A stretch of DNA of 63,899 nucleotides, the filler included, from Aduncisulcus paluster (Eukaryota), in assembly GCA_024181965.1 (NCBI GenBank). It is 19 parts of 19 records of this genome, joined end to end, with 100 filler letters (N's around TTAATTAATTAA, not from the genome) between each part and the next. Parts side by side here need not be neighbours in the genome. Positions count along the whole stretch, not along the records: positions 12,223 to 39,981 come from BQXS01000448.1; 18 more parts are not named here. One strand, 5' to 3'. Every line of letters begins with the position of its first letter. Positions within the stretch are counted from its first letter, which is position 1. A program made the position numbers and the translations under genes. The notes below the pieces were generated by a model that worked only from the letters and a program-made list of their open reading frames with translations, was not told where the DNA came from and ran no database searches. Of this stretch, positions 1 to 63,899 are shown one piece after another.

Positions 1-1306
1 ACTGGAAATGGGGCTGGATGGCATGGGGGTCGGATTGCTGACCAAGCATCTCGAGAAGAACAGGGTCAGAAACGAAGTAGAAACGAGGGAACAGATTCTT
101 CTTGCTCTCAAGGTATCCTGAAAGACTCTTTTGACACAACTCTAAGTGCTCAGTTAAGTGAGGAAGCATGGATTTCAACGTCTCATCTCCACTCGTCAGC
201 TGGATCACATTGGGCATGCTGTTGGCCACATTCATGATCTTTCCCCAGTTACGATCGATATTGGCGAAACGCTTGGCCTCTTGTGGAAGCTGTCTTGCGA
301 TATCTCCTCCACTGAACACGGCCTCAAGGTAGATCCAGTTCTGTTGCACGTTCAACCATTGGTCGATGATTTCACTGGCGGTGGACAACTTCTTCACCCA
401 GTCCACAATCTCTTCCTTGAAAGGTTTGTTGTACCGGTTGGACACAAGGGATCCAAGAGCCATCTGTGTGTCTTCCATGACAGTGATCAACTCAGACGTG
501 TGGGCAGGAGCAAGTGTCACGGGACCACGAGTCTTGAATTCCTCGAACTGGAACTCCTTGTCTTGCCAGTTGGTAATGACATCAGCGAGCTTGGCCTCAA
601 TGTCTTCTTCACGACCGGCTGCATTGGTAATATCTTCAATGTCCTCCTTGTGCTCGAGAAGAGGGGCACTCAGAAGATGCTGCAAAGTGAACCCTTCAAT
701 GTCGGGAGTCAACTCGACACCACAGAGCTCACTCACTTGCTGCCAATGTCTCGGACGAATGGCCTCCTGAGAAAGGGCTTGGAACAATGGAAGCGACTCA
801 TTGAAATCGTCCACGGTCTTCTTCAGCTCAAGGTAGGCCTCCCAGTCACGCATATCCTTTGGAAGACGACGCATACGACTCTCATAATCGGAAATGTTCT
901 GTTGGATTTGCATGAAATCAAGGTCAGACCACAACTCATCGGCATACCCATTCACAGTGGTCAGCACATCAGTGTAAAGACTGTACAGAGCGTTCAAGAA
1001 CTTGAGTTCTTTCTTCATGGTGTCCAAGGCAGGGTACTTGGTGATCGGAAGCCCGAACAGCTCCTCACCAATCTCATACCCAACCCATTTCCTCTCACGG
1101 TCAGAGAAACCACTTTGGAACTCACGCAAACGCTGAACAGCCTCCTTGGGCTTGATTCCACTCACATTGGGTCCACGAGTGTCATAGGCCTCCTTGAAAT
1201 CAGCAACATCAACAACGAATTCCTTCACATTCTTCACAAGCTCCTTCTCGAACACGGGGGCAAGTTTCGTCAATTCATCCTGAACTTCTCCACCACGCTT
1301 GACGAG
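1..1306 (-). CDS. Axonemal dynein heavy chain, internal fragment (DHC_N2 region; outer-arm gamma/DNAH5-8-like)
   Basis: Missed by the ORF track because it is open at both contig ends. Manual minus-strand translation gives ...GEELFGLPITKYP...IRPRHWQQV...WLNVQQNWIYLEAVFSGGDIARQLPQEAKRF...LELCQKSLSGYLESKKNLFPRFYFVSDPVLLEMLGQ, which are hallmark dynein heavy chain motifs. Confidence 0.95.
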
Positions 1307-1406
1307 NNNNNNNNNNNNNNNNNNNNNNNNNNNNNNNNNNNNNNNNNNNNTTAATTAATTAANNNNNNNNNNNNNNNNNNNNNNNNNNNNNNNNNNNNNN
1401 NNNNNN

Positions 1407-2134
1407 GTTGGAGAACTACTTGTTTGATATTCTTCGCTTTATCAGGGACGATTGCTTCTCCCTTCTCGTTGACCAATACTCCATCTTCACGGCTGATCCA
1501 TTTCAACTTCTCTTCCGCCGTCATGTGCATTTCTTGAGCATCTTTGATCTTTTTAATAAATGATTCCGATAGTTCTTCTTCCAAAACATCCAAACTGAAC
1601 AAGTTCTGAGGGCAATGAGCACGAGATAACACATCAGCTATTATGTTGTCTTTTCCAGGCACATGCTCAATATCAAATTCAAACTCTTCCAATCGGAGTC
1701 TCCATCTTGTAAGCTTAGCATTGGGTGTTTTCTGGATGTAAACTAAATTTCGATGATCCGTACGTAACAAAAACCTTCTTCCACGTAAATATGACTCACA
1801 TTTCAGAACAGCTGTAATCACAGCGTAGGCTTCCTGTTCGCCGGTGCTCCATCTTGTCTGAGTTGCTGTTAACTTCTTAGATACAAATAAAATCGGGTGT
1901 TCAATACCATTCCTATCCTTCTGCATCAATACAGCACCTACACCCACAGATGACGCATCGGTGTATAGGATCAATTCCAGGTCCTCCTGAAGGGGAACCA
2001 ATTCACGACCAGTTCTCAATTCTTCAATCACTTCCCGAAAAGCCGTTTCCTGCTCTTCTTTCCATTCCCAATCGTTCGCCTTATTCATTAATCTCGTTAT
2101 TGGTTCTAATCTTGTTGAATAATTCGGGATATAC
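1407..2134 (-). mobile_element. Ty3/Gypsy LTR retrotransposon pol fragment (RT thumb/connection, RNase H, start of integrase-proximal region)
   Basis: YIPNYS...W...QETAF; RNase H motifs LYTDASSVGVGAVL, EQEAYAVI, TDHRNL, LTRWRLRL, PGKDNIIADVLSR. Similarity stops abruptly at about 2134. Confidence 0.92.
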
Positions 2135-2210
2135 TGTAATGTTCTCAATGGTCTATTTATAGATCTCTCGGAGTTCTGTTTATTTAGTAAATTTGACTCG
2201 ATTAATAACA
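2135..2210 (+). repeat. Candidate very short 5' LTR (TGTAAT...ATAACA, 76 bp) of a second element inserted into the pol fragment
   Basis: Starts where the pol similarity ends, has TGT...ACA termini, and is followed 15 nt later by a gag ATG. No second LTR is present in the contig. Confidence 0.4.
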
Positions 2211-2225
2211 GTTTTAAAACTGAGT

Positions 2226-2420
2226 ATGTCGAACCACAAGCAAACCAAACAAAAAACGATTCTGACAGCGGAATCAGCACCGACAATTAACCCATTGAAC
2301 GAATTGTCCGATTCGGCTTGGGCCGACTTCTCAAGGGATTTTCACCATTATCAAGTGATTGGTGGAACGAAACAGTGGCCAGAGTTGGTCGATCGAGCGA
2401 CTCTGGACCTCATCTCAGAT
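2226..2420 (+). mobile_element. Gag N-terminus of an LTR retrotransposon (partial)
   Basis: SAWADFSRDFHHYQVIGGTKQWPELVDRATLDLI aligns without gaps to SSWNLFMKNFTVYRAKGGELGWRALVEPNLLEAI of the Gag at 10983 (pattern S-W--F---F--Y---GG---W--LV----L--I). Confidence 0.75.
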
Positions 2421-2520
2421 NNNNNNNNNNNNNNNNNNNNNNNNNNNNNNNNNNNNNNNNNNNNTTAATTAATTAANNNNNNNNNNNNNNNNNNNNNNNN
2501 NNNNNNNNNNNNNNNNNNNN

Positions 2521-2826
2521 GTTGAACCTCAAAAGAATAGAAGAGGTGTTGGATCAAAACCTAAACATGCAGAATTAACAAAAAAACAGGCAGAATTATA
2601 CAAAAAACTTGGAAAACGCCGTAAAATGGAGATTCTTGCTCCTCTCGATTCCGAGGTATCTTCAATGAAAAAACAAGCTAAATCAACAAACCGTACAAAA
2701 GAAAAAACAAAAGAAAAGAAAGATTCTGAGAAGAAAAAGGCTACTGTTGGAAAGAAGAAAACATCAAAATCTGATAAGACAAAATTCGGGTTTTCAAGCA
2801 GAGCTCGTCAAAAACGCTTTAAGTGA
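2521..2826 (+). CDS. 3' end of a lysine-rich protein (partial, function unknown)
   Basis: Frame is open from the contig start (VEPQKNRRG...) to TGA; very basic composition. Confidence 0.55.
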   Translation, partial: VEPQKNRRGVGSKPKHAELTKKQAELYKKLGKRRKMEILAPLDSEVSSMKKQAKSTNRTKEKTKEKKDSEKKKATVGKKKTSKSDKTKFGFSSRARQKRFK

Positions 2827-3253
2827 TTGATTTATGCTGCCTTTTGAAAGATTTTTTTTCTTGAAATGGAAATTCCGAAACAATGCATCACAGCTATAGT
2901 AAAGCTGTGTCTGGTAGAATCCCTTGTCTTCCAAATCAAAAACTTATGGCTTCCATCAATACAATTTATTTAACAAATAATACTTCTATCTCTGCTTCTT
3001 CTTATTATCAGTTCTAGTGTATCGTTATTTAATTTTCCCAGCTATTTCAAGGATCTATCGAAGGTTTCGACCCTTGGACCCGTTATAGGGAATTACCGAA
3101 CAATTGTGTACTGTACTGCGGTGAAAGGGAAAAGGAAGGAGATAAACATTGTCAAATGGAATATGATCAGTATTTTCCTTCTCATCAATAATATCACATC
3201 AAACACTCATCTATCATCTCCAATACACTCCTCCTCAACCTTTACTTGTAAAG

Positions 3254-3460
3254 ATGTCATTTGATGAGGAAAGATCTTTGAGACAATCTGTGTATGATCA
3301 CATTGAATTCACAGGTGGAGAGGTGGAGTCTTTGTTTGATCCCGATGACACATTCCAAGGCCAATTTGAAGGATATGATCAAGAAGAATGGAGAGAAGGG
3401 ATGATAATGGTGGAAGAAACCGGGGAAGAAGAGGGAGAAGAGGAGGAAGAAGAAGAATGA
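3254..3460 (+). CDS. Short acidic ORF, probably the last exon or a remnant of a larger gene
   Basis: Protein-like 68-aa frame with an acidic tail; the upstream region is fragmented. Confidence 0.3.
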   Translation: MSFDEERSLRQSVYDHIEFTGGEVESLFDPDDTFQGQFEGYDQEEWREGMIMVEETGEEEGEEEEEEE

Positions 3461-3859
3461 AGACCACCAAGCCAATAATGATTTTACCAAGCCTATTTGT
3501 TGAGCGCTACTAAAATAAATGTTTGAAGCACAATATATGTAATAATATGATATAAAGATCCGTATGTAATTTGTATTATCCATCGTTGATACCAAATTAT
3601 CAACCAAATTCCATCCCTGGGTCTAATAAAGATACAAATTAAATATCAATAACTTCAAATCTAATTTATTCCATTTTAACGAATATAATCTTCAATAGTA
3701 TCAAAATTAATGATTTATCCAACACTTTAGATTCGTCAAGCTAATTTTGTTACAATATANNNNNNNNNNNNNNNNNNNNNNNNNNNNNNNNNNNNNNNNN
3801 NNNTTAATTAATTAANNNNNNNNNNNNNNNNNNNNNNNNNNNNNNNNNNNNNNNNNNNN

Positions 3860-6800
3860 TTGGGATATGAAGCCTATTGTACTTCCATAACCACTGAAGA
3901 TGCCGAACAATTAGCCTCCCTTTCAGCGTGTTTTGTTGATTCTTTCGATGGATTGTCGAATGTTTCCAACTTGAAGTCGTTGTATGTGAGTAACACAAAT
4001 TCTGGTTCCAAGATCACGATGACATCATATGACATTCGAAAGCTTCCAGCTAGTCTGGAGACTCTGACTTTGAACAATATTGATCTCGCACCTAATACCG
4101 ATTTTTCTTCTCTTTCTTCCCTGAAAGAACTCAATTTGACAAATGGTGCGATTATATCAACCAATTCAGTTTCTGTTCCTCTTTGGATGCAAGAAATGAA
4201 GTCATTAACTCCATTGTTTGACGTTGACAATAATTATGACGTTTTTTCCTCTTCTGGAGGACTCTTTCCACCCACTCTCGAAAGCATCTCCATTGCTGGA
4301 CGTGTCAACGTGTCATTTCCTTCTTTCTTCGAGAGTCTTATCCTCGATGGTGGTGATCCTCTTCCTCATTTGACGACTGTCAATCTCAGTGGAACCAATG
4401 TATATGATTTTTCCTCTCTTCCCACATCAGTAACAAATCTCATTGTTAATGAAGGAAGCAATGTCCATGGAACACCTCATTTCAGAGACTATGCAACACT
4501 TCCATCCTCACTCACATCATTAAGCCTTCAGAATAATATCAATGATCTGTCTGTGTTACCTGCACATGTCCCTTCTCTCCAGTACCTTGACCTATCAAGA
4601 AGCTCAGAAGTGGATTTCTTTTGCCAGAGTATAACATTGTTCGCCATAGATATCGATTCAATCACAAAGTTGACAGATTTGGAGAGTCTTGATCTTTCGA
4701 ATTGTGGTTTGTCCAATGATTCGTTATCCAAATTGGCTGATATGCCTCAACTGAAGGAATTATATATCAACAACACGTGTGAGAATGTTTGCAATTCTGA
4801 AACTTATGATTATCTTAAGTGTCAGAATGTATCAGATATATCCAGTCTTTCTACTCTGACAAACCTGACCCATCTGGGTCTGCATGGCCTTGAAAGCCTC
4901 GATGATATTTCGATAATTCCTACTTCTTTCCCTGCCCTTGAGTTCCTTGATATTGGACACATTCAAGAACAGATATCCATTCAATCACAAAGTTGACAGA
5001 TTTGGAGAGTCTTGATCTTTCGAATTGTGGTTTGTCCAATGATTCGTTATCCAAATTGGCTGATATGCCTCAACTGAAGGAATTATATATCAACAACACG
5101 TGTGAGAATGTTTGCAATTCTGAAACTTATGATTATCTTAAGTGTCAGAATGTATCAGATATATCCAGTCTTTCTACTCTGACAAACCTGACCCATCTGG
5201 GTCTGCATGGCCTTGAAAGCCTCGATGATATTTCGATAATTCCTACTTCTTTCCCTGCCCTTGAGTTCCTTGATATTGGACACATTCAAGAACAGATATC
5301 CATTCCAGATATGACAAATCTTACCAACTTGAAATATTTAGATATCTCTGGACTCACCAACATAGAAAATTCTTTGGCTCTCTTTTCTCCTGCAAACCTT
5401 GAGGTACTGATAATGAATGGGTGTCGAGAATATTCAACGAAGACTGACTTTTTGTTGGGTTTAGATTCTGCCACAAACCTTATCAAACTTGATCTTGGAT
5501 CCAATAACTTTTATTATGTTACTTGGCCAGATTTTACTCAATTGACGAACCTTGAATGGCTATCTTTCAATGATTGTTCTCGGTCATATTTCCCTGACCA
5601 ATTATGGGTTTCCGTGGGTTCTTTAGTATCCCTGAAATATTTAGATATGCCTGTTGTGGAGTCCAAGTTGGATATATTATCCGGTTTAACAAACTTAAAT
5701 TGTTTTCGGATAAGATGCGAATTTAATAGTTTTGAGTATTCTTTTCCATCGAGCTTGGTCCAACTAGAGATTGTGGAATTAATTTCGCCAGACACTTTGC
5801 CAGACTTCTCTGTCTTACCTAAGCTTAGGGTTATTCAACTCACTGGTGGCAATATATATATGAGCAAGTCTGTTTTGCAGGCACCTCTCTCTACTGAGCG
5901 CTTTGCATTCTATTACACTGAATATGATGATGATCTCTTTTCTTTGATGGATCTCTCCAAGATCAAGGAACTTGACCTTACTGGTAATCTTCAACATTTG
6001 ATGTGGCATTTGACAGATTTCTCTGGACTAACCTCTGCAAAATATCTTCGCTTCAATGGGAATGGAGAGGGTGGTCTGTATGTGAATCTGACGGATGTTA
6101 TTTGGCCTAAGAGTGTCCGTATCTTTGAGCTTACTTCTATTAGAGATTTTGGAACCGATTTGTCACTCTTCACCAATCTCGAGCAGGTTGTCCTCGGACA
6201 AAGTGAACTTAGTGTTGATGTCAATATGCTCTCTCCTTTCATCTCATTGAATACTCTCAAGAAAGTAACAATATCTGATACTTTTGTATCTGCTGGAATT
6301 GAGGTATTGGGCAGTATAAAATCTTTGGAACGCTTGGATTTGGCAAACGAACTTTGTTTCCGTGATCAACCACAAACTAATGTATTTGAGGGATTAACGA
6401 ACCTTCATTATCTGAGATGGAATGGAGGAAAATGCTATAGCTCAACTGTATCTTATTTTTATGAAATTGACGTTTCATCTCTTGTCAATCTCCAACAGTT
6501 AATTTCTTATGTAGGACGCTTCGATGATTATAGTGAACTTCTTCAGGTGAGATACATTGATATCTCAGAGAATCCTTATAGCTATGGCTACCCAGCTGAT
6601 ATGACTCAGTTGAGGGATTTAAACGAGTTGTGTATTCTCAATGTTCGTAATTATTCATTTTTCTATGATCTCTCCCCAATATACCATCTTCCACATATAA
6701 GGGGAGTGTATTTTGGGGGGAGTTACGTTTGTTTTGGAAATCAAAATATTGATGATTTGCAAGATCAATTCGTGAATAGCAGAAATGTTTCCTTGGAAAT

Positions 6801-7422
6801 ACCAGAACCCGAGTGTGGTTGTCCTTCTCTTGATCCCGAGGAGGGTAGTACTATTGCTGTATTTTCTGATAATATTGTGTGTAAACAGAATGCAGATTAT
6901 GGGTGGGGTCAAGTTACTTGCTCAGGTGACTCCTATGCGACATACACCAATAATACATTAACATGCACCAAGGCTGCAGGATGTGCAGATGGCTGTAATA
7001 GCACTCAAAGTTGTGTATGGAATGAGGAGTTGCATGCTGCTTCCTGCCAATGTGTTGATAGCTATGTTGGAACCATGTGCCGATTTTATTGTTATTCTTC
7101 TTACTGTGGACATGGTCACTGCACAACATTTTTCAACGAAGACAATGAAGAAGAAGTTACATGTGCTTGCGATTGGTGGTGGGAAACTAAAACGGATTAC
7201 CATAAGTGTGATAACATCTCCAACAACGGCATTTTTGTTATTGTCTGCTCATCAGTGATTGTCTTTTTGATAATTGTCTTCATTATTATTGTTAAACTTA
7301 TCCTTCCAAAGTATCGAGAAAGGAAAAAGTACAAAAGATTCCAATCAATTGATGTTCCTGGAACTCAGATCATCATGACTCCACCAATTTTTGGTGATGA
7401 CATCCTAATCAAAGAAGAATGA
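3860..7422 (+). CDS. Leucine-rich-repeat type I membrane protein (internalin-like LRRs, Cys-rich/EGF-like region, TM helix, short tail); 5'-partial, split by a 323-bp duplication
   Basis: Many LxxLxLxxN repeats; EGF-like Cys patterns (CQCVDSYVGTMC, CGHGHC); TM segment GIFVIVCSSVIVFLIIVFIIIV followed by a basic stop-transfer sequence. Confidence 0.88.
4656..5304. repeat. Direct tandem duplication, 323-bp unit with ATTC microhomology
   Basis: The sequence starting at 4656 recurs at 4979. The length is not a multiple of 3, which produces the frameshift between ORFs 3860..4996 and 4993..7422. Confidence 0.9.
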
Positions 7423-8105
7423 GAAAAAGAGGGGATTTCTCCGAAAGACATCTTTTATTGGGGTTTTGAGGGCGAATAAGTCGCCTTAAATCGATATTTT
7501 GTATCCTTTCCCTTAAAAACAATAAATACATTGATTTCGGTGGATAATTATTAACCATAAAACGGTGTGATAGAATAATTGATTGATAAACTTCCTTTTT
7601 CATTTCCAAAAGACTCAAATAAAGAACCAATAGTTTCTGAGTCAGATGGAGCAAATTCATTGATATAAAATATTAAAGGTTGATGCGGTTCCACAGGAAT
7701 TAAAGCTTTACCTCTTAATTTGTCTTTCAAAACAGCGATGGTGTATGAAGTAGCTACTTTTAGTTTATCTTTGAAATGCTTGGGGGTAGAACCAACTGGC
7801 GTTAGAATTAATATAACTATTATAAATATATTTAAAAATAATATTATATTAGGAACAAATGTTTTGTATTAACAAAGAATGGACAAGAGTAAAAAATAAA
7901 TATACAAATGACAAAAATGAAGATATTTTATGACATACCTTTGCCTGGAATTCCCATTAAAAATCAATTGGCAGGAAAACAAAATATCTTAGTGTTGTGT
8001 AATATGGCAAAAAATAGTTTTTATCAATATCAAGCGAAATACAAAAATAAAACCATAATATTCGAGAGTTAAGGAAGTTAATTTTATTATTAGGAGAGAG
8101 AAATA

Positions 8106-10881
8106 TTAGATAAAGTAGAAATAATCTTCTTGGATAGCATCAAATTGAGAAGCATTGTTAATATTCCACCTCAGCTCGGCTCTACAATCAAATTCTTCAG
8201 CAGAAGTCGTTCCACAACCGGTAGGACAGAAATACATGAATTTGAATGAATACAGATACCCACTAACAAGAGATTCACCATTATTAACGATGGATGTTTT
8301 GTTAGCATCGCTACATTGAGCAGGATCGGCATCTTCGCTGTACTCATTCAGTTCGATTAAGGGTTCATCGGTGTCCTCAGTCTCATCGAACCAGAAACGG
8401 GCAGGTCCTCTAGATATGATTTTGAAGGCCAACTCACTGAAATCTGACACATCTGAAGGAAGTTTGATCCAACCTTTGATAGCCATGGCAATGTGATCGC
8501 TTGACCCAGCCGTAAACCTGATGACATCTTCGTCATACTGAATAATAACGTTCTTTCCGAGTGAAGAAGGAAGAGTCATGTCAGTGTCAACACTGGGGAA
8601 ACTGCTAGGGTTTGATGTACTATATACAGCAACATAAAAATCGACAATAAGACCTTGGTGACCTTCGAACAAGACGTAACGCCAGTTCTCACCATCATCA
8701 ACGAATGCTGGTTGACAGAACAGAAGAGAGAATTTCCTAGGATTTAAGAACCCAGACAAAGTCTCATTCTCGACGTCGGTATAGTAAACAACAAGAGCTC
8801 CAGCCATATCAGCGTTACATTGGGGCAGAGTATACTGCGTGAATGTGGCCAATTTAATACCATGAACACGAGGAACACTCAACAGGGCAGAATTGGCAGT
8901 GGCATAGATAGTAGAACTTCCATTAGATTTGGATATTTCAACATTCTTCTTAATGAACACAGTCCTTCCTTTTCCATACATAGATAGATCAAGAGTTCCC
9001 ATGGCATTCCCAACCTCATCGGAGTCCACAAAGGCAGGGGTTGACAATGTTTCAACCATAGATGCTGAGAAATAGTTATATTCAGCAGAATCATTGGCAT
9101 ATAGCCCACAAATAACAAGAAGACCGTCAACGGCGAATAAAGTTCCGAAATCTTCATCTTCACAAACATTTATAACTCCCTTATCCTCAAAGACGAGTGG
9201 AGAGACAGGATCTACGAAGGTTGTGGTACTGACAACGCTGCTATCGCTTGAGCTATTATTCCTCAAATGTAAACCAGGCGGTAGATCAGTAGTAAATTGG
9301 GGCCAGTTGTTGGTAGTGGTTGGGAAATTACCAAGAACAAACTTTTCATACTTACTGTTACTGAAATCATCATTTACACGCCTCTGAACAAGTCTATTTT
9401 GTCCATCAATGAACAAAGAAGTGGTGTTCTGTGTGTTAGGTGTGATAAAATCTTTATCAAAAGCAGTGTCACAATCTATTTTTGGAATCCTCAAAATACT
9501 CCCACTGGTATCGAACAAGGGGGATCTGAAATACTGAGAATAAGGATACTCGTCAGAATTGATACCTCTATCATTGACTGTACTATTGGTGCTTCCGATT
9601 CGAATCGCAGAGGGCGTGAGAGAGGAATAATCGAGATGAGAAAACCCAGATTGAAGGTAAGGTTGGACACTGAACCCATCACTACGATCAAACGCAAGCA
9701 ATCCAACGTCTCCGTCATCGACCTGAACATCGATAGGGATGAAAAGTTTCTCAACATATCCAATTGTACCGTTAGCAAGGTACACAAGTGTATCACGATC
9801 AACAGCTTCAAGAGATCCAATCAGAACCTCACTGACATAATCATCCACGGCCGCTGGAGAACCAGAAGAACCATATCCAACATACATCTCACTTTTCTCA
9901 GAGCTATTTAAATAGATTGTACCTCCTTTCGCAACACTAAAATCACTGTCGGTGTTTCCACTGTAACCTGGAGCAACGGTCATCAGAGTCTTACTTGGAA
10001 GCGTTTCAGAATAGACAGCAATACGTCCTCCTCCTCCTCCAAACTCAGTGTCATAGATCCCACCTTCTTGACCACCACCAACAGCAGAGATGACATAACC
10101 ATACTCCCAGACAATGTCAGCGGCAGAAGAGAGATCAAGCCAGATGGATCCTCCTCCTCCTCCACTCTTTCCAAGCATTCCAGAGCCTCCATCAGCTCTT
10201 ATCTCAGCCTGAGGTCCAATGGTGATACTTCCTTCGTTCTGCACGGTAAGCTTGATGATTCCTCCTCCACGACTATCGTTGTATCCACCTTTCCCGTAGG
10301 AAGTGGGTTTGGCAGCAACACCTGTGAGGTTATCAGTGGAACAGTGAGAAACACACCCTCCCTGACCTGCGTGTGCACCTCCTCTCGCGGCAGATGGGAT
10401 GGCAGCAACTTCACTTTCTCCCATTCCAGATACATCAAGCACACCAAGAAGCTCAATCGTGGTAGCGCTAATGGTCAAACGACTAGCCCTCAGCTCAGAG
10501 GTTTCAGGTAAGACAAATCCAGTTTGACTGATAGTAATACCAAGCCCTTCTTTCACAGCGAATGACTTTTCAGGCATCAATCTCCACTCTTCGGGGAATT
10601 CGGCAGGAATATTGGTGAAATCATTGTCAGCAACGAACAAAGTACAATCTCTATTACAAGGTAACTCGAAGAAAGTGAAATTACTGTATGCTTTACCAAT
10701 GATATAGAAGAGACCTGAACGAACCACTCCATCAAAGTTCATGAATGATGTGTTATCGGGAACGGTTGTACCTGGGAATGTACCAAGACTGACTCTCTGT
10801 TGACACATTCCTACATAAAGGATCTTTGACTTCTCGAAGTAGAATGTACCGGGACAGGCTTCTCCACTGTGTTCGTCTCCT
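8106..10881 (-). CDS. Large putative extracellular protein with Gly-rich GGG(R/S)I repeats and a C-terminal PA14-like domain (5'-partial)
   Basis: Frame is open to the contig edge. Repeats RGGGIIKL, GGGGGSIWL, GGGGGRIAVY. The C-terminal IKGWIKLP...FKIISRGPARFWFD...LVSGYLYSFKFMY...LRW fits a PA14 pattern. Confidence 0.65.
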
Positions 10882-10982
10882 NNNNNNNNNNNNNNNNNNN
10901 NNNNNNNNNNNNNNNNNNNNNNNNNTTAATTAATTAANNNNNNNNNNNNNNNNNNNNNNNNNNNNNNNNNNNNNNNNNNNNC

Positions 10983-12122
10983 TCTTCATGGAATTTATTT
11001 ATGAAGAATTTTACCGTCTACCGAGCAAAAGGTGGTGAGCTGGGTTGGAGAGCTTTGGTGGAACCAAATTTGCTCGAGGCAATCTATCTAACAACAGAAA
11101 CGAGCGAGGAAACCCCAGAAGATGCATTGAAAGCTGCGGTGACAGCTTCGTTCGGGGCCCACTCCACCCAGGAATTCTACGACCGTTTAAAACGGGTGAA
11201 ACTGACGAAACTCTCCCAGACACAACTGGTCACTTATGTGGCACGATTCCGGGAGCTAGTCACGACGAATACTGAGTATGGTGACGATAAAACGATTGTT
11301 GAGATTTTTGTTGACAATTTGGGAAGTGACCGCCTCAGTGATAGAGTCCGATCGGAGGTTGATACTGCTGGAAAGCATAAGGACCTGAAATATGCTATGA
11401 AGCGGGCTTTCGAAGAACTGAGAGAGATGTTACTCATGAAGACTGAAGTCATGAGACATGCTGCTGCATTCGGTCTGGACATTCGAGAACTTAAGCCGAC
11501 TAGGAGGAAAAGACGTTTTTCTGGAGAAAAGCAACCAGGTCAACCCTCACCGGCAGGACATAGAAGTCAAACAGAAAGGAAACCTATACGGTGCTTTAAT
11601 TGTGGTAAGGTCGGCCACAAAGCTTCTGAATGCCCCTTTCGGAAGGCCAACCCTAAGTCACAAGACAAGAAATCCATGAAAGCAAGAGTGGCGCTGAACA
11701 AAGAGTCCAGTAAAACTTGTGAACAGGGTGAGGAAGAAGTGGTGTTAGCACTCCTGGATTCAGGTTGTGAACACAGTATCATGGACATCCGGATAGGGAG
11801 AACCCTAGAACCGATTGAGAAACAGGCTCAATGGGTAGATATAATTATGGCTGATGGTAGTAGCTGTGGTGCCAGTGAACGCTGGTTATTCCGAATCAAA
11901 GCACGGGGTGCGATGGGCTGTGATTTGTTCTTTACAGAATGGTTTATCATGCTTGATTTGGGGGAGCATAGTGAGATTGGGATGTATCTTTGTTGGGAGT
12001 GCATTCAACGCCTCGATCTTTTCGGTGACTGCAGGTTTCGAAGAGAGGAGCCCGATGCAGATGATTGGTTCGAGGAACCAGAGGAGGTTGACATCTCAGA
12101 GGAACTGACATGTGATGCTGAC
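10983..12122 (+). mobile_element. Ty3/Gypsy gag-protease fragment
   Basis: CCHC zinc knuckle CFNCGKVGHKASEC, and aspartic protease motif ALLDSGCEHSIM in the same frame. Confidence 0.92.
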
Positions 12123-12222
12123 NNNNNNNNNNNNNNNNNNNNNNNNNNNNNNNNNNNNNNNNNNNNTTAATTAATTAANNNNNNNNNNNNNNNNNNNNNN
12201 NNNNNNNNNNNNNNNNNNNNNN

Positions 12223-13023
12223 CACAGATTCGGAAGAGTCCTTTTTGTCACCAATCAATTGACCTATCGCATTCAATTGATTGGATATTTCTCTTATTGT
12301 TGAGAAACCGTTTTTACATCCGTCGAGCTTTAGTAGATCGCCCCCATAGCGCTGTAATCTGAATTTATAAATGGGGATGGACTCTTTCACCCATTTCAAG
12401 ACGGATTCGGCCATTTGCCTGGCCCAAAAGACAATCACTTGACTTAAATTATGGGTGGTTCCATATTTCTTTGGGTCGGACCACCACAGTGGACACAGAC
12501 TTCCTTTGATTTCTCTACCCCTCTTCGTTGCTTGAGGTTTTAACAAACAACAACAACATTCATCAATTTTTTCCTGTAATGGGAGGGGGAATCCCTTTCT
12601 GAGGTTTGGCCGGGTTTGGCCGGAAGGGGTCGGAACTCTATCTGCGAAGAGGGCGTCACAGCAGGAGAGGTAAAACAGTGGGTTATACACCCACCTCGTA
12701 TATTTGTCGGCCATTGAGCCAGCAACCACGTTTGCTACCAGAGAAGATAGTCTGGTGCAGCGATTTGCTGCGACACATTCTTCTTCGATTCTTTTTAGGT
12801 ATTGGGGATTAATTATCCTCCTTATACCACATTTTAAAGTGACATAGTTGTCTTCTGGGCGTGGTTCTACTTCTGGGGGGTCGGGTTCGTCGTGATCATC
12901 ATGTTGTTGATGATGTCGTCGCTCTGTTATATATATTAATAGAATATAGCAGAAAATTATTAATAAATGTTATATAGAATTAAACTTAAATGAAAACAAT
13001 TAATAATAATGAAACATACTCAT
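12223..13023 (-). CDS. Putative Fanzor1-like (eukaryotic TnpB-derived) protein, N-terminal part; exons 13023-13020 and 12923-<12223
   Basis: ATG A|GTATGT...AACAG|AG splicing gives MKRRHHQQH...NYVTLKCGIRRIINPQYLKRIEEECVAANRCTRLSSLVANVV...NPLFYLSCCDAL...NLSQVIVFWARQMAESVLKWVKESI. By eye this matches the order and spacing of Fanzor1 WED/REC motifs. RuvC is not in the contig. Confidence 0.55.
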
Positions 13024-13491
13024 TTTAAGAAAAACTATTTCTTGAAGAAGAGATTTTGGCGACAGAACGGGGAAAAAATTTGTATATGTGAAACAAAAAC
13101 TGTATATTTACTCAGTAGCTTCGTACTAGCCTTGTACTTTGGTAGGCTCAGGTATTTATAAGGAGAAACAACTCTTAGAGATATTGTTATCAATCCGCGA
13201 TGAATCTCTTAGTATTGGGCAAATCAGGATTGTGTCCAACCGTATTTACTATGCCAGAGGGATACATCATTGGCAAAAGGAGGCATTTGGAAGAATAAAT
13301 TTAATTTTCATCTCCATGGCTCTATTAAGCAAGCAGATAAAAATAATAAATGAATAAGGGTATCATAGGATATTAATTTTAACGTTTTTAGAATTTTGAA
13401 AAAGTCGCAGTGCGACATAGTCGCAAATAAAATTCATCTTAAACAATTTTTCCCTTGATTCAAGAAATATCATCAGGTCTTTTGGCATCGA

Positions 13492-14229
13492 ATGCCGATC
13501 TTTCTTGGTGGAGATGATAAATATAAAAGTGAATTAATTCTCCGTTCTCGAGAAGCCGAAGAAAGATTCCTACCCATTACTATATCCAAACCAAAATTAG
13601 AAGGGGTATTTTCTGAATCCAATCAAAAGAATTCCGTTAAAAAACATTCTGTGGAATCATCTGACACTGTTGTATGCCATTCTGATCATTTATATGGCTC
13701 TCCCATTTCTCGGTCAGAATCATTTTCTCTCTCTCAAATACATGAACTTTTTCATTATAAACTAAAAGAAAAATCATATGGCGCGTTAGATATGTGTCTT
13801 TCTCCATCAGACATTGATTTTTTGGATGAAGTGTGTGCTCATGAGTGCATTGAGGCATTTAATTTCATAAAATCAATTGTTAAAGATACTGTTAGCATTT
13901 CTATTTCAAAGGAAGCCGAAAAAAAGAAACATATTGATAAATTTAAACATGGGAAAAGAAGTGCTTCTTCAGCTATTTCCTTTGATGGTAGTGATGATAA
14001 AATGACTGAAAGAGAAATTATAGCAACCAATCTAAAGTCCAATCCAGGTATTATAACAGAAACAGTGTCTCTTCTTGAAGACCCTTTCCCCGAGTTTAAA
14101 ACAACAAAATCGCCGCTAGTTTTCACCAAACTCAAGAAAATCTCAAGATATACGAGTGTATATCCGCAAATAATGATTGAATATGCAAAATTAGCTGTGG
14201 CAAAGGAGAAAGAAAGAGACGTCAAATAA
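13492..14229 (+). CDS. Hypothetical protein (245 aa)
   Basis: ATG-to-TAA ORF flanked by AT-rich intergenic DNA; no motif recognised. Confidence 0.7.
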   Translation: MPIFLGGDDKYKSELILRSREAEERFLPITISKPKLEGVFSESNQKNSVKKHSVESSDTVVCHSDHLYGSPISRSESFSLSQIHELFHYKLKEKSYGALDMCLSPSDIDFLDEVCAHECIEAFNFIKSIVKDTVSISISKEAEKKKHIDKFKHGKRSASSAISFDGSDDKMTEREIIATNLKSNPGIITETVSLLEDPFPEFKTTKSPLVFTKLKKISRYTSVYPQIMIEYAKLAVAKEKERDVK

Positions 14230-14351
14230 CGTTATATTTGATGAGTTTGACATTTTGAAATTGCTTGAATAAACATAGATTTTCTATTTTGCTATAGCCC
14301 TTATCCTATCTTCTTCTTAACGAGCTGAAAGGTAATTCATGTGTTGTTTTG

Positions 14352-17300
14352 ATGGTAAAACAAACAAAAAAACAAAATACCAAGGGAAAATCTTCAAAAA
14401 AGAAGAATACAAAGAGTATGTTTTCCTAATATGCATATTTACAATTTCTTTTGCTAATTTGAATGTCTTATCTCATTCCTTGTTATTCAATGATATTATG
14501 AACTATATTTATTAACAAATTTGGCATTCATATTGTGTTAAAAATAATATTCTGGTTTTTTTGCAGAAAAAGTATCCCCTAAACCTTCAGGTGCTGATAC
14601 TCCGTCTGAACGAAGTTCAGACTATGAGGGTTCTGCTGATGACTTCATAATTTCCAAAGAATATGATGATGAATCTTCTGAGTATAGCGTTGAGTCTGAA
14701 TCTTTTGATTTTACCATTGGAAAGAGACGTTCTATTTCCAAGCCCATTAAGCGAGACATCCCATTTCAGGGTAAGAAACTTAATTTTATTCAAAGACTTT
14801 GTAACGATCTTCATGTGTGTTTTGAAAACCATACGGAACCATCGAAGAAAAACTTAATAGATCTTGTTATTTCTCTCGGTTCATCAAAAGTGCCCCAAAT
14901 CAATGTTTTACGTCGAATTCTTATTGAAAACAGTGAAGATATTTCCAATTTGATCTTTGAGTTTGTATTTGAAGAGATTTCCCACTTGTGTTCCAAGTCT
15001 TCTTCGAAATCTCCTTCTTCTGTGTCGAATATCCCAATGTATTCTAAAAATAACGTTTCTTCTCAGTGTTTGTTGTTCTGTGTTGGTCATTTATGCCAAT
15101 TATTCCCCCAATCTATTCCGGAGGCATGCATTGGTCATTTAAAAGGATTCATGTCGCATTCGAACCCCATTGCTCGTGAATTCGGCGTTTGTTTGTTTTC
15201 ACTACTCCTTTGTATGCATTGCGATAAAGAATTTTATTGCCAAGGTTTAGTCCACTTCACCCAGCCTTGTTCCTACATTCTTTCACCTGAAATCAGTGCG
15301 AAAAAGACTATTTCGGTGGGATCCGAGTCTAATATTAGTCTTCTCGAACAATATTACCCCTCTTTTCCATCAATGAATCTCTCAGATGCACAGGTTGTTC
15401 TGAAAGAGCTTCAGGGACCTTACCAAGATATTAAGGAAGGAGATGTTTCTCTCAAAGAAATCAAGGATTCCGATGAACATAAAAAGCAAGGAAAAGAGAG
15501 GGAAGAGAAAGAAGAGGAAGAAGTGGGAGACGAGAAAAGTGAAGATTCTGAATTTCTTGAGGTTGTGAGAGATATTAATTCCAATAAGCCCATTGATTCT
15601 GCTGGATCCATCCCCTTTTCGATGCCCATGAATTCCTCTCTCACTTCCCTTAGTGACACTAGCCCTTTCTCCATCCTTGACATGTTCCCCACTTCGCTCT
15701 CATCTCTTCTCCCTTCCTCTTCCCTCCCTTCTCTCATTACCCTCTTCATTGATCGTCTGTGCGACACCGATCCCTCTGTTCGGGAGTGCACGTATCGTTG
15801 CGTTAGAGTGTGTGGTTTGTGTGAAGGTGTGTTCTTTGTGAAGGGAGAAGAAGCCCTCAAAAGAATGCAAGAAAACGAACAGGAAGACATTGTTATCATT
15901 CAAGGTAAGAAAAAGAACAAGAAGCTTAACAAGAGTGGTTCTTTTATGAAAAAACAGATAAAGTCACAAGAGAAGAAATCTTTCACAAAACGATCGAATT
16001 CAACTTCTCTTGATATTAATGACCTCTTCCAGTTCTCTAGAAAGATATTATTTGCCCTCCTCGCCTCTCTTCCGACCTCCTATGGAAACCCTTCCGCTCT
16101 TAGAGAAGCAATTCGTTCCATCTGTCATGTTGTCTCATCCACGATATGCGGAATGCATGTCTTCAACAAGGAAAACAGATCCGATTCGCAGGAAAATAGT
16201 GGACCCAATTCAAGCCAGCCATTGAGATCAACACGAGACTCCAAGACAGCCCCTTGGACTCTCGGGGAACGTCTGACTATTTTTCTCTCCAGAGTGTGCG
16301 ATAGGATGCGAAAGACCCTTGAAAAATCGATAATGACGACCCATACAATTGGAGTTTGTGTTTCTTTAACGTCTCTTCTAGATATTGTTTCTGCAGCCAT
16401 GAAACAATATTCACCTAGTGAGCACTACGGTGTATTTGCCCATCTTTCTCATATGTTTGTGTCAATCCTAAATACTCTGATCTTCAGGGAGTCTAGTCAC
16501 AACTGTGAAGAAGCTGGGATATGTGTATTACATGCTTTGTGTTCATACAGAAGTCCATCTCCATTGCCATCCCTCACTCAAGATGCTGTTCCTGCCTATC
16601 TGACGCATCTTCATCGATTGAAAGAGCTTGATACCGACAATAAGCGACTTGATAGTTGGAGAAAACAATTGTATTCCTTCAATGACACGTCCAAAGATGC
16701 CATTTCCAATTGTATTGTGGAGTGTGTTCGCTTGCTCGTTTCCTCGAGAGTTATGAGAGATGAAGACAAACGAGAACAAATGAGGACTTCTGTGGATACA
16801 TTCAATCCTTCCTTGCATCCCTCCTCATCCATTGTTCCTTTCCTTCCTCTGTTCCAATTCCTCGTTCATCTCAACCATTTGGCTGACTTCTCAAAGCAAT
16901 TCTGGGCTGTCAGTTTCCGTGAAATTAAAACCCTTCTTGCTGACCGTCGAGCCAAGCGAGATAGAGAACAAGATGAAGAAGAGGAAAGAGGAGAAGGGGG
17001 AAGTGTGAAGAAGGACATAACTGATTACTTGGATAGTGATGCTCTTAGTGGCAGTGGGATGACAAGTATCTTAGCCTCATCTTCCCAAATCAATGAACAA
17101 TCCTCAACCGCTTCTTCCCAGCAAATCAACAAGAGGAAAAAGGCTCTTTTCATCAAGATCTGCCATGAACTGAATGTTGATAAGACCTCAAGGAAGAACA
17201 TTTGGGATTCCATTGAATCGAATCGCGTGAATGTATCCAAATATATGCGAAAGAGTGGGAAAATTCTGATCACGATTGAAGAAGAAGAGATAGAGAGGAT

Positions 17301-20300
17301 TGAGGACTGTGTCAAGGGCAAATCGGGAGATATATTATCTGTGGAAAGACCATGCATCCAATCCATGTTCCCTCGAGAACCATTATCCCCTGCATTGGCC
17401 AACTTTCTCTCGTATCTCCATTTTTCATGTATATTGCCCAGGAATCTGCTTACATGTGTGACCAAAGAGATTAGAATGCTTTGTTTGTCACCGTTGCAAG
17501 GCAGTTCTTCAGATCCTAAGACCTATGATAATCTTGTTGATGCCATTAAGAACCTTCCAAAGATTCATTCCCATGTGCAGCCCCAATTGTTAACATTCTC
17601 CTGGATTTCTTTCATTATTGCCAATCCTGTCAGTGTTTCTCAGGGTCTTTGTTCACACGACATTGATCGTGTCAAAAAGATATGCCTCCTTGTAATGGAC
17701 AACACCATCGCTTTGCTTTCACGCTGGGTGTCCCATTTGTCTATGATGTATTCTTTACCTTTGGACAAGGCCCTTGAGGCAGAAACAGCTGATCCATTCT
17801 CTTGTTTGGCTCCTCCTGAGAGTATTATCCCTCTTGTGTCGAATTCTGATCTTTTATTCGATCATCGCATGCAGTGGGTCCAAAATATTGTCGTAAAATG
17901 TCTTCAAACCCCCGTGGAAGATTCCAAGGAGTCGACAGAGGCCTTCGAGGTTGACAGATCCGCTGTTTATAATACAATCCACAGACTTTGCAGTATTAAT
18001 AAGTGTATTTCCACTTTATTGTGTTCGTTAGAAATGTTCTCTCTTCCGACGCCATCATTCCTGACCCTGCTCTCCTCTTTCCTTCCAATTAACCAGCGTA
18101 ACGTTGGAAGAAACAAGGTTATTGGTTCTGTTTCTGGTCTGTTCGATTCCATCTCCTCCCTTCTCCTCTCATTTCCAACTCCCTTGATGTCTGAACAACT
18201 GTGCCATTTACTAGGAATGTGTATTGAACTCAACTCTTCTTCTCGTCAAGATCCCTTGTCTCTCGTCTCATCCCCAGAGATCCAAATGTCTCCCCTCATC
18301 CGTCGTGCCTGTGGACAGCAGAAGAAGAACGAAGCTCTTCTCTCTCTCACAAGGAAAATGACCCAATATGTGTTCCCACAGACTATTTCTGCCACTAAAA
18401 GTGATACTAAATCTTCCCTCCACTCAGAGCCCCCATTCATGTTTTCTCTTACTATCCACCCGTTGTTGATTCTTTCCTCTGCCATTAATGCTCTTTCTCC
18501 CTATTCTTTCCCTGTTGAACTGAGTTCTCTGATATCTGCTAACGTTTGGAAGAAATGTATAACTCTTTCAAGAGATACAAAGGATTGGAACACAGGAACT
18601 TCAGCCAATCCAAGCCAGAGAGGCGAAGAAACTGATGCAGAAGAGGAAGATTCAGAGAATTCAGCTGGTTTTGTGACCCCTGATGCAGAAGAAGAGAAGA
18701 ATGAAAAGAATAAGAGTGCTTCTAATGATAATATTGATAAGAAAGAAGATTCTATAACCATGAAACCTGTCCGGTTATTCCTTCATTCCCTCTCAGGGTT
18801 GTTCTCTTTCTTCGTGTCTCAATGCTTCTCTTTCCAGGGCCAAGGCGTGAAACAAGAGCATGTATCAACGATTGAACACAACATTATCCTCTCCCTCGAG
18901 TGGTACGGTTCCGCCAGGACCTGGGGTTTGAAAGGATTTAATCCGTCGCTCTGTTTGACATTGGCTTCGACTGTCCGAGCAATGGGAATGAAAGCCCTCC
19001 TCTCTCTCTTCCTTAATGATTCAACGTACCGTCATCTGAGTGCCCATGCCATCCGGCTGCTTTGCGTGGCTTGCACTGAAGGTAGTGAGTGTGTGAGAGA
19101 GTGTATTCTGACACATGTGATTGATGTGGCCTACAGCGACTGTTCTCCTCGAGCCCTTGGTCTCTTGATGCTCCTGGATAGTGCATGTAGTTCATACTCG
19201 ATCCCTTCCAATTCAATACCGGAGTTCAGAGCTTGTACATCGATCCATGATTTTACTTTAGCTCATATATTGACGCTTACTCACTCGAATACTCACTGTC
19301 TGCGAACCATCAAGCATCATTTACTCGAGTTCACTGCCACCCGCTTCCCATCTCTCGTTGCAGACATCCACTCTGGTCGTAAAGTCATTGAACGTAGTGC
19401 CATTCATAATCTACATAAATTCATCTCCATGACCCTAAATCGTATGTATGCGACCTTTGTTGAGGTCAAGAAAAAGAAGCAAGAGAGAATCATTGTTCCT
19501 TACCTTCCAGACAGTGTTCTTGGCCTCTTTATTGCTGGTTGGAGTGATGCCGTGTGTGAGGACGATGGAGAATATCTCAGATACATTGACCCATTCGTCT
19601 CGATCGTTGGGTTTGAAAACGATCAAGAAAAGAATGTCTCAAGTCGTGTCTCTAAGAAGACTCCAAGAGGGAGAAGGAAATCTATGTCCTCCTCTGTTTC
19701 TAGGCATTCACCTAGTTGTACAGCAGTTTCCACTCCATCTCTAAACCTTCCTTCTCCTCCTGGCATTGTATTTACATCAACTTTCATCCATCTTTCACAC
19801 ATCCACTCGAAAACTCTCATGTTTGTCCTTGAATCAATGTGTAGAGCTCATCGTAACCCACATTTATTCTCTCTGTTGAATTCCACCCTAAGATATATCT
19901 GTCAGAGTACGTCAATTGGTCGCACAGATCAGAGGACTCACTTAAAGAAATATCCTGAAACGACTTCTTCTGCCGTGGAACGTNNNNNNNNNNNNNNNNN
20001 NNNTCTAGGCATTCACCTAGTTGTACAGCAGTTTCCACTCCATCTCTAAACCTTCCTTCTCCTCCTGGCATTGTATTTACATCAACTTTCATCCATCTTT
20101 CACACATCCACTCGAAAACTCTCATGTTTGTCCTTGAATCAATGTGTAGAGCTCATCGTAACCCACATTTATTCTCTCTGTTGAATTCCACCCTAAGATA
20201 TATCTGTCAGAGTACGTCAATTGGTCGCACAGATCAGAGGACTCACTTAAAGAAATATCCTGAAACGACTTCTTCTGCCGTGGAACGTGCTATTGTTCAG

Positions 20301-21140
20301 AAATATATTGGAAAAGGAGTGGTTGAGCAAGTTGAACGAAACACCACTGATACTGAAGGAGTAATTGGGCAGAATATATTTGTTTTGGTCTCTAAAAAAA
20401 TGTTTGAATCTGCAAATCCACATGTTGTTTCCACCAAAAGCAAGGAAGAAGAAAAGGAACATGAGGAAGAAGAGGAAGATCTGTCTGACATTCTTCCTTT
20501 CTTCGACTTCTCTCCTTCTTTAAGCCTTATTTGTCCAATATTGCATTCCATCCTATTCTCATTGCGTAGTTTATTCCCAAAAGACATGGAACTCCCCATC
20601 TCAAAGCCAGCTCCGATTCCTATCTGTTTTGGACACGTCGGGTCATCCTTGGAGGAAGTCAGAAGACGTCGTCAAGTCAGGTTTAGTATAGAATCTCTCA
20701 TTGTGAAGCCTGTGAAGCCAGAAACGGTGAAATCTGGAAAAGGGAAATCATCTCAAGTTAGTCACGATATTCAAAGCGAAGAGAAGAAGAAAAATGGAAC
20801 GAAGAAAAGCGGAACGAAGGAAACAAAGGTGAAGAAGCCATCAAAATCGAAGAAAACGTCCAAACCAAAGAGTTCCGTGTCGAAAAAGCAAAAAGAAAAG
20901 GGAAAGAAAAAGCTGTCAAAAAAATCAGAGAAAGAAAAAGAGGAAGAAACGAAGAAAAAGGCACCAAAGAAACCTAACCTAAAGGGAAATAGAAAGAAAT
21001 CGAGACCAACCCCACGAAAATTTGAAGAAGAAGATTTTTCTGAAGAAGAAGAAGAAACCGAAGCTAATTCCGAACAGAAAGTAATTTTTGATCCTGATTT
21101 ACGAAGAAGTACAAGATTACTCGCAAAAAAGTTGGAAGAG

Positions 21141-21172
<32 letters not shown>

Positions 21173-21206
21173 GGAGGAAGAGGAGGAAGAGGAACTTAAG
21201 AAGTGA
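14352..21206 (+). CDS. Very large helical-repeat (HEAT/ARM-like) protein with Lys-rich and poly-Glu tail; intron 14416-14566; interrupted by a scaffold gap
   Basis: The ATG 14352 exon spliced GTATGT...TTGCAG joins in frame to ORF 14815. HEAT-like LFIDRLCDTDPSVRECTY. ORFs 14815 and 20124 join once the overlap duplicated around the N-gap at 19984-20003 is collapsed. Confidence 0.75.
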
Positions 21207-21291
21207 TATAAATTTTATTTTTATCCGCTACTACAGATAATATCTGTAATCAATATATGTTTTCGTCGAAAACTTTTCGAAATGAACAAAT

Positions 21292-24200
21292 TTAGAGCTG
21301 AAAATACCGAATGATATGCTTTGAGAATGAAACTCCCTTCCCCATGAACTTTAATCCTTGCAATTCATCGATTGCCACACTCCCTAATAGCGTCCCATTA
21401 TCATTCAGCAGAAGTTTCAAGCAAAGCAAGTAAATATTGTAAGCATCGTTATCGACAAATTCCAATTGGAACAGTGCATCTTTCTGAGGAACTTCAATTG
21501 TTTCTTTCTTCATATCTGACGAGCAACTCGGAAGAACTTGAGTCTGTTCAACCCGCAACACGGCACTGAGTTTGGACGAACAGACTGCAAATAGCATAAA
21601 CAGGGCTGAATAATCCATCGTTTTCTTGCGGAGGACACTCAACACTTCAATCAGTAAGGACAAAGGTTTCAATCGAGGATGACAGAACCCAACAATATGT
21701 TTACCTTCCCCATCGAATAGGAGAGCAGCTAGAGCCAACATTGAGGCGCATGCATCAACAATCTTCTGATGCACTCGTGAAGGAATAGGAATGTATGGAG
21801 CCACCGCACTCAACATCTCACAAACAAGAGCCTTTGAGGACACATCAACGGTCGAATCTGCAGATCGAGATAATTTATATAATATAAAATTCAGAATATC
21901 GAATATAGCATCACAATGAGGTAAGATTGGAATAGTATTAACCAGAGTCGATGATGAAGAAGATGAGAAAGGAATCTGATCCCCATTTGAATCAAAATGT
22001 CGGCCATGTGGATCATTATTTGGACAACATGCTTGAAGAACAAAGCCATGGACAATGTGGATGAATCGATTCATCACAACCAATGAACTGAAGCACAAAG
22101 GCTCCAAATGAAGATGCTGAGGAACGCAGGAAGTGAGAAAACGAACAACAGATCGACACAATGGAAGACAAATCACAGGATCCAATGAACTCAGAGAGTT
22201 GGCCAATTCCCGCAAAGAAATCTCAGATATTCTTAGAAATTTCTGATATACAGCAACACTATCGCTGTACTGACCATGGGTTTCTTCGTGCAAAAACTGT
22301 GCAATCGTCAGCACTCTCTCGAGAAAACATAATGAAAGGAAAGTAATTTTTTCAGGAGGAGATTTGAGAATTTCTTCGGCTTTGTTAAAAAGAGCAGAGA
22401 TAATAGTGGAAACTGCCATTTTTTTCTCGACAGACAGAAATAAAATACAACAATTTGTCAAAGGAAGGGCACAAATCACATTAAAGATGCTATCAACCAG
22501 CAAAGGATCTCTCAAAACACCAGTAAATACGAAATACATGAGATTTCCAATCGTTTCTCGGCCCACAAATGAAGAAAAAATCTGTAAATATTCCATAATG
22601 ATTGGGTCTTTCCTTGCCATGAGAACCTCTTCAAAACTATAATAGAAATGATCAGAACGTTGCTTCATAACAGCAGTAATGAGGAGATTGTTCACGTAGA
22701 ACATATTATTTTTGATGGCAGTTTCATGTTTGTAAATAGATGATTCATTCATACACATCAGAAAAGAGAAAACAAAGTCAGAATAAGCGCTATCAAGGGC
22801 TGACATTGCAACGGAAGATATGGCTGTTCGTGTACGACTTGAGGAAGAACTCGCTTTGGCCATTTTCTTCTCGAATTCAGAGGATGAGATGTCTGCAGTC
22901 AGTAAGCGTTGAATCGATGAAATGGATTCAGGACAGAACAAATATGAGAAGTATCCATCAAGAACCAACTGAGCTTCAGAGTACTTCTGGTGGAAATAGA
23001 TACAATCGTCAGAGAGGGTTTGATAATGTAGTAAATTCAAGTGAGGAGAGAAGAGAATCAGAGATATCGTAAAACAACTCAATCTACAATTAAACGATTT
23101 AAGAGAAGAACCAGTGAGATATGTTATAATGTGGGCAAATAGACGCATAAAGCCTGAAAACATATGAACACCGTTTCGATGTTTCTCAAGATCCAGCAAA
23201 AAATTATCAACTGGAGTTCGAGAGTCCTGTTTTTGGTCGTGACTGAAGATAAGAGAAGGATCTGAGGAATCGATGACACAAAATTCAGGAAGCATCATAA
23301 TTGGAATTGAGTGTGCAAGGAAAGTTGTAATCTCTGTCAATAAGCGAAGGCCATCTTTCCAATGAATCTTGGAGTTTGCCGCAGACACTTGGGCAGTTTC
23401 AATGGTTGTATCAAAGAGGAATAGCATCATTTCTTCGTTTTCAAGGACTCTTTTCTGTGCTGTTGATAGGGTTCCAATAAGTTTAGCCTCAAGAACTTCA
23501 ACAGTATGGACAAACAATTTGATTGAAGGGTTCAATTCTCGACATATCTCCACCATTTTCTCCTGAAGCACCATATGTTCCTCATATTTGAGAAAATGAT
23601 ACAGATCAACATTCCTCACCATGAATGATATCAAAGCTGCAGAAAACGATAGCCATGGACCAAGGATATTCTCATTGGTGTTCTGTTTGTGAGGAATTGC
23701 AGAGATGTGAACGGCTTCTGTGAAATAAAACATAGCATTTCGAAGCAAGATTTGAGCACGGCACAGAGATATCATATCTTCCTCAGAAATACTGGCAATA
23801 CCGTAACATTGATACAGGTGTTCAACATAAAGAACAATGTTTGCTTGCGAATAAAATGAAGAGTTCTTGAGCTTTTCTTGGATGTGTTCTTGAAGACTTT
23901 TGTTATCAATTGTTTTGCCTTCAACAACAGCGGGAATAATCGAAATTGTGCCATCTTTCGTCTTTTTGCTGCTCAAAGATTGTTCTTCAGCATCTTCCTC
24001 TCCCAATTTCCCCTTCAATTTCCCTTTATGATCTTGTTTTAATTTTGTTCCTCGATCGTCCTCTTCTTCATCATGATCTTTCCCTTCCTTTGTTCCAGAA
24101 TCAAGCCTTTTCACAGACCTCTGGCGTATGGTAGAATAAGAATGGGAACATATCCAAGAAGGCAGCGAATGATATGAATGTTTAACTAAAAATGAAGCAA

Positions 24201-26613
24201 TCAATGAACATAATCCAGATATTCTGAAGATATACTCAACCCCTCCGTCTAATTTGGCAAGTTGATCAAGATTCTTCCTCACAGAATCCAAAGGAAAGAA
24301 CAACAGACTGGCTTCAATGTTACTTTTCTCTCCCACCCATTCTTTCTGAGAGATGTCAAATGTTCCACATAATAATTTGACACAGACCGATTGAAGCAAG
24401 TAACAAAGATCCCTCGGATTTAGACTCCAAGTGTCATCGTTGGTCACAAGGATCTTTGTTAATCTGGAGAAAGGAATGGTCACACGCTGTGTTCCACTCA
24501 GAGATACATGAATAAGGGAAAAGAAATAGAAATACCTCACATAGGCACCTTCTCCACGCTTTTTTAAGATCTGTGAGAAGGAAATGAGACGTTGGAGTGA
24601 AGAATGACTAAAAATACGGAGCACATTCACACCACCGGGGGATAAACCAAGAATGCTCACACATAACAATGAGAGCGTTGCACATCCTTCCTCAATTGTA
24701 TCCAGATCATCCTGGTTGATCTCAAGGCCAAGCACAGTATTTCGACACGTGTTTGTAATGCATGACACAATACTCTCGCAAATATATACAAGTTTTTCAC
24801 ACAACGATTTATCTTGAAGACCTTGTGCTGCACGTGGAAGAATAACATTAACTAAAAAGATTGATATAACTCGAAGAGCAGGGATAAGAACGTTGGAAAA
24901 GACGGGAACGGATCGAAATGCACCAATGCTCATCGAATTTCGAATTTCTGATCCATCTCGCTTTGAAAAGCCAGCGGAAATTGATCTCTGAGAGGAAGAA
25001 TCACGATGAAATGGTGATATTGAGGATGATTTCTGTGTCACATGAGCAATCTCTCCAAAAATAGAAGTGAGAAACTGTGAGAATGCATCGAAAGCTTCTG
25101 ATTCCGTTGATGTTTGAAAGCGTTTCCCATGTCTCCTCATGTTTGAAGATAGAACAACTCCAGGAACACATTGACTGAGCTTGGTCCTATCGATCATTGG
25201 GAGGGGTCTCTTTGATTGTGCCTGAAGGATTGGGGTTGTGTCTTGGAAAGCTGATTTCATCGGATCTTTCTTGCTTTCCTTGTGTTCATGAAGAGTTGGA
25301 TCAAAGAAAAGAGTAGCATTGTCACTTCTATTGAGATTCATTGCATCAATACTGAGAATGCCCTCCTCCTCTTCCTCCTCCTCTTCTTCTTCATCAGATT
25401 CTTCCTCTTCTTCCTCTTCTGCTTCTTCTCTTTCCTTTTCTTCTCCTTTTTCTTGGAATCTTCCCAAGGCAGGAGGCTGTGCAACATCTCTATTTTTATC
25501 TCTTTCCTCATCGAACAATGGAACAGGAGGGGAAGGAGGCATATCATACTGTTCATCTTCATCCTCTTCCCCTTTGCTGACAGAGTAGATATCGCTTGTC
25601 TGACCTTCGATACCTCCGCCAAGAGAGAAGTTCTTGGCAAAGTGGATCTCTGCTTTTGATTGTGGTTTTTCTCCCCTTTTCCGAAGCCTTCCTTTCTTGA
25701 TGAGTGTTCGTTTAATCTCTTCCTCGCTTTCTTTCTTCTTGAGCATCGCTTCCCGCCATACAGCCGCTTCTTCCATTGTACAACCCATTCCAACATCTCC
25801 AAATCCCATTCCAACCTTCTTTAATAAGATGTGATCCACGCCTGACATCCAAATATTATGGTGAGACGAAGCACCAGAGAGGAGGACAGTGCAACGAACA
25901 AGGGTGGCAAAATGAGATGTAGTCAACTCGTCAATGTGTGATAAACTCAGCTTTAATAAGCACTCAAGTAAAAGGGATGATCGGAGACCAGGGGAGAATA
26001 ATTTTGATATAACTGTGAGAGGAAGATCTTTAAGGAAAAAGATGAGAAAATCAAAGAATATCGAAAGTTTAGGGGATCGTTTAGCAGATATTTCCTGGAG
26101 GTCCCACCACGATGCATATTCTTTTATGTAAGTATGCGTGTTCGTGTCGGTTCCAATCACTTTTTTAACATTCTTCTTCCCCAGTGTTTCGAGAAGCTGT
26201 CCAAGAAGATGACATGCTCCAGTTGGGAATAAAACAACGGAAAGAGGCTGAATGGTGACTATTTTAGCTATTTGAAGAATCTTAACAAACATTGAATCCA
26301 TCGAATCACCAGAGGCACATTGAACAATAAATATTCCAACATCTCCAAGTAAAACAAGTTCTGATGCCGATTGAACAATAATTGCATCCTGAATCCACTG
26401 TAAAAATATATGAAAATACTCTTTGACTATTCTTTTTTGAACTATATCCGGAAGCCATTTCAGTCCTGTAGAAATTCTTTGCATCTCCTTTTTTCGTTCA
26501 GATAATGACGGAAGTGAAGGTAATCGTTCCAATAAACATGCGATACATATAATATTACCTCGAATCCTAGAATAATACAGAGAAGGATGTTGACATCGTG
26601 ATAAAAAATCCAT
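21292..26613 (-). CDS. Large hypothetical alpha-helical protein (~1770 aa) with acidic insertions
   Basis: Uninterrupted ORF of more than 5 kb; likely start is MDFLSRCQH at 26613; no family recognised. Confidence 0.8.
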   Translation of the reverse strand: MDFLSRCQHPSLYYSRIRGNIICIACLLERLPSLPSLSERKKEMQRISTGLKWLPDIVQKRIVKEYFHIFLQWIQDAIIVQSASELVLLGDVGIFIVQCASGDSMDSMFVKILQIAKIVTIQPLSVVLFPTGACHLLGQLLETLGKKNVKKVIGTDTNTHTYIKEYASWWDLQEISAKRSPKLSIFFDFLIFFLKDLPLTVISKLFSPGLRSSLLLECLLKLSLSHIDELTTSHFATLVRCTVLLSGASSHHNIWMSGVDHILLKKVGMGFGDVGMGCTMEEAAVWREAMLKKKESEEEIKRTLIKKGRLRKRGEKPQSKAEIHFAKNFSLGGGIEGQTSDIYSVSKGEEDEDEQYDMPPSPPVPLFDEERDKNRDVAQPPALGRFQEKGEEKEREEAEEEEEEESDEEEEEEEEEEGILSIDAMNLNRSDNATLFFDPTLHEHKESKKDPMKSAFQDTTPILQAQSKRPLPMIDRTKLSQCVPGVVLSSNMRRHGKRFQTSTESEAFDAFSQFLTSIFGEIAHVTQKSSSISPFHRDSSSQRSISAGFSKRDGSEIRNSMSIGAFRSVPVFSNVLIPALRVISIFLVNVILPRAAQGLQDKSLCEKLVYICESIVSCITNTCRNTVLGLEINQDDLDTIEEGCATLSLLCVSILGLSPGGVNVLRIFSHSSLQRLISFSQILKKRGEGAYVRYFYFFSLIHVSLSGTQRVTIPFSRLTKILVTNDDTWSLNPRDLCYLLQSVCVKLLCGTFDISQKEWVGEKSNIEASLLFFPLDSVRKNLDQLAKLDGGVEYIFRISGLCSLIASFLVKHSYHSLPSWICSHSYSTIRQRSVKRLDSGTKEGKDHDEEEDDRGTKLKQDHKGKLKGKLGEEDAEEQSLSSKKTKDGTISIIPAVVEGKTIDNKSLQEHIQEKLKNSSFYSQANIVLYVEHLYQCYGIASISEEDMISLCRAQILLRNAMFYFTEAVHISAIPHKQNTNENILGPWLSFSAALISFMVRNVDLYHFLKYEEHMVLQEKMVEICRELNPSIKLFVHTVEVLEAKLIGTLSTAQKRVLENEEMMLFLFDTTIETAQVSAANSKIHWKDGLRLLTEITTFLAHSIPIMMLPEFCVIDSSDPSLIFSHDQKQDSRTPVDNFLLDLEKHRNGVHMFSGFMRLFAHIITYLTGSSLKSFNCRLSCFTISLILFSPHLNLLHYQTLSDDCIYFHQKYSEAQLVLDGYFSYLFCPESISSIQRLLTADISSSEFEKKMAKASSSSSRTRTAISSVAMSALDSAYSDFVFSFLMCMNESSIYKHETAIKNNMFYVNNLLITAVMKQRSDHFYYSFEEVLMARKDPIIMEYLQIFSSFVGRETIGNLMYFVFTGVLRDPLLVDSIFNVICALPLTNCCILFLSVEKKMAVSTIISALFNKAEEILKSPPEKITFLSLCFLERVLTIAQFLHEETHGQYSDSVAVYQKFLRISEISLRELANSLSSLDPVICLPLCRSVVRFLTSCVPQHLHLEPLCFSSLVVMNRFIHIVHGFVLQACCPNNDPHGRHFDSNGDQIPFSSSSSSTLVNTIPILPHCDAIFDILNFILYKLSRSADSTVDVSSKALVCEMLSAVAPYIPIPSRVHQKIVDACASMLALAALLFDGEGKHIVGFCHPRLKPLSLLIEVLSVLRKKTMDYSALFMLFAVCSSKLSAVLRVEQTQVLPSCSSDMKKETIEVPQKDALFQLEFVDNDAYNIYLLCLKLLLNDNGTLLGSVAIDELQGLKFMGKGVSFSKHIIRYFQL

Positions 26614-27676
26614 TATTATTATTGACAAAAAACAGCTTTTTTGAAATATATAAATATATAAACAAATAAAAGGGTGTGATAAAATGTGAGACAACTAAAT
26701 GTTTGATCTGAGCACGAAAAAAGAGATTAATGGAAGATAACAGGGGATAAATTTTTTGAAAAAGATGACCGTTGAAGGATATTAGTGGAATAATATTAAA
26801 TCGATCCACAATCTCATAAATATCGATCGAGGGTTTCAACTGTAATTTGTCAAAGATGCCTCTCGTGGATGAAGGTATTACGGATTAAAAACGTAATTTG
26901 TAAGAATAATTTTCAATAATTCTTATCATAATATGATATTACAACGTTATTTCAACAACATTATTTTTAAATCGGTTCATAAATGGGAAAAACCATTTGT
27001 AGATTTTAGAGATCCTAAATCAATTTTCATTTTATCAAATGTTGGATAAAAATTATTTTTATGCAAATATCATGTAAAATATATGGTTGATTGCGGGTAT
27101 TATGCAAAGAAATATGAAAATTAAAAAAATGAGCTGATAATAACAGAGTATGCTTTACTAGTTTTATAATATGTATCATCTTTTCCTATATTTTAAGATT
27201 TCAGGGAATTTTTTCTTTGGAATGTCACCGTGACATCAATTATGAGAAATTGAATTTCAATTTGAAAACTTCCGGAAAAAGTACTTTAATTATATAAATT
27301 GTTTGTAAAAATGAATTGATAATTCTATTTTTTTAATAGAGATTCGAGATTCAAAGTATCAGGTAAGATAACGTCACGAATATTTGAACCAGTCACTCTA
27401 GTTTTATCCATTGTGATAGTTTCTCCATCGGTTTGTCTTACTTTAGCATTGGATATAGTGATATTCATATAATAATCAACTGAAGTTACTGTTCCATGGA
27501 CGGAGGTTCCATTTTTAAGTTCNNNNNNNNNNNNNNNNNNNNTTTTAAGATTTCAGGGAATTTTTTCTTTGGAATGTCACCGTGACATCAATTATGAGAA
27601 ATTGAATTTCAATTTGAAAACTTCCGGAAAAAGTACTTTAATTATATAAATTGTTTGTAAAAATGAATTGATAATT

Positions 27677-28063
27677 CTATTTTTTTAATAGAGATTCGAG
27701 ATTCAAAGTATCAGGTAAGATAACGTCACGAATATTTGAACCAGTCACTCTAGTTTTATCCATTGTGATAGTTTCTCCATCGGTTTGTCTTACTTTAGCA
27801 TTGGATATAGTGATATTCATATAATAATCAACTGAAGTTACTGTTCCATGGACGGAGGTTCCATTTTTAAGTTCCACGGTAACTGTCTCGCCACGAAGTT
27901 GTTGAAGAAATCTAAATAATAAAATTACCACAATAATATTGTTTTGATAAATAGCGTTATTATAAAATGATAATGGCAATCACAAGAAGGTGATGAGTCA
28001 AATAATCGTAAAAATTACTTTAAAAATATAAAAGAATGTGAATACATACTTAACTATTTTCAT
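27677..28063 (-). CDS. SNRPD1: Spliceosomal core protein Sm D1; intron 27912-28049
   Basis: Spliced product [33 protein letters not shown]..MN...GSNIRDVILPDTLNLESLL matches SmD1. A partial overlap copy sits before the N-gap (about 27191-27522). Confidence 0.9.
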
Positions 28064-28277
28064 AATACCAAAAAAATGTCTATTATTTTTTGAATATAGA
28101 TCCAAAACAGACATACCACTATCTTTTCCATAATTGTCGAATTAAGTGGTAAATATTTGATATTTTTATAAATATGAAAATAAAAGACAGACTAAACATT
28201 GTTTAATTGCTAAACTTGAGATTTTAAGTGAATCTTCTGGATTGCAAAACTTTTTCCGCAATATCTTGTGGTATCAA

Positions 28278-29582
28278 ATGCCGCTCATCTGTTTTACCTC
28301 TTTATTTTTTTCAGAAATTCAATATTTTCTGTTTTTAAAGCAAAAAGATGACGGAATATATATAGCTCTTGATTGCCAAGATGAAGAGGCGCATTGGCAT
28401 AGAAATTGTAGCAAACGGGATGTAGAGGATATTATTTGTAAAATAACACCACTTTTAACTTTTGAGAACTTCTGTCAAATGCTTTTTGATGCAGTTAAAG
28501 GAGATAGTGAAGTCACCTTGGATTGCAAAACACTTGGAGATTTTCAATCGATAGCTTCCACCAAAGATCCAAAAGTTGCGAGTGAATTGTCTTCAATAGC
28601 CCCCGAAAAGCAAACAGCCCGATATCTCGTTCTTTCGTGTCATTCAAAGCATCTAAAAGCACACTATCCAATTCGTCTTGATTCGGGAAATCCATCGCCG
28701 AGTTTCATTCGACAATTCCTAAAATATACAAAAATTTCAAAAGAAAACGAGATCAAAGAATTAAAACAAAAAATGGCACAGCTTATTGACCGTTTGGCGG
28801 AAAAAGAAAAATCAGAAAGTGAATTGAGAGATTCTTCAAAACATATTCGGGACCACTTTTCTCATAAATCGGACGTTATCGAAGCCTCAATGAAAGACCT
28901 TGAAGCATCAGTTGTTACACTGACTGAAGAAAACAAGGCACTTAAAGAGAAATTACGGAGTTCCAAGAGACAAATAGCAGCCCAAAAGGCCAAAATATCA
29001 TCGTTACGTCTCTCCAATACATCGTTTCACTCAAGTACTCGTGCAAGGTCTCCTGCTCGACCTTCTTATTCCCCCCGAAGAGTCGATTCTAGGGTGTCAT
29101 ATTCTCCTAGAAGGCGCAAACGAGAACCTCAACCGGTGTCTCGAGAAGATTCTTCTTTTCGCCGGTCATCATATCGTCGTTCAGCTTCGCCTATCACCAC
29201 TCCTCGAAGAAGCTTGAGTGCTGATCGAGATAGGTCATCCAGAGTCGGTCGCCGCTCGGCATCTCCAAGGCCAAGATTTGATCCAACAGAATATATTCAG
29301 GAAAAACGCAAGAAAGAAGCAACCCTTCGCCGGAAAAGAGAACAGAAAGAACAATATGACGGATCTAGAAATAGAAGTCGAATCAGTCGTAGTCCGTCCC
29401 CAGTGCGCCTGTCAAGATCTCCTTCGCCTCGAAATCATTTTAAAAGTCAACGAAAGTCAAGTATAAGAAAATCCCATTCTCATAAACACCCCAAATCATC
29501 TGAAGAACAAGTTCCTGATATCTTGGTAAAAATGAACCTCTTGGAATCCATGCTTTCTGGTGCTCTTCATAAGAAAGAATGA
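28278..29582 (+). CDS. CCDC61: CCDC61/VFL3-like basal-body coiled-coil protein
   Basis: Head domain FENFCQMLFDAV...VTLD...RYLVL...AHYPIRL, a coiled coil, an R/S-rich region and the conserved PRFDPTEYI motif. Confidence 0.82.
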   Translation: MPLICFTSLFFSEIQYFLFLKQKDDGIYIALDCQDEEAHWHRNCSKRDVEDIICKITPLLTFENFCQMLFDAVKGDSEVTLDCKTLGDFQSIASTKDPKVASELSSIAPEKQTARYLVLSCHSKHLKAHYPIRLDSGNPSPSFIRQFLKYTKISKENEIKELKQKMAQLIDRLAEKEKSESELRDSSKHIRDHFSHKSDVIEASMKDLEASVVTLTEENKALKEKLRSSKRQIAAQKAKISSLRLSNTSFHSSTRARSPARPSYSPRRVDSRVSYSPRRRKREPQPVSREDSSFRRSSYRRSASPITTPRRSLSADRDRSSRVGRRSASPRPRFDPTEYIQEKRKKEATLRRKREQKEQYDGSRNRSRISRSPSPVRLSRSPSPRNHFKSQRKSSIRKSHSHKHPKSSEEQVPDILVKMNLLESMLSGALHKKE

Positions 29583-29718
29583 ATTATCATATGTTGAATA
29601 TTTTACATTTTATGATCTATCATCAGTATTAATTTGCAAAGTTTCAAACATTATATTATTTTCGAAATCAAAATAAAAATTTATTGAAAATGAAATTCAA
29701 AATGACCAATCAAATTGA

Positions 29719-30123
29719 TTATTCCTCACCAGCAAGGACAATCTCCACAGTTGGAACAAGAGCAACTGCTTCAGCATATGTGGGAGTTAAAGTCAGAACA
29801 GGATCATCTTTAGCCTCATCAATTGCTTTTTTGAGATCTGCTAAACCGCGATCCAATCTTAAAAATGTATTTTCAACCATAGATTTGCTCTCAGCAGCAA
29901 CAGCTTTTTGTTGACCTGCTCTTGGGTTTTTATCCCTAACATATGCCTCATATTTTTCTGTTTCTTTAACCACTTCTTCTTTGTACATTTCTAATTCCTT
30001 GGAAGTTCTAAATAATCATTTGTCAAATAATTTTCCAATCCAAGTCAAGAAAACAAAAATATTGACAAAAACATACCTTTTAACAACTCCAATTCTAATT
30101 TTCAATTTCCTTTCATCGATCAT
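29719..30123 (-). CDS. TBCA: Tubulin-binding cofactor A; intron 30008-30076
   Basis: Spliced product MIDERKLKIRIGVVKRTSKELEMYKEEV...QQKAVAAESKSMV...RL matches the TBCA pattern. Confidence 0.9.
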
Positions 30124-30420
30124 TTCTGTAATGTTATGCAAATGAATGAATTTTTTTTGTGCATTTCATGTTTTTGAGTTTACGTATATTTTTTAATAAA
30201 CATCACATTCATTTGAGTATGTTACTCTGAAATCAACAAAATTTTATTTTATTAAAGTTATACAAACGCCCAATCCAACTCTACAGATTCAAGTTGCATC
30301 AAAGTAGATCAAAAACAAATTATATTTAAATAGTAAAAACATCTCATGTATATAAACCAAAATGAATAATATATTGTGTAAAAATTAAACAAAAATCATT
30401 GTTGGTGAAATCGTAGGTAT

Positions 30421-32275
30421 CTATTTTTCTTCCCAATCATCTTCAGCGGGATCACTGAATTCATGGTATAGATTCTCACCTGCAGGAATGGGATCATACC
30501 AAGCAAGTCCCTTTGGGATGGTCTCAAGTTTAACACCCATTCTCAGAGAGAAATCATGTTCGGACATCACTGTCAAAACTCCCATATCAGTCACACCTTC
30601 GGGGAATCCAGCAAGAACCTCAATTCTGATGGTACATTTGACCTTAGAGAAGCGCTCAGGAATGACGAAATACTCATACTCGCTAAAACAATCGGTCCAG
30701 TTAGTTCTGGAAGGATTTGGTTCCCAACCAGTTACAATTGTGAGACGAATCTTGGTCGGAATCCTTTCAACGGGGGTCACGGCCTTTGGGGTAACCTCAT
30801 AGATCACAACAAATCTCTTTCCATCGGGGAAGGATTCGGCAGAAGCTGGGACATCCAACCAAACGGAAGAATTTCCCTCAACCATGCTGGCAATATGACA
30901 GATCATCCTCTGAGAGTGAGGGAATTGATCTGGGAAGAGACATCCTTCCATATCAGTGAAATACTTGGCATAATCGTAGAACTCCATGTAGAACACACCA
31001 TCGTTGGCAGAAGTGTGTCCAAGAAGGTCTCGAAGAGTACGACCATCACCGAGATCCTCCCCCCAAGCACTGTCGCTATCGGTGAAGTGTCCCGTATACT
31101 CTCCTTTAGAACCCCAAGGATTCATGAGTTTGACAAGGCGCAAAGTGGTACGATATGGTCTCNNNNNNNNNNNNNNNNNNNNGAGGGAATTGATCTGGGA
31201 AGAGACATCCTTCCATATCAGTGAAATACTTGGCATAATCGTAGAACTCCATGTAGAACACACCATCGTTGGCAGAAGTGTGTCCAAGAAGGTCTCGAAG
31301 AGTACGACCATCACCGAGATCCTCCCCCCAAGCACTGTCGCTATCGGTGAAGTGTCCCGTATACTCTCCTTTAGAACCCCAAGGATTCATGAGTTTGACA
31401 AGGCGCAAAGTGGTACGATATGGTCTCCATTTAGGAGGAATATTATCTCCAGAGAGAGATATAACATCCAAAACACCGTATGAATGATCTGATATTAATC
31501 CACATTCTTCTTCATCAGTTCCACCAGCAAAAACACCACGACCGTTCTTGAGAACCATACGCATGAAACCAAATAAACGCTTTGGATCATCTAAATATGG
31601 GGGAGAACGAAGAGGGACACCTCCTGTGAGCATGGCGAGAGCAACACTGGGTTTACCACCACACAATTTGTCATACCCTCCATACAACTTGGCAGCAGCC
31701 TTTTCGATCATAGCAAGCCATGTTTCACGAGGGTCTTTACACATAGCACAAATAGGAGTCCAAGTGTCGACTAATTTTTGTCCTTGAGCATTCAAAACAT
31801 AATCACCAGATTCGTCACGTTTGTATTCATCAGGTTTAATGGCAATGCGTTTATCAATAGGAATATATATGGGCTTTCCCAAAACATGAAGACGTACAAC
31901 AACTCTATTACTTCCTGCTTCCTCAGGGAAGAAACGTTTGAGAAGTCGAGGTTGTTGACAACAAACAAGGATGGAGGCAAGAAGCCAACAATCACCAAGA
32001 GATCCTTGTTCAACGTCCGAGGTTGTGATACCATCTTTTATCAAGTATCCTCCAGGCATCTCAAACCAATAGATCTTTCCCCAGGTCTTTTCTCCAATTT
32101 CAGCAGCCTTCTCTCCAAAGGCAGCATCACCGCTAGAAAAGACAGGATCAGAATAAGTTCCACTCATGGAGGAAAATGGGGTGAATTGAGCATCTGTAGC
32201 ATGAAGCTTGGCATAACGCTCTAATCTTCTTTCTAAACATCCAACATTACTTGCGAAAGCAGTGGGAGTTGGCAT
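30421..32275 (-). CDS. Calpain-family (C2) cysteine protease, non-classical; interrupted by a scaffold gap with duplicated overlap
   Basis: QGSLGDCW (Cys), DHSYGVL (His), NPWG (Asn), EKAAAKLYGGY and DGVFYM; no EF-hand region seen. Confidence 0.92.
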
Positions 32276-32700
32276 TTTTGCTGTTTTTTTTGGAGTAAAA
32301 TAGTGTTTAACGAAGAAACGCAAGAACTTCAAGTTCAGAAAGTTTCTATTATTTTCCCAGACCATTTCTGCTTTCAAAAACCTATCTTTCAAAGAGTTAT
32401 TCAAAAAAATTATATACCATTTGTTTTTATTGATTTTTTTTTCATTGATTCTCCATTTTTGCAACACTGTTGCGATGGCATCATCATTCAGTGCTCGGAA
32501 CAACTTAAAATAAAATGAATAAAAAAATTAAATAGTTTATTGGTTTTTTCGAGATTAATCAATGCAGAAGATATCAAATTTGAAGTATTAGAGCATCTGA
32601 GTTGAACTCACAGAAGTTTCTTCCATAATGATCATTCAGAGTGCATGTCATAATAATTTAATCGTATTTGAAGGGAATTCAACGATTGAAACAAGGTTTT

Positions 32701-33384
32701 CTACACAACCATCTCTTTCAAGTCACTTTCTTCGGTTTCTTCTTCTTCGGGTTTTGATTGAGAATCTTGTTCTTTCTCAATTCTTGCTTTTTCTAAAGCC
32801 TTTCTCCTCTGTTCAATTCTCATCTTTCTCTTGTGTTTAATTTCCTTTCTCTGGTCGGGAGTACCGAAATAAAGAAAGACCTCTTCCATAATAATATTCA
32901 GGGTTCTAAGCTCAGGCTTCAAGACCTCAAATACCCACATCCCACGGGGATCTTTTTTGGTGACAAGAGTCAATTCTTGAGATTTTGGATTGATTTTAGA
33001 GGGGAATATAACAAACTTTTCGATTTCTTCCAACCTAAACTTAAGTCCCCTTCCACGCTTTCTGAATCTGCCTAAAAACTTGGGGAAAAGGGTACTTTTA
33101 ATGATAACGGTGGATTCTTTCCGATTCTTTGGGTCGATAATAAATTCAATAGATTCGCTAACAGGACCAGCAAATGATATATAAATCACCTCTAATGCAC
33201 CAATTACTGGCACAACAAGAAGTTGAGGGACAAAAATATCAAAGGCAAAGTGAAGAAAAGGCATTCCTATTACAATCAGAAGTAACAAGATAAAAATAAA
33301 ATATCTATACGTTACTGATTGTCTTACGGAACATTTAAAATAATTTTGGTCATATTTTAAAGAAACATCAAGTGGATTTCCCAT
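32701..33384 (-). CDS. Two-TM protein, PIG-H/Gpi15-like (GPI-GlcNAc transferase subunit)
   Basis: Two N-terminal hydrophobic helices, then VSESIEFII...IEKFVI...VFEVLKPELRTL, which resembles the PIG-H domain; divergent. Confidence 0.5.
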   Translation of the reverse strand: MGNPLDVSLKYDQNYFKCSVRQSVTYRYFIFILLLLIVIGMPFLHFAFDIFVPQLLVVPVIGALEVIYISFAGPVSESIEFIIDPKNRKESTVIIKSTLFPKFLGRFRKRGRGLKFRLEEIEKFVIFPSKINPKSQELTLVTKKDPRGMWVFEVLKPELRTLNIIMEEVFLYFGTPDQRKEIKHKRKMRIEQRRKALEKARIEKEQDSQSKPEEEETEESDLKEMVV

Positions 33385-33742
33385 GATTGAAATCAAAAGT
33401 GTAATTATTTATTCAAATAATTGATTGGAAGATAAATATAAAATATCGTCGGAAAATTAATTCTCATCCTTTTTTTAGCGGTTATCTTACGATATATTTG
33501 CTCAATTGAGGGTGGGGAAGACTTCGAACTGTTTCTTGTGGAGCGAATTCCTATTCTTACTATTAATTAATCTATTTCCTGTTTATTTTAAGGCAGCATT
33601 TTTAAAAAATAATATCAGAAATCATTTTTCTTCTTTCTATCAAAACACACTAATTCTAAAAATAGCCTGGCTCATCATCATCACCTAATGTGTTTTCCAT
33701 TCATTCGAAATATTATCCGATCGTCCAGAGTTAATTTTGATC

Positions 33743-34408
33743 ATGGAATCTGCTAGCTTCGATAAACCCGTTGATCTTCCTCCTGTTTCCATCCTTGAAG
33801 AGCGTTATCCCATTCTGAAACATATGATGACCATTCTTCGTGACAAGACAACAGATGTTGCTGGTTTCCGTGAGACTCTGAAGAAAATTGGATATATTGT
33901 CGCTGGAGAGGCTACTCGTCCTTTGAAGTCCAAGCCAAAGATGATTGAGACCCCCTTAGCTCCATATGAAGGAACTGAGGCCGCTGAACCACTCACTTTG
34001 GTTCCTATTTTGAGGGCTGGTCTTGGTTTGGCGGGAGGAATGCTTGAAGTTCTTCCTCATGCTCGTGTGAGTCATGTTGGTCTATCTCGTGATGAGAAGA
34101 CTCTTGAACCACACCTTTATTATCAAAAAATCGCTCCCGACACTGCTAGTGGTTTGACTGTCGTTGTTGATCCAATGCTTGCAACTGCCGGAACAGCTTC
34201 TTATGTGATTGATATGCTTAGGAAGAAAGGATGTGATAGACTAGTTTTTGCTTGTATTGTTGCTTCTCCTGAGGGTATCAAGGTTATGCAAACCAAGTTC
34301 CCCGATGTGCCAATTATTGCTGTCGCTTTGGATGATCATTTGAATGATCATGGTTACATCGTCCCAGGACTTGGTGATTGTGGTGATAGATGCTATGGCA
34401 CATTATAA
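33743..34408 (+). CDS. upp: Uracil phosphoribosyltransferase (bacterial Upp-type)
   Basis: VPILRAGLG, HVGLSRDEKTLEP, PRPP motif VVDPMLATAGT and YIVPGLGDCGDR. Confidence 0.95.
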   Translation: MESASFDKPVDLPPVSILEERYPILKHMMTILRDKTTDVAGFRETLKKIGYIVAGEATRPLKSKPKMIETPLAPYEGTEAAEPLTLVPILRAGLGLAGGMLEVLPHARVSHVGLSRDEKTLEPHLYYQKIAPDTASGLTVVVDPMLATAGTASYVIDMLRKKGCDRLVFACIVASPEGIKVMQTKFPDVPIIAVALDDHLNDHGYIVPGLGDCGDRCYGTL

Positions 34409-34697
34409 CCTGTGATTTAGTGTTAATTTTTAATGTTTATGATATTTATTTATCAATAAAGTTTTTACACTTCAATATTATCGAGGTATCCACCTTTTTT
34501 CGAACGCCAAGCTCGAATGCTGGCATTGGTGAAAGTAATGAATAAATATTTGTATGATTCCAACAGGCACATAATTATAGCCTATAATATTCCATAATCA
34601 TTCGAACTCAGTGAGAAATATGTTTGATTTTGGAAGTTCAACAGAAAGTTGTAAAAAGTTCGATCTTGTTTGCATAGATAAATAGTTTAATTATAAA

Positions 34698-35609
34698 ATG
34701 GTGGATATTGATGCTACAATCAAGCATCTTCTTAATACAAAGCATAGCAAGGGAAAATCGGATTTAATACCTGAAAAAGATATTTTTGAAATCCTCGATA
34801 TAGTCAAAGAGATTTTTGTGACACAACCGGCGCTCTTGCAACTTTCTGCTCCAATTAAAATATGTGGAGATATACATGGACAATATTCAGATTTGTTGAG
34901 AATTTTCGAATACAGTGGGTATCCTCCAAGTACAAATTACATTTTCCTTGGGGATTATGTCGATAGAGGGAGAGAGTCGATCGAATGCATTCTTTTATTA
35001 TTATGTTACAAGATAAAATATCCAGAAAACTTTTTTATGCTTCGTGGTAATCACGAAACAAGTTCAATCAACAAAATGTATGGGTTTTATAGTGAGTGCT
35101 TATCGAAATATAATCAACAAATGTGGAAATCCTTTAATATTTGTTTTAATTATCTTCCTTTTGCCGCAGTGATTGAGGATAGAATATTTTGTACTCATGG
35201 TGGATTAAGCCCTGAATTATCTCATATTTCGACAATTGCCGCGACTGAAAGACCCACAGAAGTGGGTGATGCTGGATTATTATGCGATCTTTTATGGTCT
35301 GATCCCCTTGGTTCCACTGTAGGATTTGGAGATAATGATAGGGGATTATCGTATACATTTGGGGCAGATGTTGTGGAAAATTTCCTCACTAACCATGATT
35401 TCGACTTAATTTGTAGGGCCCACCAAGTTGTTGAAGATGGATATGAATTCTTTGCTCGACGTCGATTAGTCACTGTGTTTTCTGCTCCCAAATATTGCAA
35501 TGAGTATGATAATTCTGGTGCTGTCATGAGTATTGATGGAACACTCTCATGTTCTTTCCAAATATTGAAACCCATTGACAGGAGGCCAGATTTTGGCATG
35601 CGTTGGTGA
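34698..35609 (+). CDS. PPP1C: Serine/threonine protein phosphatase PP1 catalytic subunit
   Basis: [36 protein letters not shown] and FSAPKYC. Confidence 0.96.
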
Positions 35610-35855
35610 ATCATCACAAAATTCTAGCATTTGTTTAAGATTTGGAGAAAATAAAATAGTTACTTTTCTTATTTATATGGCATTACAACATATTAATTAT
35701 TCCTTTTAAGGTTCTTGATATTACATTGTTTTTCTCGTCCGGAACGGCAACTCATTCGCAATTCAACGTTTTGTCGCTTATCGATCATTTCCAGGCTCGA
35801 TTTTTATTTAATATCCTTCAAATTAGCGTTTCTATATCACATATAATAGGAATAG

Positions 35856-37541
35856 ATGCGGATAGACGCCTCGAAACTGGCAAAATCAGAACCCGCTGGA
35901 ATCACATCAAATGATGGGAAATTCCACGTGTTAATGCCGAAAATAGAATATAAAAATCACATTTATTTTTATCTTGCAAATTCAGAGACGATGATTATCA
36001 TTCGGTCCCCTATCTCGTATAAATACATTTTTAGTTCAAAGTTCTCCTGTGATAATCGTTTGTTTGCTGCATGTTTACTTGATAAATCAGATTCTATTAT
36101 TTTATGTTGTTTTGATCTCGTTTCCAAAACATCTATCGTTCTTAGCTCTCTCGAACATTCCATTCTCCTTTCTGTTTCATTCACATTATGCTCTGGATCT
36201 CCAGGAATTGTTTATTCGCAAGAATATTCAAATGATGTTCATATTCTTGATGTATTAAAAAAAACAGAAATTCATTCATTCTCAGTATCTGCTCCGATTA
36301 ATTCGATGGCTTTGACCGGTGATAATAACATAATTATAGCAACTAAATGTTGTTGTGCCGATGACAACACCATTCATGTGTTTGATTCAACTGGACACAA
36401 AATAGAAGGGTTTTCGATGGGAATTCGTTCTGATTCCATTTTCCTTCATCCTTTATCTCCCAATATTATTGGTTTTACTTCCCTTAACTTATTGCAAAGT
36501 GCCACAGAGGAGACCTCTCCACCAAATATTAAATATTTTACATCCCTTATTGATCTAGCCACCTCTGAGACCATTATTACTGTTGAAGGTCGTCAAGGTG
36601 CATTTTCCCCATGTGGAAATAAGTTTTTTGTTCGAAGTGTTGCTGTGGATGACACATGGATGGTTTTCCCAAGCTCTCTCTCCCTCGAATCTTCAATGAC
36701 AGTTATTTCTCCTTCTGAACAAGAAGAGGAGGAGAATGAGGAAGAGATTGTTGAATCTTGTTCTATATCAGACCCTATTCATTCTGATGACGATCAATCT
36801 GATGATAGTGCAGATCTTGCCCATTCCGCCCGAATTCCAGATACTACTTCATTCCCTGTTGTTCTCCCACAATCCCCTACCATCCCGTCGTGTGATGTTG
36901 AAGAGCTTGAGATCGACGATTGTGATCATTCTGCTGTCGCACGATTGTCCTCTTCATCACACACCACTGCACACGATATATCAATACTTTCTTTCTCTTC
37001 TTCCACCCACAGTGATGCTTCAAAGACCAGCAGCATGACCAGGAAAGATAAAGACAGTCAGCCAACGTTCGAGGAAGACCACAGTCAGGATGATGCTGAT
37101 AGAATGATGCTTGGTGGAAGTACAATGTGTGGCCTTGAACATTCATTGAGCACCACGAGTCTTATCCAATGTGAAGAAGCCACAAGCATTCCTCCTAAAT
37201 TTTTGACTGATTCTATTGGGTTTTATCACACCACCGAGGAGGTCGTGTTATTTAATTGTTCCCTTCAGGACGAAATGGAGGTTGATCTCCATGCTAACGG
37301 GATTTTAATCCCATTCGACCTTGATAATCACATGTTCTTGTGCTATAATTGGAACAAAGTTGAGAAAGATTATGATGATGTTGTGATTGTGGTTATTGAC
37401 GAGGATCATTGCATCATTGAAGGCAAAATGAATGTGACCAGTCTCCTTGAGAGGAGGATTAAGAGAAAGTTGGAAAGGAAAGAGAAACGTGACAAACGGC
37501 GCCAAGAAAGAAAGGAGAATGGGGGATGTTTTATCGTATGA
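35856..37541 (+). CDS. Hypothetical protein with beta-rich (propeller-like) N-half, acidic linker, polybasic tail and CaaX box; start codon uncertain
   Basis: 561-aa ORF ending ...RRIKRKLERKEKRDKRRQERKENGGCFIV*. Confidence 0.75.
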   Translation: MRIDASKLAKSEPAGITSNDGKFHVLMPKIEYKNHIYFYLANSETMIIIRSPISYKYIFSSKFSCDNRLFAACLLDKSDSIILCCFDLVSKTSIVLSSLEHSILLSVSFTLCSGSPGIVYSQEYSNDVHILDVLKKTEIHSFSVSAPINSMALTGDNNIIIATKCCCADDNTIHVFDSTGHKIEGFSMGIRSDSIFLHPLSPNIIGFTSLNLLQSATEETSPPNIKYFTSLIDLATSETIITVEGRQGAFSPCGNKFFVRSVAVDDTWMVFPSSLSLESSMTVISPSEQEEEENEEEIVESCSISDPIHSDDDQSDDSADLAHSARIPDTTSFPVVLPQSPTIPSCDVEELEIDDCDHSAVARLSSSSHTTAHDISILSFSSSTHSDASKTSSMTRKDKDSQPTFEEDHSQDDADRMMLGGSTMCGLEHSLSTTSLIQCEEATSIPPKFLTDSIGFYHTTEEVVLFNCSLQDEMEVDLHANGILIPFDLDNHMFLCYNWNKVEKDYDDVVIVVIDEDHCIIEGKMNVTSLLERRIKRKLERKEKRDKRRQERKENGGCFIV

Positions 37542-38604
37542 GATACTATCATAGTACAATGACTGTATAGAATAGTTTAGTATTATAGTACCCGTATAGA
37601 ATCAATTCTGGGGGCACTTTGTTGTCATTTGTACTGTACTCAGATTCCAGTTTTCGTGCTTCTTCTTTATTCACCCCCTAGAGAATCATTCTCTATCATG
37701 ATGTTCATTTTTGTTTCTCTTTTCCTCTAAAATTCGTTCTTCAATCTGCATTCAACTATTGATTAGTTCAATATTGTAGATTGATTGAAAAGAATTACAA
37801 TTCTACATTGTTTTCCATTTTGGTTTTGATCTTGGTCATTCTTGTCTTTCTTTGTTTTCGTGCTAATTACTAATGGTATATTAGATTTGTATGCTAGCCT
37901 AGTTTGTGCATGATATTAATTTATTTTTTCCCTTCAGGACGAAATGGAGGTTGATCTCCATGCTAACGGGATTTTAATCCCATTCGACCTTGATAATCAC
38001 ATGTTCTTGTGCTATAATTGGAACAAAGTTGAGAAAGATTATGATGATGTTGTGATTGTGGTTATTGACGAGGATCATTGCATCATTGAAGGCAAAATGA
38101 ATGTGACCAGTCTCCTTGAGAGGAGGATTAAGAGAAAGTTGGAAAGGAAAGAGAAACGTGACAAACGGCGCCAAGAAAGAAAGGAGAATGGGGGATGTTT
38201 TATCGTATGAGATACTATCATAGTACAATGACTGTATAGAATAGTTTAGTATTATAGTACCCGTATAGAATCAATTCTGGGGGCACTTTGTTGTCATTTG
38301 TACTGTACTCAGATTCCAGTTTTCGTGCTTCTTCTTTATTCACCCCCTAGAGAATCATTCTCTATCATGATGTTCATTTTTGTTTCTCTTTTCCTCTAAA
38401 ATTCGTTCTTCAATCTGCATTCAACTATTGATTAGTTCAATATTGTAGATTGATTGAAAAGAATTACAATTCTACATTGTTTTCCATTTTGGTTTTGATC
38501 TTGGTCATTCTTGTCTTTCTTTGTTTTCGTGCTAATTACTAATGGTATATTAGATTTGTATGCTAGCCTAGTTTGTGCATGATATTAATTTATTTTTTCC
38601 CTTC
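37259..38604. repeat. Direct tandem duplication, 669-bp unit with TTCCCTTC microhomology
   Basis: 37259-37927 is repeated at 37928-38596; TTCCCTTC occurs at 37259, 37928 and 38597. Confidence 0.92.
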
Positions 38605-38957
38605 CTTATTTTATTTTCCTTCTCTGGCATGTGTTTTTTTGCCCGTTATTGTTGTTAAAACATTCTGCCCCTTCTATTGGATTGTTTATTAGCTAATGAT
38701 TATTTCTTTTGTTTAGTAAATCTCAATTTCGATAATTTGAAGTATTTCAAAGAGATTGGGATTTTGCAATATTTGACTGCCATTTTTGGGATATTTTCGA
38801 TAATAAAAATGATATTTCCAATAAAATATTTACTTTTTATTGTAATAATCGTGAATATTATTTGCTAACTACAGGTCAACTACCTTTAAAGAAAATTATG
38901 TTGTGTTTTTGACAAAAACCCGTCCAATTTCACTATCTTTAATCATATTTTAATCAT

Positions 38958-39320
38958 ATGAGAACCTTTTTTATATTTTCAATTCTTATCTGTCTTATTA
39001 CGCTTGTTGTTTCTTCAGAAGATTTTCCAATCTTTGAAGCTCTTACCAGTCCATATGTTCGGGAAAAATCTGGGGTTTTGTCTTGCAATTCCTGTTTAGA
39101 AATCTTTCAGATGGTTGATTTTCTAATTGACTCAGAATATGACAAGGAGGAAATAGCTTTCTTTGTTTCCAATCATCTTTGTCCTGATTTCTCATCTAGT
39201 GAATCTCAAAACAACTGTGAGATCCTAGTGAATGCCTACACCGGTGATTGGGTCGATTTTCTTGTAAAATACGGTTTTGAACCTCATGAAGTTTGCAGTC
39301 TTTTCAAGATGTGTGATTGA
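38958..39320 (+). CDS. Secreted saposin-like protein (single SapB domain)
   Basis: Signal peptide followed by six Cys in saposin spacing: CNSC...LC...C...PHEVCSLFKMC. Confidence 0.85.
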   Translation: MRTFFIFSILICLITLVVSSEDFPIFEALTSPYVREKSGVLSCNSCLEIFQMVDFLIDSEYDKEEIAFFVSNHLCPDFSSSESQNNCEILVNAYTGDWVDFLVKYGFEPHEVCSLFKMCD

Positions 39321-39638
39321 TATCTCTTTGGTTTGTCTCTTTCGTTTTTTCATCCTCCTATGCAATTTTTATTCTTTTTTTCAATCTAATTAAGAGAGAT
39401 GTATTTTTTTTAATGTTGGAATCGTATATTGTCGCGAATTGCTACAATAAACAATTAATACTCAGAATTCATTTAATTATTGGTATTTCTCTTGATTTTG
39501 TCTGATATATTCATAGATAACTATTTAGTAAACAATTTTCACAAAAGATGGATTTTCTCGACGAAAGCAAAAAAAATTGTCCAGAATTCTCACCATTATT
39601 TAATTATTATTATCTAAATTTACAAAATATTCATTATT

Positions 39639-39981
39639 ATGACAGAACCCATTGTCATCCAGTCCCAACGCTTTCTTTCTGCTCTTACCTTTGATACTCC
39701 AGATCCAACGGATGAAGATATCGAAGAACACTTAAATCAACTCAGGATATTAATATTGAAATATGGAATTCCGGATGTAAAAATGAAACACAAAGATGTG
39801 TCCATCCGAGAAAGAGTGTGGAAATGTTTGTTACGGATAGGAAATGCCGATGTTGGAGAGTATTTATCCCTTGTGGAGAAAGGAAAATCACCTATGTATG
39901 ATGATATTAAACGGGATTCGATTCGGACCCTAAAGAAATGTAGTGTTGGATCTGCCTTATTTTATTTTCCTTCTCTGGCAT
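39639..39981 (+). CDS. TBC-domain GAP, Bub2/Cdc16-like (3'-partial)
   Basis: LRILILKYGIP...IRERVWKCLL...EYLSLVEKGKSPMYDDIKRDSIRT contains the TBC IxxDxxRT motif. Confidence 0.75.
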
Positions 39982-40081
39982 NNNNNNNNNNNNNNNNNNN
40001 NNNNNNNNNNNNNNNNNNNNNNNNNTTAATTAATTAANNNNNNNNNNNNNNNNNNNNNNNNNNNNNNNNNNNNNNNNNNNN

Positions 40082-40502
40082 CATCCAAGAGATCAGCTGG
40101 AAGAAAAAACCAATGTCTACCACTATATTCATCCCACTCGTATTTCTTTGATATTTTCTCGCCCTTTGAAGATGTAAAAGTGAATATAAGATATAATGGG
40201 GTTGTAAAAGTCCTACCTTTAAGACAAATATAAACCCCGATCAATGGGGAAGCAGAAGAGAAGGGAATGGAGATGTGGGTGAAGCGTCCAAGATTATTCT
40301 CTCCACTCATCATCTTTTGCGCTTCAGAACTCTGGTCGTACCCTTTATCACCTTCTTTTTTGGTCACATCAAGTGCTTTGATACTTGTAAAATCTATACT
40401 CTTTATATTAGGGGCATCTCGAGGAATTGGACAACAATATTGAGCTCCTTCACGAATATACTTTGTTTTCTCAATTTGAATGGATCCTAAAGTAGACCCC
40501 AT
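40082..40502 (-). CDS. Lineage-specific multigene family protein (3'-partial)
   Basis: Clear paralogue of 40901..41384 (CPIP.D.PNIKS; YDQSSEAQKMM.GE; FTHISIPFS.ASPL; LIFTFTSSKGE). Confidence 0.75.
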
Positions 40503-40900
40503 TTTTGTTTGTAAGCAAAAGACAGTACAGCTGCAACTGAAAACTTTTTTAGAAAACTTGACACCGATTGCAATGGAAAGAAGACATTAGAAATCTTTCA
40601 CAGGTGTTTTTAATGCATGAAGTTGAACATAGAATTGCCGATAAGTTACAGAGTTGAGTTTCTGCTGCTGAGGAAATCTTTGTTTTCTGGTTTAACTAAA
40701 TAATGCTTGTTTGATAACAGATTTAATTTTTTATCAAGTATTTCTACTCAACGTGTGAGATACAGGGTAAATATCATTAATATTTTAATTGTATGAGTAT
40801 CTTCTATCCTATTTTATCCGTTCCATGATTTGTCATCTCTTGTGAGCTTATTGGTGTTAATTAATTGTTTTATTTTTTGTATAGAAATCGTATATTATCA

Positions 40901-41384
40901 ATGCTATCAAGTGTACCTGCCCAAAAAGTGAAACCAGAAGAAATTCATGTAGGAGATGAATATAGTTGTCCAATTCCTAAAGATGGCCCGAATATAAAGA
41001 GTCCAGAATATTTTGCAATCAAAGCAGTTGATACTTCCAGGGCAAGAAATGAAACCAAGGAAGAGGATGGTGAAGAATACGACCAGAGCTCCGAAGCCCA
41101 AAAGATGATGCTTGGAGAGCGTAATGTTGGTCACTTTACCCACATCTCCATTCCTTTCTCTCCAGCTTCCCCATTGAAAGGTGCTTATATTTGTCTTGAA
41201 GGAAAAGGTTCTCCAACTTCATCACATCTTATCTTCACTTTCACGTCTTCAAAGGGTGAAATAACAGCCAAAAAATACGAATTTCCTGAAAAATATGTAT
41301 GTATTTGGTATTACCTTCCTATTGATCTCTCTGACATTATTTTGTGCGAGATTACAGGGAAAGGAAGATATAAACAGTATTTTA
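40901..41384 (+). CDS. Lineage-specific multigene family protein (3'-partial), divergent paralogue
   Basis: Shares long motifs with 40082..40502. Confidence 0.75.
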
Positions 41385-41484
41385 NNNNNNNNNNNNNNNN
41401 NNNNNNNNNNNNNNNNNNNNNNNNNNNNTTAATTAATTAANNNNNNNNNNNNNNNNNNNNNNNNNNNNNNNNNNNNNNNNNNNN

Positions 41485-42747
41485 TAACATATTGTGCAAT
41501 AGGTATGAGTTTTTCCCATTCTTCGTTATTCTTGACTCGAAGTGCAGCCACTCTCATGTGTCTTACCACTTCTTGGTTTGTTCTCTCCACGATTCCGTTT
41601 GCTTGTGGATGGTATGCCAGGACTTTGTGTTGTTTGATTCCGAGTTTTTCATAAAGGTTTGTCAATAACTCATTCACATATTGGGTTCCACGATCAGATC
41701 GAACTCTGTTTGGTAATCCGAATCGTCCAAATATTCCAGATATCAAAGCGTCGGCAGCATCGGTGGCTTTTGCTCTCTTCGTTGGAACTATTTCAGTCCA
41801 TCTAGTAAAACAATCAACCATCACGATCATATATCTCGAACCGGCTTTGCTCGGCATAATCGGCCCAACGGTGTCAATGGCAACGGTATCAAACGGTGTA
41901 CTCACGGTGGTGTCTTTCATCATGAGTTTTACAAGTCGTCTGGCTTTCATCTTTTGACAAATTCCACATTTCAGAATGTAGGATCGAGCTTCTTCTTTTG
42001 CATTTCTCAGGTATAGCTTTTTGTCTTTCAGATGGTCTATCATTTGTCCAATTCCCACATGACCAGCGAATGCATTGTCATGGGCATCACTTAAGACTTC
42101 TTTAACAAGGGCTTTATCTTCTGAAGGTATAATCGCACAGCCTCTTCTCACATAAAGGCCATTTCTCTTGTCAAGGTTTTCGGTATCCTTCAGATATGCG
42201 GTTTGACTGGTTTTCAGGCGAGCGAGCCATTTCTCGTGCCGTTTCTTCGTTAAAATCCTTCGGCTGGTTTCCGTTTCTTCGGTTTGTACCAGGTGTACAG
42301 CCGGGAGTTTCGGTTTGTCGGTCACGCCGTCAATATACACAGGCGGACAATCTTTCGAGGGTTTCAACGGTTTCTTGAAGGTTTTCACATGGTTCGGTCT
42401 ATGACGTATCAGGTCTGCATCATGTTCATCATTTGGTATCTGGTCTACTTTCACCACTTGATGTCCAAGCCTTGATAGAGCATCTGCCAGCTGGTTTTGT
42501 CTTCCTTTCACATGAACTGAATCAAATGTGAAATCGGCAAGGAATGTTCTCCATCGTTCAACTTTTGCTGAACTTCTGGTGTGAATGTACAAAAGGTTTT
42601 GATGGTCTGTATGTAATGTGAATTTTCTTCCTCTCAGATGGTATTCAGCCTTTGAGATACAATAAAAGATTGCATAAGCTTCTTTTTCTGTTGTGGTGTG
42701 CTTCGCTTCTTGAGATGTTAAGGTTTTGCTCATAAATGTGATCACTC
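41485..42747 (-). mobile_element. Ty3/Gypsy pol fragment (RNase H C-part and integrase)
   Basis: EKEAYAI, TDHQNL, NQLADALSR; integrase HHCC (AHDNAFAGH...CGIC) and DDE core (VAIDTVGP, SDRGTQY, NGIVERTN). Confidence 0.93.
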
Positions 42748-42928
42748 CACTATCGTTCCGAATAAAAGTATTACCATGGTATTACCATATGGTATTAATC
42801 TTATGGGAAGAGGCTTTACCATTAAATATATAATGGTATTACCATGGTATTACTTATGGTATTACCTTTAAATTTAATGGTATTACCAAAATTATTACCA
42901 TGGTAATACTTATGGTATTATTGTGGTA
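42748..42928 (+). mobile_element. CACTA/EnSpm-like transposon terminus with subterminal repeats, inserted in the Gypsy RNase H
   Basis: Begins CACTATCGTTCCG at the point where pol similarity ends, then dense direct and inverted TATTACCA/TGGTATTA repeats up to the contig end. Confidence 0.6.
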
Positions 42929-43028
42929 NNNNNNNNNNNNNNNNNNNNNNNNNNNNNNNNNNNNNNNNNNNNTTAATTAATTAANNNNNNNNNNNNNNNN
43001 NNNNNNNNNNNNNNNNNNNNNNNNNNNN

Positions 43029-44417
43029 CATCGAATCCAAAGGTTTTCTGATATCCCAGATGTCCAATTTTCAACAACGCCACCCATTTTCGTTGCTCAG
43101 AAGGAAAGCGACCTTTGTTTCACTGCCTTCTCTGGGTCTACTTGTGCTCCTCCTGCGGGCGACCTCAATGCCATGTATTCGACAATGTGCCCACGTCCTG
43201 GCTGCCATGAAATCCTTCCTCCTTTGCCAGAATCCCATTTACCTCTACCAGAGCTCAGTTTACCTCTACCAGAGCTCAGTTTACCTTTGCCAGAGTTCAG
43301 TTTACCTTTGCCAGAGTCCCCTCTGGATGCTGCTGCCTTTTGTCCTGACTTTTGCGCTCCTCCTCCCAAATTTACTGGATGTTTTTCAAGTTCCAAACTC
43401 GACCTGGTGGATTCTCCAAGTTCGATTGATTATTCCCATCCTGTAGATTCTTCTCCTGGAAAACAACGCTATTCTTCTGCTATTTATTCGGATGATCTGT
43501 ATTATGACAAAATTGAGGACGAAGGAAGGAAAGAAGAGGAAGAAGAACGTTTTCACGATGATTATCATGAAGCACGTACAGATAGACATTCTCGTGACGC
43601 TTTTGGGAAAGAGGAAGAAGGGGAAAAAGATCTCTCCGAAGAATCGACTGATGGCCATTCCTCTTCGTCTTCTTCTTCTTCAAGTGATCGCAAGAGTTCT
43701 TCTTCCAAATCGTCTCGGTACCAACCAAGAGCTTCATGTGATTGTTCCGGCTGTAGAAATCCCTTTGTCCATTCTAAAAGCTATAGATCTTCTATGGCCC
43801 AAAAAGTTCATGAGAATCTGCGTTATCTCCTATACCAGAGCTATAGATTTACTGATATTGGCCGAGGTAACAGTCCTCACCGTGTGATGTTCTTTTCTGG
43901 ATGTGATTGCAAAAAATGCATAAGTTGGGCCAACAAGTTCTGGACCAACGGAACTGCCCCCCGTGGTTTAGGAGAGAAGAAATGCGAGAAAATTTATGGT
44001 AAATTGCGAGACCTGCTTGATAGCCAAAGCGAACGGGGCCAACGGACACTCTCCTCTCTGATGCGTCAAGTTATTCAAGATCCTGGATCACTTTTGGACG
44101 ATTTTAAAGACGCCGATAAGGATATTTTCTCCAAAGACATCCGAGATTCAATGCTTGAAGGTCTTCACCAATTGGAAAAGTTGTTCCCCATGCTCCATGC
44201 TGTCCTTCCTTTTACCTATTGGAAAGAAAAGCACAAACTTGCCCAAATGAACCTTTCAAAAGCCAAATCAAAGAAGTCAGGCAAATCAAAGAAGCCGGCC
44301 AAATCAAAGAAGCCAGGCAAATCCAAAGAAAAGCTCCATGAAAAACTTGTCTGTTCTGTGTTTGGAGAGGATGGTTTCCCTGAGTGTCTTGCCCCTCAAG
44401 ATAAGGCTAAAAAATAA
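43029..44417 (+). CDS. Hypothetical protein (5'-partial) with PLPELSL repeats, Ser/acidic linker, Cys clusters and KSKKP repeats
   Basis: Frame is open from the contig start; CDCSGC and CDCKKC motifs; HhH-like GLGEKKCEKI. Confidence 0.7.
   Translation, partial: HRIQRFSDIPDVQFSTTPPIFVAQKESDLCFTAFSGSTCAPPAGDLNAMYSTMCPRPGCHEILPPLPESHLPLPELSLPLPELSLPLPEFSLPLPESPLDAAAFCPDFCAPPPKFTGCFSSSKLDLVDSPSSIDYSHPVDSSPGKQRYSSAIYSDDLYYDKIEDEGRKEEEEERFHDDYHEARTDRHSRDAFGKEEEGEKDLSEESTDGHSSSSSSSSSDRKSSSSKSSRYQPRASCDCSGCRNPFVHSKSYRSSMAQKVHENLRYLLYQSYRFTDIGRGNSPHRVMFFSGCDCKKCISWANKFWTNGTAPRGLGEKKCEKIYGKLRDLLDSQSERGQRTLSSLMRQVIQDPGSLLDDFKDADKDIFSKDIRDSMLEGLHQLEKLFPMLHAVLPFTYWKEKHKLAQMNLSKAKSKKSGKSKKPAKSKKPGKSKEKLHEKLVCSVFGEDGFPECLAPQDKAKK
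43221..43320 (+). repeat. 21-bp in-frame minisatellite (~4.7 copies)
   Basis: cctctaccagagctcagttta-type units start at 43221, 43242, 43263, 43284 and 43305. Confidence 0.9.
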
Positions 44418-45201
44418 TTGGAGGATCTTCTTAGTTTTCTTAGTATTTTTCTTTGTATTGCCGCTCTGATTTTGTTTTTATGNNNNNNNNNNNNNNNNNN
44501 NNNNNNNNNNNNNNNNNNNNNNNNNNTTAATTAATTAANNNNNNNNNNNNNNNNNNNNNNNNNNNNNNNNNNNNNNNNNNNNCCAAGTGTTGCTATAGCA
44601 CGAGCATCACATCGACTATCTTCCTCTTCTTCCTCTTCTTCCTCTTCTTCAAACTCGATGTCTTTCGCTCTTTCTGCTTCTAATCGAAGACATGACACTG
44701 TTCCTTTCTTGGTCTTTACAGCAGCAGTTGGATGTAGCTTTAAAGCTGCAGACGAGAAAGATTTCTTCTTCTTCTCCATTATTCCAATCTTCAAACTTCT
44801 TCCTTTCTTTCCCTTCAGATCTTTTTTTCCCTTCTCTCTCTCTCTTTCTCCTCTTCCTGGAAATTCTTCTGACCACAGAACAGTGCATCTCCAAATACAT
44901 TTCCATTGAAACATTCCATTACGATACACTCTACAACACCCAAGAAGGGTCTGAAGATCATCATATTCAATCATAAACACATCTTTGCAACGCATCACTT
45001 CCTGGAAAACATCATTGAAGTTCATTTGCTCGAGGATGGCGATGGATCGGATGAGGTGTCTCTGCGAAGGGTGAGATAAGAAGTGTTGTCCGATCTCTTG
45101 ATGGCGTGCATCGTTTGTGCGAGTGACCACCATGCAGGTTCCTGATAGTGTTTAATCTCCTTCATTTTTATAATTATTTATGTGTTAATACAACTAAGTA
45201 C

Positions 45202-45945
45202 TTAATATTCTTCATCAGAAATAATAGACTCTCGGAGCGTCTCGAAAACTATTTTCCCATGTTTCAAGATTTCAAGCATTTTCTCAGCTGAGGTACTCTC
45301 GATTTTGTAATTTACCATTGCGTTGGCACATCCTTGGCATCTCAACTCATCCCGATCGTGTATATTTGGGGCATATTCTGGAACAATAATACTCTTAACG
45401 CGATTCTTCCAACTGTCGCTTGTGAAGATGACTTGACCAACAGGAAATACAATCAAAATGGGATATCCATCAAGAATTAGAACTCGGTATATGGATTCGA
45501 ATGGATTTAACTTCTTCCCATCATTTATGGAATCAATATGAAAGCCTAAAGGAAACCTTCCCGGATAATTGTATTGTTTATACTGGGGTTTCTTGCCCAT
45601 ACCAAGCTCTAAATATCCAATTCGGTGCAATGACATCATATTCCCGAGAGCAATCTTGAAATTGTCCTCATCTTTCGCTTCTCGTAATTTTAATAAACTA
45701 TAGCGATTCGACTGATCCCTGAAGAAACACACACTCACGTGTCCAGAATTGGCCATGGCACACATTGTATAGAACAACTCAGGATCAAACAAAGTGCTGA
45801 CACTTGGTGAGAAGATCGCATCATGGGGACAATTTGTCGGGTTGTTCGCAAGTGTACACACACAATCACAATCATACATCTTCTCAGCAATAAACATGGG
45901 AGAGATGTCTGTATGGGAAGCAAGAGATGGAATAACCCTTGTCTT
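45202..45945 (-). CDS. Hypothetical protein (probably 5'-partial)
   Basis: Protein-like ORF of more than 230 aa ending in TAA before an AT-rich stretch; no motif recognised. Confidence 0.55.
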   Translation of the reverse strand, partial: KTRVIPSLASHTDISPMFIAEKMYDCDCVCTLANNPTNCPHDAIFSPSVSTLFDPELFYTMCAMANSGHVSVCFFRDQSNRYSLLKLREAKDEDNFKIALGNMMSLHRIGYLELGMGKKPQYKQYNYPGRFPLGFHIDSINDGKKLNPFESIYRVLILDGYPILIVFPVGQVIFTSDSWKNRVKSIIVPEYAPNIHDRDELRCQGCANAMVNYKIESTSAEKMLEILKHGKIVFETLRESIISDEEY

Positions 45946-46045
45946 NNNNNNNNNNNNNNNNNNNNNNNNNNNNNNNNNNNNNNNNNNNNTTAATTAATTA
46001 ANNNNNNNNNNNNNNNNNNNNNNNNNNNNNNNNNNNNNNNNNNNN

Positions 46046-47221
46046 GGTGTTGTTATCCTTGCTCGTGTCGAATACCCTGCTTCATACTGCTCGCCTCCTG
46101 TGTTGTGTGCTCTGAAGTGTATGAAGAACAAAGAGTCATGTAAAGACAATGAGAAATGTGTGAAATACATGAAGAAAGAATTCTCTCGTCAGCATCGGTT
46201 GTATTTCAAATCATCATTACAAAGCTGTATCCCTCGTCCTCTGCATATCCTTGATCTTCTCGATGGTGATCTGAAAGGAACGTTTGGGATGGCGATGGAG
46301 TTCTGTCAAGGTGGGAATGTGATTGACTTTGCCAAGAGCTGGGCTGTTGATCTCGACGAATGTGATCCTTGTGAAGATGATGAAGAGGACATTGTGTATG
46401 ATCCTGTGAAGCTCGCTGCTCTGTGTGTGGCTATCATCGAGTGTGTTGCTACCTTGTGTGTTGCGAAGAAGAAGCTTGTTCATCGCGACATTAAACCCGA
46501 TAACTTCCTTGTTCGGTATGATGCTTTGAAGAAACAGTGTCATGTTCTTCTTGGAGATTTGGGCTTTGTTGAGATCCGTGACTCTATGTCTTGCAGTTCT
46601 TTCATTACCACAGATTCCTCTTCTTCAACTTCTTCAACTTCTTCAAGTTCTTCAAGATCTTCAAGATCTTCTTCATCCTCCTCCTCTGATGGTCTTACGT
46701 TTGTATTCAAGACATCGATCGTGGGCACTCTGTGTTACAATGCACCCGAGAGTCTTGCCAATGGGTTTTACTGCCAACGCAGTGATGCATGGGGAGTTGT
46801 GCTGACAATATGGTCTCTCTTCAATGATATGAAGCAGCCTTTCATGACTCATCCCAAGGTGACAACAATTCCATATTCTGAGGATTATAACAAGAATCTT
46901 ATTGATGTTTTAGGAGAGCTCACAAAGAAAAAGAGTTGCCTCCCACAGCTGACAGACAGTGAGATCTTCTGTTCCCTTGAGACGATTGAAGGTGGGAAAT
47001 ACAATGCCGTGTATCAAGTGTTTCTTGCCGTGTTCGATGGTCTGTTGAACCCTGACCGTCTGAAACGAATGACGATCCACCAAGCCCGCTCTCTGACGAA
47101 TGATATCAAATATTTACTGCCGCGTCTTGGAGAAGGGTGGGAATGTCCATCCATCGAGGAGTACATTGCCCGTCAGCTTGAAGAGTATGATGGGTGTACA
47201 GGGACAATCCATAGCAGTAGC
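46046..47221 (+). CDS. Divergent Ser/Thr protein kinase (partial at both ends)
   Basis: CALK, MEFCQGG, HRDIKPDN, DLG, GTLCYNAPE and SDAWG; Ser-rich insert in the activation segment. Confidence 0.92.
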
Positions 47222-47382
47222 NNNNNNNNNNNNNNNNNNNNNNNNNNNNNNNNNNNNNNNNNNNNTTAATTAATTAANNNNNNNNNNNNNNNNNNNNNNN
47301 NNNNNNNNNNNNNNNNNNNNNCGCAGGTCCAAGCCCTGCAGGAATCGGATTCCCTAAATCAAATTCAACACGAAATTGTTTG

Positions 47383-47451
47383 TTATTTATAGGACGAAAC
47401 GGGTTCTCGCTAAATTTTTGATTGATAGGATTTTACGATAAATTGTTTCAG
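47383..47451. repeat. Dispersed 69-bp conserved element, copy 1
   Basis: Gapless match to 63579-63647, 62/69 identical by manual count. Confidence 0.85.
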
Positions 47452-47854
47452 CAGCCTACTAGTAGTTGTACTGAAATTCAGTTAGTAACTGAATTTTTTG
47501 GATTGAGGGCTAAAATGCTTACAAAAGTTGATTCCAAAGACGTCATCCACAATGATAATGGAAAAGAAAAGGGATGGGTATGCTGACCTCGATGATATCT
47601 GTTCACTATGTAGATATTTAGACCAAAATATAATGATATTTCAAATCAATTGTGGGCCAAGGAAGCAAATGCAGTGCTCCTAAAAAAGAAGAAGATACAG
47701 AAGTTGAGTTTATTGAATCAAATCCATCCTCTAGAAATTATGACAATTTGAGACTATAAGCACAATTTCGGTTTATATTTACCTCCATTTTGAATTAATA
47801 AATGTTTTTGTTTTATTAATACCTTTAGTTGTTGGTAATTCAGCCAAACAAATA

Positions 47855-47984
47855 TAGCCGTGGAGGTTATAATTCTGGCCGTGGCGACGGCCAGCCGTGG
47901 CCGCTAACCGTCAAGTGTAGCCGTGTGACGGCTACATATAGGTCCACGGCTGCAGCCGTCACGGCTGCATTGAGAAAACCCTAG
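47855..47984 (+). mobile_element. GC-rich multi-hairpin element ending in CTAG: Helitron-like 3' end or hAT-like terminus
   Basis: Repeated GCCGT/ACGGC motifs form three perfect inverted repeats; the last is followed after 11 nt by CTAG. Confidence 0.5.
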
Positions 47985-47995
47985 AAGTTGATCAT

Positions 47996-48451
47996 TCATG
48001 AGAAACACCCTATCTCGCTGGCTACACCCATAAGAATCACAATACTAGGAATTATGATTGTGCACCAAAGTAACACTTTATACACATTAAACCAACCGGA
48101 CTTGAAATTTGCGCCATAGTCAAATATATAAATTGCACAATCGGAAGTAAAATCATAAAAAGTTACAGAAAGGGAACTTACGGGAAGATAATCAACACTT
48201 TCGCATGACTCCAACTCTTCTTCGGGATAGTAATCCCACTGATTGAAAGTGACATTATCTTCGCTGACATCATAAGAATTCGGATAGGAAAAAGAATGTG
48301 TGGGAGTTATTCCTATATCAAGTTCTTTTGCATAATATACAGAGAGACAATTTGAAAAACAATCATGCTGTTCACTTGAACTACAACCACCTACAGGCTG
48401 ACTAACGCCTGATGTCTCATTATTTAAATAATTCTTTGATGTCGACAAATT
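47996..48451 (-). CDS. 3' end of a membrane protein (partial)
   Basis: Cys-containing region followed by the C-terminal hydrophobic helix VLLWCTIIIPSIVILMGV. Confidence 0.55.
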   Translation of the reverse strand, partial: NLSTSKNYLNNETSGVSQPVGGCSSSEQHDCFSNCLSVYYAKELDIGITPTHSFSYPNSYDVSEDNVTFNQWDYYPEEELESCESVDYLPVSSLSVTFYDFTSDCAIYIFDYGANFKSGWFNVYKVLLWCTIIIPSIVILMGVASEIGCFS

Positions 48452-48551
48452 NNNNNNNNNNNNNNNNNNNNNNNNNNNNNNNNNNNNNNNNNNNNTTAAT
48501 TAATTAANNNNNNNNNNNNNNNNNNNNNNNNNNNNNNNNNNNNNNNNNNNN

Positions 48552-50963
48552 GAAACACAACATCCATCACTTCGATTGATTCTCTTAGTACATCCTTGGA
48601 GATACTGTACATTGCTGACACAACTTCAATTTCAGACCTTCAGCTCACTCTTAATTCCATGTCTTCGTTGCATAGTGTCAAGTTTGACAATATTGGTTTG
48701 TCTTCCATTCCTGACTTCTCCGCCTCCTCAGCTTATCTGACCTTCATAGACCTCTCGAAGAATGGTGGCATCTCATCTGTCTATCCAATCATTTCAAGTG
48801 AACTTACCTATCTCGAAATGTTTATCTGTACCAACTGTTCCATTTCAGACCTATCTCCATTGTATTCCTTGCCTAACTTAATGTCCATCTCTGTGGTTGG
48901 CAATAAGATCTGTGTGGGTTCCTCCGAGTCCACTGAAGATCTTGCTGAGAAGTTCAAGAATCATGGAGTTGCTGGGTTTAGTCTTGATCTTGGTTCTGAC
49001 TTCTCAACAGACCAAACATGTGAATGTTCCTCACCTGATAACATTGGATACAGCGATACCCTGATTACTGACAACAAGGTATGTAGTGAAACCAAACCTG
49101 GGTCTAATTCGTGGTATGTTATATGTGCCAGTGATTCATACACGTCATACACATCTGCTGAGGACTTTACATGCACTCAACCAGATTCATCAACTTCGAA
49201 CTGTTCTGGAGGGTGTGAGTATGGATATGAGTGTAGATATCTTGGTGATGAAGAGATTGGTGATGGAATTTACACAACGGGAGAGTGTCAGCAAGTGATA
49301 GTAGATGAGAACTTGCATGACTATATCGCCAGTGTTCTCGATAGTGTTGAAAGCACTCTTTCTTTCACTCATCGAACAAATGACAATCCTGCACGTTTCA
49401 GTGTTGCCTCTCTGAAGACTCTTGAATCTGTTGCTGTTGAAACTTCTGAGAACTCATTTGTTCCTCAAATTAACTTTTCGTCTCAACCGATAAATGACTT
49501 GGCTGGAATTGAACATCTTGTCAATATCAAAGCAATCATGCTAAATGGAGTTTTATCGTCCGAAACGACAGAACATCTTGATTTGATATCCACCTTAACA
49601 AATCTTGAACTGTTGAATTTGGCTGACAATTCTGATTTATTCTCTTTNNNNNNNNNNNNNNNNNNNNGCAAGTGATAGTAGATGAGAACTTGCATGACTA
49701 TATCGCCAGTGTTCTCGATAGTGTTGAAAGCACTCTTTCTTTCACTCATCGAACAAATGACAATCCTGCACGTTTCAGTGTTGCCTCTCTGAAGACTCTT
49801 GAATCTGTTGCTGTTTAAACTTCTGAGAACTCATTTGTTCCTCAAATTAACTTTTCGTCTCAACCGATAAATGACTTGGCTGGAATTGAACATCTTGTCA
49901 ATATCAAAGCAATCATGCTAAATGGAGTTTTATCGTCCGAAACGACAGAACATCTTGATTTGATATCCACCTTAACAAATCTTGAACTGTTGAATTTGGC
50001 TGACAATTCTGATTTATTCTCTTTGCCCGATCTCACATATCTATCGTCACTTGAATGGTTGAGTGTTAATATGACTTCGGTGTCACTTCCATCCAATGAA
50101 TATGTTCTCCCATCGTCCATCACTAAATTCATGTTTCTTTCCTCAAATATTGATGATGCAGGATTTGCCAAGAATGTTGGAAATGGATATCTTTCAAATC
50201 TAGATGTGCTCTATTTTGGAAATACCGATTCACTCATATCCATTGAATCCCTGTCACAAAGTCAGATTGAGAATCTTGGTGTTTTGAGAGTTGTTGAAAG
50301 TTCCATTGGCGACTCTTTCAATGATTTGATCGCTAACATGTCCAACTTAAGAACTCTGATTCTCACATCATGTGACTTAACCACCATTCCAAATCTGACA
50401 AATAGTGCGAGTACACTGACCAATATTAATTTGAGCTCGAATCCGATTTTGACATCTCTTCTTCCTCTTGCAACTGCCAGTCTTACCAATCTCTCAACAA
50501 TGAATGTATCTGGATGTAATATCTCAGATCCTTCACCATTATATGCTTTGTCCAGCAATACTTCTTGGAGTAGCATTGGCTTGTCATATAATCATATCTG
50601 TGGTGGTGATAGTGCAATTGAGACATTCCTTGCATCTAAGTTTCCTTCTGCAACTGTGGATGTTTCTAATCAAACCTGTGAATGCTCTTCTAATGTTGCT
50701 CTTGGATCAACTCCTCTCGCTTCCAACAAGGTCTGCAGTGAAACAAAACCTGGGTCTGGTTCATGGTATGTTGTGTGTGCCAGTGATTCATACACGTCAT
50801 ACACATCTGCTGAGGACTTTACATGCACTCAACCAGATTCATCCTCAGCCACAAACTGTTCTGGAGGGTGTGAGTATGGATATGAGTGTCGAAATGATCC
50901 AGATTTAGAATCAATATCATGTCAACAAGTGATAGTTGATGATTATCTTCATGCATGTGTTGC
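48552..50963 (+). CDS. Large LRR/Cys-rich modular surface protein, internal fragment (scaffold gap at 49648-49667)
   Basis: LRRs alternate with a repeated Cys-rich module NKVCSETKPGS.SWYV.CASDSYTSYTSAEDFTCTQPDSS..NCSGGCEYGYECR; related to the 3860-7422 protein. Confidence 0.85.
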
Positions 50964-51287
50964 NNNNNNNNNNNNNNNNNNNNNNNNNNNNNNNNNNNNN
51001 NNNNNNNTTAATTAATTAANNNNNNNNNNNNNNNNNNNNNNNNNNNNNNNNNNNNNNNNNNNNGTAATAAGAAGTTTAGAGTTGTGAAAGAATTGATTCC
51101 TGTTTTCTTGAAAAATCAGGTTATGATAATATGGCAAATTACCACCACGGATGATATTATAGTGAGTAATATACATATTATTTTATTATTTATTTTCATG
51201 TTTATGGTGGTAAACATAGGTTGAAGGCGGTGTCTAGAGGGGAGTTATCTTGTAAGGTGGAAATTAGATATCTGACCAAAGAGACAT

Positions 51288-52016
51288 TTATTCTATATCC
51301 TCAATTATCGGTTCTGCAGTGAATTGATACTTGCAAGTTTTCAGATGAGGGAGATTCCCGGTAACCATTGCACCACGTCCTTGTAACCGAATAGTAAGTA
51401 TAAATTTCCCACACGAGGTGCATTTTGCTCTTATACGTTTTTTTGAACGGTCCTCATAATAGACTACCTCACATGGTCTAAGGGAGGATGTTATCTTGGC
51501 TTTGAGGCTTCCTAGTGGTGCCACAATCTTAGAAAGCAGGGAGTAATCGGTGAATATTTTCGCCGGTGGCCATTCTTTTATGAGCACACCTGATATATTT
51601 TCAAGGTCAACTGAGCCAGTTGGAGACAGCAATGTAAAGTGGTAGGACTCGAGCGCTACCCAGACAACATCTGATTCGGCGTCACCTCGGTTATAGAGAG
51701 TGATTCCACCCTGATCCACGATACCAATGCAAATTTTTGCAGCTTTTGCAAACGCAAAAATTTCATCGGAAGTCGCAAGATAGTCGTGGTCCAGGGCTTC
51801 ACCAACAGTCTTGGAACCGCCAAGATAGGACAAACATTTCATGGTTACACCGAGTCTTTTGGCAAGCTTCTCGTGAACCTTCCCGGTAAGGGCTGCGGAC
51901 ATGCAGTAATAAAAACAAAGATTATCCGTGCCACTTACGTAAGTTAACCGGGGGCAGTGACCAAAAATCGCAGTAAGAAGCTGTAAAATATTACGGGAGA
52001 GGGTATAACCTTCCAT
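51288..52016 (-). CDS. OTU-like cysteine protease domain fused to a Mutator/WRKY-GCM1-like zinc finger; probably transposon-derived
   Basis: DNLCFYYCMS (Cys box), ATSDEIFAFA and YHFTLL (His box); C-terminal KRIRAKCTSC...HLKTC. Confidence 0.55.
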   Translation of the reverse strand: MEGYTLSRNILQLLTAIFGHCPRLTYVSGTDNLCFYYCMSAALTGKVHEKLAKRLGVTMKCLSYLGGSKTVGEALDHDYLATSDEIFAFAKAAKICIGIVDQGGITLYNRGDAESDVVWVALESYHFTLLSPTGSVDLENISGVLIKEWPPAKIFTDYSLLSKIVAPLGSLKAKITSSLRPCEVVYYEDRSKKRIRAKCTSCGKFILTIRLQGRGAMVTGNLPHLKTCKYQFTAEPIIEDIE

Positions 52017-52452
52017 TACTCGGGCAAATCGAAATTTCCGGGGATATCAACGGGTTACCACAAAAAAAAAATTAATTGTTATCGCTTTATGCTTAATTAG
52101 ATTATGATAGAGTTAATNNNNNNNNNNNNNNNNNNNNNNNNNNNNNNNNNNNNNNNNNNNNTTAATTAATTAANNNNNNNNNNNNNNNNNNNNNNNNNNN
52201 NNNNNNNNNNNNNNNNNTTTTACTCCTTTTTGGAGTCATATGGAACACTATCATAACATTAGACATCCATAAAGAGTGATATAATACGAGAACTTTCCAA
52301 CAATAGTCTCCAAAATGATCGGTAAAACATCATAAAACATGCATAATATGGAAAGAAGATACGTTATGTAAGGCACAGAATGTCCAAAAGATGTGTAATA
52401 CAATATAAGATACAATTAACTGAAACATAACATGAACATAAAAAAACAAAAA

Positions 52453-52571
52453 GCTTACAGTACCTTACTTTCCCGAGTCGTCACCGACCTCAGTACTGAT
52501 AAGGCCCGCGCTTGCTTAACTTGTCGATTCGGAAAGGGCCGACGTGTTTTCAAGCGGGAATGACCGTAAGC
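52453..52571 (-). rRNA. 5S rRNA (copy 1)
   Basis: GCTTACGGTCATTCC...GTTAAGC...GGGCC...AGTACT...GGGAA...CTGTAAGC, 119 nt with pairing ends, followed by a T-run Pol III terminator. Confidence 0.93.
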
Positions 52572-52986
52572 GATAGTAACATTCTTGCATAGTACACCTA
52601 TGGATCATCTTTTGAAAACATTTTCGAGACCATGAAATGTAAAAGAAAGAAAAAAAATATTTGTTATATTACAACCACTGTTGTATATCTTGAGCGTCAG
52701 CTCGGCAATTTGTACTATACTGTACTCACAAACATCATTTATAAGCACCATTTTTACTCCTTTTTGGAGTCATATGGAACACTATCATAACATTAGACAT
52801 CCATAAAGAGTGATATAATACGAGAACTTTCCAACAATAGTCTCCAAAATGATCGGTAAAACATCATAAAACATGCATAATATGGAAAGAAGATACGTTA
52901 TGTAAGGCACAGAATGTCCAAAAGATGTGTAATACAATATAAGATACAATTAACTGAAACATAACATGAACATAAAAAAACAAAAA

Positions 52987-53105
52987 GCTTACAGTACCTT
53001 ACTTTCCCGAGTCGTCACCGACCTCAGTACTGATAAGGCCCGCGCTTGCTTAACTTGTCGATTCGGAAAGGGCCGACGTGTTTTCAAGCGGGAATGACCG
53101 TAAGC
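52987..53105 (-). rRNA. 5S rRNA (copy 2)
   Basis: Same sequence as copy 1. Confidence 0.93.
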
Positions 53106-53520
53106 GATAGTAACATTCTTGCATAGTACACCTATGGATCATCTTTGGAAAACATTTTCGAGACCATGAAATGTAAAAGAAAGAAAAAAAATATTTGTTA
53201 TATTACAACCACTGTTGTATATCTTGAGCGTCAGCTCGGCAATTTGTACTATACTGTACTCACAAACATCATTTATAAGCACCATTTTTACTCCTTTTTG
53301 GAGTCATATGGAACACTATCATAACATTAGACATCCATAAAGAGTGATATAATACGAGAAATTTCCAACAATAGTCTCCAAAATGATCGGTAAAACATCA
53401 TAAAACATGCATAACATGGAAAGAAGATACGTTATGTAAGGCACAGAATGTCCAAAAGATGTGTAATACAATATAAGATACAATTAACTGAAACATAACA
53501 TGAACATAAAAAAACAAAAA

Positions 53521-53639
53521 GCTTACAGTACCTTACTTTCCCGAGTCGTCACCGACCTCAGTACTGATAAGGCCCGCGCTTGCTTAACTTGTCGATTCGG
53601 AAAGGGCCGACGTGTTTTCAAGCGGGAATGACCGTAAGC
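53521..53639 (-). rRNA. 5S rRNA (copy 3)
   Basis: Same sequence as copy 1. Confidence 0.93.
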
Positions 53640-54084
53640 GATAGTAACATTCTTGCATAGTACACCTATGGATCATCTTTGGAAAACAGTTTCGAGACCA
53701 TGAAATGTAAAAGAAAGAAAAAAAATATTTGTTATATTACAACCACTGTTGTATATCTTGAGCGTCAGCTCGGCAATTTGTACTATACTGTACTCACAAA
53801 CATCATTTATAAGCACCATTTTTACTCCTTTTTGGAGTCATATGGAACACTATCATAACATTAGACATCCATAAAGAGTGATATAATACGAGAACTTTCC
53901 AACAATAGTCTCCAAAATGATCGGTAAAACATCATAAAACATGCATAATATGGAAAGAAGATACGTTATGTAAGGCACAGAATGNNNNNNNNNNNNNNNN
54001 NNNNNNNNNNNNNNNNNNNNNNNNNNNNTTAATTAATTAANNNNNNNNNNNNNNNNNNNNNNNNNNNNNNNNNNNNNNNNNNNN

Positions 54085-54136
54085 CTCCACTCATATCTGG
54101 GGTTATTGCATGATGATTAAATATCCAAATATTCAA
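54085..54136 (-). CDS. Start of a bacterial GT4 (WbuB-like) glycosyltransferase (partial)
   Basis: TTG directly after the wecB stop; MNIWIFNHHAITPDMSG. Confidence 0.6.
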
Positions 54137-55201
54137 CTAGTACTCCAATAGTTTTTTTATAATATTCTCACTAGCCTTACCACCACCATATAAATCTAAC
54201 TTAGAATTTTCTATATCAAAGTTCGAATTATTTTTATATGCTTCTAAAATCTTTTCCTTATCTGCACCTACTAAAGTATTCGCTCCACACTCTACTAATT
54301 CTACCCACTCTGTTTCATCTCTTAGAGTGATACACTGTTTTTGGAAAAAGTATGCTTCTTTTTGAAGTCCTCCACTATCTGTCATCACTAAACTAGAGTT
54401 GTCTATCAGCCATACCATCTCAAGATATCCCACTGGGTCTATTAAAGTTAGATTTTGGATGTCCAATTTTAAATTTTCAAGAATTTTTTTAGTTCTTGGA
54501 TGTAGTGGTAGAACTATTTGTTTCTCTTTTGCTATCTCATTTAAAGATTCAAAGATATCTTTGAGTCTAGTTTCATCATCTGTGTTTTCTGCTCTATGTA
54601 TTGTACAAAGGATATAATTATCTTTTATTTCACAAGATGGTTTTACTGCTAGATTTTTATAAAACATCGCACCATCTTGCATAACACCGCCACTTTTTAC
54701 TATTTTACAATCTAGGTTTTCATAACCTTCATTTTGTAAGTTTTGTATAGCTGTGTCTGTAGGACAAAACAAAATATTACTCACTCTATCTGTAAGTATT
54801 CTATTAACCTCTTCTGGCATTTGCATGTTAAAACTTCTAAGCCCTGCTTCTATATGAGCTAGTTTTATATGAAGTTTGCTAGCGACTATTGCACCTGCTA
54901 GAGTTGAGTTTGTATCTCCATACACCATAATCCAATCAGGATTTTCTTTTAATGCTACCTCTTCTATCTTCTCGATCATCTGTCCTGTCATAGCACCGTG
55001 ACTTTTACCACCAATTCCCAGAAAATAATTAGGCTTTGGTATTTTCATCTCATCAAAGAAAATATCGCTCATATTTGCATCGTAGTGTTGCCCTGTATGA
55101 ACTATGATCTCTTCTATGTTTTTATGTTTCGCTATTTCTCTTGAAACACTCCCTGCTTTTATGAACTGAGGTCTTGCTCCTAGTATTGTTAGTATTTTCA
55201 T
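54137..55201 (-). CDS. wecB: UDP-N-acetylglucosamine 2-epimerase (non-hydrolysing; WecB/WbpI-type), bacterial
   Basis: GARPQFIK, HTGQHYD, GDTNST, HIEAGLRS, PEEVNR and TDSGGLQKEA. Confidence 0.95.
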   Translation of the reverse strand: MKILTILGARPQFIKAGSVSREIAKHKNIEEIIVHTGQHYDANMSDIFFDEMKIPKPNYFLGIGGKSHGAMTGQMIEKIEEVALKENPDWIMVYGDTNSTLAGAIVASKLHIKLAHIEAGLRSFNMQMPEEVNRILTDRVSNILFCPTDTAIQNLQNEGYENLDCKIVKSGGVMQDGAMFYKNLAVKPSCEIKDNYILCTIHRAENTDDETRLKDIFESLNEIAKEKQIVLPLHPRTKKILENLKLDIQNLTLIDPVGYLEMVWLIDNSSLVMTDSGGLQKEAYFFQKQCITLRDETEWVELVECGANTLVGADKEKILEAYKNNSNFDIENSKLDLYGGGKASENIIKKLLEY

Positions 55202-55202
55202 C

Positions 55203-55778
55203 TTAACTCTCTTTTTTTATTTTTTTTATACTTCTACTTACTTTTGCAAATCCAAGGCTAAACTCAAATTTAGTAGTCGTTTCAACGATTTCACCATCCT
55301 CATCATTTTCTACTATATCAGGTGTTATTTCTATAATCTCTTCAAGTATTTTATTTGATTTATTAGCTAATTCTTTTTGTATATTTTCATCTGTAGTTTT
55401 CATAATGCTATTTATATTTCTTGATAGTTCTCTTATTTTTGAAAAAGTCTCTACAATCATCAAGGTTGCTTGAGTAGCTTGAGTACTTTTAAGTATAGTA
55501 GCCAGCATATACAGCCCTTTTTCTGTAAATACTTTTGGATTTGTTCTAGTCTTTGCAAATTTTGCGGTGGAAAATTTCCCCCGCAAATATTCAAAATCTT
55601 TATCACTTACTTCATACATATATCCATTTGGAAATTTTTCAGGATTATTTTTTACAGCTTTATTTATATCTCTAGTCTCAACACCATAAATCTCAGCCAA
55701 ATCTTTATCTACAATGATTTTTTGACCGTTCAGTTCAACTATTAGTTCTTTAATCTCTTCAATTTTTATTATATCCAT
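55203..55778 (-). CDS. ORF6N-domain (KilA-N-like) DNA-binding protein, bacterial
   Basis: DKDLAEIYGVETRDINKAVKNNPEKFP and FTEKGLYMLATILKS. Confidence 0.88.
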   Translation of the reverse strand: MDIIKIEEIKELIVELNGQKIIVDKDLAEIYGVETRDINKAVKNNPEKFPNGYMYEVSDKDFEYLRGKFSTAKFAKTRTNPKVFTEKGLYMLATILKSTQATQATLMIVETFSKIRELSRNINSIMKTTDENIQKELANKSNKILEEIIEITPDIVENDEDGEIVETTTKFEFSLGFAKVSRSIKKIKKES

Positions 55779-55782
55779 TATA

Positions 55783-55836
55783 TCAAGCCCTTACAAACTG
55801 TGGTCTTGCACCTAGTATTGTTAGTAAGTTGTTCAC
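55783..55836 (-). pseudogene. Relic 5' end of a second wecB allele (17 codons)
   Basis: GTG-NNLLTILGARPQFVRA-TGA compared with the wecB start MKILTILGARPQFIKA. Confidence 0.8.
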
Positions 55837-55980
55837 TTCCTTCTTGCATCATATTATTCCCTTTATATTAAAACATTCTTNNNNNNNNNNNNNNNNNNNN
55901 NNNNNNNNNNNNNNNNNNNNNNNNTTAATTAATTAANNNNNNNNNNNNNNNNNNNNNNNNNNNNNNNNNNNNNNNNNNNN

Positions 55981-56384
55981 TTTGTTAAAAATTTATTACA
56001 ACTTACAACAGAAGCTTCAACTCTTGGTCCAACAAAAGGGATATTGAAAAAAGTAAATAGTCCAGCTAATACACCATCTTCTCCATCTCCACCATGAGTA
56101 AGATTTAAAACGACATCAAATTCTAAAGTTTTTGTCTTAAAGAAACTTTGTTTTGTAAATCCATTTTGAGTAATCTGTAATTTATCATATTCTTTATATT
56201 TACCACTACTAAAAAGATTCGATTTTATAATATCTGATGGGATGTGATAAAACTCTCTATTTTTATCAACAAAAATATATACTAGTTCTTTATTTAAAAC
56301 TTTTTTCATAGTAATTGAACTCACTATACTTATTTCATGTTCAAAACTTTGTCCGCCAAATACTATTGCTATTTTTTTACTCAT
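55981..56384 (-). CDS. ddl: D-alanine--D-alanine ligase (3'-partial), bacterial
   Basis: FGGQSFEHEISIVS and HGGDGEDG. Confidence 0.93.
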
Positions 56385-56395
56385 TTCTTTCCTAT

Positions 56396-56959
56396 TTATC
56401 TTTGTAATTTCTTTAATGCTTCTTTAACAATTCCTGATGTATCAGTTTGTGTACATGTTTTTAACGCTTTATTGATTTGCTCTTTTTTAAACCCTAGCGA
56501 TTCCAATGCCATAACAGCAGCAGAGGCATTTTCTCCAAAATTATTTTCTTCATTATCATTATTTGTTAAAACAAACCCACTTAATTCAACAAGTATTCTA
56601 CTAGCACCTTTAGGACCAATTCCAGGAACTCTTTTTAACATAGCAATATCAGAAGTTTCTACTATTTGAGAGAAGCTACTTGGTGTAAAAGTACTACAAA
56701 TAGCCATAGCCGCTTTAGGTCCAACACCATTTATTTTTATAACTGTATCAAATAAAGTTTTTTCATTAATGTCTAAAAAACCATATAAATTGTTGCTATC
56801 TTCTTTAAGTATTTGTGTCGTATAAAGTTTTACATCTTCACCGATAATTGCTGAACTACAATTTATAGAAACAAATACTTCATAGGTAAGACCATTAGTC
56901 TTCACATGAATAAGTGTTGGTTCTTTTTTAACTACTTTACCTTCTATTCCTACTATCAT
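56396..56959 (-). CDS. ruvA: Holliday junction branch migration protein RuvA
   Basis: [32 protein letters not shown] and ALESLGF. Confidence 0.96.
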
Positions 56960-57148
56960 TTTCTCTTTCTTTTATAAAATATTTAATTTGTAATTATACT
57001 TCATTATAACATATTTTTACTTTATTATCTTGAATCATAACCTATGATTTATATTAAAAAAAATGATTAAAAATAGATAAATTAATTTAATTTATTGTAG
57101 AATCCTCAATAAAATATAATTTATCATATTATAATAAGGAAAATAGCA

Positions 57149-57505
57149 ATGGAAAATAAAGAATTAAATGTCATTGAGCAATTATGTGAAGTGATAGAAG
57201 AATCAGAACAAATGTCTATTGAAGTTATGGATCATTTAGATATTATTTTAGAAAAACTCACTGCACTAGAAGATAGCAAAGATTTAAGAAATGATATTGA
57301 TGGTATTAAAAATAATATCTTTATTACCTTGGAATCGATGCAAGCGCAAGATGCACATAGACAAAAAATAGAAAGAGTTGTAAACAATTTAGATCCAGAA
57401 AATGGTAAATTTGCTTCAAGTGCAAAACATATTTCTGGTGATGATGATTCAGATTTAATAGATGAAGATGAATTAGCTACACTGATTGCAGCAGCAAATG
57501 CCTAA
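57149..57505 (+). CDS. Short CheZ-like chemotaxis phosphatase (Campylobacterota type)
   Basis: MQAQDAHRQKIERV contains the DxxxQ catalytic motif; SAKHISGD and an acidic amphipathic C-terminal helix; AAGGA RBS. Confidence 0.75.
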   Translation: MENKELNVIEQLCEVIEESEQMSIEVMDHLDIILEKLTALEDSKDLRNDIDGIKNNIFITLESMQAQDAHRQKIERVVNNLDPENGKFASSAKHISGDDDSDLIDEDELATLIAAANA

Positions 57506-57515
57506 TCCAAAATCA

Positions 57516-57547
57516 AGTTTAGTGTAAAATATATCACACACTAAACT
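57516..57547. terminator. Stem-loop between convergent genes, possibly a bidirectional terminator
   Basis: AGTTTAGTGT-12 nt-ACACTAAACT perfect 10-bp stem between two stop codons; no long T-tail. Confidence 0.55.
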
Positions 57548-57906
57548 CAATTGCAATCTCTACATTTTCCATTTACTATTACATTATTTACAAAATATCC
57601 ATCTAGTTTAATATCTAAATCTGATAGACATTCTATTTTATTGCAAATTACACAAACAAAATGTGCATGTTGTGTGAGTTGTAACTCAAAATATCTTTTT
57701 TTGTCATTTGATTCAAAAGAGTTTAAAATATCTTGTTCTTCAAATTTGGCAATATTTCTATAAAATGTTGCTTTATCCATTGAAATACTAGATTTTATAT
57801 CTTCATAACTTAATGGTTTTTTTGCTTTTTTAAATATCTCTAGTAAAGCAACTCTCGCTGTTGTTAGTTTAATTTTTTTATTTTTTATTATATCTTCTAC
57901 ATTCAT
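57547..57906 (-). CDS. Fur-family transcriptional regulator (Zur-like)
   Basis: KLTTARVALLE, DKATFYRN, HAHFVCVIC and a terminal CRDC. Confidence 0.9.
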   Translation of the reverse strand: MNVEDIIKNKKIKLTTARVALLEIFKKAKKPLSYEDIKSSISMDKATFYRNIAKFEEQDILNSFESNDKKRYFELQLTQHAHFVCVICNKIECLSDLDIKLDGYFVNNVIVNGKCRDCN

Positions 57907-57931
57907 ATAAAATTATATCATATTTTACTTT

Positions 57932-57994
57932 ATGCAACTCAGTTGCATTTAAGAGACTATACTATAAACTACAAAAAATGTAACTAGATTGCAA
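57932..57994. promoter_or_regulatory. Palindromic operator(s), probable Fur/Zur-family boxes
   Basis: Perfect ATGCAACT-C-AGTTGCAT at 57932-57948 and degenerate ATGTAACT-A-GATTGCAA at 57978-57994 in the divergent promoter. Confidence 0.7.
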
Positions 57995-58008
57995 TAAAAA
58001 GGAAAAAA

Positions 58009-58065
58009 ATGAAAAAATTATTAATGACTTTAGCCTTAAGTGCTACTTCATTTTTATATGCAAAT
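58009..58065 (+). CDS. Start of an exported protein (signal peptide), possibly a metal ABC transporter binding protein
   Basis: AAGGA RBS and MKKLLMTLALSATSFLYAN; function inferred only from context. Confidence 0.5.
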
Positions 58066-58165
58066 NNNNNNNNNNNNNNNNNNNNNNNNNNNNNNNNNNN
58101 NNNNNNNNNTTAATTAATTAANNNNNNNNNNNNNNNNNNNNNNNNNNNNNNNNNNNNNNNNNNNN

Positions 58166-59653
58166 CAGGCAAAAGGGGTTTGTGGAGATTCTATATGGTG
58201 GAAAGAAGAGCATAAGGAACATGTGACAACATCTGAAACCTTAGATCAATGGGAGAGAAGAAAAGAGGAAAACCCAGAGTCGGCGGATCTATCTTATCTT
58301 GACCTCATTGGTGGTCGAGGTTTGTTCTCAATATTGGACAGTGATTCCTCAAAGAGAATAAGTGGTAAGAAAAGCTTTATTTCGGAGCAGGACCGGAGAT
58401 CTACATTTAGTGGGGATCGGCAAGAAGAGTCCATAATTCCATACCGCCAATCTTTATCTTCTTCTATCTGGAACTCTATTCCTCCATGTCGAATGTTTTC
58501 TTCTCTATTCCTCGCCGTGTCAAGTCACACAAGACGCTACGAAGTTTCCTCAGAGGACATTGGATGCAGAATACTTATTTACATGTTCTCAATCAAACCG
58601 ACTCATTTCAGAGTTCTAGAAAGACTCATACAGGGAAAATCAGTTCTTAACGAATATGGAGATATCGTTTCTTCCCTCTTATTTCCCAAACCCATCCTCC
58701 CCCAACCTTCTCTCTTCTCCTCGCAGCTTCAGGAAGAACTGTCCTCTTCCTCCTCCTCTGCGAGTTCTAGTTTGAATGATTCCAACAGCTCTTCCCTCAC
58801 AACCTTCATGAATTCTCCCTCTTTCCTTGTATGTCCACCGCCTGTCTCCTCTCCTCCTTTCCTTGCTTCCCTTGCTATCGTTGGACAATGCACTGAGGGA
58901 CACACGCTGTCTGTCGAATACACATATGTGGGTGGTGAAGAAGGTGATTCACAGATACAGTGGTTCCACCAACACGAGAAGAAAAGAGTGTGGGAGTCTC
59001 CATCGTCTCGTCCGTTTTTTTCATTGATTCCTCATGCTACTGGGAATCAGTATAAGCTTGGCAGCGATGATGTGTTCTCATTCGTTGGTGTTCGAGTTAT
59101 TCCTGTAAATAAGAAAGGGGAGAGAGGCGCTGTGTTTACATGTTTAACGGGAACCTACATATACCCGTCGTTCCCTCGTATTCAAGCGCTTTCTGTGTGT
59201 ATGAGTGGATATGACCTTGTTACGAGTGTAGGAGCTGATAGTATGACGCAGAGGGAGATAGAAAGGGAGCCGGAAGGTGTGTTTCTCGATGGGAAAAGGC
59301 TTAGTATGGAACGTTTGCTTCAGTGGCAACAGAAAGAGATGAACGTGAAGCAAGAAGATGCAAAGCTAATATGTCAAGAATATGGTGCATGGAAAGAGAA
59401 AAAGAAAGAGCAGAAGCTAAGAATGCATGCCGAAAAGATCGATCGTGGAAGCAGCGTTGAGACTGACATTTCCGGTGGTGAGTGGAATGATGGAGCAAGC
59501 CAATGTAATATTGAAGATGACATTGATATTCTATTCTCCCAGCTTGAGGTCCTTGCTCAAAAGTATGATGAGACATCAGATCGAGCACATGCGACATGCG
59601 AAATGATATGCAAAGGTTGCGGAGTTCGAGTGCAGGGTCAGGCAATGAGATTT
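58166..59653 (+). CDS. AIR9-like protein fragment with an A9 Ig-like repeat
   Basis: LAIVGQCTEGHTLSVEYTYVGGEEGDSQIQWF...YKLGSDDV...VRVIPV; also YEVSSEDIGCRI. Confidence 0.7.
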
Positions 59654-59753
59654 NNNNNNNNNNNNNNNNNNNNNNNNNNNNNNNNNNNNNNNNNNNNTTA
59701 ATTAATTAANNNNNNNNNNNNNNNNNNNNNNNNNNNNNNNNNNNNNNNNNNNN

Positions 59754-60697
59754 ATTGCTAGCTCAAACACGACAGTTTTACCACTTCCTGTTGGCGCACT
59801 CACCACAACACTATCATTTGAGTTGAGAAGACACGGCAAAAGGAATGATTGAAGAGGATTGAACTTGGGAAATGGGAATAGAGACAAGAATTCAGGACTG
59901 ACGGCAAGTGAAGGCGGCACAATCTTGATTGTGGCTACATCAGGAGACAGTATTCCCACGGGAGCTAACGGGATTGGAGAAGGAGAAGGAGAAAAGTGTT
60001 TGGGGATAGAAGTCAAGGAATTACGAGTTGGAGGTGTAAAGGAGGGAGTCGCTTTAACTTCTTCTTTTCGAGAAATAGGGGGGTTAGAAATATATTTTAA
60101 ATCAATTTGTTGTTGTTTTTTATGCGAATATTCGTCAGAATGATTCTTTTTAGATCCTTCAAGGAAAGAATCCAATAATTCCAATGGAGAGTCGGATTCT
60201 AATAATTGAGTGACAGAAAAACTATCTGAATTAGGGTTATTATGTTCTTTTGATTCATGTTCTTCGGATTTTTCCGATTGAGATTCAGTTAATGAAGGAA
60301 AAGAAGTATTACTTCCTCCTGATATAACAGGTGATAATATTGGACTATGATCCACGGATTCAGGATTTTTATGAGATTTTTGAGGCTCTTTCGTCAGAGT
60401 ATCGTGTGTTGTTGATAAAATTGAGTCGACATATCCCATTGGATCATCATCAAGAGCAGAAGGGAACTCCAAATGAGTTTCAAAAGACGAATCTGGTTTT
60501 GAATGATTGCTTTTCTTAGGTTTTGATGGCGATTGAGTTGATATTTTTGTTGGAAGAGCTCGTCTTTTCGAGGGGGAAGGTGAGTCAATTATAGAATCAG
60601 AACTTCCAACAAAATCAGAAAATCCCAATGTATCTAATAAATCTGAAAAGTTTTGACTCAATGATTGCATGCAGAACGGATAAAATAAGGAAGACAT
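59754..60697 (-). CDS. MER3: Mer3/HFM1 meiotic DNA helicase, N-terminal part
   Basis: Disordered N-terminus, then FPFPKFNPLQS...VVVSAPTGSGKTVVFELA, a Ski2-like motif I with Mer3-typical context. Confidence 0.75.
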
Positions 60698-62063
60698 CAA
60701 TTACGGAGATCATTCTTCCGGCATTGTAAAATACTTGGAAAAACTCACATTATTATCTTAATTATTGTACAAAATGATGTTATAAGACAATTTCTTTATA
60801 AATAATGGTTAGGATATCTTTCATTTCCCACAATAACGCATTTCAATAAATTTGGAACGACACTGTGTTATAAAAATCAATTTATTGGATTTATTTAATT
60901 TTAAATGTGCTTGAACACTTTCGAATTGATAAATATAAAAAAAATAGAACAGCAGATCGTTGGTGATCGATAAATTCGAAGAGGAAAAGCATTGCAAAAC
61001 AAAAAAATGAAATAAGATGTAAAATTTGGTTGAAGGAACAAATAACTACTAGAGTCCACAACAAAAATCGATAGACAGTTACATAGAAAAGTGAAAAACA
61101 AAGAATATATTAAATCGGTGAAAAAACTACAGTCCACTCGACACATAATGAATATATCATTATTATTCACATTAATTACCATCACATATTGATCGAATCG
61201 ATTCGGAATAAATCTAAAAGATTGAACAAAGAAGGAAATAAGTTATAACAAAAAAATCGAGAGACACGCTCGAGTTATAAAAATTAAGTTCGAAGATCAT
61301 TAAATTAACGAACAAAAAAAACCCTATTAAGCATATTATAAACTATAATATTGACGGAAACAAAAAAAAAAAAAAATTTTCTACCTTAATCAAGTAGATT
61401 CGGATAATAAATATAGAATAAGAGAAGATTAAGAGCTCAATCAACAGAGAGAGCATCATAAAAATACACAATATACTAGATATCTAAATAAAAATATTGT
61501 TTTAGAAAATACGGATACGGAAATAGAAATGAGCTAAATATAATTGAGAAAGAAGGACTAAAAATAGAATATAACTAGTCCCCGAGAGAGAAACTGTGTC
61601 GAAAAACATCATATCGATAGATAAAAGTGAAAGGACAGGAAAAGGGGAACATTTATAGACATTCACATCTTATACATTTCAGAAACTGCAGAGCAACATT
61701 CCACGATACACATATAAGATATATTTAGACATCATATGAGAAACTAACCGGAGAAAGTGAGGAAATACCGACAAGAACTTTAACAATATCATTTTTAGAG
61801 CAAATGAATAATGAAGAACGTAAAATACGTAAACCGTGAATAGAAGGATATACTAAACTACAGATACTGTGCCGTGCCATACCATATAATCCCATTCCTG
61901 TATCAAAATGATAGTAAGTAGACCCGTTAGCTTGGAATAAAGAAGACAGACCAAAGAATATCAGTCAGAGAGATTGAGACGGGATAGATACGATAAATAT
62001 GATAGATTAGATTGATAATACAACTTCTACAAAGCTTTAGAGAAGAAAAAAAAGACCAGAGTG

Positions 62064-63275
62064 TCACATATCAAAGGCTGTCCAGAGCTTCGAGAGCTGA
62101 GAGGCAGAATAGGGGCATTTCCGACCTTTCAGAACAGACGGGGGCAGTGTGTGAATAAGAAGAGCAGAGTCATCCTCAGCGTATGAGTCAAAGTTCCTAG
62201 CATCTCCAGGACTGGTCACCCGAGGGATAATCGGTGGACGAACCATACGAACACGGAGCCAGCGCCACTCCACACCTTTGAACCAAGGGTGTTTGAGGAC
62301 TTCTGTGGCACGGATACTGCCGAGACGCTGGGCCTTGTTAGGATTCAAAAGAGCCCGAAGGAAAGACACGGTTGTCTTGTCCCAGGAGGAAGGGAAGTGG
62401 ATTCGGCCTTGCAATACCTTTTGATATGTCTGTTTGGTGTTGGCACCGTAGAAAGGAGGAACTCCAGCCAACATTTCATAAATCAGGACTCCAAAAGCCC
62501 ACCAGTCGGCAGCAAAGCTATGTCCGCTACCACGAATAATCTCTGGGGCTAGGTATTCAGGGGTTCCGCATAACGTATATGTCTGGTCTTCAATTTTTTT
62601 AGCAAATCCATAGTCAGCAAGCTTGATATGACCTTGCTTGTCGAGGAGAATGTTTTCCGGTTTCAAATCACGGTAAATAATATGTTTGGAATGAAGATAT
62701 TCTAGAACAGTAGCTAATTCAGCCGCATAAAACCTTGCGACTTCGAGGGGAAATTTGCGAGCACGTCGAAGATAAGAAAATAACTCACCACCTTGAACAA
62801 ATTCTGAGAGCATATGAACGTAATCAGAATCTTGAAAAGAAGCTTGTAAAGAAAGAGTAAAAGGGTGTTGAGTGATCTCTTGCAAAACTTTTAATTCAGC
62901 CAGGATGTGATCAACTTGAGAAAGAGCAATCAACGATTTTTTATGGACAGACTTCAGAGCAAAAAACTCTCCGGTCTTTTTATATTGAGTCAATCGCACT
63001 CTCCCTACAGTACCGGTACCAATAGTCCGTATGTGTCGAAAATCAGATAATTTAGCTAAAATTGAAACAAAGTAATATTTGAAGATGTAAAAAACAAATA
63101 AAACAGAAGAATCGCCAAAAAAATTGTTTTAAATGAAAAATAAAATCAATATAACCAGTTGTTGTGAGAATGTCATACGAGGAAGAAAATCAAAAGAAAT
63201 TTGATAAAAATACATACCATCTTTTGGAATTTTTCCAACTGAAGTTGAATGATCATCAGCAGAAAGCTGAGTCAT
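62064..63275 (-). CDS. cAMP-dependent protein kinase catalytic subunit (PKA/PRKX-like); intron 63056-63217
   Basis: Spliced MTQLSADD...AKLSDFRHIRTIGTGTVGRVRL; YRDLKPEN, DYGFAK, TYTLCGTPEYLAPE, DWWAFG and NFDSY. Confidence 0.93.
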
Positions 63276-63578
63276 TTCGAAAGTAAGCAAGAAGCCTATG
63301 ATCATGTTAAAATTAGAATGTTCGGAGTTTGGAATCTTCTCGAATAGGGAACAGAATCTGGAATACCAAACATCACTTAGAAAAAATAATTATTTGTATT
63401 TTTTCCATTATTAATCTACGAAGACTTTCTCAATATTTTTATTTTTCTGATGAGGCCTTCGCACGAGTTTTCATGTATTGGATGGACATTTAATTTAATT
63501 TTTGTACTCCTATAATTTTTCTCGGTCTTAAGATCTGCTTTTTTTCCAGTTTGCTCTCTCTGTTGGTTTTGATCAGGT

Positions 63579-63647
63579 TTATTTATAGGACGTAACAGGT
63601 TCTCGCTAAATTTTTAAACACTAGGATTTTACGATAAATTGTTTCAG
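63579..63647. repeat. Dispersed 69-bp conserved element, copy 2
   Basis: Gapless match to 47383-47451. Confidence 0.85.
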
Positions 63648-63899
63648 TAAAATTGGGTTTAATTTGCGAGATTTTTGGGTGTTTTTTGGCTGAAAGAACT
63701 AAAAGCTTAGGTGACTACCCTTGCTCTTTGGTTCTTTCTTTTGGATTAAATTCCAGCTGTAAGACGATACACAAGTCGCTTCTCTTATGCACAGGCCTCT
63801 TCCAAGCCCACATAGAAGGGTAGATGCCCATCTACGTGATCTCTCTTCTCAGAGAAGACTTCTCTGGTTCGGCCAGGTACCATGAAATCGGTTCCATTC

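Follow-up and report, generated by a model that had tools for sequence, protein, structure and literature searches.

A truncated gene, most likely of a very divergent Fanzor1-like family, in the fornicate metamonad Aduncisulcus paluster

Fanzors are, to our knowledge, the only eukaryotic RNA-guided DNA endonucleases, and they are under development as compact genome editors. [quoted passage not shown] Tested Fanzors use an omegaRNA from the 3' end of their element and cleave guide-matched DNA next to a target-adjacent motif (TAM), as described in portions of PMC10432273 and PMC10530073. In excerpts of Bao and Jurka (2013; PMC3627910), the Fanzor/TnpB superfamily carries the motif D-X(125,275)-[TS][TS]-X-X-C4-X(5,50)-RD in its C-terminal half, and the N-terminal halves are highly variable. 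A relocated RuvC-II glutamate is described for Fanzors in a portion of Jiang et al. (PMC10530073). Our literature search returned no report joining Fanzor with metamonads or Giardia, nor TnpB with Aduncisulcus; supplementary taxon tables may list such proteins. The host lists, as excerpted from PMC3627910, PMC10432273 ("Fz diversity"), PMC10530073, and PMC10711439, name no metamonads, and the only co-mention of Trichomonas with Fanzor was, going by its title, a review of AlphaFold 3.

Here we describe a locus in a 63,899-nt stretch of A. paluster DNA (the window) that very probably encodes the first 235 residues of one member of a multi-copy, likely transcribed Fanzor1-type gene family. The family is new, Fanzor1-like, and very divergent, and it extends a known transposon-borne nuclease family to metamonads. 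An earlier sequence-only reading had proposed that the locus holds the N terminus of a divergent Fanzor1 and that its host is probably a fornicate metamonad. The guess at the host was right, and the identification is supported, by way of paralogy to a longer A. paluster protein (P0003) rather than by the four motif blocks on which it had been founded. Since the window holds the N-terminal third only, it is of use in itself mainly for pointing to the family.

Structure of the truncated gene and its contig

The window consists of 19 contigs joined by 18 identical 100-nt artificial linkers. The gene lies on the minus strand of a 27,759-nt contig (12223-39981) and reads outward over the contig end, so that, as the sequence-only reading had it, the contig stops before any RuvC region (Table 1). 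The A. paluster genome was assembled with MaSuRCA (N50 4.6 kb), and its gene models were produced by Braker2 guided by RNA-seq hints (PMC9933649). The contig has 36-44% G+C and very long ORFs lacking Pfam matches, and none of the five ORFs neighboring the gene rises above the Pfam cutoff. Candidate GTATGT...AG introns precede long ORFs (for example, 14416-14566). These long ORFs and candidate introns fit a divergent protist nuclear genome. In an Rfam scan of 12223-14500, the single match was snoRNA-like and subthreshold (20.5 bits, where the gathering score is 44). A second copy of the region 12223-13600 was looked for within the window and not found. A Gag-like ORF with a CCHC knuckle occupies 11001-12122; because the window is a set of contigs joined by artificial linkers, this ORF, which is on another contig, is no physical neighbor of the gene and was rejected as part of the same element.

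Table 1. Coordinates of features at the truncated locus (positions in the window)
Feature	Position	Strand	Basis and remarks
Annotated first coding exon, ATG + A, 4 nt	13020..13023	-	Read directly; implied by GenBank protein start M-K-R-R; ATG 13023-13021, A 13020
Proposed intron, 96 nt, GTATGT...AACAG	12924..13019	-	Annotated; predicted; GTATGT 13019-13014, AACAG acceptor 12928-12924
Second exon, partial CDS, residues 2-235	12223..12923	-	Open frame into contig end; stop-free from 12923 to the last base of the contig, 12223, next to the N linker
N-terminal extension upstream of Met72	12715..12846	-	Y-V-T-L-K-C-G-I strand-like motif (12823-12846) and first predicted helix
Helix N-L-S-Q-V-I-V-F-W-A-R-Q-M-A-E-S-V-L-K-W-V-K-E-S-I, residues 160-184	12376..12450	-	Predicted helix 159-193; aligned by MAFFT to the same helix of relatives
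Artificial linker, N44 + TTAATTAATTAA + N44	12123..12222	.	Marks the contig end that truncates the gene

All elements of the spliced model proposed from sequence alone (the micro-exon, the intron with its GTATGT donor and AACAG acceptor, and a frame open to the contig end) are present. The gene had also been called hidden, but its spliced 235-residue product is 100% identical to GenBank ADUPG1_000820 (P0001), a partial hypothetical protein of A. paluster, and the gene model, micro-exon included, is already public in that form. The contig recorded for P0001 has the same length as segment 12223-39981, 27,759 nt. Read without splicing, the frame stays open upstream to 12969, with the next stop a TAA at 12972-12970, and its first ATG is Met72 (12714-12712). 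Unless the micro-exon splice is real, this copy has no in-frame ATG upstream of Met72. The basic N-terminal nuclear localization signal (NLS) that had been expected does not hold up: direct reading of the 235 residues gives no clear N-terminal NLS, and the sole basic start, K2-R3-R4, is followed by an acidic, His-rich tail.

Logan contigs of two runs from one sample, X1 (DNA) and X2 (guessed to be RNA), were placed on the window at 80% likeness. The joint from 13020 to 12923 is absent from the contigs of both runs, and X2 leaves 12959-13142 uncovered, so that this absence is no evidence either way. The intron donor matches those of two other candidate introns preceding long ORFs in the window. 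The paralog contig with an in-frame 9-nt insertion has the frame arrangement of the window copy and stays alike up to 12932, 8 nt past the acceptor AG, thereby covering the acceptor. A paralog contig with a 5-nt deletion at about 12878 (depth 471 in X2) diverges from the window upstream of 12916. Placed anywhere within 12886-12871, that deletion puts the ATG-ATG at 12902-12897 into a frame that reads to the contig end; without it, the ATG at 12902 meets a stop at codon 12. Because the deletion brings these codons into frame, the paralog that carries it probably has an ordinary intron-less start. Two readings are left: a family with two start solutions, or a window copy that is a frameshifted relic, its micro-exon a rescue by the gene predictor. 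We give the 96-nt intron about an even chance of being real.

Paralog contigs from X1 and X2 were also found over 12736-12932, upstream of Met72. The paralog with the 5-nt deletion shows nine differences in all. Six of them lie in the structured part, residues 29-52, where three are synonymous and three are V-to-I or L-to-I; the other three are non-synonymous and fall in the acidic tail. For the paralog with the 9-nt insertion, 12 of 21 differences were listed, and nine of these lie in the structured part (residues 31-54), six synonymous and three conservative (A/S, V/L, and L/I). The extension upstream of Met72 is coding, because the paralog differences in its structured part are synonymous or conservative, a pattern that indicates purifying selection on frame 0. 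The models of P0003 and P0004, which begin at the equivalent of Met72, are therefore probably truncated by ~70 residues. MAFFT places Y-V-T-L-K-C-G-I of the extension under the T-T-V-I-K-C / T-F-S-V-K-C strand (T-h-K-C-x-h motif) of environmental Fanzor-like relatives.

Paralogs and placement as Fanzor1

A search of 5.8 billion clustered proteins yielded four relatives of the fragment, all from A. paluster: two of similar length (P0001, which is the protein itself, and P0002; 2 of 96 candidates) and two longer (P0003 and P0004; 2 of 484). With four paralogs at 79-90% identity in the same organism, the frame is not open by chance. The family numbers at least 10 A. paluster gene models. Over the gene, DNA contigs reach depths of 4,250-19,084, compared with about 1,293 for the unique contig next to it, a measure that is not a copy number and that agrees with several copies of the family in the genome. 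X2 contigs cover 12223-12932, those that match the window exactly or almost exactly account for parts of 12223-12886, and P0005 is a peptide from an independent transcriptome set. Transcription is thus likely at the level of the family.

P0003 (559 residues) is 90% identical to query residues 72-235 over 164 residues (E = 1.3e-94), beginning at the residue that matches Met72. Beyond the shared region, it carries L-P-P-I-L-P, T-D-G-V, G-I-D-P-G (D296), and Y-G-D-A-G, followed by V-D-E-Y-H-T-S-K-L-C-P-Y-C, R-K-C-T-D-G-C, H-R-D-S-L-A-A-L-N-I-A, and R-P-P-E-F. The Bao-Jurka motif is present, with D296 separated by 182 residues from T479-S480, and the zinc ribbon C483/C486/C502/C506 by 5 residues from R512-D513; the window copy ends at residue 235 and does not reach it. 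P0003 has G430-D431 in the canonical RuvC-II position, and the glutamate of V-D-E-Y, E476, does not vary among the 15 aligned sequences, nor do T479, C483, C486, C502, R512, D513, N519, and I520. The paralogs thus combine a relocated RuvC-II glutamate with D296 and D513. The expectation that fuller copies would show a RuvC D-E-D and a zinc finger was borne out in P0003. The fuller copies came from protein searches; tblastn with P0001-P0004 detected no further copy elsewhere in the window. P0003 passes Pfam PF07282 (Cas12f1-like TNB) with 37.7 bits against a cutoff of 26.3, P0005 scores 51.2 bits, and the UniRef name for P0003 is Cas12f1-like TNB domain protein.

P0004 (81% identity) continues from the N-terminal region through T-D-G to G-V-D-P-G, after which the model degenerates. 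Because P0003 and P0004 both carry the junction, contiguity of the N- and C-terminal halves is seen at two loci. P0002, P0004, and P0006-P0009 look degenerate or mis-modelled, and P0010, in which a weak Phage_integrase (tyrosine-recombinase) match below the cutoff (E = 0.041) comes after a Fanzor-like central part, may be a fused gene model. P0010 gives the sole hint of a carrier transposon; the ends of the element lie outside the window. An AF2 model of P0003 has an overall pLDDT of 55.8 and is confident only over about residues 290-545. Foldseek with this model gave 31 PDB matches at E <= 0.001; among the matches listed are Cas12-family, Fanzor, and TnpB chains, for example, AsCas12f (2.9e-07) and SpuFz (3e-06).

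By HMMER, P0003 retrieves only 29 proteins at E <= 0.001 from 1.84 billion representatives. These are A. paluster paralogs (P0001, P0002, and P0004-P0010) and environmental proteins, five of them 613-741 residues long; P0030 is a further A. paluster paralog in addition to this set. Sixteen of the 29 were run against Pfam: 13 contain PF07282, 12 of them above the cutoff, and the remaining three, which lack it, are A. paluster models. Outside A. paluster, metagenome proteins are the nearest relatives, and the environmental relatives carry long K/R runs at the N terminus. Against a profile of 12 environmental (non-Aduncisulcus) sequences, P0003 scores 112.5 bits, with residues 228-538 on positions 346-654, and P0030 scores 79.3 bits. 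A profile of five long environmental proteins drawn from these 12 matches SpuFz1 (8gkh) at 7e-30, GtFz1 at 1.3e-17, and TnpB at 1e-05. A 15-sequence profile that includes P0003 reaches SpuFz1 at 1.5e-32 over positions 10-544, GtFz1 at 4.5e-23, PpFz1 at 1.9e-20, and ApmFz2 at 4.6e-10; TnpB and Cas12f match it at the zinc ribbon only. Searches of the PDB with P0003 alone did not reach the solved Fanzors, and a profile of A. paluster sequences only gave nothing below E = 0.18. Judged from these profiles, the family is Fanzor1-like and, over the whole length, has more in common with Fanzor1 than with either Fanzor2 or TnpB, by a link that is transitive and made at the level of the family.

The 235-residue fragment on its own gave little. 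Pfam returned no family at E <= 1, and PF07282 is missing because that domain lies beyond the contig end. A PDB search by phmmer gave only two rows, at chance level; the ESM Atlas gave no usable match, with an Atlas model of pLDDT 0.37 and structure rows all below TM 0.35; and tblastn against 30 giant-virus Fanzor loci gave only E >= 0.2, on the wrong strand. The profile check proposed along with the sequence-only reading found no significant similarity. In hmmsearch, the 12-sequence Fanzor1-like profile scored -1.4 bits against the fragment, and at least 10 of 1,000 shuffles scored higher, up to 3.9 bits; the best local alignment, itself nonsignificant, put residues 25-69 on profile positions 30-75. 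In hhalign, an A. paluster N-terminal alignment compared with five Fanzor-like proteins gave a nonsignificant probability of 0.2, pairing only the L-S-Q...Q-M helix. The four motif blocks lack significant similarity. The best local alignment, the hhalign pair, and the MAFFT placement of Y-V-T-L-K-C-G-I nevertheless agree with the sequence-only reading, and in MAFFT alignments the motifs (T-h-K-C strand, S-x-x-h...M helix, L-P) come in the right order. An AF2 model of the fragment (16-row alignment; pLDDT 51.7) contains helices only, with no strand at the expected WED position; a fold search on it was rejected, as matches at that pLDDT would be meaningless. Because N-terminal halves in the superfamily are highly variable (PMC3627910, in excerpt), failure of the fragment to align is expected and is no evidence against membership.

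Weighing the alternatives

We consider it highly probable that the locus is the start of a Fanzor1-family gene whose assembly broke inside a repeat. The fragment would then take in a short tail at the N terminus, the first WED-like strand, and the greater part of a helical REC-like region, and the TDG/WED part, RuvC, zinc ribbon, and any 3' omegaRNA of this copy would be missing because of that break. To judge from full-length paralogs and characterized Fanzor1, the complete protein would have ~630 residues. By analogy with tested Fanzors, it may bind an omegaRNA produced from the 3' end of the element that carries it and cut double-stranded DNA beside a TAM. The predicted RuvC site would be built from D296, the relocated E476, and D513 (P0003 numbering), with the C4 ribbon as support.

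The principal alternative concerns the state of this copy. It may be a dead relic without a full N terminus, in which an indel of 5 nt near 12878 has shifted the family's original start, the ATG-ATG at 12902-12897, into another frame, and the 4-nt exon and intron are a gene-predictor rescue. The paralog with the 5-nt deletion speaks for this: it diverges upstream of 12916, and its deletion opens the ATG at 12902, which otherwise soon meets a stop. The lack of the intron joint in any contig and the degenerate look of several paralogs point the same way. Against it, frame 0 is open from 12969 on, the second paralog, with its in-frame insertion, retains the frame arrangement of the window copy and homology to 12932, the donor resembles two other candidate introns before long ORFs, and the model comes from Braker2 with RNA-seq hints (PMC9933649). 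On balance, we regard a relic as possible but somewhat improbable. A more far-reaching proposal is that A. paluster has a highly divergent Fanzor1 lineage that is active, which would make it the first to be reported from Metamonada, with two start modes (the micro-exon splice and a direct ATG in the paralog whose leader is 5 nt shorter) and perhaps carried on Crypton-like tyrosine-recombinase elements. This is best taken as tentative and rather unlikely; if it were true, RNA-guided DNA nucleases would function in anaerobic fornicates and could supply a new compact scaffold for genome editing.

Two further explanations would remove the locus from the Fanzors altogether. That the N-terminal region belongs to an unrelated host protein, joined to a Fanzor C-terminal half by fused paralog models, would account for the lack of detectable similarity between the fragment alone and any Fanzor or TnpB, and P0010 suggests that the annotation does contain fused models. 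Yet P0003 and P0004, at separate loci, have the same junction and motif order, and the size fits, as the 71 missing residues plus 227 before T-D-G compare with about 345 positions ahead of T-D-G in the Fanzor-like profile. The best local alignment also falls at the expected N-terminal place, and MAFFT aligns the N-terminal motifs in order; we therefore hold such a fusion to be very improbable. Even less credible is a bacterial TnpB assembled as contamination from the food bacteria present in the culture (PMC9933649), although the cluster to which P0037 of the 12-sequence profile belongs includes members with the label "[bacterium]". The G+C content of the contig, its very long Pfam-less ORFs, and its candidate spliceosomal introns argue against a bacterial origin. 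The best PDB matches of the profile are eukaryotic Fanzor1 proteins over nearly full length, with TnpB matching at the zinc ribbon only, and the glutamate occupies the relocated D-E-Y position known from Fanzors (PMC10530073, in portion).

If the locus is the start of a Fanzor1-family gene, as we prefer to read it, a metamonad lineage widens the known Fanzor host range. The divergent set, with its unalignable REC region, is material for studying the evolution of guide-RNA binding.

Comparison with described Fanzor and TnpB systems

Giant-virus Fanzor-like genes (IMG/VR GVMAG contigs, L001-L030) have in common with the A. paluster family the pattern [VI]-D-E-[YF]-x-T-S-[KQ]-x-C. Among the 123 IMG/VR matches to this pattern, 30 encode relatives of P0003, many of them in giant-virus bins. 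Identity between these loci and P0003 is only 21-26%, and none of the 30 matches the 235 residues of the window; the sequences give no sign of recent transfer between giant-virus loci and A. paluster.

Fanzor2 (ApmFz2, 9b0l) and TnpB (ISDra2, 8bf8) have the core of RuvC-III and zinc ribbon in common with the family. For ISDra2 TnpB, the 15-sequence profile gives 4.7e-05, compared with 4.6e-10 for ApmFz2, and Foldseek with the P0003 model gives 1.3e-04 for ApmFz2 and 2.2e-03 for the TnpB-omegaRNA-DNA complex 8h1j. Fanzor2 and TnpB are shorter (408-520 residues) and match over only about 50 C-terminal positions, whereas Fanzor1 matches over nearly its full length.

Fanzor1, represented by SpuFz1 of Spizellomyces punctatus (8gkh), GtFz1 (9cer), and PpFz1 (9cf0), offers the closest comparison. 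The A. paluster family is set apart from it by its great divergence, as seen in the small number of proteins within reach of HMMER, and P0003 has no direct sequence match to the solved Fanzors. Further, the REC-like N-terminal third of the A. paluster protein is unalignable, and its N-terminal tail is acidic in place of a basic NLS. In contrast, P0003 shares with Fanzor1 the RuvC-I G-x-D-P-G, the relocated glutamate in D-E-Y-x-T-S-K-x-C, the C4 zinc ribbon, R-D-x-N-A-A-x-N-I, and the C-terminal R-P-x-x-F. The upstream L-P and T-D-G motifs and a probable size of about 630 residues are likewise in common, as are residence in a eukaryotic host genome and the presence of many copies.

Window composition and consensus

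The window 1-63899 strings together 19 separate contigs, with the same 100-nt linker (N44 + TTAATTAATTAA + N44) at each of the 18 junctions. Genes flanking a linker are not physical neighbors. At position 12781, the window has a T, but all contigs aligned there carry a C in both runs (X1, DNA, and X2, presumed to be RNA, from the same sample). The window has a T at position 12778 versus an A in the near-identical copy. The assembled consensus may be a blend of copies.

Features of the window outside the Fanzor1-family gene
Feature	Position	Strand	Context
Candidate intron, GTATGT...AG, 151 nt	14416-14566	+	Directly ahead of long ORF
Candidate intron, GTATGT...AG, 162 nt	63056-63217	-	Directly ahead of long ORF
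Gag-like ORF	11001-12122	+	Own contig, separate from Fanzor1-family gene; reaches contig end
Short repeat, very high copy	13281-13464		Intergenic DNA upstream of Fanzor1-family gene
Linkers	1307, 2421, 3760, 10882, 12123, 39982 + 12 more		

Candidate GTATGT introns

Both candidate introns elsewhere in the window immediately precede long ORFs and suggest that A. paluster has 5'-biased introns with a GTATGT donor. One of the ORFs behind them spans 1826 codons and the other 329 codons; by eye, the shorter looks like a protein kinase, judging from a G-T-G-x-x-G-R-V motif.

The upstream repeat

DNA contig depth, which is not equivalent to copy number, reaches 55,000-350,000 in the repeat versus about 1,293 in the adjoining unique DNA. 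Many loose ends fall within it at 13300-13442, and a small palindrome is also present, around 13395-13425. Possible identities for the repeat are the end of a MITE, a satellite, and a common regulatory element.

A retroelement fragment and a possible recombinase link

The Gag-like ORF is a retroelement fragment whose CCHC zinc knuckle matches PF00098 (E 1.5e-06) and which also carries a D-S-G protease-like motif. Outside the window, the middle part (residues 810-1099) of P0010 (ADUPG1_006463), a gene model of 1846 aa, is Fanzor-like, matching the 559-aa A. paluster paralog P0003 with an E of 2.5e-09. This part is followed at residues 1332-1420 by a weak Phage_integrase match that is below the cutoff (E 0.041). 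P0010 may represent either a fused gene model or a tie between a Fanzor-like protein and a Crypton-like tyrosine recombinase.
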